From an uncultured Clostridia bacterium (lineage in GTDB: Bacteria; Bacillota; Clostridia; TANB77; CAG-508): a DNA stretch of 64,000 nucleotides. Position numbers and translations under genes: made by a program. The notes beneath the pieces are model-generated. The model saw only the letters and a list, made by a program, of their open reading frames with translations. It was not told where the DNA came from and did not search any database. Positions within the stretch are counted from its first letter, which is position 1. Each line of letters starts with the position of its first letter. This document shows positions 1 through 64,000 of the stretch, piece by piece. Where the stretch lies: contig OZ006973.1 in NCBI GenBank assembly GCA_963931085.1, positions 1,200,497-1,264,496 of the forward strand. The letters are read 5' to 3'.

Positions 1-1482
1 AATTTTCTTTAGACTTTCTTCTGTTACATATTCTTTTTCACATTCTTTACAGTAGAATATTGGTATTGGAACACCCCATGTACGTTGTCTTGAGATACAC
101 CAATCATTTCTTTCTTCTACCATCTTAGTAATTCTCTCTTCACCCCAAGAAGGTATCCATTTTACTGTTTTTATAGCATCTAAAGTTTCTTTTCTAAATC
201 CATCTACTGATGCAAACCATTGACTTGTAGCTCTGAATATTACTGGGTGTTTACATCTCCAGCAATGTGGATATGAGTGATTTACTACTTCTTTTGCTAG
301 TAATAAATTATGTTCATCTAACCATTTTATTATTTCTTTATCAGATTTTGCATAATACATTCCATCAAAAGGACCAGCTCCTTCTCCTCTTTGAACACCT
401 TTGCTATCTACTAAAACTAATATATCACTATGTTCTTTAAGTCCTAATAAATAGTCTTCTTTACCATAACTTGGTGCACAGTGTACACAACCTGTACCTG
501 TTCCAAGTTCTACATCTACAGTATCTTCACTTCCTGTTACAACTTTTGATTCTCTATCTAAGAATGGATGCCTACATACAACTCCTCTTAAATCTTCACC
601 TTTTATTGTATCTATTATTTCATAATCTTTTATTTCTGCTTTTTCCATTACTGTAGAAACTAAATCTTTCGCAAATACTAATTTTTCATTTCCAGTTTTA
701 ACTACTGCATAATCAAAATCAGCTCCAACTGCTATCATAGTGTTTCCAGGCAATGTCCAAGGTGTTGTTGTCCATATTACAACATATGCATTTTCTATAT
801 CAAATAATCCTTTTGAATCTAAAACTGGGAACTTAACATATGCTGTATTTGAATTTACATCTTTATATTCTATTTCTGCTTCTGCTAATGCAGTTTCGCA
901 ATCAGTACACCAATATACTGGTTTTAATCCTTTATAAATATAACCTTTTTTATACATAGTTCCAAATACATTTATTTGTCTTGCTTCCATTTCTGGTTGA
1001 TATGTTATATAAGGATGTTTCCAGTCTCCAAGAACTCCAAGCCTTTTAAATCCTTCTGTTTGTTTATCTTTATATTCCATAGTAAATTTTTTACATGTAT
1101 CTCTAAATTCATTTACTGGGATTTCATCTCTATTTAATCCTAAAGCTTGTATTGCCTTTTTCTCTGTTGGCATACCATGTGTATCATATCCTGGGATATA
1201 TGGTGTATAAAATCCTTTTAGATTTTTATATCTTACTATCGTATCTTTTAATACTTTATTTAACGCATGTCCTATGTGTATTTCACCATTTGCATATGGT
1301 GGTCCATCATGTAATACAAATGGAGTATTTCCTTCATTTTTCTTTAACATTTTTTCATACAAATCATTTTCAAATACTTCATTTAATATTTTTGGCTCTT
1401 TTTCTGGTAAGCTTGCTCTCATTTGAAAATCTGTTTTTGGTAAATTCAATGTTTTACCATAGTCTACTTTTTCTTCTGACAT
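1..1482 (-). CDS. ileS: isoleucyl-tRNA synthetase, N-terminal ~494 aa; the gene continues past the window's left edge
   Basis: I translated the minus strand codon by codon from the ATG at 1482. It reads MSEEKVDYGKTLNLPKTDFQMRASLP and continues with the class I HIGH motif (PYANGEIHIGHAL), WCISRQRTWGVPIP and the CP1 region with no interruption. An Ile T-box leader lies upstream. Confidence 0.9.
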   Translation of the reverse strand, partial: MSEEKVDYGKTLNLPKTDFQMRASLPEKEPKILNEVFENDLYEKMLKKNEGNTPFVLHDGPPYANGEIHIGHALNKVLKDTIVRYKNLKGFYTPYIPGYDTHGMPTEKKAIQALGLNRDEIPVNEFRDTCKKFTMEYKDKQTEGFKRLGVLGDWKHPYITYQPEMEARQINVFGTMYKKGYIYKGLKPVYWCTDCETALAEAEIEYKDVNSNTAYVKFPVLDSKGLFDIENAYVVIWTTTPWTLPGNTMIAVGADFDYAVVKTGNEKLVFAKDLVSTVMEKAEIKDYEIIDTIKGEDLRGVVCRHPFLDRESKVVTGSEDTVDVELGTGTGCVHCAPSYGKEDYLLGLKEHSDILVLVDSKGVQRGEGAGPFDGMYYAKSDKEIIKWLDEHNLLLAKEVVNHSYPHCWRCKHPVIFRATSQWFASVDGFRKETLDAIKTVKWIPSWGEERITKMVEERNDWCISRQRTWGVPIPIFYCKECEKEYVTEESLKKI

Positions 1483-1503
1483 ATTTTTCCCTCCTAAATT
1501 TTA

Positions 1504-1983
1504 TTATATGTATATTATTTTATTTTTGTTTGCTTCAATATATTTAATTAAATCTTGAGACTTAATTAATACTGTTTTTGTATTTACTCCAGGATGTACT
1601 CCTAAAACATCTTCTTTTAATAAATCTTTATCAAAAATAACTTCTACATCAGCATCTTTGTCAAATAATATGGCAAGTGGTGTTACTGCACCTTTTTCAA
1701 CATTTAAATACTTTTTTAATCTTTCTTCTGATGCAAAACTTAATCTTGTTGATTCAATTTTATCAGGAAGTTCTGATAAATTTGCTGTTTTATCTTCTCT
1801 TAAAACATATAAGAAATGTCTTTTCCCTTTTTGATCTCTTAAAAATAAATTCTTACAAATACATGCTCCGTTAAAAAAATCTTTTCCAAGTCTGTCCATT
1901 TCTTCAATTGTATATACCGGGATATGATTTTTAATCTCATATTTAATATTTAATTCTTTTAGTTTAGCTAGTATCTCTTCCAT
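1504..1983 (-). CDS. YbaK/ProX-family aminoacyl-tRNA trans-editing deacylase, co-transcribed upstream of ileS
   Basis: 160-aa ORF with RBS GGAAGTGAG before the ATG at 1983. Its size and sequence are consistent with the Cys-tRNA(Pro)/YbaK deacylase fold. A 20-nt gap separates it from the ileS start, and it sits immediately downstream of the T-box terminator. Confidence 0.55.
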   Translation of the reverse strand: MEEILAKLKELNIKYEIKNHIPVYTIEEMDRLGKDFFNGACICKNLFLRDQKGKRHFLYVLREDKTANLSELPDKIESTRLSFASEERLKKYLNVEKGAVTPLAILFDKDADVEVIFDKDLLKEDVLGVHPGVNTKTVLIKSQDLIKYIEANKNKIIYI

Positions 1984-2035
1984 TTTCTCACTTCCTAACA
2001 AAAAAATTTATATTTTAAAAATCATATAGATAGAT

Positions 2036-2340
2036 AAAAAAAAAGAGCTATTCATCTATAGGACGAATAGCTCGTGGTACCACCTAAATTAATAATATTA
2101 ATCTTATGCTATAAATAAATACATATAATATAATATATTTTGAAATAAATTCATTATATTAAGATCAAATATTATTCACTCTAAATCCTGTAACATAGAA
2201 TCACTCGTCTTTAATTACTAAAAAATATTCTATATTTTCTTTTCACTAAAGCAATTCAAAGGTGATAATAAATACTATACTTATTCTACTGGATTTTCAG
2301 CTACCTCCAGCTCTCTTATTAGACTTTTTAGTATTTATCT
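2036..2340 (-). promoter_or_regulatory. T-box riboswitch leader, probable Ile specifier, controlling the ybaK-like/ileS operon
   Basis: The minus-strand RNA contains the conserved T-box AGGUGGUACCACG at 2072-2088. It overlaps an intrinsic terminator, GAGCUAUUCGUCC-loop-GGACGAAUAGCUC followed by U9, at 2036-2072. Stem I upstream has an AGAGAG element, a GCUGA kink-turn-like motif and an AUC-A specifier candidate. Confidence 0.8.
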
Positions 2341-2422
2341 TGTCCTTATCAAAATCTTTTACAAATATATTTGGTATTTTATCATGTTTTTATTTTATAT
2401 TCAAGTAATAAGGCTTATTTTT

Positions 2423-2451
2423 TTGATTTTTTTGCAAAAAAATGTTATAAT
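2423..2451 (+). promoter_or_regulatory. sigma-A-like promoter (TTGATT-17-TATAAT) in front of the GC-rich 88-aa gene
   Basis: TTGATT at 2423-2428, a 17-nt spacer, TATAAT at 2446-2451, about 50 nt upstream of the ATG at 2505. Confidence 0.4.
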
Positions 2452-2504
2452 TACTATAGTTCCAGCAATACCGCTGAACAATAAACGCAGAAAGGACGAT
2501 CGAA

Positions 2505-2771
2505 ATGGCTAAGAAAAAAGTTTTTCGGGTAATAGGAGTGTTTAAGGCAGAGGAAACGATGCCTGTGATGCTTAAGGTGGCAGATCATGCCCCGAGCAAA
2601 GACACGATTCGTCTCATGATGGGGCTTCGCATTCAGGATCGGAAGAAGAAGATTCCGTACGAAGAGTGCGCGCTCCGCAGGATTCAGGTTGACTTCCGGA
2701 ACGAGGAGGCGGCTCGCGAGTGCCGAGAGGCACTGAAACCCTTCCTCGTCAAGGACAGTAGCGATTTCTAA
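2505..2771 (+). CDS. hypothetical 88-aa protein encoded in a GC-rich (>50 percent GC) islet; no recognizable family
   Basis: Complete ORF with RBS GAAAGGA 8 nt before the ATG and its own rho-independent terminator. The composition differs sharply from the ~25 percent GC flanks. It uses CGG in-frame three times (FRV, DRK, FRN). Confidence 0.6.
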   Translation: MAKKKVFRVIGVFKAEETMPVMLKVADHAPSKDTIRLMMGLRIQDRKKKIPYEECALRRIQVDFRNEEAARECREALKPFLVKDSSDF

Positions 2772-2797
2772 GGGCTAACCCCCGAAAGACATCGTCC

Positions 2798-2839
2798 CCT
2801 CGCACTGGCTCATGCCGGTGCGAGGCTTCTTTTTTTTTT
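2798..2839 (+). terminator. rho-independent terminator of the 88-aa islet gene
   Basis: CCTCGCAC-loop-GTGCGAGG stem followed by T11. Confidence 0.7.
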
Positions 2840-2973
2840 ACTTAATTTACTTATTTTATTTACATTATTTAAATATATAATTAATTATTTTGTTCTGTTA
2901 TAAGTACATTTAAAATAAGATAAATAAAATAGATAAATAAAATAAATAAATTAATTAATTAATAAAAGAAAAA

Positions 2974-2995
2974 AGACATAGCTTGCTATGTCTTT
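2974..2995. terminator. bidirectional hairpin terminator downstream of hup
   Basis: AGACATAG-CTTG-CTATGTCT palindrome flanked by A-run and T-run. Confidence 0.6.
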
Positions 2996-3030
2996 TTATA
3001 TGAATTCATATAATTTTTATATAATTCTTC

Positions 3031-3309
3031 TTATTTTTTATTTACTAAATCTTTTAATGCTTTACCAGCTTTGAATACTGGAGCTTTTGATGCAGGTATT
3101 TTAATTTCTTCTTTTGTTTGTGGATTTCTTCCTTTTCTAGCTGCTCTTTTTCTAACTTCAAAAGAACCAAATCCAACTAATTGAACTTTGTCTCCTTTTG
3201 CTAATGCTTCTGTAACAACATCTACGAAAGAATTGATTGTTGCTTCAGCATTTTTCTTTGTTTCTCCTGTTTGTGCAGCTACTGCTGCGATTAATTCAGC
3301 TTTGTTCAT
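3031..3309 (-). CDS. hup: DNA-binding protein HU
   Basis: 92 aa. [11 protein letters not shown]...[27 protein letters not shown] is the canonical HU/IHF fold signature. Confidence 0.95.
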
Positions 3310-3479
3310 CTTCTTACCTCCTAATAGATTCTAGTTATATTTTTATGTAGAATTCACATCTACAATAAGATTATTCGCCAAAGTTAGCTAAAATCCTTCT
3401 TTTTTTTTATTTTTTTCAAGTTTTTCAGTATTTCTACATATTTTACTTCTTAAACTCCTTTAAACTCAAGGCTTTCAGC

Positions 3480-5114
3480 TTATGCATAAATTTTTAATTT
3501 TACTAATAAATTATATATTTTTTCTCCTTTTGGAAGCATTAATATATCTGTTTTTGAAAAGATTTTTAATAAAATAACTGAAATTGCATAAACAATTATC
3601 GCAACTATTATAGCAATTATTGTTGCAAGTCTTATGCTAGATGCTATATTTATAACTAATAAATAAGATATATATGAGAATATCATCATTATTATAGTAG
3701 CTAAAACTGGTCTTATCATTAATCTATGCAATTTAAACTGTAATTTTACTGTTTTTCTTAATGTATAATAAACTATTGAAAAAGATACTATGTGACATAG
3801 TACAGATCCGATTGCTGCACCATTTGCGTATATTCCATCTATTGGTATTAATATTAAATTAGCAATAAGTTTTACTATTACACCACATCCTAATGCAATA
3901 GCTGGAACTTTAACTTTTCCAAGTCCTTGTAATGCTCCATTAATAGTTTGAGCTAAAGCTGTAAAAAATATTGTTAATGCAGAAATTGCAAGAAGCATAG
4001 CACCAGCACTTTCTGCCGGGAATAATAAATTAAGTATCCCATCTGCATACACAAGCATACCTATTGTACAAGGAAGTCCTATTAATAGTGTAACTAATAA
4101 AGAAAAAGATATTCTATTATTTATAGTTTCTTTATCATTTTTTACTCTTGCTGCAGATATAGCTGGAACTAAAGCTGTAGCAAAAGCAATATTAAATGCA
4201 AGTGGCATTGATGTTAATATATCCACTTTTCCACTTAATATACCATATAATTCATTTGCTTTTTCACCAATTTTTGGCTTAAGTAATCTTACTACTGTAA
4301 AAGAATCAATATTTTTGTTAATTGAAGACAAAATTGAACTTATAGAAATTGGTATTGAAACACCTAATATTTTCTTTACTATCGTTTTAACAGATCCTTT
4401 TTCTGTCAACACTCCGACTTCATTTTCAACATTAATTTCCTTTCTTGCGATTTTATAAAATCTAAATAAATATATAAAACTTAATATTGTTGCTAAACTT
4501 GTAGCAATAGTTGCAAATGTTGCCATAACGACTGTATTTTGATTAGTCATAAATACTGCTAGTTCTACTAAAGCAACTGTTAAAATCGTTTTAAATACTT
4601 GTTCGAAAGTTTGTGATTTTGAAGTAGCTTCCATTTCTTGTCTTCCATTAAAATATCCCCTCATAACAGAAGAAATTGATACAAAAAATATTGCTGGTGA
4701 TAATGTTTTAATTGTAAATTCTGCTTCTGGAACATATAAAAAATTATTTGCAATAATATTAGCTCCAAAAAATAAAAATAATGTACCAATAAATCCTATT
4801 ACAGCAAATGTTGCAAAAGCTATTCTAAATATTCTTTGAGCTCCTTTATTATCTCCAAGTGCAAGTCTTTCTGAAATAAGTTTTGCTATTGCATTTGGAA
4901 CTCCTATTGAAGATATTGCAAGAAGAAGTGCATATATATGATAACCATTCATATATATTGAATTTCCTTTATCTCCAAATCCTTCTCTATTTGTTAAATA
5001 TAATGTTTGTATAAGTCCAAATATCTTTATTAATACTTGTGAAAACATAAGAGCAAGTATACCTTGAATAAAGGTTTCTTTCTTCACTTTTTTCTTTTCT
5101 TTGGTCAAAGTCAT
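3480..5114 (-). CDS. MOP-superfamily polysaccharide/lipid-II flippase, SpoVB/MurJ-like (stage V sporulation protein B-like)
   Basis: ~544 aa with about 14 predicted TM helices and a Wzx/MurJ-like topology. RBS AAGAGGA precedes the second ATG (MTLTKEKKK). The position upstream of hup matches the Clostridial spoVB neighbourhood. Confidence 0.65.
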   Translation of the reverse strand: MTLTKEKKKVKKETFIQGILALMFSQVLIKIFGLIQTLYLTNREGFGDKGNSIYMNGYHIYALLLAISSIGVPNAIAKLISERLALGDNKGAQRIFRIAFATFAVIGFIGTLFLFFGANIIANNFLYVPEAEFTIKTLSPAIFFVSISSVMRGYFNGRQEMEATSKSQTFEQVFKTILTVALVELAVFMTNQNTVVMATFATIATSLATILSFIYLFRFYKIARKEINVENEVGVLTEKGSVKTIVKKILGVSIPISISSILSSINKNIDSFTVVRLLKPKIGEKANELYGILSGKVDILTSMPLAFNIAFATALVPAISAARVKNDKETINNRISFSLLVTLLIGLPCTIGMLVYADGILNLLFPAESAGAMLLAISALTIFFTALAQTINGALQGLGKVKVPAIALGCGVIVKLIANLILIPIDGIYANGAAIGSVLCHIVSFSIVYYTLRKTVKLQFKLHRLMIRPVLATIIMMIFSYISYLLVINIASSIRLATIIAIIVAIIVYAISVILLKIFSKTDILMLPKGEKIYNLLVKLKIYA

Positions 5115-5466
5115 ATTATTCCTCTTTCCTATCATTTTTCTTTTAATTTAAATATTTTAAAATAATTTAACCTTTTATTTTTATTTCTCAATACTAATAT
5201 AGTTTAATATATTTTTTTCTAAATTACAATCTTTATTGCCCTATTTATGATTTTAATGTTATTTTCTTTTAAATTTTAATTAATTTTATTTCTTTAAGAT
5301 CTAATATATTCCTTAATTAATACATTTTGTCCTAAATAATAAAATATCTTTTTATATGCTACTTAAATACTTCTTATTTAATATATTATTTTACAAAAAA
5401 GTATTGTATTTTTGCCTTTTTTGTAGGATAATATATATGTATATTTTTATATAAAGGTGGAGAAAA

Positions 5467-7866
5467 ATGATTACTTGGATAACTAGTTTCTTTTGGAAAT
5501 ATGTTGATAAATTTTTAAAAATAATAAAAACTGATAGAAATACTTTTTTTACATATGTACTGACGCTCATTTCTTTTTATTTATGTATAGATAGAATTGT
5601 TGAAGTATTATTTATGTGCTTTACAGGTATTTCAGTAGACTATTGGGGGCCTTTTACTTATACATTTGCATTAGCTTGTCCTGTATTTGCATTTCTATTT
5701 TCAGGAGGCTCTAAATTTGCATCTGATGATGGTAAAAAATTCTCATTGTTTTCAATGTATTGTATAGCACTTTATATAATTGGTATTTCAATGTTAGTTC
5801 AGTGGCTTAACAAATTATGTTGGATATTATTATTCTCTGTTCCAAATTACAACGGAATAGTAATGAATTTTATGGATTTGATAAGACCAGCATTTACAGC
5901 TCTTGCATGTTATGTTCCACTTATGACATTTTATCCATTCTTCAAAAAGATGTATACAAGCTTTGCTGATACAAAAGATATCAGAGATTCTATTGCAGAT
6001 TATAATGGTATAGATTTATCTGACACAAAAGAAGGATGGGGACCATATACATGCGAAATGTTCATATGTAAAGATGGTGAGACTGGTAAAACTATAAAAA
6101 TACCTGAATGTAGAAGGTTTGAGTCAACACTTATTGTTGGTACTTCAGGTTCCGGAAAAACTACAATGGCATTTGAACCAATGATTGCAAGAGATATTGA
6201 AAGGAAATATTTCTTAAGAGAAAGTTCAAAAGAACTTGGATTTACAGCATTAAGGACGGGGCTTGCAACTGTTGCAAAACCATATACTAATGATTATATG
6301 AACACAAATTTTTCATTAAATATGCTTACTGTTTCTCCTGGAAAAGAAAAACTTTTTAATGCATATTTGAAAAATCTTGTATACTTTTCTTCTGGAACAA
6401 AAACTATATACAAAAATTTAGGTATAACATATGTTGCACCAGATTTTGAATCTGTTTCACACATTATGGAAGTATTAGATAATTATGGTATGAGATACAA
6501 TTTAGTAGATCCAGCAGATGAAAATTCAGTTGGTCTTAACCCATTTGTATTCACTGATCCTGTAAAAACTGCTTTAGCAATTTCAGCTGTATTAAAAAGA
6601 ATGTATGAAACAAATAATGTAACACCAGAAGAAGCATTTATGCAAAATATAACTGCTCAAGCTATTGAGAACTTATCATTATTATTAAAAGAAATATATC
6701 CTGCATTAAATGAAGGAGCTCTTCCAAACTTAGAAGATTTACTTAGAATGTTAAATAACTTTGATTTAGTTGAAGGTTTCTGTGAAGAATTAAAGAAAAC
6801 TCCAGAACTAGCAGAAAAATATGCTATACTTTTAACATACTTTAAAAATAACTTTTATAAAGATTCTCGTGGTAGACAAGATACTGAAAAAGCTCTTCAA
6901 GCAGCAAGTTCACAACTTGAAAATTTATTAAGATTTCCTGGTGTAAGAAATATCTTATGTAATAGAACAAATAATATAAATTTTGATAAAGCTTTAGAAA
7001 ATGGTGAAATTACTCTTATATGTACAAGACGTGGTGACTTAGGATCTGCTGTAAATAAAGCATTTGGTTTATTTACATTATTACTAATGCAACATTCAGT
7101 AATATCAAGACCTGGTAATGAAAAAACTAGAATTCCACATTTCTTATATATAGATGAATTTCCTCCATTTGTATGTAAAGCAACTGAAGATTTCTTTACT
7201 CTATTTAGAAAATATAGAGTTGGATTAATTATATCTGCTCAGAACTTATCACAATTTGGTACAGAAAATGGTGAAAATTATAGACAAACTATTTTAGCTA
7301 ACTGTACTACAAAAATTGTTTTCGGTAATAATACACCTGAAGATAATAAATGGTGGGAAGAAGAATTTGGAGATAAAAGAGAGTGGCAATTTAGTAATAC
7401 TTATAATACAGATACAATGGAATATGATGCAAAATATGGTAGCATCAAATGGGCTTGGACAAAAAACTTCAAAGCTGGAAAAGTTCAGTCACAAAAGTTT
7501 AAAGCTATTATTTATAAAACAAGAGATATTAAAGGAAAAATGCTTGTTGGTAAAGGAAAATTAGATTTTCTAGAATCAAAATATAAAGAAAAACATCCAA
7601 CAAAAGTTTATAACTTTATAAAATATACATCTAACGCTATTCAAGGAGACCAAATAGAAGAACAAAAAGATTCAGTTACATTTAGCGGAAAATTAAAATC
7701 TTTCTTAAATCCAAAATTTATCCCTGGTGAATTTGATGAAAATGATCCTATTCAATATAATACAACAGATATGAAATATTTCTTTGAAAATGATGATGCA
7801 ATAAGCTTTAATTTATCAAATGATAATAGTCAAAATAGCGAAGATGAAAATAACAATAATGTTTAG
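5467..7866 (+). CDS. membrane-anchored type IV secretion coupling-protein-like ATPase (VirD4/TraG/TraD family), orphan
   Basis: 799 aa. N-terminal TM helices; Walker A LIVGTSGSGKTT; Walker B FLYIDEFPPF about 315 aa downstream, the long spacing typical of the T4CP all-alpha-domain insertion; ISAQNLSQF resembles the TraG Q-motif. RBS AAAGGTGGAG. Confidence 0.55.
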   Translation: MITWITSFFWKYVDKFLKIIKTDRNTFFTYVLTLISFYLCIDRIVEVLFMCFTGISVDYWGPFTYTFALACPVFAFLFSGGSKFASDDGKKFSLFSMYCIALYIIGISMLVQWLNKLCWILLFSVPNYNGIVMNFMDLIRPAFTALACYVPLMTFYPFFKKMYTSFADTKDIRDSIADYNGIDLSDTKEGWGPYTCEMFICKDGETGKTIKIPECRRFESTLIVGTSGSGKTTMAFEPMIARDIERKYFLRESSKELGFTALRTGLATVAKPYTNDYMNTNFSLNMLTVSPGKEKLFNAYLKNLVYFSSGTKTIYKNLGITYVAPDFESVSHIMEVLDNYGMRYNLVDPADENSVGLNPFVFTDPVKTALAISAVLKRMYETNNVTPEEAFMQNITAQAIENLSLLLKEIYPALNEGALPNLEDLLRMLNNFDLVEGFCEELKKTPELAEKYAILLTYFKNNFYKDSRGRQDTEKALQAASSQLENLLRFPGVRNILCNRTNNINFDKALENGEITLICTRRGDLGSAVNKAFGLFTLLLMQHSVISRPGNEKTRIPHFLYIDEFPPFVCKATEDFFTLFRKYRVGLIISAQNLSQFGTENGENYRQTILANCTTKIVFGNNTPEDNKWWEEEFGDKREWQFSNTYNTDTMEYDAKYGSIKWAWTKNFKAGKVQSQKFKAIIYKTRDIKGKMLVGKGKLDFLESKYKEKHPTKVYNFIKYTSNAIQGDQIEEQKDSVTFSGKLKSFLNPKFIPGEFDENDPIQYNTTDMKYFFENDDAISFNLSNDNSQNSEDENNNNV

Positions 7867-7950
7867 TTAAAAATAATAAAAAGAAACTTTCATTTAAATT
7901 ATGAAAGTTTCTTTTTTGTTTGTTATAAATAAAACTTTTATCTATATAAT

Positions 7951-8250
7951 TTAATCTACATTTACTACTACATTTTCTTCTTTACTCTCTACTTCATTAT
8001 TGTTAGAGATATTTTCTTCTGTTTCAATTGTTTCATCTACTACGTTAGTTTCTTTTGTTTCTTCTTTCTCTTCTTCAACTAATTCATTATTTTTCGTAAT
8101 AATGTTTTGAGTCATTTGATCAATTTTTTCATCATTTCTTTTATTAGTTATAATTATCATAATATCTGCAATTAATATCAAAATTAACACAACTGATATT
8201 ACAATAATACCTAAATTTATACTAATCTTTTTAGTATTCTTATCTTCCAT
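7951..8250 (-). CDS. small membrane-anchored acidic protein, hypothetical
   Basis: 99 aa with RBS GAGGAGATAAT, one TM helix, and a Glu/Asn-rich coiled-coil-like tail. Confidence 0.5.
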   Translation of the reverse strand: MEDKNTKKISINLGIIVISVVLILILIADIMIIITNKRNDEKIDQMTQNIITKNNELVEEEKEETKETNVVDETIETEENISNNNEVESKEENVVVNVD

Positions 8251-8279
8251 ATTATCTCCTCTACATATATAAAAATATT

Positions 8280-9215
8280 TTATCCAAGTATTTTAACATC
8301 TATATTATTCATTTTGTATTTTCCTGTTTTATCATCTGTTCCGAACTCTACAAGTGATTTATTAAGTTTAGTACTATTTTGACTTAAATCTGTTGTAAAA
8401 TATATTTTAATATTCTTTAATTCTATATTATGTGTTACTATTTCTTTAAATATTTCTATCATATGTTTTTCATCTTCTGCAACTAATATTAGTTGAGGTG
8501 GTCTTTCATATCCAGAATCAAATTGAACGAAATTTCCATAGAAATCTTCATATAGTTTCATTCTATCTACGAATCTACTTTCCCAATCTTCTTCTCTTCT
8601 TACTACATCGAATACAAAATCCATACTTGCATTATTTTTTGAAATCTTTACTCCACCATTAGCCTTAAAAGTTTTTCCAGCTTGTTTAGCAGTAATTGCT
8701 GGTTTTACGGTATAACTGTCAAAAGCTTCAACTTTTCTCATATAAGCTATAATTACTTGATTTCCAGCTAATCTCTTTTTAATCATAACTACTGGTTTTG
8801 TATTATCTGTTGGTTGCCATTTGCATTCAATATTTCTCGAATTTAATAAATATTTTCCCATCTTTTCTAAACAATAAACTCTATATATACATTTTCCATC
8901 TTCTGTGGAGAAATAATATCTTGTTAATATCTTTGTTTTAATTAATTGCTCTAATTTATTATTTAATTTATCCTGAGACTTAATATCAACATTTCTGTGA
9001 ACTAATATTTGATATATCTGTCTTGAAGTCATAAATTCAAATTCATTAACAAGCTCTAATATCTTAAAATGAATTTCAGAAATATGTCCTAAGTTAATCC
9101 TATGGATAATTTGATTAATTGAAACATATCCGTCTTTTCCGTCAAAAGTTTTAATTTCTCCTTCCTTCATCGCAAATGGTGACACTTGCGTTTTGATTTT
9201 CTCATCTTCTACCAT
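8280..9215 (-). CDS. hypothetical protein; possible winged-helix DNA-binding / replication-relaxation-like
   Basis: 311 aa with RBS AGGAGGG. No firm motif. Only its position downstream of the T4CP-like gene suggests a mobile-element origin. Confidence 0.4.
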   Translation of the reverse strand: MVEDEKIKTQVSPFAMKEGEIKTFDGKDGYVSINQIIHRINLGHISEIHFKILELVNEFEFMTSRQIYQILVHRNVDIKSQDKLNNKLEQLIKTKILTRYYFSTEDGKCIYRVYCLEKMGKYLLNSRNIECKWQPTDNTKPVVMIKKRLAGNQVIIAYMRKVEAFDSYTVKPAITAKQAGKTFKANGGVKISKNNASMDFVFDVVRREEDWESRFVDRMKLYEDFYGNFVQFDSGYERPPQLILVAEDEKHMIEIFKEIVTHNIELKNIKIYFTTDLSQNSTKLNKSLVEFGTDDKTGKYKMNNIDVKILG

Positions 9216-9249
9216 TTTAATTCCCTCCTATTTAAATTATTATTTAGGT

Positions 9250-9762
9250 TTAAATAATTAACAATTTGATTTTCTTTTTGTCTTTAACAATTTTCTTGAT
9301 AAAAACATCTACAGTTTGACCATACTCATAACCATCTTTATATTCTGCAAGTCCTACTAAGTTAGGTCTTAACTCTATAAAGATACCATTTCCTTTCTTT
9401 TCTGTTTCTCTGACAATACCTTTTACTTTAGAACCTTCTTCATAGTTTTCCACATTTTCTTCCCAAGTTCCTAGTAATTCTTTATGTGTAAGTTCAATCC
9501 TGTTCAAATCTTTGTCTACTGATTTTATCATAACATTAATCTTTTGTCCAACTGAAAATCTTTCTGCAGGACTTTTTATTCTTGATACTGAAATATCTTC
9601 TATATGAAGAAGTCCTATAACTCCTTTATCTACCTCAACAAAAGCTCCAAATGGTTTTATACTTTTAACAGTCCCTGTTAAAACTTCTCCTTGTTTTGCG
9701 CCATGCTGAATCCAATCTATTCCTTCTTCAGAAATATATTTTTTTGGAAACTTATTATTCAT
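9250..9762 (-). CDS. S1 RNA-binding domain protein (YabR/GSP13-like)
   Basis: 170 aa. GEVLTGTVKSIKPFGAFVEV...IGLLHISDI-like S1 OB-fold motif. RBS AAGGAGAG. Confidence 0.8.
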   Translation of the reverse strand: MNNKFPKKYISEEGIDWIQHGAKQGEVLTGTVKSIKPFGAFVEVDKGVIGLLHIEDISVSRIKSPAERFSVGQKINVMIKSVDKDLNRIELTHKELLGTWEENVENYEEGSKVKGIVRETEKKGNGIFIELRPNLVGLAEYKDGYEYGQTVDVFIKKIVKDKKKIKLLII

Positions 9763-9822
9763 TTTTTTCTCTCCTTATCTTTTGTAAATCTTTTGTATTT
9801 TCATACCTAATTTATTTTATCA

Positions 9823-10541
9823 CTATTTAATTAAAGATTCTACCTCTTTTTCAGTTAAATATCTCCAATTTCCTATTTTTAAATTTTTCAAATCTATATT
9901 ACCTATTTTAGATCTATGAAGTGCTAAAACGTGTTTTCCTATTTTTTCACACATTTTTCTAACTTGCCTATTTCTTCCCTCATGTATTATAATTTCAAGT
10001 CTTGTTTTATTATTTTCTATATCTTCTTTTATTCTTTTTACTTTAGCAGGACTAGTTATAAACTCATCTTCGATTTTTACACCATTTCGCAATATCTCTA
10101 TTTCTTCATCTGTAACTTTTCCTTTAACTGTTACAGTATATGTTTTTGTAACTTCATGTTTTGGATGAGTTAATTTATATACAAAATCGCCATCATTAGT
10201 AAGTATCAAAGCACCAGATGTATACATATCAAGTCTTCCAACTGGAACTAATCTTTTATCTAATTTTACTAAGTCTAATACTTTATCTCTTCCAAATTGT
10301 TCTTTTGCAGTAGTAACATATCCGTATAGGTTTATTTAATAATATATATACCTTCTCTTCTTGTTTTTTTACTACATTCCCATTATACGTAATAATATCT
10401 CTATCTGGATTTACTTTGATTCCTAGAGTTTTTATAACTTTTCCATTTACTGAAACTTTTCCATCTAATATTAACTTTTCAGCATTTCTTCTAGATGTAA
10501 TCCCGAGCCTCTGCTAAAAATTTTTGTAATCTTTCTTCCAC
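9823..10541 (-). pseudogene. RsuA/RluB-family rRNA pseudouridine synthase (S4 domain plus PseudoU_synth_2) interrupted by two +1 frame disruptions, each at an in-frame CGG
   Basis: GTG start overlaps the rluD stop. The N-terminal part reads ERLQKFLAEA, then at plus 10503-10505 frame 0 is GCT CGG GAT...TAG and frame +1 is GGG ATT ACA = GITSRRNAEKLILDG...LNKPI. A second shift at plus 10322-10324 (ATA CGG ATA) resumes as GYVTTAKEQFGRDKVLD...RLDMYTSGALILTNDGDF, an RsuA-like core. Confidence 0.8.
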
Positions 10542-11486
10542 TATACTAATTCCTCTTCTTTATCTAATTTTTCTAAAACATCTTTAAAATATTCAGGAAG
10601 TTTAGCTTCAAAACTTATTCTTTTTTTTGTAACAGGATGATTAAATTCAATTTTTTTTGCATGAAGCATTTGTCCTTCTACATTAAAAGGATTTTTTCCA
10701 TTTGAATAAACTGCATCCCCTACTACTGGATGGCCAATTTCAGCTATGTGCACTCTTATCTGATGAGTCCTTCCTGTTTCAATTATAAGTTCAATATATG
10801 TATAATTTTTATATCTTTTAAGTACTGTAAAATGAGTTATTGCATTTTTTCCTTTTCTTGTAACAGCCATCTTTTTTCTATCTTTATCACTTCTACCTAT
10901 AGGCATGTCTATTGTTGCATTATTTTCTTTTATTACTCCTCTTACTAAAGCAACATACGTTTTCTTTACAGTATGATTTTTTATTTGATTACTCAAATCT
11001 AAATGTGACTTATCATTTTTTGCAACTATAATAACTCCTGATGTATCTTTATCTAATCTATGAACTATACCAGGTCTTATAACTCCTCCTATCCCTGATA
11101 AAGAATCTTTACAATAATTTAGCACAGCATTTGCTAAAGTCCCATTTGGATTTCCATTTCCGTGGATGAACTACCATTCCTTTTTCTTTATTTACAATTA
11201 AAATATCTTTATCTTCATAAATAATATCTAATGGTATATTCTCAGCTTCCGTAATAGATTCTTTTGCTTCTTCTTTTCTTATTGTAATTTTATCATTTAG
11301 CTTTACTTTATAAGAAGCTTTTTCTTTTTTTCCATTTACTAAGACATTATTCTCATCTATCATTCTTTGCACTGAATTTCTCGTTAAATCTTCATCTAAT
11401 GCTACAGTAACTTTATCTAATCTTTGGTTATTTAATTCTTCTGTTATAGTGTATATTTTTTCTTCCAAATTAAACATTCCTTTCAT
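10541..11486 (-). pseudogene. rluD: 23S rRNA pseudouridine synthase RluD (RluA family) with one +1 frame disruption at an in-frame CGG
   Basis: The upstream part ends ...GMVVHP-RKWKSKWDFSKCCAKLL*. The +1 frame from the same point reads GNGNPNGTLANAVLNYCKDSLSGIGGVIRPGIVHRLDKDTSG, which matches the E. coli RluD VHPGAGNPDGTVLNALL...GIVHRLDKDTTG region. Shift site is CCA CGG AAA at plus 11160-11162. Confidence 0.85.
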
Positions 11487-13170
11487 AAACTGTAAAATTA
11501 TTGTCTCTGTATAAAACCTTATAATTATCATCGTTTCTTAAAAGCATTGATAATTTTGAATTAGTATAAGATATTACATGTGTTATATCATATTTATCAA
11601 ATACAGTTTCATATTGTACTGAAATTGTACATACTTTTTGAACATCCATAAATATATCAGTTCCATCTTTAGGATCTTTTGTTTTTGTATTATATTCTGG
11701 TGTATATAAATCACACCTAGAATCTATCATAACAGGAATTCCTCTATATAACAGATAACTTCCATAATTATATTCATTAAATAATCTTATATTTTCTAAA
11801 TCTAAATTGTTTAAAATCCAATTTGAAGCTGCAACAGGATAAGAATTTGTAATATATTCATTACCTGCTTTTTCTTTATAAAATTTAGATCCTATTAAAA
11901 ATACAACACATATAATAAATGCTGCCCCTACAATGCTTGAAAAAGTATATAATAACTTTTTCTTAGATGTAGGAATATGATTATCAAGTAAATTAGAAAA
12001 TAACTCTACAACTATTGGTATTCCTATCAAAGCAAGCATTGAAAACTGTCTTCTTGTTATAAATGTTAATGCTATTAAACCGATTAAAAAGAATATGTTT
12101 TTAGCTCTTATTTTAGTATCTGTAAAAATTAATAAAAATAGTGTAACTACTAAAAATATTATACATTCTTCATTATCTACTAATGTAAGTGGCAAATGCT
12201 CATTTATAACACTTGTTGTATTTCCAATCATTGTTTTATATAAATATGTATATGGAGTAGATAGGCCAAGTGGTGTTAATAATCCTGTAAAAATACATAT
12301 AATAAAAATTAAAAATAACCACTTATAATTTTTATTTTTTTCAATTTTAACCTTATAAGGATTTTCAAAATAATATTCTCTTTTTGATTTATTATCTTTT
12401 AACTTTTCATCTAATGTGTTTATTTTTTCTTCTATCTTTTCGCTCTTTTTTATTTTGTTTATTATTCTCCAAAATACTTTTTTAAATTTTAATATGAAAT
12501 CAAAATTTAATATCTGTAAAGATAATATATATTCTGCAATATAAGGAAGATAAAGTACAAAGTAAAAAGGCCATACTGCTACATGCAGATTAGCAATAGC
12601 AATAGGAATTATAATTAAAGGCAAAGCATATCTTTTTTTAGAAGTTTCTAAAAACTTCTCAATAAAATATACTGTTAGTACAAAAAGTATAAATGTTACA
12701 AGTTGAGCTCTTGCAGTAATATATGGTTTTAAACAATACATAGCAAGCATAGCACCTAAAAAAGATACTACACTGTTTTTTGAAAGTTTGTTACTTAGCA
12801 TATATATAGAAAGTCCTAAGATAGCAGCAAATATGATTGTTGATGCATAAATTCCATCCCATTCAAAAAAGCTGTATATTTTATACATAAAAAAATCATA
12901 AAGCCAATGAGGAAATGTATATGGAAGATCTATCCATGAAAAAGGATCTTCTGTCAGATTAGAAATTCCATTTTGAGAGATATATTCTCCTATCTTAACT
13001 GTATAAAATGTATCATTTTGAAGTGTTTTTGGAGATATTGCAATAGCAAATAAAATAATACAAATAATAGCAACAATATGAAATTTAATCTTACTTACTT
13101 TTTCTTTTGATGATTTTTCCATATTCTCTAAAATTTCTATACTTTCTACATTCTTTATATTTTCTTCCAT
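11470..13170 (-). CDS. polytopic membrane protein, putative glycosyltransferase (PMT_2/YfhO/ArnT-like), hypothetical
   Basis: 566 aa with more than 10 TM helices. The 3' end overlaps the rluD start. Confidence 0.4.
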   Translation of the reverse strand: MEENIKNVESIEILENMEKSSKEKVSKIKFHIVAIICIILFAIAISPKTLQNDTFYTVKIGEYISQNGISNLTEDPFSWIDLPYTFPHWLYDFFMYKIYSFFEWDGIYASTIIFAAILGLSIYMLSNKLSKNSVVSFLGAMLAMYCLKPYITARAQLVTFILFVLTVYFIEKFLETSKKRYALPLIIIPIAIANLHVAVWPFYFVLYLPYIAEYILSLQILNFDFILKFKKVFWRIINKIKKSEKIEEKINTLDEKLKDNKSKREYYFENPYKVKIEKNKNYKWLFLIFIICIFTGLLTPLGLSTPYTYLYKTMIGNTTSVINEHLPLTLVDNEECIIFLVVTLFLLIFTDTKIRAKNIFFLIGLIALTFITRRQFSMLALIGIPIVVELFSNLLDNHIPTSKKKLLYTFSSIVGAAFIICVVFLIGSKFYKEKAGNEYITNSYPVAASNWILNNLDLENIRLFNEYNYGSYLLYRGIPVMIDSRCDLYTPEYNTKTKDPKDGTDIFMDVQKVCTISVQYETVFDKYDITHVISYTNSKLSMLLRNDDNYKVLYRDNNFTVYERNV

Positions 13171-13298
13171 AACTTGTTTTCTCCTAAATCAAAATAATCA
13201 AATATTCTAAACATAAGTATTATATCAAATATGGACAAATCATGCAATTACTTAAACACACCAAAACTATAAAAAGACTATAATTATAGTCTTTTTAC

Positions 13299-13979
13299 TT
13301 ACCATGTTTTACCGTTATAATACTCATATTCATTCAAAAGGCTATTTGTTAACTCTAACCCTTCAATTCTATTTTCATATGCTCCATCTTTATCTTCTTT
13401 TATCTTTTCCCTTCCTTTTGAATCGTCTTCATCTTTTTTATTATTTTCATCTTTATCGCTATCGCCTTTTTTAGTTTCTTCTTGTTTTCTTCTTAAGCTA
13501 TCTTCAAAATCATCAATATCATTTTTTAAATCTTGAGCATCATCATCATGTCCATCATTATCATTTGTTGCACAATCATTTTCTAAAAGTATATCTCGTG
13601 CATCATCTAATATATCAAGAGTCTCTTCAATTTTACTATCTGATAAGTCATAATCATCTTCTATCTCTTGAAGTTTAGCAAGTGCTAAATTTACTCTTAT
13701 ATCACATTCTTTTTCTTCAGATGGTTTTAGTTCAAGAGCTTTTTCATATTCTTCTATTGCCTTATTATATTCTCCATTTTTATAATATAAATTTCCTAAA
13801 TTGTAATGATAAATATACGATTCATTTATATTTAAAAAAGATAAAACTAAAATATCTTTTTCATCATATTTTCCATCTTCATATAAAGATATAAATCTTT
13901 CGTTTACTATATATCTAAATAAAAAGAACAATAATAATACAATTAAAATTACATATATGTATATAATAGTTTTTTTCAT
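13299..13979 (-). CDS. TPR-repeat protein with acidic C-terminal region (BatC/BatD-like member of the MoxR-vWA operon)
   Basis: 226 aa; N-terminal TM; TPR-like YYKNGEYNKAIEEYEKALEL; Asp/Glu-rich tail. Confidence 0.5.
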   Translation of the reverse strand: MKKTIIYIYVILIVLLLFFLFRYIVNERFISLYEDGKYDEKDILVLSFLNINESYIYHYNLGNLYYKNGEYNKAIEEYEKALELKPSEEKECDIRVNLALAKLQEIEDDYDLSDSKIEETLDILDDARDILLENDCATNDNDGHDDDAQDLKNDIDDFEDSLRRKQEETKKGDSDKDENNKKDEDDSKGREKIKEDKDGAYENRIEGLELTNSLLNEYEYYNGKTW

Positions 13980-14067
13980 TATTTATAATTAATCCTTTCA
14001 GCTTATAAGTATTCATATAAAGTAAATATATTTTTATTTATCGTTTTATTTTTCATTTTCTATTTTT

Positions 14068-15009
14068 TTATAAATTCTTTTTATACCATAAAAATTCAAA
14101 AATAAGTAATATTATTAGTGGAATCGAAAAAACATAATAAATATCAATATTGTTACTGTCTGCTTTATCAACAGAAGATGACGCTTCTTTTTTTATATTA
14201 TATAAAATATCATCAATATCTGATTTATCTTCCATATGGACATATTCAATTCCTATATCACTTGCTATTTTATTTAAATTATCTTCATCAATTTTTGAAA
14301 TAGCATCTCCTATAAATTCTCCTGTATTATCTTGAACGTAATAACTACTATTTGTAGTAGAATCATATTTCATTTTTCCACCTTTTTCAGTTCCATACCC
14401 TAAAACAGCTCCACCATCTACCAAATCATTAAGCCCTGAAAAGGATTCTAACTTACTATTTTCTGCTGTAATTTCCCCATCCGAAATGAAAAATAATATT
14501 CTTTTTCTTGTTTCATCTTTTTCTTTAGATTTTTTTAATTGTTCCTCTATCATGTCATAAGAAACATTTAAAGTCGTTCCTCTCCCATTTAAGTTATCCA
14601 TAGTCTTTAATGTTTTAACCGCACTTTCTACCATTGAAACATCTTTGGTATACGGAAATACTAATTGTGCTGTATTATTAAAGGTTATTAATGAAAAATT
14701 AGCTCCTGATAACTCTTCTAATATATAATCACAATCTTCTTTTACACCATCTAATCTTCTTTCATACCCATCATAATCTTCTGCTACCATACTAAGAGTA
14801 TTATCTATAACAAATAATACATCTATATTTGTAGTAACAATTTGTGATGTTCCTGATTTTAACTGAATTCTTAAATTTATAATAAATAATAAAATTATTA
14901 TTAGAACTTGTCTTAGTGCTCTTTTTTTATTATTTCTAGTAATTAAAAATAATAAAACTATACATATAAGAGCCATAGCCCATATTGGTAATATTGGATT
15001 CACTATCAT
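14068..15009 (-). CDS. von Willebrand factor A domain membrane protein (BatB-like)
   Basis: 313 aa. The vWA MIDAS-like motif DNTLSM lies after an N-terminal TM. ATGA start/stop overlap with the upstream gene. Confidence 0.6.
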   Translation of the reverse strand: MIVNPILPIWAMALICIVLLFLITRNNKKRALRQVLIIILLFIINLRIQLKSGTSQIVTTNIDVLFVIDNTLSMVAEDYDGYERRLDGVKEDCDYILEELSGANFSLITFNNTAQLVFPYTKDVSMVESAVKTLKTMDNLNGRGTTLNVSYDMIEEQLKKSKEKDETRKRILFFISDGEITAENSKLESFSGLNDLVDGGAVLGYGTEKGGKMKYDSTTNSSYYVQDNTGEFIGDAISKIDEDNLNKIASDIGIEYVHMEDKSDIDDILYNIKKEASSSVDKADSNNIDIYYVFSIPLIILLIFEFLWYKKNL

Positions 15010-16034
15010 AATTTCACCTTTTTACTTAATATAAACAATATTGATATACTAATAATCGTAATAATTAATATTATTTCTGGATAATCTATTTGCCTTGTCT
15101 GATTTTTAACTTCTATTAAACTTTTACCCTTTTCTTCTATATTACTTACTATATTTTCTACAGTTCCAGACGAACCTTCTTCAAAATATTCTCCATCTGT
15201 AAGTTCCATAGCATCTTTCATTTCTTCTCTATCATCATCAACCATTTTAGTTGGTGATATTCCAAATACAATTATGTTTTTTTCTTTGCAAAACTCTGCC
15301 GCTTCTTTCAAAGTTAATTGTGGCTCCCCTGCTAATTGATTATCTGTTGAAAATATAATAATTCTGGTTCTTTCTTGTTCTTCATCAACATCTGGAAAAT
15401 CATACACACAAGAAGCAAGTCCGTCTCCTATAAGAGAACTCCCATTTGTACTTAAAGTTCCTTCTCTTAAATAGCTTTCATAATATCTACTCTCATCTGA
15501 TTGATTATATATCATCGTATAATCAGAACCATATATTTTAATTGAATTTTCTATGGCTTTTCCTAATGTATCTAATGTATTTAAGACATATTCATAATCA
15601 TCTGTAAGTGGCACAAGTAGAACTGAAGAACCATTAAATATACTTATGCCAAAACGTTCTCCTTCCATATTTTGTACAATATCTTTATAACTTTCAATTA
15701 ATTGTAAATTCACATTATCAACAGATGTAGATACATCTAAACAAAGCATTATATCTCTAGAATATATTTTTGAATTTTCATTTTCAGTCTTAGATACCCT
15801 TGAAAGTAATACAGTAGAAGATAAAATACAAATTATGCAAATAGCTAAAATCATAAATCTTATAATCTTATATTTTTTCATAAGTATATTATAATAAGGC
15901 AAACTTTTTGCATATTTAGTATTTGCGATCTTAGTACCATTTTTATATCCAGTTTTCTTTTTTATTTTTACAAAACTTAAAATTAAAATAATTACAATTC
16001 CTACAAATACTACAAAAGGATATCTTAATTCCAT
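15006..16034 (-). CDS. von Willebrand factor A domain membrane protein (BatA-like)
   Basis: 342 aa. vWA MIDAS-like DVSTSV. TM helices at both ends. Confidence 0.6.
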   Translation of the reverse strand: MELRYPFVVFVGIVIILILSFVKIKKKTGYKNGTKIANTKYAKSLPYYNILMKKYKIIRFMILAICIICILSSTVLLSRVSKTENENSKIYSRDIMLCLDVSTSVDNVNLQLIESYKDIVQNMEGERFGISIFNGSSVLLVPLTDDYEYVLNTLDTLGKAIENSIKIYGSDYTMIYNQSDESRYYESYLREGTLSTNGSSLIGDGLASCVYDFPDVDEEQERTRIIIFSTDNQLAGEPQLTLKEAAEFCKEKNIIVFGISPTKMVDDDREEMKDAMELTDGEYFEEGSSGTVENIVSNIEEKGKSLIEVKNQTRQIDYPEIILIITIISISILFILSKKVKL

Positions 16035-16501
16035 TTTTCTATTACCTTTCTGGTTTTTTCAAGAGAAGTTTTTATATTTCCAACTGAATACTCTGCAAAT
16101 TCTGGAGCATAATATTCTTCTATAAGTTCAGATAAAATTGGCATCTTTAATTTCTCTATTTCTCTTAAAGTATAATTTTGAACTTTTATATTTGTAACCT
16201 CAAAAACAAAATATCTAATATTAGCACTCAGCATTTGGTATGCATGTCTTACTGAAATTTTATTTGAATTTAGCTTTTCTTCTATATTGTCTAATCTTTT
16301 TAAATATTTTTCTTTTATTCTATTAATATCTTTCTCATCTAATTTCTTAATTTCTTCATTTTCAATTTCTATTTTAGGTCTGTTTTTTAGCTTTCTATAA
16401 ATTATAATTGAAATTGTAAGAAGAACTAATAAAATTAATATTATTAGTTCTGGATAAATAGAATATGAAAATGGATCTTGTAAATTAACGCTTGTTTGCA
16501 T
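16025..16501 (-). CDS. hypothetical membrane protein within the MoxR-vWA operon
   Basis: 158 aa; translationally coupled (overlapping) with both neighbours. Confidence 0.45.
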   Translation of the reverse strand: MQTSVNLQDPFSYSIYPELIILILLVLLTISIIIYRKLKNRPKIEIENEEIKKLDEKDINRIKEKYLKRLDNIEEKLNSNKISVRHAYQMLSANIRYFVFEVTNIKVQNYTLREIEKLKMPILSELIEEYYAPEFAEYSVGNIKTSLEKTRKVIEKWN

Positions 16502-17360
16502 CTCTATGCCTTTCTAACAATTCAATTGTTTTATTAGTTATTTCTTTAGTATTACTTATTGTAGATATTGAAATCTTATATTTACTACACTTTTTTACAC
16601 ATTTTTTAAACAAATCTTCTTTTGCTTTTTTTTCTAGTTCAAATAATTTCCTATCATTTAAAAAAATATGTGGTATATAAGATTCTCCATCTATATCATA
16701 TACTTTTTTTCCTGTCATATATGCATCAGATATATTCATAATTAATACATCATGTCTTAATGAAAGCTTTTTCAATATATTTTCATCTATATCTTCCATT
16801 CCTTGCAAATCTGTAATTATAAATATAATCATTCTTTTATTAATAAATCTATTTATATAATTTAGTACTTTTACTAAAGAAGATTCATTTACTTTTTCTG
16901 AATCACTATCATAATTAGATAATATTCTTTCAACATTTATTAAACCTTCTTTAAAAGGAAAGTATGATATTAATCCATCTCTATCATAAGTAGCTCCCAC
17001 ATAATCTCCGTTTTTTGATGCTAAATATGCCATAGTTCCAGCACTCATAATTGCAATTTCTTTTTTTAAAACACCGTCACTTGTATCTGCTCTCATTTTT
17101 TTTCCTATATCTAACACAAGCATAATATTATGCTTTTTCTCAGCAATATATTGTCTCACTAAAATATTTCCGCTTCTTGCTGAAGCTTTCCAATCTATAT
17201 CTTTTATATTATCTCCTATAACATATTCTCTTAAATCTTCAAAATTCAAGCTTCTACCTTTATAAATGGATTTATATGAACCATCTAATATATTAGAAGT
17301 TTTTTTGCTTGCATATATACTTATATTAGCTTTAATTTTATTAATATAACTTTTTATCAT
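16485..17360 (-). CDS. DUF58-family protein (vWA-like fold), MoxR partner
   Basis: 291 aa. It directly follows the MoxR ATPase with a 4-nt overlap, the typical MoxR-DUF58-vWA arrangement. Confidence 0.55.
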   Translation of the reverse strand: MIKSYINKIKANISIYASKKTSNILDGSYKSIYKGRSLNFEDLREYVIGDNIKDIDWKASARSGNILVRQYIAEKKHNIMLVLDIGKKMRADTSDGVLKKEIAIMSAGTMAYLASKNGDYVGATYDRDGLISYFPFKEGLINVERILSNYDSDSEKVNESSLVKVLNYINRFINKRMIIFIITDLQGMEDIDENILKKLSLRHDVLIMNISDAYMTGKKVYDIDGESYIPHIFLNDRKLFELEKKAKEDLFKKCVKKCSKYKISISTISNTKEITNKTIELLERHRDANKR

Positions 17361-18352
17361 GGCGTTTTTATTGCTCCTATTATTGCATCTATTATTTTTT
17401 CTACTTCAATCTCATCTGCAACAGCTGCATAATTTAATGTTATTCTATGACGTAAAATATTATATCTTAATGATTTTATATCATCTGGTATTACGTAACT
17501 TCTTCCCCTGATTAATGCAACAGCTTTACTAGCTTCCATAAAAGCAATTGTTCCTCTAGTACTAGAACCCATTGTAATATATTTTGAAAGATCTTTTGGT
17601 ATAAATTTATCTGGATGTCTTGTTGCATTTATAATCTCTACGATATACTTTTTAATAGATTCATCTATATACACTCTTTTTGATAATTCTTGTAAATACT
17701 TAACATCTTTTAATAAAAGTATTTGCTCTGAGCTACTAATTACGCCATTTTCCATTCTCTTTAATATTTCAAGTTCTTCTTCTCCAGTAGGATAATCTAA
17801 TTTTTCTTTTATAAGAAATCTATCAAGTTGTGCTTCTGATAAAAGATATGTTCCTTCTTGTTCTATTGGATTTTGTGTTGCAATTACAATAAAAATATCT
17901 GGCATTTTATATAAATAACCACCTATACTTATCTGATGTTCTTGCATAGCTTCTAGCATAGCACTTTGTGTTTTAGCACTAGATCTATTAATTTCATCTA
18001 GCAAAACAAAATTAGCATATACTGGCCCTAACTTAATTTCAAAACTATTTGTAGCATAATTAAACATTTGAGTTCCTATAATATCACTTGGAAGTAAATC
18101 TGGTGTACATTGGATTCTTGAAAACTTACCTGATACTGCATCAGTAATAATTTTAGCTGCAGTTGTTTTGGCAAGTCCTGGTACTGATTCGATTAAAACA
18201 TGACTATTTGAAATAAGTGCAATTAATAAAGACATGCCTAAATTTCTTTGTCCTACTATTCTATCAGAATAATATGTCCAAATTTTATTTATTATTTCTT
18301 TGGCCTTTTCTAATTCTTCTACTGAAATATTTGAATTTTCATTTGTGACCAT
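17357..18352 (-). CDS. MoxR-family AAA+ ATPase
   Basis: 331 aa. Walker A ESVPGLAKTT, Walker B VLLDEINR, sensor ATQNP; this is the MoxR signature. Confidence 0.85.
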   Translation of the reverse strand: MVTNENSNISVEELEKAKEIINKIWTYYSDRIVGQRNLGMSLLIALISNSHVLIESVPGLAKTTAAKIITDAVSGKFSRIQCTPDLLPSDIIGTQMFNYATNSFEIKLGPVYANFVLLDEINRSSAKTQSAMLEAMQEHQISIGGYLYKMPDIFIVIATQNPIEQEGTYLLSEAQLDRFLIKEKLDYPTGEEELEILKRMENGVISSSEQILLLKDVKYLQELSKRVYIDESIKKYIVEIINATRHPDKFIPKDLSKYITMGSSTRGTIAFMEASKAVALIRGRSYVIPDDIKSLRYNILRHRITLNYAAVADEIEVEKIIDAIIGAIKTP

Positions 18353-18480
18353 ATTTTTTCCTCTCTTTTGTATAAATTAAATTTTTAAAATAAAAAATTA
18401 GTAAAAATATCTTCTTTATAAAATTATATCCTTACTAATTATTAATTTCAATTACATATTTAATTTTTATTTCGATTTAA

Positions 18481-18532
18481 AAAAAATCGTTCACATACCA
18501 AAGCTATCTTTAGCACATGAACGATAAATAAT
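18481..18532 (-). terminator. intrinsic terminator downstream of the SSB-like gene
   Basis: ATCGTTCA...TGAACGAT stem; on the minus-strand RNA it is followed by a U8 run (plus-strand A8 at 18481-18488). Confidence 0.45.
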
Positions 18533-18559
18533 AACTAACAATTTAATTAAATTTATGTA

Positions 18560-19246
18560 TTACACAACTGCTTCTGTTTCTGTTTCTTTTTCATCATCTT
18601 TTTTATCTATAATTTCCATGCTTGAAACTGATACTTCATAAGCAACTCTTGTTTCAGAAGTTCCATCTTCAAATTTCTTTTCGTACTTTCTACTTTGTAC
18701 TCTACCTAAAATTTTTACTTCAGTTCCAACTTCTATATTTTGACAGAATCTAGCATTTCTTCCCCAAGCTATACATGGTATGTAATCACTTTTATTATAT
18801 GCTCTATTTACTGCAAGAAGTATATCTGCAATTTCTCTATCAAATGGTGTTTGTCTATAAATAGGTTTTTTACATACATATCCTATTAAAGTAACTTCAT
18901 TTGACACTTTCTTTTTCTCTTCTTCTTCAGAAGTTTCCTCTTCAACTACTTCTGAGATATCTTTTGCAAATACTGTTAGTATTAATCTATTTTTTTCATT
19001 TTCATAGCTATTATAAGATCTAAACTGACCTTCTATTGCAAGTTCTTTTCCAACTTCAATATCTATATTTGTAATTAATCTTTCTGATACAGTAATTGGA
19101 ATAACATCAACTGCTTTACTTAATCTTGGGACTTCTAAATCAAATATATAGAATTTTTCTCCATAAATTTCATGACTAAAAGTCTTTTCACTACATACTT
19201 TTCCGATTAATACTAGATGGTTATTTTCTAAAAAATTTGTAACCAT
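18560..19246 (-). CDS. tandem-OB-fold single-stranded DNA-binding (SSB-like) protein
   Basis: 228 aa with two SSB-like halves: LVLIGKV...IPITVSERL and VTLIGYV...ILLAVNRAYNKSDYIPCIAWGRNA, the latter resembling the LAVNR...FIPCVAWGK SSB signature. Acidic C-terminal tail. RBS AAGGAGGAG. Confidence 0.55.
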   Translation of the reverse strand: MVTNFLENNHLVLIGKVCSEKTFSHEIYGEKFYIFDLEVPRLSKAVDVIPITVSERLITNIDIEVGKELAIEGQFRSYNSYENEKNRLILTVFAKDISEVVEEETSEEEEKKKVSNEVTLIGYVCKKPIYRQTPFDREIADILLAVNRAYNKSDYIPCIAWGRNARFCQNIEVGTEVKILGRVQSRKYEKKFEDGTSETRVAYEVSVSSMEIIDKKDDEKETETEAVV

Positions 19247-19376
19247 TTTTTCTCCTCCTTAAATATTTATCTAACGTACTTTATATATATGTCCGTATTT
19301 ATTGTTTTCTTTAGACTGTAAACAACTATATTATACCACTAATTTTTTCCTTTGTCTACATAAAATGTTAATTTTA

Positions 19377-19862
19377 TTAAATAATAATCTCTAAAATACA
19401 AACACTCGCAAAAAAATGTACTCCATTTTTCCCGGTTTCATAAGCATTTTTTATTTCCATATTTTTAAGTCTCATATTATTTAAACTAATTATTTCTCTT
19501 TGCAATTCAAGAATTATGTTATTCTCCTCGCAACTTGTTATTGTAACAGTTGATTTCTTATTAAATCCATAAGTAATTACTTGTGCTTTTACATTCTCAA
19601 CAATTTTAATATTTTCTTTATAGTCTATATTTAAAATTATTATTTTTGCAGAGTTTAATATAATATTTAAATAATTATCACATTTTTCTAAATCAATTTT
19701 ATAATTGATTATTAATACATCAAATTTTACATTTTTAAAATTTAATAAATTATTCTGATTCATTTTGGTTATAGTACATTTTTTAAAAATATCTTTTTCT
19801 TCTAATACTCTACTTGTATCAATTGTATTACAAGTTTTTTCAATTATTCCTACTAAATACAT
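19377..19862 (-). CDS. hypothetical protein (weak resemblance to a Mur-ligase central-domain fragment)
   Basis: 161-aa ORF. DVLIINY...AQVITYG is faintly similar to the Mur ligase middle domain. Confidence 0.3.
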   Translation of the reverse strand: MYLVGIIEKTCNTIDTSRVLEEKDIFKKCTITKMNQNNLLNFKNVKFDVLIINYKIDLEKCDNYLNIILNSAKIIILNIDYKENIKIVENVKAQVITYGFNKKSTVTITSCEENNIILELQREIISLNNMRLKNMEIKNAYETGKNGVHFFASVCILEIII

Positions 19863-20029
19863 ATTATTATTAAATCCTTTCGTTTTATAAAGAAAAATAT
19901 ATATTGCTAGTATTAGTAAGTTTTATATATTTATTCAAAAATTGCTTTTTCATGTCCTCACATAAAAAAATAATAATCATATTATATATTAAGCGAAAGC
20001 AAATATATAAAAAAGGATGGACTAAAATT

Positions 20030-20470
20030 ATGGAATTTAATAAATATGACAAATGTGATTTAAAACAATTAGTGTCTGTAGATGGTTTTATCCAAAAAGG
20101 TAGACAATTTGATGTAGAAATTACAGTTCCTGAAGATAATAGAAATGTTATTTATGGAATTTTAAAAAATCAATATAATGAACCTCTTAAAGATGCTGTT
20201 GTAAAATTAATTGAAGTATTAGATGATTGTGGCACAAAAGAAAGAAGACCTGTTTCTCATACTTTTACAGATAAGAATGGTGAATTTGTATTTGGACCAC
20301 TTTGTCCAGATAGAAAATATGAAATTCAAATATGGTATAACGCCGTAAATCAAGTAAAAATATGTGAAGATTGTAGTAGAGTTCAAGAATGTCTAAAAGG
20401 CGCAGAACTTGGTGACTGTCCAAAAAAACCAATACTTCAAAAACCTGATTGTGATTTCAAATGTAACTAA
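20030..20470 (+). CDS. hypothetical Cys-rich protein with a carboxypeptidase-regulatory-like (DKNGEFVF) motif
   Basis: 146 aa counted from MEFNKYD, with RBS AAGGATGG. Eight Cys in the C-terminal half. Confidence 0.45.
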   Translation: MEFNKYDKCDLKQLVSVDGFIQKGRQFDVEITVPEDNRNVIYGILKNQYNEPLKDAVVKLIEVLDDCGTKERRPVSHTFTDKNGEFVFGPLCPDRKYEIQIWYNAVNQVKICEDCSRVQECLKGAELGDCPKKPILQKPDCDFKCN

Positions 20471-20475
20471 TAAAA

Positions 20476-20517
20476 AATAAATAAAGGTCTAGCTTTATAT
20501 AAGTTAGACCTTTAATA
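20476..20517. repeat. copy A of a 42-bp exact direct repeat containing a terminator-like hairpin (AGGTCTA-N13-TAGACCT)
   Basis: Identical to 23614-23655: aataaataaaggtctagctttatataagttagacctttaata. Confidence 0.85.
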
Positions 20518-20540
20518 AAATTTGTAATTAATAATTAAAT

Positions 20541-22022
20541 TTATCTGTTCTTTATATCTCCTTTTATAAAAAATACAAAAGTAGGAATTAATATTAATAT
20601 AAAATATATTAGAATTATTGCTATAGAAAAATTTACATTCATTACTTCAAACTCTGGAAGTTTACCAAATAAGTAGTTAGATAAATCCCAGTTAGTAGTT
20701 AAAAAATATCTAGTATATAAAATTGTTTTTTCATTAATACCTGTAACACCCAATATATTAAAAAAATATACAAATATAGGAGCTATAGATGCAATTATTG
20801 TACTTCCAAATATTGTACTACATCCAAAAGCTATAATACAAATTGATAAAAACATTGGCAATTTTAAAGCAAATTGAACACATAAGTATTCAAACATATT
20901 CATTGATACTATTCTTTCTTCATTAAAATTATAAATTATCATTGGAATATTTAATGTATCCGTTCCATAAATCATTATGTTTGAAATGCATACCATTAAA
21001 ACAACTAAAACTGTAATTGTAATCATCACACATATTGATGCAACAAATTTTGACACTATTATTTGCATTCTTGTGTATGGTCTTATTAATAATTGTTTTA
21101 TCGTTCCTTTATTATATTCTTCACTAACAATTACAGCTGTCACTAAAATAATTAATAAGACGATATATATCTGTTGATTTTCAAGATTAAATACACTTCC
21201 AATTCTATATCTTGATGTATATGTGTTTTGTATATCTTGTTTATTTTCTATTATGTAAATACTTTTAGCTTGTCTTTCTTTAAATTGCTGATATGCTAAT
21301 TTATTTGTATATTCATCATCATTATTATTTTTAATATAATATAATCCCATTGTAGAAAGCTCATACTCTTGTATTGCCTCATTTAAATAATCAAAAGCAA
21401 ATGGAATATTTTCTTTAATTCTCATCTCTAATGAACTTATTTTCACTTCATTCTCGCGTATAATCTCTTTAATTTCTTTCTCGTCATATAAATTATCTTT
21501 ATTTGTTTTTATATCTTCTATGTTTCCTTCGTATTTTGAAATTAAAAGTTTAGCAAATTCTATCCAATCATTATTCTTAAAAATATTATTAATAGAATCA
21601 AATTTTTTCTTTGATTCTTCTTGATCTATAATTTCTTCAAATTCATATTTTTCTCCTTCAAAGCAAATTTTTTGTTGTTCTAAAAAAACATAATCAAAAA
21701 ACATATCATGTGCTATATTATTACTTTGAAAATAAACTTGCATCTGCCATGATTCTTCTCCATAATTATCTTTGATACTTTTTGCAATTTCAATATCTGT
21801 CTTCAATCTTGTATATTCTACTAATCCTTGATATGTCGTTGTATCAATAGAACTAATTTCTAAATTTTTATTTGTAATATATATCCAATATTCGCTATAT
21901 TCTTCTTCTTTTTGAGATTTATATGTAGTATAAAAAATAGCTATAAAAATTAATAGTAGTATTATATATAAACTTTTTTTTGAAAAAATTTTAATAAGTT
22001 CATTTTTAATTAATTTAATCAA
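20541..22022 (-). CDS. ABC-2 type transporter permease with a large extracytoplasmic loop
   Basis: 493 aa. N-terminal TM, ~250-aa hydrophilic loop, then 5 C-terminal TM helices. Overlaps the ATPase gene end. Confidence 0.55.
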   Translation of the reverse strand: MIKLIKNELIKIFSKKSLYIILLLIFIAIFYTTYKSQKEEEYSEYWIYITNKNLEISSIDTTTYQGLVEYTRLKTDIEIAKSIKDNYGEESWQMQVYFQSNNIAHDMFFDYVFLEQQKICFEGEKYEFEEIIDQEESKKKFDSINNIFKNNDWIEFAKLLISKYEGNIEDIKTNKDNLYDEKEIKEIIRENEVKISSLEMRIKENIPFAFDYLNEAIQEYELSTMGLYYIKNNNDDEYTNKLAYQQFKERQAKSIYIIENKQDIQNTYTSRYRIGSVFNLENQQIYIVLLIILVTAVIVSEEYNKGTIKQLLIRPYTRMQIIVSKFVASICVMITITVLVVLMVCISNIMIYGTDTLNIPMIIYNFNEERIVSMNMFEYLCVQFALKLPMFLSICIIAFGCSTIFGSTIIASIAPIFVYFFNILGVTGINEKTILYTRYFLTTNWDLSNYLFGKLPEFEVMNVNFSIAIILIYFILILIPTFVFFIKGDIKNR

Positions 22023-22924
22023 TTTTATTACCTCCTATCTTCTCTAAGAAGGCTTCTTCTAATGTTTGTTCCTTTTTTATTATTTCATATATTTTTATAT
22101 TTTCTTTATCTAATTTTTTAGCAAAATTAAATATCTTCTCTTTATCTATTTCTATCAAAATTGTAGTATCATCCAATATTTCTATTTTTTCGTTTTTTAT
22201 TAATTTATCTATATTATTTGCATCATTTACTTTTATAATATACTTATCATTCTTTCCTTTCAGATCATCAATTTTACTTTTTTCGATTAATCTTCCGTTT
22301 TTGTAATATACAAACCTTTGTACAAATAGACTCAATCTCTGATAAATTATGACTAGATATAATTATTCCTGTATTTTCTTTTTTTGCTATCTTTAATAAT
22401 AAATTTCTTAATTCTACAATTCCTTCTGGATCTAATCCATTTGTTGGTTCATCTAAAACTAAAATATTAGGTTTATTTAGTATAGCAGTAGCAATTCCTA
22501 ATCTTTGTTTCATTCCTAAAGAATATTTAGAAACCAAATCATTAATTCTATTTTCTAATCCTACTAATTTTATAACTTCATTTATTCTTTTATTATCTAT
22601 ATTAGGATATAAATCCGCAACTAATTTTAAATTTCTACGTCCGGATAAATAAGTATAAAAATCTGGGTTTTCTACAATTGCACCTACCCTCTCTATTGCC
22701 TTTCTAAAATTCTTATTTAAATCATATCCATTTATTAAAACATTGCCACTAGTTAATCTTTGTAATCCTAAAATTAATTTTATAATAGTGGTTTTTCCAG
22801 CTCCATTTGGACCTATTATTCCTAAAATTTCAGATTCTTTTAAATCAATATTTATATCACTTACTATTGTCTTGTTTCCTATTTTTTTACAAATGTTTTC
22901 ACACTTGAGTATTATATTTTCCAT
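22015..22924 (-). pseudogene. ABC transporter ATP-binding protein with one +1 frame disruption at an in-frame CGG near the C-terminal domain
   Basis: Walker A GPNGAGKTT, signature YSLGMKQRL, Walker B ILVLDEPT, H-loop SSHNL. At plus 22295-22297 the frame reads AAA CGG AAG...TAA, while the +1 frame reads GGA AGA TTA ATC = GRLIEKSKIDDLKGKND and continues about 100 aa. Confidence 0.8.
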
Positions 22925-23106
22925 ATTTTTTCCTCCTTGGAAATATTATATTTATTTTTACAATCTTTTACAATAATTTATTGACGTTTTTTTGCTTTTC
23001 ATGCATATTATTTGCGATTCTGTTGGTAAATACTCCTATCGACGATATCTTTATTGCCACAGAATTAGTGAACTGGTTAACTTCACAGAAAGGATAAGTG
23101 GATTTA

Positions 23107-23532
23107 ATGACAAAAAAGAAAATACTTTCGATAATCTTTTTATTTATTACCATTTTTTCAACTACAATTCCAGCATATGCTTCAGAAAATGTAAATAACT
23201 CTACTACATTTTCTGTTCGGGAAGTACCTAATACAGCATCCGGAACATATAGGGAAAAAACAGAAATTCAATTTATTGTAGACGCTGATATCTTTTTAAT
23301 CACAGGTAAATCCAATCCGAAAATAACAATTTCATTATCGGGAAACTCAGATACTAAATATACCATTTGGGTAATACCTCCATATGGAGATCCAAAAAAT
23401 TCTAAAATTAACGCAGATGGTAGTTCTTGTAGTTTTTCTTTTTCGGGAAGTGGCTATTATAAAATTGAAATCTGGCCTTTTGAAGGAAATGTTGGAAGTA
23501 GCACAGTAACTGCAAACATAAGCACAAAATAA
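23107..23532 (+). CDS. small secreted protein (signal peptide), hypothetical
   Basis: 141 aa from the ATG. KKKILSIIFLFITIFSTTIPAYASE is a Sec signal. It contains the only intact in-frame CGG (Arg) seen in an AT-rich gene in this window, at 23218-23220. Confidence 0.5.
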   Translation: MTKKKILSIIFLFITIFSTTIPAYASENVNNSTTFSVREVPNTASGTYREKTEIQFIVDADIFLITGKSNPKITISLSGNSDTKYTIWVIPPYGDPKNSKINADGSSCSFSFSGSGYYKIEIWPFEGNVGSSTVTANISTK

Positions 23533-23577
23533 TTTTTCTGAAACTAGTATAATTATTACTTTTCATTAACCAGTTCA

Positions 23578-23612
23578 CAAAAGGCTCCTTGTTTTTGGAG
23601 CCTTTTTTATTT
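23578..23612 (+). terminator. rho-independent terminator of the secreted-protein gene
   Basis: AGGCTCC-TTGTTTTT-GGAGCCT followed by T6. Confidence 0.6.
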
Positions 23613-23613
23613 G

Positions 23614-23655
23614 AATAAATAAAGGTCTAGCTTTATATAAGTTAGACCTTTAATA
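23614..23655. repeat. copy B of the 42-bp direct repeat
   Basis: Exact match to 20476-20517. Confidence 0.85.
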
Positions 23656-23656
23656 C

Positions 23657-23803
23657 TTATAGAGCAGTTACACCCATTTTCTTCATTAATCTTTTTCCTG
23701 TTTTCATCATCTTTTTCTTATTTGCTTTTATAGAATCTCCATAAGTCATTAGCACTCCAGCAGTAATAGCTGAACCAATTATTGCACCTTTTATAAAATT
23801 CAT
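23657..23803 (-). CDS. small (48-aa) hypothetical protein not present in the supplied ORF track
   Basis: RBS GGAGGTAGTGAT before the ATG at 23803. Encodes MNFIKGAIIGSAITAGVLMTYGDSIKANKKKMMKTGKRLMKKMGVTAL. Confidence 0.4.
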   Translation of the reverse strand: MNFIKGAIIGSAITAGVLMTYGDSIKANKKKMMKTGKRLMKKMGVTAL

Positions 23804-23840
23804 ATCACTACCTCCAATATTTATATTTTATACAATATTA

Positions 23841-24219
23841 TTATCTGCTAGTTTTATTTAATATATACTTTTTGAAATATGCATATATTTCATAAAATGT
23901 TATTATTAATAAGAAAAAAATAAAAGCTTTTCTTAAAAAATTATCTGGTACCTTAAAAGCAATCTGGCTTCCAATGATAGCTCCAATAATTCCTAAAAAT
24001 ATTATAATTACCGATAATTTCAAATCAATATTTTTTCTTTTTAAATTTATAAAAATTGCAATTAACGCAGTAGGAACAAAAAATATTAAATTAATTCCTT
24101 GAATCATTTTTTGAGAATTCTCTGTAAAAACTGATAAAAGAAGTATTAAAATACTCCCTCCTCCCATTCCGAAGCGAAGCTATAGTCCCAGCAATAATTC
24201 CAAATAGAATCTCAATCAT
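23841..24219 (-). pseudogene. sulfite-exporter TauE/SafE-family small permease (second of a tandem pair) with one +1 frame disruption at an in-frame CGG
   Basis: RBS AAAGGGTGG before ATG MIEILFGIIAGTIASL. The frame then reads CTT CGG AAT...stop, while the +1 frame reads GGA ATG GGA GGA GGG = GMGGGSILILLLSVF..., the TauE G-rich motif. Shift site is plus 24168-24170. Confidence 0.75.
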
Positions 24220-24231
24220 TTTCCACCCTTT

Positions 24232-24615
24232 TTATTTAAAACTCATTCTAATAATACTATATACTAAAAATATAATAAAACTTAAATTTAAATACTTTTC
24301 GCTTAATCTATGAAGTAAATGACTTCCTATTATACTACCAATTACGCCTCCTAAAGCACATCTAATTGCCACTTCAAAGTTTATGTCCATATTAAGATTA
24401 TATAAGATTCCTGTAACAAATACGATTGGAAGCATACAAAAGATTGTAGTAGCTCTTGCTCTTTTTTCATCTAAATCTAATAAACTAGAAAAAGCTAGAA
24501 CAAATATCAGTCCTCCTCCTGAAGAAAAAAGACCACTAATTATTCCAGCTACAATTCCTATAATTATTATTTTTATAATTTGTTTTTTATTATATTTTTT
24601 TAATATGTTTTCCAT
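24232..24615 (-). CDS. sulfite-exporter TauE/SafE-family small permease (first of the tandem pair)
   Basis: 127 aa, 4 TM helices, with the GIVAGIISGLFSSGGGLIFV TauE signature. Confidence 0.65.
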   Translation of the reverse strand: MENILKKYNKKQIIKIIIIGIVAGIISGLFSSGGGLIFVLAFSSLLDLDEKRARATTIFCMLPIVFVTGILYNLNMDINFEVAIRCALGGVIGSIIGSHLLHRLSEKYLNLSFIIFLVYSIIRMSFK

Positions 24616-24643
24616 ATTAATATTTTTTTATTTTTTAAAAAAA

Positions 24644-25894
24644 TTATTCAATATCTTTTACATTTTCATCTTTTATAAAATATTTTGTTCCAAGCATCTT
24701 ATCAGGAAGATACTGTTGCTCAACATAATGACCTGGATAATCATGAGGATACTTATATCCTTCTCCATACCCAAACTCTTCCATACCACTTGCTGGTGCA
24801 TTCCTAATATGCATTGGTATTGTTCCTGTATCTTTTGTAGATACATCTTCTAATGCTTTATTTATTGCATTATAACTTGCATTTGATTTTTTTGAATTTG
24901 CTACATAAAGTGCCGCTTCTGCCAATATTATCCTAGCCTCTGGCATTCCTACCATTGTGACTGCCTGCATAGCAGCTGTTGCAACAACTAATGCATTAGG
25001 ATTTGCAAGTCCCACATCTTCTGAAGCTTGTATTACTATTCTTCTTGCAATAAATACTGGATCTTCTCCACCATTTAAAGCTCTTGCTAAATAAAATATA
25101 GTAGCATCTGGATCGCTACCTCTCATAGATTTTATAAATGCACTAATATTATCATAATGGCTATCACCATTTTTATCAAAAATAGCTTTTCTTTTATTTA
25201 AAGATTCTTTTGCTATTTCATTTGTAATTTCTATTACACCGTCTTTGTTCATATTAGTAGTAAGTACAGCAATTTCTAATCCATTTAAAGCAGTTCTTAC
25301 ATCTCCACCAGAAACTTCTGCAATCTTTTCTATTGTTTCATCAGAAATTTTTATATTATACATTCCTAGCCCTTCTGGACTTTTTAGGGCATTTTTTAAA
25401 ATCTGTATAATATTTTCCTTTTTAAGTGGTTCTAATTTTATTACCATAGATCTTGAAATCAAAGCTTTATTAACTTCAAAATATGGATTTTCAGTAGTTG
25501 CTCCAATTAAGATTACAGTACCATTTTCAACATATGGTAAAAGAGCATCCTGCTGAAGTTTATTAAATCTATGTATCTCATCTATAAATAATATACATTT
25601 TCCACTTGGATTCAATAATGGATTTTCTGCATCTGCTATAGCATTTTTTATATCTCCAACTCCTGCAGTTACCGCATTAATCTTTGTAAACTTATATTTT
25701 GTAGTTTCACTAATTACTTTTGCAAGAGATGTTTTACCACATCCCGGAGGTCCCCATAATATAATACTTGATAATCTATCTGCTTTTATAGTTCTATATA
25801 AAAGTTTATCTTTTCCAAGTATATGTTCTTGTCCTACAAATTCATCTAATGTTTTAGGTCTCATTCTAAAAGCAAGTGGTTGATCTAAATTCAT
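24644..25894 (-). CDS. rarA: replication-associated recombination protein A (AAA+ ATPase MgsA/RarA)
   Basis: 416 aa. Walker A GPPGCGKTS, Walker B LFIDEIHRFNK, plus the MgsA C-terminal helical domain. Confidence 0.9.
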   Translation of the reverse strand: MNLDQPLAFRMRPKTLDEFVGQEHILGKDKLLYRTIKADRLSSIILWGPPGCGKTSLAKVISETTKYKFTKINAVTAGVGDIKNAIADAENPLLNPSGKCILFIDEIHRFNKLQQDALLPYVENGTVILIGATTENPYFEVNKALISRSMVIKLEPLKKENIIQILKNALKSPEGLGMYNIKISDETIEKIAEVSGGDVRTALNGLEIAVLTTNMNKDGVIEITNEIAKESLNKRKAIFDKNGDSHYDNISAFIKSMRGSDPDATIFYLARALNGGEDPVFIARRIVIQASEDVGLANPNALVVATAAMQAVTMVGMPEARIILAEAALYVANSKKSNASYNAINKALEDVSTKDTGTIPMHIRNAPASGMEEFGYGEGYKYPHDYPGHYVEQQYLPDKMLGTKYFIKDENVKDIE

Positions 25895-25907
25895 AATACA
25901 TCCCTTC

Positions 25908-26510
25908 CTATTTATTATTAGATAATAATACTAATCCTTTTTTAATAATATCTTCTGTTGATAGTCCAGATAAATCGGCTTTTTCAAAAGCTAAATCTAT
26001 CTCTCTTCTTGAGTATCCTAAAACTTGAAGTGCAGAAATTGCTTCATTCAATCCTTCAACTTCTTTTATTTCTTTTTCTATCTCTTCTTTATTTCTTTCA
26101 ATTTCTTCAGATTTTAGTTTATCTTTTAATTCTAATATTATTCTTTGCGCTGTTTTCTTTCCTATTCCAGGAATTTTTGTCATTCTATCTACATCATCTG
26201 ATATTACAGCAAAAGCGAACTCTGATGGTTCAATATTAGAAAGCATCGTTATTGCAGATCTTGCTCCAATACCACTTACAGATAATAAAAGTTCAAACAT
26301 TCTTAGTTCTTCATCAGTTTTAAAACCGTAAAGACTTATCTCATCTTCTCTTACATGATAATGAGTATATACTTTTACAGTATCTCCAACATTTCCAATT
26401 TCATTTAATGATTTATCAGACATAAAAATTTTATATCCAATCCCATTACATTCTACTACTATATACCCTTTTGTTTTTACTTCTAAGCTACCTTTTATAT
26501 ATAAATACAT
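25908..26510 (-). CDS. ruvA: Holliday junction branch-migration protein RuvA
   Basis: 200 aa. OB domain followed by tandem HhH (GIGARSA, IPGIGKKTAQRI) and a C-terminal domain III. Confidence 0.9.
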   Translation of the reverse strand: MYLYIKGSLEVKTKGYIVVECNGIGYKIFMSDKSLNEIGNVGDTVKVYTHYHVREDEISLYGFKTDEELRMFELLLSVSGIGARSAITMLSNIEPSEFAFAVISDDVDRMTKIPGIGKKTAQRIILELKDKLKSEEIERNKEEIEKEIKEVEGLNEAISALQVLGYSRREIDLAFEKADLSGLSTEDIIKKGLVLLSNNK

Positions 26511-26627
26511 ATTTCCTCCTATGTGCTATTTTTTTAATTTGTGCAAACAAATTTTCTGTTTTCTTGTACATTTTATCACAAAAAAAGTTTTTTTCAAGCA
26601 TATTTTAACTTTTTAAAATAAATATAT

Positions 26628-27032
26628 TTACAGAAAAATAATACAAATTATAACTAAAATTAAAAATATTTTTGTATTCAGATAAAATCTTTCTAAATGA
26701 GTATATTTTTTTATAAAATTAAATACTATAAGTTCTGCTAAGATTATTGCTCCTATTAAAGATAAATGTGAATATATAAGTGTAAAAATTATATATAATA
26801 TTGAAAATAATATAACGATTGTTGCAAGAAGATATCTTATTTTATTTTCATCTTTTATTTTTATTTCTTCATCAATTGGGTTTATTTCATTTTCTTCATC
26901 ACAATCATCTTTCTTATTTCTTAATTTTCGAAATATGTAAATTGCATATATTATCATAAAAAATAGTATAAAAAGTACTATAAAAAATAGAAAATAACTA
27001 ATCATTATATCTACTCGAATATGGTTTTTCAT
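26628..27032 (-). CDS. small membrane protein, hypothetical
   Basis: 134 aa, 3-4 TM helices, RBS GGAGAG. Confidence 0.4.
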   Translation of the reverse strand: MKNHIRVDIMISYFLFFIVLFILFFMIIYAIYIFRKLRNKKDDCDEENEINPIDEEIKIKDENKIRYLLATIVILFSILYIIFTLIYSHLSLIGAIILAELIVFNFIKKYTHLERFYLNTKIFLILVIICIIFL

Positions 27033-27141
27033 TTTATCTCTCCATTTTTAAAAATTTTATATTTTCATTTTATACATAATAAAACATTTTTTCAATTAAA
27101 TATTTTATAAAAAACTTAAGTACATTACTTTATTTTTTCTA

Positions 27142-27170
27142 TTGAAAATTATGTAAAATGCTTATATAAT
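27142..27170 (+). promoter_or_regulatory. sigma-A-like promoter of asnS (TTGAAA-17-TATAAT)
   Basis: Hexamers at 27142-27147 and 27165-27170; RBS GGAGG before the ATG at 27207. Confidence 0.45.
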
Positions 27171-27206
27171 GTAGATGTTAATTTTATTTTACGTTCGGAG
27201 GTTTTT

Positions 27207-28598
27207 ATGGAAAATACTTTAATAAAAGATTTATTTAGAAATAAAGAAAAATATGATGGAAAAGAAATTACAGTTTCAGGATGGATAAGAACTTTAAGAG
27301 ATTCTAAAACTTTTGGATTTATTGAATTAAATGATGGAAGTTTTTTTAAGAATCTTCAAATAGTTTTTAATGATACTTTAGATAACTTTAAAGAAGTTTC
27401 TAAACTTACTATTAGTTCTTCAATAATAGTAACAGGAAAATTAATAATCACAGAAAATGCAAAACAACCTTTTGAAGTACAAGCTAATAAAATAGAAATA
27501 TTTAATGTATCAGATCAAGATTATCCTCTTCAAAAGAAAAGACATTCTGTTGAGTATTTAAGAACTGTAGCTCATCTTCGTCCAAGAACAAATACATTTA
27601 ATGCCGTATTTAGAGTACGTTCACTTTTATCTTATGCAATACATAAATTTTTCCAAGAAAGAAATTTCGTATATGTGCATTCTCCAATATTAACATCAAG
27701 TGATGCTGAAGGTGCAGGAGAAATGTTTAGAGTAACTACACTAGACTTAGAAAATGTTCCAAAAACAGATGCAGGAGAAGTAGATAATTCTAAAGACTTT
27801 TTCGGAAGACCTGCTCACCTTACTGTAAGTGGACAATTAGATGTTGAAACATATGCATTTGCATTTAGGAATGTATATACATTCGGTCCAACATTTAGAG
27901 CTGAAAATTCAAATACTGTAAAACACGCATCAGAATTTTGGATGATAGAACCAGAAATATGTTTTGCTGATTTAAAAGATGATATGAATTTAGCAGAAGA
28001 TATGGTTAAATATATTATTTCTTATGTTTTAGAGAATGCTCCAGAAGAAATGGAATTTTTCGATAAATTTATTTCTAATGGTTTGCTTGAAAGATTAAAT
28101 CATGTAGTAAATTCAGACTTTGGAAGAATTACTTATACAGATGCAATAAAAGAACTTGAAAAAGTAAATGATAAATTTGAATTTCCTGTAGAATGGGGAT
28201 CAGATATTCAAACTGAACATGAAAGATATTTAAGTGAAGTTGTATTCGGAAAACCTGTATTTGTTACTGATTATCCAAAAGAAATTAAAGCATTTTATAT
28301 GAAACAAAATGATGATGGAAAAACTGTTGCTGCAACAGACCTTTTAGTTCCTGGTATTGGAGAATTAATTGGTGGTAGTCAAAGAGAAGATGATATAGAA
28401 AAATTAAAAACTAGAATGAAAGAACTCGGACTTAAAGAAGAAGATTATTGGTGGTACTTAGATTTACGTAGATATGGAAGTGCTCCTCATGCTGGATTTG
28501 GTTTAGGATTTGAAAGAATGATGATGTACTTAACAGGAATGGCAAATATTAGAGATGTTATACCTTTCCCAAGAACACCAAAAAATTGTGAATTTTAA
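27207..28598 (+). CDS. asnS: asparaginyl-tRNA synthetase (class IIb)
   Basis: 463 aa. N-terminal anticodon-binding OB; class II motifs FRVRSLLS (motif 1), FRAENSNT (motif 2), [12 protein letters not shown] (motif 3). Confidence 0.9.
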
Positions 28599-28648
28599 AA
28601 TATCATCATTATCTAAAAAGATATAAAAAAATAAAATATAAAAAGGGA

Positions 28649-28690
28649 AACCCCCACAGGTTACAGATAACCTGCGGGGGTTCCTTTTGG
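28649..28690. terminator. GC-rich bidirectional hairpin terminator between asnS and the XRE gene
   Basis: GGAAACCCCCACAGGTTA-loop-TAACCTGCGGGGGTTCC, flanked by an A-run and a T-run. Confidence 0.65.
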
Positions 28691-28692
28691 AG

Positions 28693-28914
28693 TTAATAGT
28701 CCAAAAACCAATCAGGACGCTTGAATTTATCCGGCTTTACGATAAAATCCAGGAGCGTCATGAGACATGCAAGCTCGAACATTCCGGGCTCATCAGCGTC
28801 TGACTCAAAGTCGAGCAATCTCTGCTCTTCAATCTTCATCCGCTTCGCAAGTGCCTCTGTGCTCACTCCCTTTTTCACTCTTGCCGTTTTGATCTGCTGT
28901 CCTAATGTTGCCAT
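28693..28914 (-). CDS. XRE-family helix-turn-helix transcriptional regulator (Cro/CI-type), GC-rich islet gene
   Basis: 73 aa. GQQIKTARVKKGVSTEALAKRMKI is an HTH_XRE motif. Elevated GC. Uses CGG in-frame once (KRM). Palindromes lie in its upstream region. Confidence 0.7.
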   Translation of the reverse strand: MATLGQQIKTARVKKGVSTEALAKRMKIEEQRLLDFESDADEPGMFELACLMTLLDFIVKPDKFKRPDWFLDY

Positions 28915-29048
28915 AACACATTCCTCCTAGAATAGTCCATAGTGGACTATGTTTTTTATATAGACAAACAATATGTCTAAAATTAATTATACTACTTTTT
29001 TTAAAAAGTTTCAAATCATTAATCTATACAATAATTTTTATGATTGTG

Positions 29049-30180
29049 GGTTAGTCAATCATATGTCACACTTCTTTGAAATCAATACTGTTTGAGCACC
29101 ATATATTGTTTATACTGATTCTCCTTGACTTTTATATCTTTTTAAGAACTCGTTGGGGCTCAGCCATCCTAGCGGTCTCATTGGAAAATTATTATACTGT
29201 TTTCTCCAATCTGCTCCTCTATTTCTTAAATCTTCTAAACTATAAAATATTTTTCCATAATAAAATTGTTCTTGATCTTTTCTATGACTTCTTTCTACTC
29301 GTCCATTTTCTTTTGGTGTGTATGGCTTTATTAATTTATGCTTTATTCCTATTTTCTTTAATGTCTCTTCAAACTTTGTTTTCTTATTTTTTGCAAATGC
29401 ATTCCAACTTAATCTATTTGTAAACTCAAATCCATTATCTGTTTGAATTGTTTCTATTTTAAACGGAAAATACTTTATAACTCTTTTTACAAACTCACTT
29501 GACATATATGTGCTATGCTCATTTGTAAACCATGTGTATCGTTTTCTCGTAAATTCATCTATTGCTGTATATTGATAAAACTTTTCTCCTTTATCTTTTA
29601 ATTCTTTTGTTAAACATTCTTGTGGAACATATTTTACATCTATTTGAACTTTGTCTCCTGGAAATTTTCCTGAAGTCCATTCCATTGCTTGTTTTGCTTT
29701 CTTTTTACTTGGTGCTTTTTTATATATCCCCATTCGTCTCATCACATAATATAATCCTTGAACTGTCCTTGTGTATCCCGCTTGTCTTAATTTTATCCAT
29801 AATACTACTAATCCTGTATTTTTATTGTTTGCTTTATATTGTTTTATTAATTTTATTTCTTCTTTTGTATGTTGATTTGGATGATAGTGCGGTTTTCTTG
29901 ATTTGTCCTTTAAACTTTCTAAACTCCCATCATATTTTTTTCTCCATCTATATATTGTTCTCCTGCACTCACTATACTTAATTGCCGTTTTTGTTACACC
30001 ATATTTATAAGAAAATTTTACTACAGACTCTTTATATTTTAATCTTTGTATGATATTATTACCCATATTGAAAGAGATCACTCCTTTCTTGTTTATTTGT
30101 CGTTATTTAAACAATATCATTTGGTGTGCTCTCTTTCAATATTTTATTTTCAATTTACATGTGACATATCTATTTTAAAC
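29049..30180 (-). mobile_element. insertion sequence carrying a single DDE (rve-type) transposase, with imperfect ~23-bp terminal inverted repeats
   Basis: Left end GGTTAGTCAATCATATGTCACAC versus the right-end reverse complement GGTTTAAAATAGATATGTCACAT (15/23 identical, ATATGTCACA core). A 27-bp direct repeat lies 4-5 bp outside each end. It interrupts a GC-rich islet. Confidence 0.7.
29110..30066 (-). CDS. IS transposase, DDE/rve integrase-core family (IS481/IS30-like)
   Basis: ~318 aa. N-terminal HTH; catalytic core with D (IQTDNGFEF) and the conserved C-terminal KPYTPKENGRVERSHR motif. RBS AAAGGAGTGA. Confidence 0.8.
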   Translation of the reverse strand: MGNNIIQRLKYKESVVKFSYKYGVTKTAIKYSECRRTIYRWRKKYDGSLESLKDKSRKPHYHPNQHTKEEIKLIKQYKANNKNTGLVVLWIKLRQAGYTRTVQGLYYVMRRMGIYKKAPSKKKAKQAMEWTSGKFPGDKVQIDVKYVPQECLTKELKDKGEKFYQYTAIDEFTRKRYTWFTNEHSTYMSSEFVKRVIKYFPFKIETIQTDNGFEFTNRLSWNAFAKNKKTKFEETLKKIGIKHKLIKPYTPKENGRVERSHRKDQEQFYYGKIFYSLEDLRNRGADWRKQYNNFPMRPLGWLSPNEFLKRYKSQGESV

Positions 30181-30304
30181 CTATATTAATCTATACAATA
30201 ATTTTTATGATATAATAGCTATATTCCACTTTCGAATAATCTCTTTTTAGGCACTACATCAAAGAGCTTATTCATCGAGTAAAAAAGAGAAAGGAGGTGT
30301 CATC

Positions 30305-30544
30305 ATGTGTAGCGATATGCCTGATGGGGTATTTACCGATACTATCAAAAGCATAAAGAAAATTGGTAGTCTTGGTGAACTTGAAAGCTCAGAGATCATT
30401 CTTGATCTTGCTAGATTCGGCACATATAGTTTCGACTATTTTTGCCACTGGCAATACGAAGATTTCTGGCTAAATGCCCATCTTGGGTCAAGAGTTAAGG
30501 TAAGCATATCTAGCGGTCACATCAGCCAGATTCAGCTTATCTAG
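30305..30544 (+). CDS. hypothetical 79-aa protein, GC-rich islet gene, divergent partner of the XRE gene in the IS-interrupted islet
   Basis: Strong RBS AGAAAGGAGGTG 6 nt before the ATG. Elevated GC. No family recognized. Confidence 0.55.
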   Translation: MCSDMPDGVFTDTIKSIKKIGSLGELESSEIILDLARFGTYSFDYFCHWQYEDFWLNAHLGSRVKVSISSGHISQIQLI

Positions 30545-30570
30545 GTAAATTCGGTCCAGCACAGCGATGA

Positions 30571-30610
30571 AAAAAGCAGGTCACCTATGCTAGCGGTGAC
30601 CTGTTTTTTT
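30571..30610. terminator. bidirectional intrinsic terminator shared by the 79-aa gene and pheT
   Basis: A6-CAGGTCACC-loop-GGTGACCTG-T7; the T-run overlaps the pheT stop. Confidence 0.7.
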
Positions 30611-32978
30611 ATCTTAATTCTGCTTTTAATTCTTTTTCAAGTCTTTCTATAATTTTTTCTACAGCTTTATTTATTTCATCATCAGTCAATGTTCTATTCT
30701 GTGATGCAAATGTAAGTGAATATGCTAAAGACTTCTTGCCCTCAGGGATTCCTTTTCCAGTATAAATGTCAAACACTTCACTTGATGAAAGAAGTGATCC
30801 TCCTGCTTTTTTAATATTTACTTCAATATCTTTTGAAGTAACTTTATCATCAACTACTATTGCGATATCTTTTTTAACTTCTGGATATTTTGAAATTTCT
30901 TTATATTTCATTTTACTTACTTTTTTAGAAAGAAGTTTATCTAAATCAATCTCTAATATATAAACATCTTCACTTTCTACAGAAGGATGAATCTTTCCAA
31001 TTAATCCTACTATATCATTATTTACAGAAATTAAAGCAGATTGACCTGGATGCATATCTTCTGGCAAGTTTTCTTTATCTTTTACAAAGCTATATCTTGA
31101 GTTATATCCTAGATAATCTAGAATTTCTTCTGCAACACCTTTTATTACATAAAAATCTACTTTTTGTTTATTTATTCCTAAGTAATAATCTCCTGACATT
31201 AATGCAGCAAGTTTATTTGTTTCTGAATACTCATCAGCTTTCTTTTGAAAAGCTTTTCCCATTTCAAAGATACAAACATCTTTATTATCTCTTGCCTTAT
31301 TATATTGATATATTTTATATAAAGCCACTGATAAACTATGTCTTAAAGTGTTTTTATCTTCTGATAAAGGATCTAATAATTTTACTTTTTCATAATCATC
31401 TTTTGTAAACATCTTACTTTCATTTTCAGGAACTAGTATATAAGATAAAGTTTCACTTAATCCTAAATCTATCATTTTATTTCTAATCTGTCTTGATACT
31501 TTATCATAACTTCCCATCTTAGGAGCAATGTCTGGTAACTTTCCTTTAATATTATTTACGCCATATATACGTCCAACTTCTTCTATTAAATCTTCTTTTA
31601 TAGAAATATCAATTCTTCTTTTAGGGACAGAAACTGTAATTACATCATTATTTACTTTTGTCTTAAATCCTAATCTTCTAAATACATCTAATATATCTTC
31701 TTCTTTAATATTCATTCCTAAAATTGAATTAATATTTTTAGTAGTAATGTCAATTACTTTATCAGATCTATCTGTTGTATCATATTTTGCCATACCACCC
31801 ACTACTTCAGCATCAGCATATTTTTCTAGTAAATTACAAGATCTTTCTATTGCCATATATGTTCTATTTGAATCTAATCCTTTTTCAAATCTATTACTTG
31901 CTTCACTTCTTAAAATAGAATTAGATGTTCTTCTTACTTTTACTCCATCAAATATAGCAGCTTCGATAATTATATTTTTAGTCTTATCTGTAATCTCAGT
32001 ATCCAAACCTCCCATTACTCCGGCAAGTCCTATTGATCTTTCTCCATCTGAGATTACTATATCTTCAGTCTTTAATGTTCTTTCTATTCCATCTAATGTT
32101 GTTAATTTCTCTCCTTCTTCTGCCATTCTAACTTCTAAGACACCTTTTAAAGTATCTGCATCATAGAAATGAAGTGGCTGTCCTGTTTCAAGCATTACAT
32201 AATTACTAATATCCACAACATTATTAATAGGTCTTATTCCAGATGCTATTAATCTATTTTTAATAAAATCTGGGCTTTCTTTAATTTGTACATTTTTAAC
32301 TTTTTTAGCTAGGAATATAGAACAATTTTCTGTATTTATTTTTAATTTAAATGAATCGTTTAAATCTTCTTTATTTTCTTTATGTGATAAATCAATATCT
32401 TTTACTTTTTTATCATATATAGCACCAACTTCATATGCCATACCTAAAATACTTAGTAAATCCCCTCTATTTGCTGTTAGATCAAAGTCAATTACTTCAT
32501 CATCTAATTTCATATATTTTATAGGATCTTCTCCAACTTTAGCATCTAATGGTAATTCATGAATTCCTGCTTTATCAGCTTCCGTTAAGAACTTATTTTC
32601 AAGTCCAAGTTCAGCAATAGAACATAACATTCCATTTGATTCTTCTCCTCTTATTACGCTTTTCTTAATAACTCCACCTGGAAGAATTGCTCCTGGAAGT
32701 GCTACTATAACTTTTAAACCTTTTCTTGCATTTGGAGCTCCACATACTATATCTAATACTTTGTCTCCAATATCTACTTTGCAACAATGAAGATGATCTG
32801 AATCTGGATGCATTGTGCATTCTTTTATCTCTCCAATTACTAGGTTTGTAGCATTTATTAATTTTCCAGCATCGTCATATTCATTTCCTGCACTTGTCAT
32901 ATCTTCTGCTAATTTTTTTACATCTAAATCTTTATCTAAATCTAAATAATCTCTTAAAAAATTAATACTTAATTTCAT
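30609..32978 (-). CDS. pheT: phenylalanyl-tRNA synthetase beta subunit
   Basis: ~789 aa. tRNA-binding OB, B3/B4, B5, and a C-terminal FDX-ACB domain. RBS AAAGGATGA. Confidence 0.9.
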
Positions 32979-34017
32979 ATTCTTCATCCTTTCTATCGAA
33001 TTGTTTTAAAAATCTTACATCATTTTGATATAAAAGTCTTATATCAGTAATTCCGTATTTAAACATCGCAAGTCTATCTAATCCTACACCAAATGCAAAT
33101 CCAGAGTATTTGTCTGGATCATATCCATTCATTTTTAAAACATTTGGATGAACTATACCAGAACCTAGAAGCTCAATCCATCCTGTTTGTTTACACAAAT
33201 TACATCCTTTTCCACCACATTTAAAACATGAAACATCAACCTCATATGATGGTTCTGTAAATGGAAAATAACTAGGTCTAAATCTAAGTTCTGTATTTTG
33301 TCCAAGCATCTTTTTCATAAATACTTCTAAAGTACCTTTTAAATCTGCTAAAGATATATTTTTATCTACGACTAATCCTTCAACTTGATTAAATTGATGT
33401 GAATGTGTAGCATCATCTTCTCTTCTAAAAGTCTTTCCTGGAACTATTACTCTTATAGGTGTTTTTTCAGTATTTGCCATCATAGTTCTTGCTTGAACTG
33501 CAGAAGTTTGAGTTCTAAGTAAATATTCAGTAGTAATATAAAAACTATCTTGCATATCACGAGCTGGATGTCCTTTTGGAAGATTTAATCTTTCAAAACA
33601 ATATTCATCTGTTTCAAGCTCTGGTCCTGAAACTACATCATATCCCATAGAAACAAATAAATCTTCAACCTCTTCAATTATTCTGTTTAATGGATGCTTA
33701 CTTCCTCTTCTTGTTTTTTTACTTGGAAGTGTAATATCAATATTTTCTTCCTCTAATTTCTTATTTAGTTCTATTTTCTTTAGTTCTTCTTCTCTTTTCG
33801 TAATTTCAGAATTTAATTCTTCTTTAGCTTCATTTACTAAAGCTCCCATAATAGGTCTTTCTTCTTTTGATAAATTTCCCATTCCTCTTAAAAGTTCTGT
33901 AAGTTTTCCCTTTTTTCCTAGATACATTATTCTCAAATCATTTAGCTGTTGTAAACTTTCAGAATTTTTAATTTCTTTAATCGCATTTTCTTTAATTGAA
34001 ATAATTTCGTCTTTCAT
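32962..34017 (-). CDS. pheS: phenylalanyl-tRNA synthetase alpha subunit
   Basis: 351 aa. Class II motifs, including [12 protein letters not shown] and [10 protein letters not shown]...[13 protein letters not shown]. Confidence 0.92.
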
Positions 34018-34049
34018 TGCTTCCTCCTTATATATTAATTATTTATATC

Positions 34050-34345
34050 ATACAAAAAAGCCTTTCATCCTTATAGGACGAAAGGCTTATATATTTCGTG
34101 GTACCACCTAATTTTATTAAATAATTGAATACATATATTTACATTAATATATAAATATATAAATATATAAAATAATTATCTAACCTCTTAAGTTATAACG
34201 TTACTAACGTCTACATCTACTTTTATTTCAATATAGAATCTCCAAAGTGAAATTTCAATAAGTAATATATAAATAAGCTCCCAGCAAATTACTTATTCTC
34301 TCTTAATATATTTTCTACTTATCTACTTTGCTTTTTCTTAGATTT
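34050..34345 (-). promoter_or_regulatory. T-box riboswitch leader, probable Phe (UUC) specifier, for pheS-pheT
   Basis: Minus-strand RNA has AGGUGGUACCACG (plus 34097-34112) overlapping the terminator AAGCCUUUCGUCC-UAUAAG-GAUGAAAGGCUU plus U-run at 34055-34088. Stem I AGAGAGAAUAAG and a UUC-A specifier candidate lie upstream. Confidence 0.8.
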
Positions 34346-34421
34346 TATTTCTTATTCGTTTTATTATAAATTATATCTCCTTTAAAAAGATATTCTGCTT
34401 ACAATTAAGTATTTTAGCACA

Positions 34422-35237
34422 TTATTCGTCATTTGACAATATATTTTTGCTTTTTTCTTCTATTATCATTTCTACTGATTCTATTAAATTATTTTCATTA
34501 TATTTTTTACTTCTTTTTAATTCTTTTAATTTTTCTTCATTAAATTTATTTATTCTTTCTCTTATATTAGAAAAAACATTATTTTCAATCATTTTTCTAG
34601 GATTTATTCTTCCAAAAAAGAATTTTTTTGCACCTTTGAAAATCTGAGGTCCTTTAATTTTTGTTTGTATTTCTTTTTCTTCTGTTTCCATGGCTTCATT
34701 AAGCTCTTTTTGTTTTTCTTTTATTTTAGCATTAATAGTCGTTTTTAACCTTCTAGCTTTTGCTTCACTTTTTGATATTTCATCTTCTTTTTCATATATT
34801 ATTTCTGCAATTTCATCATCACTATTATCAAGTTTTGCTCTTGCTTTAATTTCTTTTCCTTTTAATTTATAAATCTCATTATATTTTTCTAATTGAACTA
34901 AGTCCTCTTCTAATAATTTTACATACCCCATTGTAATAATATTATCAAAATTAGTACCAATATCATTAAGAGCATCTTTATACTTATTTAGTAAATCATT
35001 TTTATTTTCTTCTATATCTTCAAATTTCTTTTTATTTTCTAAAACTTTAGAATTTATATCATTAATGCCATATATAATTACATTTTCAACATTAGAAGTC
35101 TTATTGCTTACTATATTTTCTGTATTTTTATATTGATAAGCTGAAGAAACAATTGCATTTAATTTAGATAATAAAAGTGCTTCTTTCATTAAATTGTTAA
35201 AATCGTTATCTTTATTTTTTTTCACTTTACTAACCAT
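34422..35237 (-). CDS. hypothetical coiled-coil protein
   Basis: 271 aa, Lys/Glu-rich heptad-like sequence, RBS GAGGTGA. Confidence 0.45.
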   Translation of the reverse strand: MVSKVKKNKDNDFNNLMKEALLLSKLNAIVSSAYQYKNTENIVSNKTSNVENVIIYGINDINSKVLENKKKFEDIEENKNDLLNKYKDALNDIGTNFDNIITMGYVKLLEEDLVQLEKYNEIYKLKGKEIKARAKLDNSDDEIAEIIYEKEDEISKSEAKARRLKTTINAKIKEKQKELNEAMETEEKEIQTKIKGPQIFKGAKKFFFGRINPRKMIENNVFSNIRERINKFNEEKLKELKRSKKYNENNLIESVEMIIEEKSKNILSNDE

Positions 35238-35247
35238 TTATTCACCT

Positions 35248-35388
35248 CTAATTAACTGCTTTTTTTATTTCTCTTTTTATTTTTGCTTTATCATTTTCTA
35301 TAATTTTTAAGAGATTTTCTAATTCTTCTTCTGTCATGTAGTCTAAATTATATATTTCATTATTGTATGACACTGTTCCTAAACTCAT
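35248..35388 (-). CDS. small (46-aa) hypothetical protein immediately upstream of the coiled-coil gene
   Basis: RBS GAGG; encodes MSLGTVSYNNEIYNLDYMTEEELENLLKIIENDKAKIKREIKKAVN. Not in the ORF track. Confidence 0.3.
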   Translation of the reverse strand: MSLGTVSYNNEIYNLDYMTEEELENLLKIIENDKAKIKREIKKAVN

Positions 35389-35435
35389 AATAAAAAACCT
35401 CTTTTCTTAATTTTCTTATACTTATAGATAAAGCG

Positions 35436-35462
35436 GACTTATCTCGTCCGCTTCATATTTTA
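35436..35462. terminator. hairpin terminator downstream of the DUF5050 gene
   Basis: AGCGGAC-TTATCTC-GTCCGCT with T-rich flank. Confidence 0.45.
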
Positions 35463-35470
35463 TTTATAAT

Positions 35471-36730
35471 TTACTTTGATTCTTCATTTTTTTCTACATC
35501 AAATTCTTTAACTTCTGCAGATGAGATTTTTCCAGATAAATCTTCTTTTTCTGTTCCATCTGTTTTTACTCTATATAATGTATTGTAATAGTAGTTATCT
35601 TGAATTCTATCTTCAAAATAAATGTAATCTCCAACTACATTTATGTTACTATATGCTACTTCTGTCTCAACAATTTTATTTGTTTCGTTCTTTTTAGTAT
35701 TTAATCTATAAATAGCATATTTGTTAGCTACTCCTGCTTCTCCTTCTTCAGAAGTTCCTTCATAATCTGAGAAATAATAAATATCATTTTTAACAACATT
35801 AAATGTTTTTACATTTTTATCTACTATTACTGTTTCTTCTTCTCCAGATAGATTTGTTCTTACTAATTTATCTGCTTTATCTATATAATAAATATAGTCT
35901 TTATCAACTTGAAAATCATTAGCATTTACATTCTCTAAATCTTGTTTGTTTTCAAAATCTTTTAAATCAATTTTAACCATTTCATCATCAGTATTTTTTA
36001 TATAAATATATCCTTCATATATTTGGAAATCACTAACTTCTATATCATCTCTTATAATTTCAGTATTTTTTCCATTAGTTTTTGTTCTAGATAAATTTAG
36101 GTTATCATTTATATAATACACATAATTATCAACAACTGACATTAATTCATAATTTTCAAATAAGTGTTCTGTATTTTCTTGATACTCTGCATTGTTTCTA
36201 TAACAAGATATATCATTTACTAAAACTTCTCTTTTATTTCCATTAGTTTTAACAATATCTCTTGTTCCATTTTGTGCATCTACTTTCATATAGTATATCC
36301 AATTTCCGCTTTTATTTACTGAATAAGCAACTATATCATCTGTAAATGTTTCATAAGTTTTTACTTTTCCGCTTGAAGATATACTATATACTCCTGATCT
36401 ATGATTATTTTCTGTTTCTTCTTCATTATTATTAATATAAGATATTACTACTTTGCTTCCATCTTTTAGAGCAAATCCTTTGTTATTTGTATTTCCTGAA
36501 GTATTACCATATCTAGTTCCTATTATAGCAATTACTATTACTACAATTAAAACTATTAAAATAACAGCTGATACAATTCCTAAGATAATTTTATTCTTTT
36601 TCTCCATATTTTTAATACTTTCTTTAAATCTTGTAAAATTATCTGGAATATTTTTAAAAAACTCTTTTACTTTTCCAAAAGCTGTTTTAAAAACATTTTT
36701 CTTTTCATTATTTTCTTTTTTCTCACTCAT
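35471..36730 (-). CDS. DUF5050-type beta-propeller repeat protein, membrane-anchored
   Basis: 419 aa. One TM, then a repeated DYIYY/DNYVYYIND-type motif. Confidence 0.55.
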   Translation of the reverse strand: MSEKKENNEKKNVFKTAFGKVKEFFKNIPDNFTRFKESIKNMEKKNKIILGIVSAVILIVLIVVIVIAIIGTRYGNTSGNTNNKGFALKDGSKVVISYINNNEEETENNHRSGVYSISSSGKVKTYETFTDDIVAYSVNKSGNWIYYMKVDAQNGTRDIVKTNGNKREVLVNDISCYRNNAEYQENTEHLFENYELMSVVDNYVYYINDNLNLSRTKTNGKNTEIIRDDIEVSDFQIYEGYIYIKNTDDEMVKIDLKDFENKQDLENVNANDFQVDKDYIYYIDKADKLVRTNLSGEEETVIVDKNVKTFNVVKNDIYYFSDYEGTSEEGEAGVANKYAIYRLNTKKNETNKIVETEVAYSNINVVGDYIYFEDRIQDNYYYNTLYRVKTDGTEKEDLSGKISSAEVKEFDVEKNEESK

Positions 36731-36821
36731 AGAAACACCTCATTTTTTCTTTTGCATTTTATATTAATATTATATATATAATCACTTTTTATTGTCAATT
36801 AAATAATCTTTATTTTATAAA

Positions 36822-37840
36822 TTATTTTAAATATAATACAAGTCTAAATCCAATATATGTGTATGCACCGTCATATTCAGCAACTCTGCAAGAAATTGGG
36901 TAATTTATACCATCATTGTGGAATCCTCCACCTCTACCTGAATGGTTCTTTTCGTATATATCTCCCCATTCTTCTGTAGATATTTCCCAAACATTACCTG
37001 CCAAATCATATATATTATTTGTTACCCATTTTGAATTACGTCCAGTAACTGCTTTTGATTTTGTACCTTCTATATTATTTGCATAATTTCCATATGATGT
37101 AGAATTATAAATATCATACCCTGAATTTTCAAGCCATTTGCATAATGTATCCCAAACAAAACTACTTGTAATATCTGATTTAACTGATGAACTGTCTGCA
37201 TAAGTATTTTGTGCGATTTCTCTCATTCTATCATAAACTATTTCAGTTAAAGGTACTGCACCAGATACTGTACTTGCTTTATTTTCATCTTCTGCATCTT
37301 GACTTGCTTCATATCTACCAATATAAAATCCTCTATATTTATTTACACTATCCATATATTCAGCATTTGATTCTGCAGATTCTGAAAAATTTGCTTCAGC
37401 TACTTCTACTTCATTAGTACTTCCTATATTTGTAGTATTTTCTTCATCTGATGTATTTGTGTTTGGATTTTCAAAAGTTCTTCTAGCAAACACTATATTA
37501 TCAGTTGGTACCCACACAAATTCATTTCCTTTTTCATCTTTAATAACAGCTCCTGTAGATACTGTACCTTCTACATATGTAAATCCTTTTGGTAGTGGAA
37601 TTTTTGAACCGTCAGAAGTTTCTACATACTCAACTTCTTGAGCATCTTCATTTTCTTGATCTACAGTATTTTCATCTTGTGCAACATTTTCAGCTACTGT
37701 ATTTGTTTCTTCTGATACTTGATTATTATTATTTTGATTATCACTGTTTTTTGGGATTAAAACTATTGCAAGAACTGCAATAATTGATATAACTAAAACA
37801 ATTGCTACAGAAATTATAATCATTTTCATCGTTTTATTAT
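36822..37840 (-). CDS. formylglycine-generating-enzyme (SUMF1/FGE-sulfatase) domain protein, membrane-anchored
   Basis: ~339 aa from MMKNNKTMKM, with RBS AAAGGAG. The C-terminal domain has GRYEASQDAE...YDLAGNVWEISTEEW...GGGFHNDG...GFRLVL, the FGE-sulfatase signature. The longer ORF-track version overlaps the tmRNA, so I prefer the internal start. Confidence 0.65.
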
Positions 37841-37861
37841 TTTTCATCATAAGTGTTTCTC

Positions 37862-38224
37862 CTTTATAATATGGTGGAGACGAGGAGAGTCGAACTCCTG
37901 TCCAGAATTTCATCCATATAAACTTCTCCGAGTGCAGTTTGTTATTAATTTTCCAAATATTATTCATTAACAAACAAACGAATAATATTTGTATCTTCTA
38001 AAATCCCTCTATTATCGAAGAATATAATAGATTCGTTTCCTACTAATTCGGCGCCTTAATCTTTAGTCGTAGGTTACTAAAGTAAGACGTTGCTGCAAAC
38101 TAGGCAGCAATAGCTAATTCTTTATTATCAGCGTTTATTTTTAAATTGCATCTTTTATGGTGGCCAGATGCTCCACCACTCGCTATTTATATTTCAAAAA
38201 AGCTGTCGAAACCATTACGTCCCC
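37862..38224 (-). ncRNA. ssrA: tmRNA (SsrA), encoded tag ADNKELAIAA
   Basis: Minus-strand 5' end GGGGACGUAAUGGUUUCGACAGC (canonical tmRNA start). 3' end GGACAGGAGUUCGACUCUCCUCGUCUCCACCA (T-arm, acceptor, CCA). Internal ORF GCT GAT AAT AAA GAA TTA GCT ATT GCT GCC TAG. Confidence 0.9.
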
Positions 38225-38323
38225 ATATAAAAGTATTATACATTATTTAAAAAGTTTATACAATAATTTTAAATTAAAAAAAATCTCTAAAATATTTATT
38301 TTTAATATTTTAAAGATTTTATT

Positions 38324-38953
38324 TTAGAACACTTTTTTTACTTCTTCTATCACATATTCTGAAACTAAAGTTGTACAATCATAATCAATATTTTCTATTT
38401 TTTCTCTTATTCCAAATACTAGAGATGAAGTTATAACAATATCTAAAATATATATTGAAAATAACACACTTGCACATGTATTTAAAACTTCTTTTGGAAT
38501 CTTTTTTATTTGCTTTAACAAAAAGGGCTCTACATAACTTATTAATATGGTTGCAAGTACACCAAATAGCACTGTCGTTACAAGCCATACTCTACCATTT
38601 ATATTAAATGGATTTACATCATCTGTATATTGCCACCATCTTCCACCAAATAAAACTTCCATAACATAGCCTACTACATATTCAAAAACTGTACAAGCTA
38701 AAAAAGATAAGAAAAATAACTTAAGTGGTTTATCTTTATATTTTCCGAATAAAACAGTAATTAAAATACAACCAAATCCATATATTGAACAATAAGGTCC
38801 AATTAAAAATCCTCTGTTTACAAAGCTCCCTGTTTTAAAATAAAAAATAATTACTTCCATTATCCAGCCCATAACAGCATATGTAGTAAATAATAAAAAA
38901 TATTCAATTATAATATTCAGATTTTCTTTTATTTTATCTGTTAAAATCTTCAT
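38324..38953 (-). CDS. polytopic membrane protein (possibly 'putative ABC-transporter type IV' family), hypothetical
   Basis: 209 aa, 6 TM helices, GW/FG-rich, RBS AAGGAAG. Confidence 0.4.
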   Translation of the reverse strand: MKILTDKIKENLNIIIEYFLLFTTYAVMGWIMEVIIFYFKTGSFVNRGFLIGPYCSIYGFGCILITVLFGKYKDKPLKLFFLSFLACTVFEYVVGYVMEVLFGGRWWQYTDDVNPFNINGRVWLVTTVLFGVLATILISYVEPFLLKQIKKIPKEVLNTCASVLFSIYILDIVITSSLVFGIREKIENIDYDCTTLVSEYVIEEVKKVF

Positions 38954-39058
38954 ATATTATTAATCTTCCTTAAAAATTTGACAATTAATATTATACTATA
39001 TTATTTTAACATTTTCAAGTATTATGTAAAGTTGTTATATTCTGGGAAAAAATATATT

Positions 39059-39727
39059 TTACATATATAACAAATAATTAAATATAAACCAGAACTGACA
39101 GAAACTTCCTAACATTACAAATATATGAAAGATTTCATGAAATCCCCAATATTTTGATTTTAATTTTGGCCATTTTTTAGCATATAGTACTCCTCCAATA
39201 GTATAAAAAATTCCTCCTGCTAAAAGCCAAAGCATACCTTCAATTCCTCTTGGAATCTGTGAAAAAATAGTAATCATTGGATATAGTGCAATTACCACAG
39301 TCCAACCCATTATAATATATATTGCTGTAGTTAATTTTCTTGGTGCATCAATCCATACTGCTGTTAAAATTGTTCCAATTATAGCCATTGCCCATACAAT
39401 TCCAAAAATTGTCCATCCCCAAGGTCCTCTAAGTGGGCCAAGGCACACTGGAGTATATGTTGCTGCAATTAAAATATATATCATAATATGATCAAATTTT
39501 CTAAATACTCTTGTTCCTTTTTCTTTTAAATTTAGCATATGATATAATGTGCTAAACAAATAAAGCAAAAGAAGAGCTACTCCGAAAATAGTAAAACTAA
39601 CAATATCCCATGCTTTTTCATTACTATACAAAGCTGCAAAAACTATTAACAAAACTAAACCCGCTAATGATAATGCAGCCCCTATCAAATGAGTAATTCC
39701 ACTTACTGGATCTTTAATTCTAGCCAT
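39059..39727 (-). CDS. hemolysin III-family (PAQR/YqfA) channel protein
   Basis: 7-TM protein with HlyIII motifs SGITHLIGAA, LYHM, HIFV. RBS AAGGAGG before MARIK. Confidence 0.8.
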   Translation of the reverse strand: MARIKDPVSGITHLIGAALSLAGLVLLIVFAALYSNEKAWDIVSFTIFGVALLLLYLFSTLYHMLNLKEKGTRVFRKFDHIMIYILIAATYTPVCLGPLRGPWGWTIFGIVWAMAIIGTILTAVWIDAPRKLTTAIYIIMGWTVVIALYPMITIFSQIPRGIEGMLWLLAGGIFYTIGGVLYAKKWPKLKSKYWGFHEIFHIFVMLGSFCQFWFIFNYLLYM

Positions 39728-39795
39728 ATTCATCCTCCTTATCTAGTATTCAATACTAGATTATCACGTATTAATTATTCTGTCAATATATTTAA

Positions 39796-40302
39796 TTATA
39801 ATCTGTCATCAAAATATTTACTAATAGATTCTAACTCATTAAAATCAATTTGTCTTAACACATCATATGCAACTATTGCAACTGAATTAGACAAATTAAG
39901 TGATCTTAAAGTTTCTCTCATAGGAATTCTAATTGTTTTATCTATATATTTTAAAAGTAAATCTTCTGGTAAACCTTTTGTTTCCTTACCAAATAATAAA
40001 AATACTTCTTTAGATTTTTTAACATCTATATCTGAATATACATGTTTTCCTTTTGTTGTTACAAAAAACATATCGTTTTCTTCTGGTTTATATTTATTTA
40101 AGAAATCATTTAAAGATTCATGAACTTCTATTTCTACTTTATCCCAATAATCAAGTCCTGCTCTTTTTACACTTTTTTCAGATATATCAAAACCCAAAGG
40201 CTTTACTAAATGTAATTTGGCACCAATCGCAGCACAAGTTCTTGCAATATTTCCTGTATTTTGTGGTATTTCTGGTTCAACTAATACTATATCTAATTTC
40301 AT
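39796..40302 (-). CDS. trmL: tRNA (cytidine/uridine-2'-O)-methyltransferase TrmL (SpoU/TrmH family)
   Basis: 168 aa. VLVEPEIPQNTGNIARTCAA and the SPOUT knot motifs. Confidence 0.8.
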   Translation of the reverse strand: MKLDIVLVEPEIPQNTGNIARTCAAIGAKLHLVKPLGFDISEKSVKRAGLDYWDKVEIEVHESLNDFLNKYKPEENDMFFVTTKGKHVYSDIDVKKSKEVFLLFGKETKGLPEDLLLKYIDKTIRIPMRETLRSLNLSNSVAIVAYDVLRQIDFNELESISKYFDDRL

Positions 40303-40428
40303 TTTTGTCCTCCTTTAAAATTTGTAACTACACATAAATATACATCCATGAATAAAAAAATTCAAGACAAAAAAATAATCAATACACTTATTTAATTAGT
40401 ATATTGATTATTACATCTTTTATTATAT

Positions 40429-40887
40429 TTATGCTAAACATTTTCTAAAATATCTCTCCTCTACATCCTCTGTTTCATTTTCTAAAACAAATAGATTTTT
40501 TTGATAAAATCCTATAGCTCTTCCCATTCTTTCATATGTTCCAAGTACTAAATATTTAAATCCATTATCTTCTGCAAATCTTTCTAAAGTGTTTAATAAC
40601 TCTTGAGCTATACCACAACCTCTATATTCTTTTTTTACATACATTCTTTTAACTTCTAAAGTTTCATCATTAACAATTCTTCCTCCGATTGTTCCTAATA
40701 AATTACCATCTTCGTCTATTGCTATTAAAAAACTTCCACCTTCTTTGATGTATTTATATAAATCTTCATTTAGAATTTCATCTTCTCCTATTGTAATTTC
40801 AAATTCATCTTTATATATGCTACTTATTAAATTTCTAATATCATATTTGTATTCGTTTTTATATTCTATAATTTTATAATTCATCAT
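40429..40887 (-). CDS. GNAT-family N-acetyltransferase
   Basis: 152 aa. Acetyl-CoA-binding motif RGCGIAQELLN. RBS GGGAGG. Confidence 0.7.
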   Translation of the reverse strand: MMNYKIIEYKNEYKYDIRNLISSIYKDEFEITIGEDEILNEDLYKYIKEGGSFLIAIDEDGNLLGTIGGRIVNDETLEVKRMYVKKEYRGCGIAQELLNTLERFAEDNGFKYLVLGTYERMGRAIGFYQKNLFVLENETEDVEERYFRKCLA

Positions 40888-40935
40888 TTTTTACCTCCCT
40901 ATATATTTTTTAGGTGGCAAAAAGACAGTATTATC

Positions 40936-41055
40936 CTAGCAAAAATAATGGACAGCACAAATATTGCTTTTCCACAAGCCAAACAATACATATTCTATTT
41001 TGCCAAAGTTTGTCGAGTTTGCGTCTACGCACTTACTACCATCCGTACTATCCAT
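40936..41055 (-). CDS. small (39-aa) Cys-containing hydrophobic peptide with a strong RBS, hypothetical
   Basis: AAAGAGGTGAGAAATAATG gives MDSTDGSKCVDANSTNFGKIEYVLFGLWKSNICAVHYFC. It lies in a locally GC-elevated stretch just downstream of an intrinsic terminator. Not in the ORF track. Confidence 0.3.
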   Translation of the reverse strand: MDSTDGSKCVDANSTNFGKIEYVLFGLWKSNICAVHYFC

Positions 41056-41094
41056 TATTTCTCACCTCTTTTCTAAAATTATTTTAAATACAAA

Positions 41095-41125
41095 AAGTGC
41101 ACAGTCAAACGCTGTGCACTATTAA
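41095..41125 (-). terminator. intrinsic terminator (AGTGCACAG-CGTTTGA-CTGTGCACT plus U5) ending a ~200-nt unannotated transcribed region
   Basis: Perfect 9-bp stem; on the minus strand it is followed by TTTTTG. Confidence 0.55.
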
Positions 41126-41542
41126 AACACTCATGTATAAATAACAACCAACGTTTGAGCTTTAGCATTATAGGGCGTGTTCATTGTATTAATCAATACC
41201 TTAGAGTCGATATTGACTGCTATCCAGCTTATAATGTCTCCATTACTTCGCGGCAACAACCCATATCCCTATAGTAGCCTTACCTACCGATTTTTATTAT
41301 TTTATTCATTGCTAATAAATATTAGCACAATATTTTTGATATGTCAATATATTTTACTGATTTTTTTAATATTTTAAGTAATATTTTATTAAAGATATGT
41401 ATATCTCATTTTTTCTCTCTTAATCTCTTGTTTTTTCGTTTATTCTATATGATATATTAAAATAATATTTTAATATATCAAAATAATATTAAAAGGCAAG
41501 TAATAAATACTTGCCTTTAGTATTTAAATATCTATCAATTAT

Positions 41543-41878
41543 TTATGCTAATTTAGATTTTATAGATATAATTCTATTTTTATATTTTTGTATTGATTTT
41601 TTAGTTTTCTCAATTTGACTTTCATATAAATTACTTAATAAATTATAATCTTCTTCTGATAAATCTTCTTCTTTAATCAATCCAGCTTTAAAATCTTTCT
41701 GCAGTTTTAAGCTTCTTTTCTCTTCTTCATTAGCTACAACTATTTTATCTTCAAAATGGATATTTCTTTGTGTTTTTATATTATTTATAGGTTCTACATA
41801 TTCTTTTGGAGCTTCAATGTACTGCTTTCTATTTATTCCGAATACATTTCTAAAAAAACTCTTTATATTCTCTATCAT
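41543..41878 (-). CDS. hypothetical protein
   Basis: 111-aa ORF directly downstream of the 803-aa gene. Confidence 0.4.
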   Translation of the reverse strand: MIENIKSFFRNVFGINRKQYIEAPKEYVEPINNIKTQRNIHFEDKIVVANEEEKRSLKLQKDFKAGLIKEEDLSEEDYNLLSNLYESQIEKTKKSIQKYKNRIISIKSKLA

Positions 41879-41886
41879 TTTTCCTC

Positions 41887-44298
41887 CTACAATTCCTGGT
41901 CGTTTTTATTTGGTAATTGCTTTTCATACTGTTCACACAACTCTCTAGCTTGTCGTTCTTTATCCTGTAAGTCTGTTAATTCATCATCTAGTTCTCTAAT
42001 ACTTTTTTTACCCATTCTAGTTGTTCTTTCTTCACATAAATTTCCTTTAGCTGGATTATTATCAATCATTTTATCTATTTCTTCTTTTTGTTCTTGAATT
42101 CTTTCTTCTCTTTGTGCTCTTAATTGTTTGACTTCTTCCTCTGTAAATCTATATTTAGCAGGAACTTTATTTCTATCAAAATAAGCTCCTCCAATAACCG
42201 CCTTTTCGCCACCTACTAAAGCTAATTCTTCGTTGATAAACTCTACCATTTTTGCATCTCTATTTTTTACAGCCTCTGCAAATTTTCTACCATCTTCACC
42301 ATATAAATATCTATATGCTTCCCAAATCTGATCCCCTCTAATATTCATATCATCTAAGCTTAGTAAAAGCAAAACACCTTCCTCGTCAGACTTCATAAGT
42401 TCAGTTAAACCAATCATTGCACCAGGCACATCTTCTGACATTTTATAAATAATATCATCTATAGAATCATTTACATCTATTTTCTTTCTAGCAGTTGGAT
42501 CATCTGGTAGAGTTTCTTCAGCATACATTTCAAAAGAAAACGCTTCTCTTACTGCTTTTCCTTCATCTTCTATACTCTTAACTGATGGTATAGTCAGATC
42601 AATATTATTTTCCTCCGCATATTTTACTAATCCCTCTCTAATACTTTTATCATCATAATTAAAGTCGTTACTTGCAATTCTACTATCTAAAACATCTAAG
42701 TTTCTTCGTAATGCTTCTGGAGTTGAGTATATTACAACAGAAGTATATCCTGAAAAATCTCCTAAATATATAAAATCATCTTTAACATATAATTGCTCAT
42801 CTGCAAAAGGATGTCCCATCTCTTTTAATTCTTCTTTGAACAATTTACTCATATTCATTACTTGTGCTTCAGTTACAATTTCAGCCCAATTATCTTCAAG
42901 TTTTGTTAAAATTCTTCTTTTCATTTCTTCTGGATCTTCACAAATCTCTCCATATTGTTTCATTATTGCATCTGCTATCATTTCGGTTTTCTCATGGTCT
43001 ATCTCTACTTTTGGAATTGAAATATCTTCTCCAGTAATTCCATTTTCTTGCATATATCTTCTATATGCTTGCTTTTTAGCTGTAATTTTTTCTATTTCAA
43101 AACATTTTTCTTTAAAAGCATTAGTATTATGTAATCTTCTTACTTCTTGCATTATTCTTTGATATTCTGCTCTAACAAATTCTGGTGTTCCATAAGCTAT
43201 ATCTGGTCTAAATTCATCTGGACGAGTTATACTGTCCTCATCTATTTTCAAACGTAAACTATCAATAATTTTACTTTCTCCTATAATTTTTTTAACAGAG
43301 TTCAAATCTCCAAAATTATACCAGTTTAAATTCATTATTTTAGAATAATTTTTTATTATATCGTCTTGAAATACTTGTGTATAATCACCTTGTTTTGCAT
43401 TATTATTTACAACTCTATTTATATATCTAGCTAAACTTTCTACTTTTGCCATATCAATTTCTATTGGTTCTAATACATCTGAATTTGTAATCTCAATACC
43501 ATTTTCTTCTGCATAAGATATATAAGTGCTTTTTAATTTTCTAACTCTATCTAAATAGATATCTCTATTATCTTCACTCTGCTTCTTATATAATGCCCTA
43601 CTATATAAATCAAATATTCTTTTATTTATTCCATCTGGTGTGGCATAGAATATATTAATTTTTCCCCTCATTAAATCTTCTTCTGCTACTAAACCATCTT
43701 GTACTGTAATTGTATATCCAAAACCATTAAATTTTTCATAGTCTAATCCATGTAGCATTGCCATTCTAGCTAAATCACCATAGTGGTCATGAAAAAGTTC
43801 GTCATCATCTGGTATTTCTACTATTTCTGAAAGAAAGCTATTAGGTACTGCAGAAAACAAATCAGAATAATGTTCTGTAAAATATTGTCTTAATTCTTTT
43901 TCAAATGCTGTTGTATCTATTTTTTCTAATGTTTCATTTTCACCTAAAGTTATAGATCGTAATACACCTTTATTTCTATCTCTTGTATTTGGTGCTTTTG
44001 CCCTTTTAACATATATTGAAACTAAAGCATTAATTATATTTTCATCTACTTCTGGATTCACTATATCTTTTATTCCTAAACTTTCTCTGTCATCACTTGA
44101 TATTTCTGATAAGCTTCTAATACTTCTTAATATTTGTTCTATTTTCTTTATATTTTCAGTTAATTCACTTATTCTAATTTGTTTTTCACTCTCTGATAAA
44201 TCTGATTTTTGTATATCAGCATATTGTAGTGCAAAGTCTCTATAAAGTTGTTGTATAGCATCTTCTACTTCCTTTTTTTCTACATTATAACTACTCAT
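41887..44298 (-). CDS. large (803-aa) soluble alpha-helical protein, hypothetical
   Basis: Complete ORF with no recognizable catalytic motif. Leads a three-gene minus-strand cluster with a polytopic membrane protein and a transglutaminase-like protein. Confidence 0.45.
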   Translation of the reverse strand: MSSYNVEKKEVEDAIQQLYRDFALQYADIQKSDLSESEKQIRISELTENIKKIEQILRSIRSLSEISSDDRESLGIKDIVNPEVDENIINALVSIYVKRAKAPNTRDRNKGVLRSITLGENETLEKIDTTAFEKELRQYFTEHYSDLFSAVPNSFLSEIVEIPDDDELFHDHYGDLARMAMLHGLDYEKFNGFGYTITVQDGLVAEEDLMRGKINIFYATPDGINKRIFDLYSRALYKKQSEDNRDIYLDRVRKLKSTYISYAEENGIEITNSDVLEPIEIDMAKVESLARYINRVVNNNAKQGDYTQVFQDDIIKNYSKIMNLNWYNFGDLNSVKKIIGESKIIDSLRLKIDEDSITRPDEFRPDIAYGTPEFVRAEYQRIMQEVRRLHNTNAFKEKCFEIEKITAKKQAYRRYMQENGITGEDISIPKVEIDHEKTEMIADAIMKQYGEICEDPEEMKRRILTKLEDNWAEIVTEAQVMNMSKLFKEELKEMGHPFADEQLYVKDDFIYLGDFSGYTSVVIYSTPEALRRNLDVLDSRIASNDFNYDDKSIREGLVKYAEENNIDLTIPSVKSIEDEGKAVREAFSFEMYAEETLPDDPTARKKIDVNDSIDDIIYKMSEDVPGAMIGLTELMKSDEEGVLLLLSLDDMNIRGDQIWEAYRYLYGEDGRKFAEAVKNRDAKMVEFINEELALVGGEKAVIGGAYFDRNKVPAKYRFTEEEVKQLRAQREERIQEQKEEIDKMIDNNPAKGNLCEERTTRMGKKSIRELDDELTDLQDKERQARELCEQYEKQLPNKNDQEL

Positions 44299-44491
44299 TA
44301 CATAAACTCTCCTTTTTATTTTTTTATATCATATAATTTTCCTTTTCACAACAATTATAACAAGTAAGCAATTTTTGTTATAAAAAAATAATGTTTTCGT
44401 AATATTTTTGTAATGCTTGTTTTTTCAAAATTCTTCTTTATATACTTGTTACTTTTGGAATATCTTTTAAAGTATAAAAATAAAAATTCAA

Positions 44492-45619
44492 TTATAGATT
44501 TACATCATTAATTACTTTATTTATTTTTTCTGTAATTTCCACAACAAAATCTAAAATTATATAATATGTATATATAAGTTCTTTATCCATAGAATTTCCA
44601 AATATTTGTGGTTCAAACATGTTAGATACAAAAAATCTTAGATAAATTTTATTATTCATTAGTACAATTTCAAAATCTATATCATATTTATTTTTAAAAC
44701 TTATTAAACTTTCCATTACATCTGCAGTTAATATTTGCATAGCTAAAATCTTATTTTCTGAAAGAACATCAAAACTTTTTTCAAACTCCTCACTATCCAT
44801 ATTTATACTTAACTTTTTATTCTTTATAAAATTGTTTCTTGATATTTTTACATATCCATTTATATTTTTATTCCCCTTAGCAACTGCAAATATTCCCTCG
44901 AATATTTGCTCTACATTTCTACTTCTCCCGCTTCCAGTAACATTCTTTACATCAATATCTACCATTTTTATAAATACATTATCTGTTAATTTTCCTTCTA
45001 TATAATCTGTACAATTATATCTATTAAAACAATGTGTTTCTATTTTTGACTTTATAAACTCTCTTTGAAGAAAATCGCCTTCTTCTTCCAAAAGTTTATA
45101 CTTCAAATTATTATTTACTAATTTAACAAAACTAGATATGATTTCTTTTTTATATTTTTCCTTATACTTTCTTTTACTTCTTAAACAGATAAAACTATAT
45201 ATAGAGATTAATAACAAAATAAAACCAATAAGCACTATTCCCAGACTTTTATAGCCTTCTCCCACAAGACAACATATAAATCCGGATAACAATAATACTA
45301 TTTTTATAATCTCTTCCCTTTTAGCTTTCTTTCTTAGTTCTTCTAAACTTTTAATATGACTTTCATATAATTTGTCATATATCTTATTAAATTTATCAGT
45401 ATTTTCATTTTTTATTAATATTTTTTCTTTATTTATTTTTTTATTGTTTCCTTTAGAAATACTAATTATAGTTAATATAAGTAATGTAGGAGTTAAAATA
45501 AATGCAATCAAAGATATAATAATTGCTAAAGTATTTAAAGAAATATATGAACTAAAAATTGCCAATAAAATTACCAAAAGTATAATTATTATACATATAA
45601 CATAAATTAAATTTTTCAT
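44492..45619 (-). CDS. polytopic membrane protein, hypothetical
   Basis: 375 aa. TM helices 1-3, then a soluble domain. Confidence 0.4.
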   Translation of the reverse strand: MKNLIYVICIIIILLVILLAIFSSYISLNTLAIIISLIAFILTPTLLILTIISISKGNNKKINKEKILIKNENTDKFNKIYDKLYESHIKSLEELRKKAKREEIIKIVLLLSGFICCLVGEGYKSLGIVLIGFILLLISIYSFICLRSKRKYKEKYKKEIISSFVKLVNNNLKYKLLEEEGDFLQREFIKSKIETHCFNRYNCTDYIEGKLTDNVFIKMVDIDVKNVTGSGRSRNVEQIFEGIFAVAKGNKNINGYVKISRNNFIKNKKLSINMDSEEFEKSFDVLSENKILAMQILTADVMESLISFKNKYDIDFEIVLMNNKIYLRFFVSNMFEPQIFGNSMDKELIYTYYIILDFVVEITEKINKVINDVNL

Positions 45620-45798
45620 CTGTTCTCCTTTTATTTTTTATATTTATATCTTATCTCTTTAATAATATTAAAATTATATATTAAATTTAACATATAAGAA
45701 AATTTTTAACAATATTAAAGCTTAATGTATAATAATTTATTATAAGCAAAAAGCAAGGAAAATAATTCCCTGCTTTTAACTTAAAAATATCTTAATTA

Positions 45799-47424
45799 TT
45801 AATCTAAAGATGGGCCATCTGCACTTTTTTTGCATGAAGGCCTAATTGTTCCTCCTCCATTTGGATTAAATGGACGTGCTTTTTTCTTCATTTCTTCTAT
45901 TATATTTTTAGATTTATCATATAATCTTCTCTCTTTTCCATTGTCTGCCACATTTAAATCAGAAAAACTTACATTAAAGAAATCTTCAGGTTCATTTTCT
46001 GGATAAGAACCATCTTTACTATGTATCGCAGCAGAAATATCTATAAATTTTACTTCTCCATTATCTAAGATAGCATTCCATGCGTGACCAACTTCTACTC
46101 CATCAGATAATATAGATCCTGTTATAAATTCACATGGCAGATTAAATTCGTCACACACGTCTTTAAAAGCTGCTGCAAAGTCTCTACAAACTCCGTATTT
46201 CGTTGCAAATAAATCTCCTAATCTATAATCTTTTCTGCTTTTTATTTTCTCTGCACTTTCATAACATTTTCTTGCATTTTCAATTAATGTTATTAATTCG
46301 TTATTAGGATTATTCTCTTTTTGTAACTCTTCTAAAAGTCTATTACATTTTTCTAACTCACTAAGTTTAACATACCCATCTATTTGTGATGTAATTGGAA
46401 TTAGATGATTTCTATATTTAAGTGAAATTTCTTTAAAGTACCCATAACCTTTTGCTGAATCTAATGTTGAATAATCATAATTAAACCTTTCTACAAAGAA
46501 ATCAAATATAGCTTTATATTTTTCTTTCTCCGACATATCTTCCGAAATACTCTTACGCAAGTATGAAATAACATAGTCTTTAGCCATTTTTCTATTCATA
46601 TCAATAATCTCTTGTTTTTCTTCAGCTGTAATTATAGCTTGTCCTGTCATAGGTTGGAATATCATTTTTTTATTTTGATTATAATATAACATTCTAATTA
46701 ATTCATGAATTCTTGATTTATCTAATTCATTAAATTCAGAAGTATATCTTATTATATCGTCTATAGAATATCTTTTCTTTTGGCCTTCTAGTCTTTCACA
46801 AATATTAGAAAAATATTCTGATACTTCTTCTACTTCTGTATTTTCATCTACTGGATATCTAAGTATTATACTTCTTCTAGTATATGGAGTAGTATAAACA
46901 AAATTACTTCTTCTAAAAAACTCTTTATCCATTTTATCATCTGGACTTTTAGTTAAAGCTTCATATGTACTTATTCTATCAATACTCCAAGCACGTCCAG
47001 GCATTTCTATTTGATGAATTGCATAAATAACTCTTTTATCTCCTTTATAAGAATCAAAACTACTTATACCATATGTATATTCTGGCCTTTTATCATCCTC
47101 GTTTAATTCATCATATAAATCATTCATTATTGCTTTATTTTCATCAGAAAGAGAATCATAATCTAACATTATATATGCATATCCATTTCCAAATGAAAAA
47201 ATAACAGAATCAAAATCAGAATTTGTTAAATACATATCTTCACCATTTTCGTCTTGCCAGCTAACATTTATCTCATTAGCACTTGACATCACAGTAATTA
47301 TATTTTTCCTATATAACTGTTTTACTGGCTTTCTTACAGGAGTTTCTATTAACTCTGAAATATCACTTTCCATATCAATTATTTTAAAATTAGATTTATC
47401 TCTTTTTACATCTTTAACTTTCAT
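45799..47424 (-). CDS. transglutaminase-like cysteine-protease-domain protein
   Basis: ~541 aa from MKVKDVKRDKS, with RBS AAAGG. C-terminal GVCRDFAAAF...GHAWNAI...D matches the transglutaminase-like Cys-His-Asp core. Confidence 0.6.
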   Translation of the reverse strand: MKVKDVKRDKSNFKIIDMESDISELIETPVRKPVKQLYRKNIITVMSSANEINVSWQDENGEDMYLTNSDFDSVIFSFGNGYAYIMLDYDSLSDENKAIMNDLYDELNEDDKRPEYTYGISSFDSYKGDKRVIYAIHQIEMPGRAWSIDRISTYEALTKSPDDKMDKEFFRRSNFVYTTPYTRRSIILRYPVDENTEVEEVSEYFSNICERLEGQKKRYSIDDIIRYTSEFNELDKSRIHELIRMLYYNQNKKMIFQPMTGQAIITAEEKQEIIDMNRKMAKDYVISYLRKSISEDMSEKEKYKAIFDFFVERFNYDYSTLDSAKGYGYFKEISLKYRNHLIPITSQIDGYVKLSELEKCNRLLEELQKENNPNNELITLIENARKCYESAEKIKSRKDYRLGDLFATKYGVCRDFAAAFKDVCDEFNLPCEFITGSILSDGVEVGHAWNAILDNGEVKFIDISAAIHSKDGSYPENEPEDFFNVSFSDLNVADNGKERRLYDKSKNIIEEMKKKARPFNPNGGGTIRPSCKKSADGPSLD

Positions 47425-47622
47425 AATTATTAACCTTTCATTTATATTATTATTTATTATCTTAATTTTTATATAAAAGTCATTATCCATAATAAATAAT
47501 AAAAGCTAAACACTTTTATTATACAATAGTTTACATAAATTATCAAGAATTCATAATTTATTCCTTTAATTATCTTATTTAAAAACAAAAAAATACAGAC
47601 TAGAATTAATCTAATCTGTATT

Positions 47623-47712
47623 TGGTGCAGATGGCCGGAATCGAACCGGCACGGGAGGTTAAGTCCCGCAGGATTTTAAGTCCTGTGCGTCTGCCAGTTC
47701 CGCCACATCTGC
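47623..47712 (-). tRNA. tRNA-Leu (anticodon UAA), long variable arm, encoded CCA
   Basis: Minus-strand GCAGATGTGGCGGAACTGGCAGACGCACAGGACTTAAAATCCTGCGGGACTTAACCTCCCGTGCCGGTTCGATTCCGGCCATCTGCACCA. 7-bp acceptor stem, T-loop GGTTCGATTCC, anticodon loop CTTAAAA. Confidence 0.85.
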
Positions 47713-47848
47713 ATTTAAACTGGCACGTCAGTAACTAGCTGACAAGAGTTATTATACATTTGTATTATTTTTTTGTCAATACCTTTTTTATATTTTTTTA
47801 TTTTTTTACAAAAAGAAAAAGGGTACTTATAAAGCACCCTTTAATCTA

Positions 47849-48124
47849 TTATTCTTCTACTGATTCTGTTTCTGGAGCTTCATAAGCCTCTAAAATAGCT
47901 TTTTGAATTTTCTCTCTAGTTTCAGGATTGATTGGATGAGCTATATCTTTGAACTCTCCACTATTAGGTATTTTTCTGCTAGGCATAGCAATAAATAACC
48001 CATTTTGACTTTCGATAACTTTGATATCGTGAACTACGAATTCATTATCGAATGTTACAGAAGCAACAGCTTTCATTCTGTTTTCTGAATTAACTTTTCT
48101 TAAACGTACATCTGTTATTTGCAT
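47849..48124 (-). CDS. spoVG: septation protein SpoVG
   Basis: [51 protein letters not shown] is near-identical in pattern to B. subtilis SpoVG. Confidence 0.92.
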
Positions 48125-48350
48125 TTGAGCACCGCCTTCCAATGTTTTTTATTATTTTATACATATTTTATATTTATATGTACATTATTATTATTCTCCA
48201 AAAAAAAATTTTTTCCTTCTTATTTTTACATTAATTTCACTTAAAAATTTTATTATTTTTTTATAAATTATTATCTTTAACACAATTTTCCTTGAAAAAT
48301 ATAATAAAACAGTATATAATTCTTATATTGAAATTAAGGGAAGTGTTTTT

Positions 48351-49742
48351 ATGAATTACAAACTAGAAAATTTAGATAATATTAAACATATCCATCTTAT
48401 TGGTATAGGTGGAGTTAGTATGAGTGCTATAGCTGAAACTCTATTAAATTGGGGCTATACAGTTACAGGCTCAGATATGTGTCAAAGTGAATATACAGAT
48501 AAATTAGTAGCATCAGGAATAAAAGTTACTATAGGTCATGATCTTACTAATTCAAAAAATGCAGATTTAATAGTATTCTCTGCTGCAATTAAAGATAGTG
48601 ATCCAGAAATAGTAATTGCAAAACAATGTAATATTCCTTTAATAAATCGTGGTGAATTTGTTGGATTCTTAACAAGAAAATTTAAAGAAAGTATATGTAT
48701 TTCTGGTACTCACGGAAAAACAACAACAACATCTATGATTGCTCTTTGCTTTTTAGAAGCACATACAGATCCTACTATACAAGTTGGTGCTATACTAAAA
48801 CAAATAAATGGTAATTATACAGTTGGAAATAGTGATTATTTTATATTAGAAGCTTGTGAATATATGGAAAACTTCTTAAAGTTTTCACCAAAAGCTGAAA
48901 TAATATTAAATATAGATAATGATCATTTAGATTATTTTAAAACATTTGAAAATATAAAAAAAGCTTTTATTAAATATGCTGAGTTAATCCCTGAAAATGG
49001 TGTTTTAGTAACAAATGCAGATGATCAAAATTGTTTACAATTAAAATCTCATGTTAAAGGTACATTTATTACTTATGGTATAAAAAATACTGCAGCAAAT
49101 TTTGTAGCAAAAAATATTAGATATAACTCATTTGGTTTTCCAGAATTTGATGTATATCATAATAATATGTTTTATTCACATATAAAATTATCTGTTGCCG
49201 GATATCATAATGTATTAAATGCTTTATCTTGTATTGCAATGTGTGATTATTATAAAATTAATAAACAAGCTATAGTAACTGGACTTGCAAAATTCACAGG
49301 AGCCCACAGAAGACTTGAGTATGTTGGATCATATAAAGGTTTTAGTGTATATGATGATTATGGTCACCATCCAACAGAAATCGAAGCTACATTAAATGCT
49401 ATCAAAAATAGACCATACAATAAGACTTGGGTAATATTCCAACCACATACTTATAGTAGAACCAAAACTCATTTAGAAGCTTTTGCAAATATTTTATCTA
49501 AATTTGATAATGTAATTATTACAGATATATATGCTTCAAGAGAACAAAACACATATGATATATCTGCTAAAGATTTAGTAAATAAGATTCATTCTCTAGG
49601 GAAAGAAGCTTTATATATAAAAGATTTTACTGAAATTGCAAATTATGTAAGAACACATGCAGAGCAAAATGATTTTGTACTTACTTTAGGTGCTGGAACA
49701 GTAACTGAAATCGGACCAATGATAGTTGGCAAGGAAAATTAA
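48351..49742 (+). CDS. murC: UDP-N-acetylmuramate--L-alanine ligase
   Basis: 463 aa. Mur ligase Rossmann (IGIGGVSMSA), central (GTHGKTTTTSM) and C-terminal domains. RBS AAGGGAAG. Confidence 0.92.
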   Translation: MNYKLENLDNIKHIHLIGIGGVSMSAIAETLLNWGYTVTGSDMCQSEYTDKLVASGIKVTIGHDLTNSKNADLIVFSAAIKDSDPEIVIAKQCNIPLINRGEFVGFLTRKFKESICISGTHGKTTTTSMIALCFLEAHTDPTIQVGAILKQINGNYTVGNSDYFILEACEYMENFLKFSPKAEIILNIDNDHLDYFKTFENIKKAFIKYAELIPENGVLVTNADDQNCLQLKSHVKGTFITYGIKNTAANFVAKNIRYNSFGFPEFDVYHNNMFYSHIKLSVAGYHNVLNALSCIAMCDYYKINKQAIVTGLAKFTGAHRRLEYVGSYKGFSVYDDYGHHPTEIEATLNAIKNRPYNKTWVIFQPHTYSRTKTHLEAFANILSKFDNVIITDIYASREQNTYDISAKDLVNKIHSLGKEALYIKDFTEIANYVRTHAEQNDFVLTLGAGTVTEIGPMIVGKEN

Positions 49743-49804
49743 TTACAAAAATAAAATTAAATTATGACTATATTATAGAAAATAACAGGTATTTCTTATA
49801 CCTG

Positions 49805-50971
49805 TTATTTTATCATTTCTTTTAACATTAAATCTGCAAAAACACCATATCCTACTTCAGAATTATTTACTAATACATTTGTTACTACACCAATTAGCTT
49901 TCCGTTCTGGATAATTGGACATCCACTCATTCCACATATTATTCCACCTGTTTTTTCTATTAATTCCTCATCTGTTATTCTAATCTTCATACTTCTATTA
50001 TTTATATTATTTTCTATATTAATATTCTCTATTTCAATTTCATATTCTTTAGGTTCATTTCCATCTATAGAACATAATATATATGCTAGACCTTTCTTTA
50101 TTTCACTTCTACTTGCAACTTTAATTTTATCATTGCTTGATATATTATTAATGTTTAAACTTCCATATATTCCGAATTCAGTATTTTTTTCTATATCTCC
50201 TAACTTATCATCTTCTATTAAGGCTCCTTTTATTTCTCCTGGCATACCATATTCTCCTTTAGAAATTGAAATTACCTTTGAGTTTAATAGACTTCCTTCC
50301 TCTATTTTTAATAATTCGCCTGTATCTTTATCATATACCCCATGTCCTAGTGCAGCAAAATCATTTGTTTCTGGATTATAAAATGAAATAGTACCAACTC
50401 CAGTAGCACCTTCTTTTACCCATAGTCCAAGCTTATAACTATTATCTTCTGTTTTTACAGGAGAAATTGTAGATACTAAAATCTCATCATTATCTCTTAT
50501 ATACTTTACTAGTAGATCTTCTCCATTAGATTTTTCAACAATGCTTTTTATATTTTCTATAGACTCTACTTTTTCATTATTAATACTTATTATTGCATCT
50601 CCTTCTTTAATATCAGATTCATTTAATATATTTTCATTTATTCCTACAACAAGAATTCCACTTGTATATAGTTTAAGCCCTACTATTTTTCCAATTGGTA
50701 TTACTTCTACTTCAGGAAGAATTGTTACATTTACTTGTTTTACTTTTATTCCTCCTAATGTAACATTTACTTTTTTTATGCTACTTTCTCCTAAAGAAGA
50801 AGTAGAAGTATTCACATAATTTTCTTCTTTAAATTCAATACCATATAAAGTATTTATACTAATTTTTTCATTTTTTAGTAAAACTATTGATTCTGGAATA
50901 TTATCAATATTACATGTATAAAATAATATAAAAAGCAAAAAAAATATTAATATTATCAGACTTTTTTTCAT
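49805..50971 (-). CDS. spoIVB: stage IV sporulation protein B (SpoIVB, peptidase S55 with PDZ domain)
   Basis: 388 aa. Signal/TM, a PDZ-like segment, and the S55 catalytic region including the GMSGCPI serine motif. Confidence 0.8.
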   Translation of the reverse strand: MKKSLIILIFFLLFILFYTCNIDNIPESIVLLKNEKISINTLYGIEFKEENYVNTSTSSLGESSIKKVNVTLGGIKVKQVNVTILPEVEVIPIGKIVGLKLYTSGILVVGINENILNESDIKEGDAIISINNEKVESIENIKSIVEKSNGEDLLVKYIRDNDEILVSTISPVKTEDNSYKLGLWVKEGATGVGTISFYNPETNDFAALGHGVYDKDTGELLKIEEGSLLNSKVISISKGEYGMPGEIKGALIEDDKLGDIEKNTEFGIYGSLNINNISSNDKIKVASRSEIKKGLAYILCSIDGNEPKEYEIEIENINIENNINNRSMKIRITDEELIEKTGGIICGMSGCPIIQNGKLIGVVTNVLVNNSEVGYGVFADLMLKEMIK

Positions 50972-51047
50972 TTAACTAAAATATCTCCTTTTAGAAATTA
51001 TTTTAACCAATTTATCTGATAATATTAATATAAAAATTCATAAATAA

Positions 51048-64000: not shown

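Follow-up and report, generated by a model that had tools for sequence, protein, structure and literature searches.

A GC-rich small-protein gene inherited at a fixed site in AT-rich Clostridia, with an mRNA whose 3' end appears to hide its own ribosome-binding site

A GC-rich block at positions 2462-2845 of a 64-kb stretch of DNA from an uncultured Clostridia bacterium (the window) contains the gene of a small protein that, as comparison of homologs and a structural model show, is translated and under purifying selection, and comparison with relatives likewise shows that it was inherited vertically at a fixed site and is not a recent arrival. The explanation that we favor, with slightly better than even confidence, is that this monocistronic gene gives rise to an mRNA that would close into a loop, that selection acting on the mRNA keeps its GC content high, and that its alleles are occasionally exchanged.

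The block is the strongest GC outlier of the 64 kb, at 0.50-0.57 versus 0.18-0.26 in its flanks. In 200-nt windows the GC content is 0.495-0.565 across 2501-2800 and 0.18-0.26 on either side; with windows of 150 nt it reaches 0.61 in the block, which is the top value of the 64 kb and lies about 6 sd from the mean of 0.267 (sd 0.056). The small gene has a GC content of 0.52, compared to 0.27 for the window, and a GC3 of 0.63, with 0.09-0.12 in the adjacent genes and 0.123 in 38 long ORFs. Rare codons, defined as those with less than 10% usage inside their codon family in the host, make up 39% of the gene, whereas host genes average 5.6% and do not go above 9.5%. None of the nine arginine codons is AGA, which accounts for 86% of arginine codons in the host, and the codon for Arg8 in 8 of 10 alleles, the AT-rich allele among them, is CGG, which accounts for 0.4%. 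An earlier note on this DNA had described a self-contained single-gene islet of high GC, complete with promoter, ribosome-binding site and terminator, and a codon usage alien to the host; both descriptions are borne out. The block is not unique in this respect: the window has at least two further GC-enriched genes that are small and stand alone.

The features of the locus are listed in Table 1. The promoter proposed in the earlier note (TTGATT-17-TATAAT) is confirmed there; its spacer holds a palindrome (ATTTTTTTG/CAAAAAAAT), and the TTGATT...TGnTATAAT arrangement is retained in most alleles, that of L005 having TATACT. The transcription start was placed at approximately 2458 from the position of the -10 element. 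The terminator stem consists of 12 pairs, 9 of which are G-C, and every allele has a G+C-rich terminator, the sequence differing from allele to allele. The ileS T-box setting named by the earlier note stands in part: a divergent T-box-like leader is present, but the gene that it precedes is of the YbaK/ProX-type tRNA_edit family (ORF 1504-2001, minus strand), and ileS comes second. At the small-gene locus, neither a conserved antisense promoter nor a conserved antisense terminator was found; a weak promoter-like site on the minus strand (2901-2872, 9 of 12 matches) lies in a spacer that is missing from L005 and L006. In the 64-kb window, ARAGORN finds a tmRNA and a tRNA-Leu only, both away from the block.

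Table 1. Features at the small-gene locus, in coordinates of the 64-kb window.
Feature	Position	Strand	Details
T-box-like leader	2056..2361	-	Rfam 54 bits, E 8.7e-11, full-length model match; gathering score of 93 not reached
Promoter of tRNA_edit-ileS operon	2404-2376	-	Back to back with the promoter of the small gene, divergent
Sigma-70-type promoter	2423..2451	+	-35 TTGATT, 17-nt spacer, TG-extended -10 TATAAT (TGTTATAAT); matches 10/12
5'-terminal mRNA hairpin	2459..2479	+	GUUCCAGC-AAUACC-GCUGAAC; 1-2 nt past the predicted start at ~2458
Shine-Dalgarno (SD) region	2490..2500	+	GAAAGGACGAU; GGACGAU (2494-2500) is the predicted 5' arm of the long-range helix
ORF, 88 aa	2505..2771, stop codon counted	+	Exactly as quoted in the earlier note
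Anti-SD AUCGUCC	2791..2797	+	In the short 3' UTR, abutting the terminator stem; predicted 3' arm, pairing with 2494-2500
Intrinsic terminator	2798..2839	+	Stem-loop 2798-2825, then CUUC and U10 ending at 2839
hup (HU)	3031..3309	-	Convergent with the small gene

Translation of the ORF follows from dN/dS ratios of 0.17-0.35, in-frame indels and a confident AlphaFold2 model (pLDDT 92.2, pTM 0.78). The dN/dS ratio is 0.31 between the window allele and that of L004, 0.165 between L005 and L006, and 0.34 in the imported tract described below, and the differences between L004 and L023 are distributed over codon positions 1:2:3 as 11:8:22. The ORF is unbroken in all 10 clusters, with its indels in-frame and its N- and C-termini conserved. 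Members of the family are 82-91 aa long, fast-evolving and predicted to be soluble; between allele groups the protein identity is 37-48% and the nucleotide identity of the ORF is about 70%. Its conserved residues include Arg8, Arg36, Arg59 and Gln61. A search of 1.84 billion representatives, clustered at 50% identity, yields 6 clusters of the family, and one of 5.8 billion proteins, clustered at 90% identity, yields 10; by these searches it is confined to a single group of uncultured, very AT-rich Clostridia and has no name. The absence of a recognizable protein family, stated by the earlier note, agrees with profile searches of Pfam and NCBIfam, which gave no family for nine members apart from stray matches, and with searches of PDB sequences and of PADLOC, neither of which matched the small protein; PHROGs gave a weak match to phrog_1474 (function unknown) for 3 of 9 members, with a best E value of 3.6e-4. 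The roles suggested by the earlier note (a small regulator, an anti-defence or addiction component) stay speculative, PADLOC having given no match and PHROGs only the weak one. A fold search of BFVD returned nothing at E <= 0.001, tblastn against phages returned one meaningless match, IMG/VR returned none, and no homolog was found in plasmids, searched by protein and by DNA, or in JGI metagenome contigs. The predicted fold, beta-alpha-beta-beta-alpha-beta, is of the generic ferredoxin-like type, which is among the commonest folds and points to no specific ligand or function. It is common to the ACT, PII-like and MgtC C-terminal ferredoxin-like domains, from which the small protein differs in having at most 17% identity and no profile membership; the ACT/PII-like character of the model suggests a small ligand- or partner-binding module.

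Every related lineage that was found has an ortholog between ileS and hup, and an empty site was never met. The flanks are common to L001-L004, L011, L012 and L023-L025, and L005 and L017 have full synteny; the sequence downstream of the gene in L013 and L015 is not hup (infB-like; DHH-type fragment), and both were handled as probable assembly chimeras (coverage of L015 is approximately 1.4x). Between the window and L004, dS is 0.216 for the small gene, 0.235 for tRNA_edit and 0.20 for ileS. The matching dS values and the occupied site in relatives indicate that the small gene has travelled with its neighbors. The copy in L017 is host-like in composition, with a GC content of 0.29 and a GC3 of 0.20. 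No integrase or transposase lies beside the block, and the sole flanking direct repeat, AGGCTTMTTTTTTT, was rejected as an attachment site, being a T-run that is absent from other alleles.

An exception to neighbor-like divergence is the import confined to the ORF that is seen in L023/L024. Between near-identical strains there are 45 differences in the 267 positions of the ORF versus 2 in 730 positions of the flanks. In L014, the gene is present as a tandem pair of paralogs, and each unit of the pair has a leader and a terminator of its own. The differences between L004 and L023 are G>A (9), G>T (7), C>T (6), T>C (6), A>T (4), A>C (4), A>G (3), C>A (2) and T>A (1); a diversity-generating retroelement was ruled out because all four bases change, with an excess at third codon positions. 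The 64 kb contain no second copy or fragment of the block, and silent donor cassettes for gene conversion were rejected on this ground. Related species may swap alleles occasionally, with crossovers at the conserved ends of the gene.

In the mRNA of the small gene, the 3' end appears, from predicted folds and a comparison of alleles, to double back onto the ribosome-binding site and mask it. The SD GGACGAU would form a helix with the anti-SD AUCGUCC that spans approximately 300 nt. With folding left unconstrained, 9 of 11 alleles have this helix in their minimum-free-energy structure, L006 and L014b being the two that lack it there; its pair probability is 0.56-0.99 in eight alleles (0.97-0.99 in the window allele, 0.99 in the AT-rich allele of L017), and the ninth, L014a, was judged from fold partners. 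The 3' UTR ahead of the terminator is 7-30 nt long, and in all alleles the anti-SD touches the terminator stem. A C-rich 3' UTR readily pairs with any SD, which counts against the helix. Compensatory variants of the helix are GGAUGA:UCAUCC, GGACGAU:AUCGUCC and GGAUGG:CCAUCC, with compensatory changes in two columns of a 6-bp core. The covariation score is 0.183, compared to 0.097 for shuffles, and was equalled in 2 of 500 shuffles, for a mini-alignment that is anchored on the proposed helix and includes only two independent compensatory events. In individual alleles the helix is 5-7 bp long, with shuffle p values of 0.004-0.16. A matrix of cognate versus non-cognate SD/3'-UTR duplexes, from which the row of the window allele was left out, is not clearly diagonal because GGAUG is common to most alleles.

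At the other end of the mRNA, a 5' hairpin of 6-8 bp is predicted in 10 of 10 allele leaders (z -2.1 to -5.1), and its stem has undergone the compensated changes A-U to G-C and C-G to U-A. The z-scores for folding of the whole transcript are -2.7 to -5.9 in eight alleles (L014b, L025 and L017 being left out), and those for the plus strand of the window allele are -4.1 to -4.3. For the ORF only, they range inconsistently from +0.5 to -2.4 and are not significant, which indicates that the fold signal comes from the UTR elements. A second long-range helix, between UUUCGGG of the ORF and CCCGAAA of the 3' UTR, was rejected as a general feature: it is found in the window clade only and is missing from other alleles, and so it fails to account for the CGG that is conserved as codon 8. 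The leader motif occurs as a single copy, with no other instance in the 64-kb window. A scan of the whole window with Rfam 15 at gathering scores gave no match across 2462-2845; a scan of 2000-3050 by E value gave sub-threshold matches of the terminator to ctRNA_pGA1 (25 bits versus 45) and, on the minus strand, to CssrA (13.5 versus 93) and HgcG (11.4 versus 77).

The predicted pairing has counterparts in other bacteria. In the icaR mRNA of S. aureus, which encodes a repressor of biofilm exopolysaccharide synthesis, a C-rich 3'-UTR motif (UCCCCUG) pairs with the SD region of the same mRNA, blocking initiation and creating a substrate for RNase III (PMC3868564). The small gene resembles icaR in having a monocistronic small-protein mRNA with a 3'-UTR motif predicted to pair with its own SD, and differs in that the 3' UTR is short rather than long, with the anti-SD flush against the terminator stem; the ferredoxin-like protein is unrelated to that of icaR, and the pairing in icaR is experimental. 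In the strongly expressed hbs (HU) mRNA of B. subtilis, a 14 bp helix that joins the 5' UTR to the 3' UTR controls, together with initiating ribosomes, the access of RNase Y and RNase J1 (PMC5737220). Both hbs and the small gene have a small monocistronic Firmicute mRNA with a 5' structure, a strong SD and end-to-end pairing (predicted for the small gene), but the predicted helix of the small gene covers the SD and is half as long, whereas that of hbs acts on a 5'-UTR cleavage site and is not described as covering the SD; the small gene is the neighbor of hup rather than hup itself. In hok/sok and aapA1/IsoA1, pairing of the 5' and 3' ends hides the ribosome-binding site, and the full-length transcript is thereby stable and not translated. 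The predicted 5'-3' pairing of the small gene would by analogy have the same effect, but there is no evident antisense RNA, the 88-aa product is predicted to be a soluble domain and not a membrane peptide, and the chromosomal site is fixed in whole lineages.

In the explanation that we favor, the strong TG-extended promoter would produce an mRNA of approximately 380 nt, of which the first nucleotides would form a protective hairpin, and GGACGAU would pair with AUCGUCC at the foot of the terminator, approximately 300 nt downstream, so that the finished transcript would be a closed loop. Ribosomes could load mainly during synthesis of the RNA, or once a trigger opens the helix, and the paired ends would shield the RNA as well; this logic is borrowed from the experiments on icaR and, for stability, on hbs. 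Comparison of the alleles indicates that the G+C richness and rare codons are long-standing in most lineages, against the AT mutation pressure of the host: GC3 is 0.40-0.64 in five of the six allele groups, with 0.09-0.12 in the adjacent genes, and it is still 0.40-0.45 in L005 and L006 across a dS of 0.77. We think that the likeliest cause is selection on the mRNA, which may favor an mRNA that withstands AU-directed RNases, one that is decoded slowly, or both. The explanation is weakest at this step because the L017 lineage does without GC richness; its host-like copy has the same UTR architecture, so high GC is not needed for the existence of the gene. RNA structure within the ORF was rejected as a general reason for the high GC, given the z-scores for the ORF only.

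The composition could also be explained if an ancestor took the gene from a G+C-richer source, its functionless GC decaying since then at lineage-specific speeds, with occasional imports of less-decayed alleles and only incidental pairing of the UTRs. The alien composition and codon usage, the span of GC3 from 0.20 to 0.64 between allele groups with one lineage wholly host-like, the occurrence of allele import and the lack of significant structure in the body of the ORF would all be expected of such a gene. We nevertheless consider this origin unlikely, since no donor or reservoir is visible (among 5.8 billion proteins, phages and plasmids, homologs are seen only at this locus in this lineage), GC3 is at least 0.40 in all lineages but one at a neighbor dS of 0.55-0.8, and L005 and L006 have held their GC3 across the divergence given above. 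Moreover, the dS of 0.216 equals the 0.20-0.235 of the AT-rich neighbors, whereas AT-biased mutation predicts approximately threefold faster change at unconstrained G/C sites, an estimate from a host GC3 of about 0.1 under a simple AT-biased model. The more recent version of this history, in which the block is a newly acquired islet or a mobile cassette between ileS and hup, was proposed by the earlier note on the strength of its alien GC and codons and its self-contained expression signals, and is scarcely credible now. The site is filled in every relative found, including distant ones at 37-48% protein identity, dS is the same as that of the neighbors, and the L017 copy at the same site has host-like composition, an outcome that the earlier note itself had named as refuting. 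Its cassette-like character has some support in the tandem units of L014 and the allele swap confined to the ORF in near-identical strains, but there is no mobility gene, no meaningful flanking repeat and no homolog in phages, plasmids or viruses.

Two further readings assign the predicted RNA structure a different purpose. A type I toxin module, in which a stable mRNA is silenced by 5'-3' fold-back until processing or loss of an antisense RNA allows a harmful protein to be made, would account for the predicted sequestration of the SD in a closed loop, the 5' hairpin, the strong promoter and terminator, and the protein, which is small and basic and belongs to an orphan family that evolves fast and has a tandem duplication; SymE and RalR are soluble type I toxins. 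It is nonetheless quite improbable, as the product is predicted to be an 88-aa charged soluble alpha/beta protein and not a hydrophobic peptide, a conserved antisense promoter or terminator was not found (the weak site at 2901-2872 is in the spacer that L005 and L006 lack), PADLOC gives no match, and toxin-antitoxin loci do not usually occur, as this gene does in all lineages, as one copy at a fixed housekeeping site. High GC within an AT-rich genome is the usual mark of a structured RNA, and the block might be a non-coding or dual-function RNA with its main role as RNA and a secondary or fortuitous ORF. The plus-strand fold z-scores agree with this reading, the CGG codon of Arg8, present even in the AT-rich allele, hints at a constraint at the nucleotide level, and in AT-rich genomes, structured RNAs are over-represented among the GC-rich intergenic regions (PMC6429828). 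We give this reading, too, a low probability: no Rfam family reaches threshold, the protein is conserved at 37-48%, termini included, while the nucleotide identity of the ORF is only about 70%, dN/dS is well under 1 with third codon positions changing most, the predicted protein fold is confident, and the structural signal stems from UTR elements, not the ORF. The same searches of GC-rich intergenic regions found many long ones to be unannotated protein genes or short ORFs (PMC6429828), as is the case here. The GC excess of the small gene sits in the coding body of a gene with a long vertical inheritance, a situation that those searches do not address.

A broader and rather doubtful idea is that the lineage keeps a small class of small stand-alone genes GC-rich, filled with rare codons and closed into loops as an expression gate. 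At least two, perhaps three, members of such a class would be in the 64-kb window, each with an mRNA that begins in a hairpin and whose SD pairs with an anti-SD at the terminator. Their RNA would be abundant and long-lived, translated only co-transcriptionally or only once an unfolding signal or rare tRNAs become available, and the gate would govern fast-evolving small proteins with alleles exchanged between species. By analogy, it would be the mirror image, in an AT-rich genome, of the bldA/TTA device of Streptomyces.

The immediate impact of these results is modest because the family is tiny, confined to uncultured gut-type Clostridia, and without known function. As an unnamed family with a confident predicted fold, it is a candidate for a new family entry. 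If the reading that we favor is right, a striking island of composition within an AT-rich genome is no sure sign of recent horizontal transfer, since this one belongs to a gene that has kept its site through much speciation; this is a caution for island-finding methods. The evolutionary question is then raised of how a GC3 of 0.4-0.6 is held beside neighbors at 0.1. To our knowledge, very few bacterial cases of SD sequestration by the 3' end of the same mRNA have been described so far, icaR and hbs being examples. If the predicted pairing is true, the small gene would be a natural, phylogenetically supported case of such sequestration, with compensatory variants ready at hand.

The G+C content of the block (2462-2845) between the ileS operon and hup, the HU gene, is 0.495-0.565 across positions 2501-2800, compared to 0.18-0.26 on either side (200-nt windows), and peaks in 150-nt windows at 0.61, the top value of the 64 kb, where the mean is 0.267 and the standard deviation is 0.056. 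The GC-rich islet claimed in the earlier note is real and extreme and persists on quantitative analysis, and the ORF, promoter and terminator match the description given there. The alien codon usage claimed for the ORF can be quantified: GC3 is 0.63 compared to 0.123 in the 38 long ORFs of the window, and host-rare codons account for 39% of the gene, whereas host genes average 5.6% and reach at most 9.5%. The host uses AGA for 86% of arginine, with CGG at 0.4% and CGC at 0.2%, but not one of the gene's nine arginine codons is AGA. The promoter spacer contains a perfect palindrome, ATTTTTTTG/CAAAAAAAT (T7-GC-A7; promoter region 2417-2443), with a direct copy of ATTTTTTTG ahead of it; the T-run/A-run symmetry is also kept by other alleles, and the palindrome may serve as an operator or as a bend separating two back-to-back promoters.

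Features located in the window, with strand and particulars
Feature	Position	Strand	Particulars
T-box-like leader	2056-2361	minus	full-length model match, 54 bits, E 8.7e-11, gathering score 93
Small-gene promoter	2423-2451	plus	TTGATT-17-TATAAT, TG-extended -10
Small-gene ORF	2505-2771	plus	88 aa
Small-gene terminator	2798-2825, then U-run to 2839	plus	12-bp G+C-rich stem
TraG/VirD4-type coupling-protein homologue, orphan	5467-7866	plus	799 aa; TraG-D_C, TrwB_AAD_bind, T4SS-DNA_transf
Second GC-rich small gene	28632-28990, ORF 28693-28914	minus	73 aa
Transposase gene, rve-type integrase core	29110-30081	minus	323 aa; between 73-aa and 79-aa genes
Third small stand-alone gene	30305-30544	plus	79 aa; GC3 0.41 vs host 0.12
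tmRNA	37872-38224	minus	tag peptide ADNKELAIAA; well above Rfam threshold; ordinary
M-box magnesium riboswitch	41139-41298	minus	well above Rfam threshold; ordinary

Because a GC-rich island in an AT-rich genome is, in the classical case, a structured RNA (PMC6429828), this reading was tested first. The plus-strand RNA is more stable than shuffles (z about -4); the ORF body alone gives inconsistent values (z +0.5 to -2.4), the fold signal coming from UTR elements and not from the ORF body, and an Rfam scan of the block found no family at threshold. Comparison of the homologous sequences provides strong evidence that the gene is translated: the ORF is unbroken in every homologue, length differences are whole codons, third codon positions differ most often among alleles, both ends of the protein are conserved (N-terminal MAKKxVFRVIGI, C-terminal CRE.L..F.EDKSDF), and dN/dS is 0.31 between the window and the short contig L004, 0.165 between the loci L005 and L006, and 0.34 in a putatively imported tract. 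AlphaFold2, given an alignment of only 9 sequences, predicts a beta-alpha-beta-beta-alpha-beta domain with pLDDT 92.2 and pTM 0.78.

The protein family is tiny: 1.84 billion representative proteins, scanned in full with a HMMER profile, contain six clusters at 50% identity, and word-indexed searches of 5.8 billion proteins gave ten clusters at 90% identity. Phage records, IMG/VR, plasmids and JGI metagenome contigs yielded no relatives. Wherever the flank suffices, the gene has the T-box/ileS operon on one side and hup on the other; beyond hup come a murJ/spoVB-like gene and then an orphan TraG-like gene in the window, in MAG JAAWJE01 (L005; small protein 37% identical to that of the window) and in the L017 group (36%). 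The upstream promoter/leader is common to the window and the short contigs L001-L004, L011, L012, L014 and L023-L025; where these reach far enough, the T-box leader and the hup end are common to them too. Between the window and L004, dS is 0.216 for the small gene, 0.235 for the YbaK/ProX-type editing-domain gene (tRNA_edit) and 0.20 for ileS, and the L017 allele has a host-like composition (GC 0.29, GC3 0.20). The earlier note read the block as recently acquired and named relatives with the block at the same site, and a host-like composition there, as evidence to the contrary; since the same site is occupied in relatives, dS is equal to that of the neighbours and the L017 copy is host-like, both have been found and the reading fails. 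The compositional island is genuine and unusual, its explanation by recent acquisition is wrong, and the small gene is translated and inherited vertically, belongs to an unnamed family and is restricted to one lineage.

The ileS T-box context described earlier holds as to the presence of a T-box-like leader, but the first gene behind the leader is tRNA_edit and ileS is only the second. The editing-domain gene is inserted ahead of ileS in the window (where leader and editing gene together span 1504-2361, minus strand), L004, L005 and L006; in the L017 lineage (9141-10001), no gene is called in the 860 nt that separate ileS from the small gene. Even in the distant L017 lineage, the TraG/VirD4-type homologue keeps its chromosomal place beside hup and the murJ/spoVB-like gene, with no further conjugation genes in view near it. 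On two other short contigs, the downstream parts are unrelated gene fragments (infB-like, DHH-family; L013 430-608, L015 700-968, the latter contig at about 1.4x coverage), and these joins are probably assembly chimeras that arose in the AT-rich spacer.

Identity between the window and L005 is 97% for HU, 82% for IleRS, 81% for the MurJ-like protein and 60% for the editing protein, compared to 40% for the small protein. The short contigs L003/L004 and L023/L024 differ at 2 of 730 nt in the flanks (T-box leader, promoter, UTRs, spacer and hup end) and at 45 of 267 positions in the ORF (Fisher p 6e-25 against the flanks); between L004 and L023, the ORF differences are clustered within ORF nt 47-244, with a dS of 0.51 and a dN/dS of 0.34. 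The pattern is not the one that hypermutation leaves, and a substitution spectrum spanning all four bases does not fit a DGR. The differences carry the signature of a short tract imported from an allele that had diverged yet was still functional, and crossovers would have occurred in the conserved gene ends. On contig L014 (300-1075), the stretch from the T-box region to hup holds a tandem pair of paralogous units. The 91-aa P0007 is the product of the first and a divergent 82-aa paralogue (MPKETYTVAGTF...) that of the second, and each unit has its own AGUUUCAGU hairpin, GAAAGGAUGG Shine-Dalgarno sequence (SD), CCAUCC 3'-UTR complement (anti-SD) and terminator. Metagenome assemblies break at this locus every time: in the assembly collection, the exact protein of the window turns up in 70 blocks, all on contigs <2 kb, compared to contigs up to >1 Mb for another small gene of the same genome. 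The ends of contigs around the small gene (window 1810-3070, L032-L039) cluster at about 1816/2060 on the left and 2840/3070 on the right, in conserved parts of the tRNA_edit gene, T-box leader, terminator and hup; as indirect evidence, this fits a variable segment flanked by sequences common to co-occurring relatives.

The GC3 of the small gene is 0.60-0.64 in the window and L004, 0.57-0.61 in L011 and L012, 0.50-0.63 in L014a (one of the tandem units) and L025, 0.40-0.45 in L005 and L006, 0.42 in L023 and 0.20 in L017; that of the flanking genes is 0.09-0.12 throughout. No G+C-rich donor or reservoir was found in any database searched. In a simple two-state model, a host equilibrium GC3 near 0.1 implies that G/C-to-A/T mutation should exceed the reverse about ninefold, and unconstrained GC-rich synonymous sites should change about three times faster than AT-rich ones and decay within the observed divergences. 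Because the dS of the small gene instead equals that of its neighbours, and the GC3 of both L005 and L006 is near 0.4 across a dS of 0.77, the composition is probably maintained, most plausibly at the mRNA level, where RNase resistance or decoding speed may be the cause; against this, the ORF body lacks consistent excess structure and L017 manages at low GC. Of 10 alleles, 8 (the AT-rich L017 among them) encode Arg8 (window 2526-2528) with CGG; the remaining two have CGA and CGC, and none has AGA. This pattern supports some codon-level constraint as judged from the alleles compared, and CGG here may act to slow decoding in a programmed way or as a signal at the level of the nucleotides; no conserved pairing partner for it was found.

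All alleles share the promoter layout and a 6-8 bp hairpin that starts 1-4 nt past the predicted start site, with compensated stem changes as read from the sequences. The SD has the form GAAAGGA(Y)G, and in all alleles the short 3' UTR ends, just ahead of a G+C-rich terminator, in nucleotides complementary to the SD and to the bases that follow it: GGACGAU:AUCGUCC in the window clade, GGAUGA(A):(U)UCAUCC in L005, L012 and L017, GGAUGG(U):(A)CCAUCC in L014a, L014b and L025, and AAGGAUG:CAUCCUU in L011. When the whole transcripts (about 355-380 nt) are each folded globally and free of constraints, this helix, which spans about 300 nt, belongs to the minimum-free-energy structure of 9 of 11 alleles (L014a being counted via its fold partners), all except L006 and L014b, with a pair probability of 0.56-0.99 in eight of those nine (0.97-0.99 in the window, 0.99 in the AT-rich L017). 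Two columns of the 6-bp core have compensatory double changes, with none broken in the first column, and these are the only two independent compensatory events. The covariation score of 0.183 (shuffles 0.097 +/- 0.027, matched by 2 of 500; far above most slid registers) comes from a mini-alignment anchored on GGA and UCC, that is, fitted to the hypothesis. The pairing is short, and a C-rich 3' UTR readily finds a partner in an SD; the per-allele shuffle p is 0.004-0.16. The L013 SD variant, GGCUGA, would weaken the helix.

The mRNA would be strongly transcribed, its 5' end guarded by the terminal hairpin and its 3' end by the terminator; the complete transcript would close on itself and make the SD double-stranded, so that translation would be confined to the time before the 3' end exists or would depend on some trigger to open the helix. 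Type I toxin mRNAs, which are subject to fold-back inhibition, are one analogue, but the small-gene product is not a membrane peptide, and no antisense partner of the transcript was found. The same logic, an mRNA's own 3' UTR pairing with its SD, has been demonstrated experimentally for icaR, in which UCCCCUG blocks initiation and makes an RNase III substrate (PMC3868564), and a related 14-bp 5'/3'-UTR interaction of the Bacillus subtilis hbs mRNA governs RNase Y access (PMC5737220). In its conserved architecture, which probably makes it self-sequestering, the small-gene mRNA resembles those of icaR and hbs.

The two other GC-enriched small genes of the window also have signals of their own. 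The 73-aa gene (GC 0.46, GC3 0.54, 31% rare codons), which encodes a protein with weak HTH matches under Pfam cut-offs, is flanked by pheT and asnS at the six places shown; the assembly collection lists the exact protein in 590 blocks, and its contigs reach >1 Mb. It has a TTGAAA-17-TATAAT promoter, a 5'-terminal hairpin and a G+C-rich terminator, and in its minimum-free-energy fold the SD GGAG, which is unpaired with a probability of about 0.5, pairs with CUCC directly past the stop codon. The 79-aa gene has a promoter-like TATGATATAAT, an SD (GAAAGGAGG) and a G+C-rich terminator, and its orthologues in the loci L026-L031 have no Pfam match on record. The rve-type transposase gene, judged by its distribution, is a recent insertion-sequence polymorphism, because it is present in the window and L026 and missing from the same place in L027-L031. 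The most interesting part of the analysis, and the least proven, is that one of these two genes has the same predicted 5' hairpin and pairing of SD with 3' UTR as the 88-aa gene, which hints at a recurring design.
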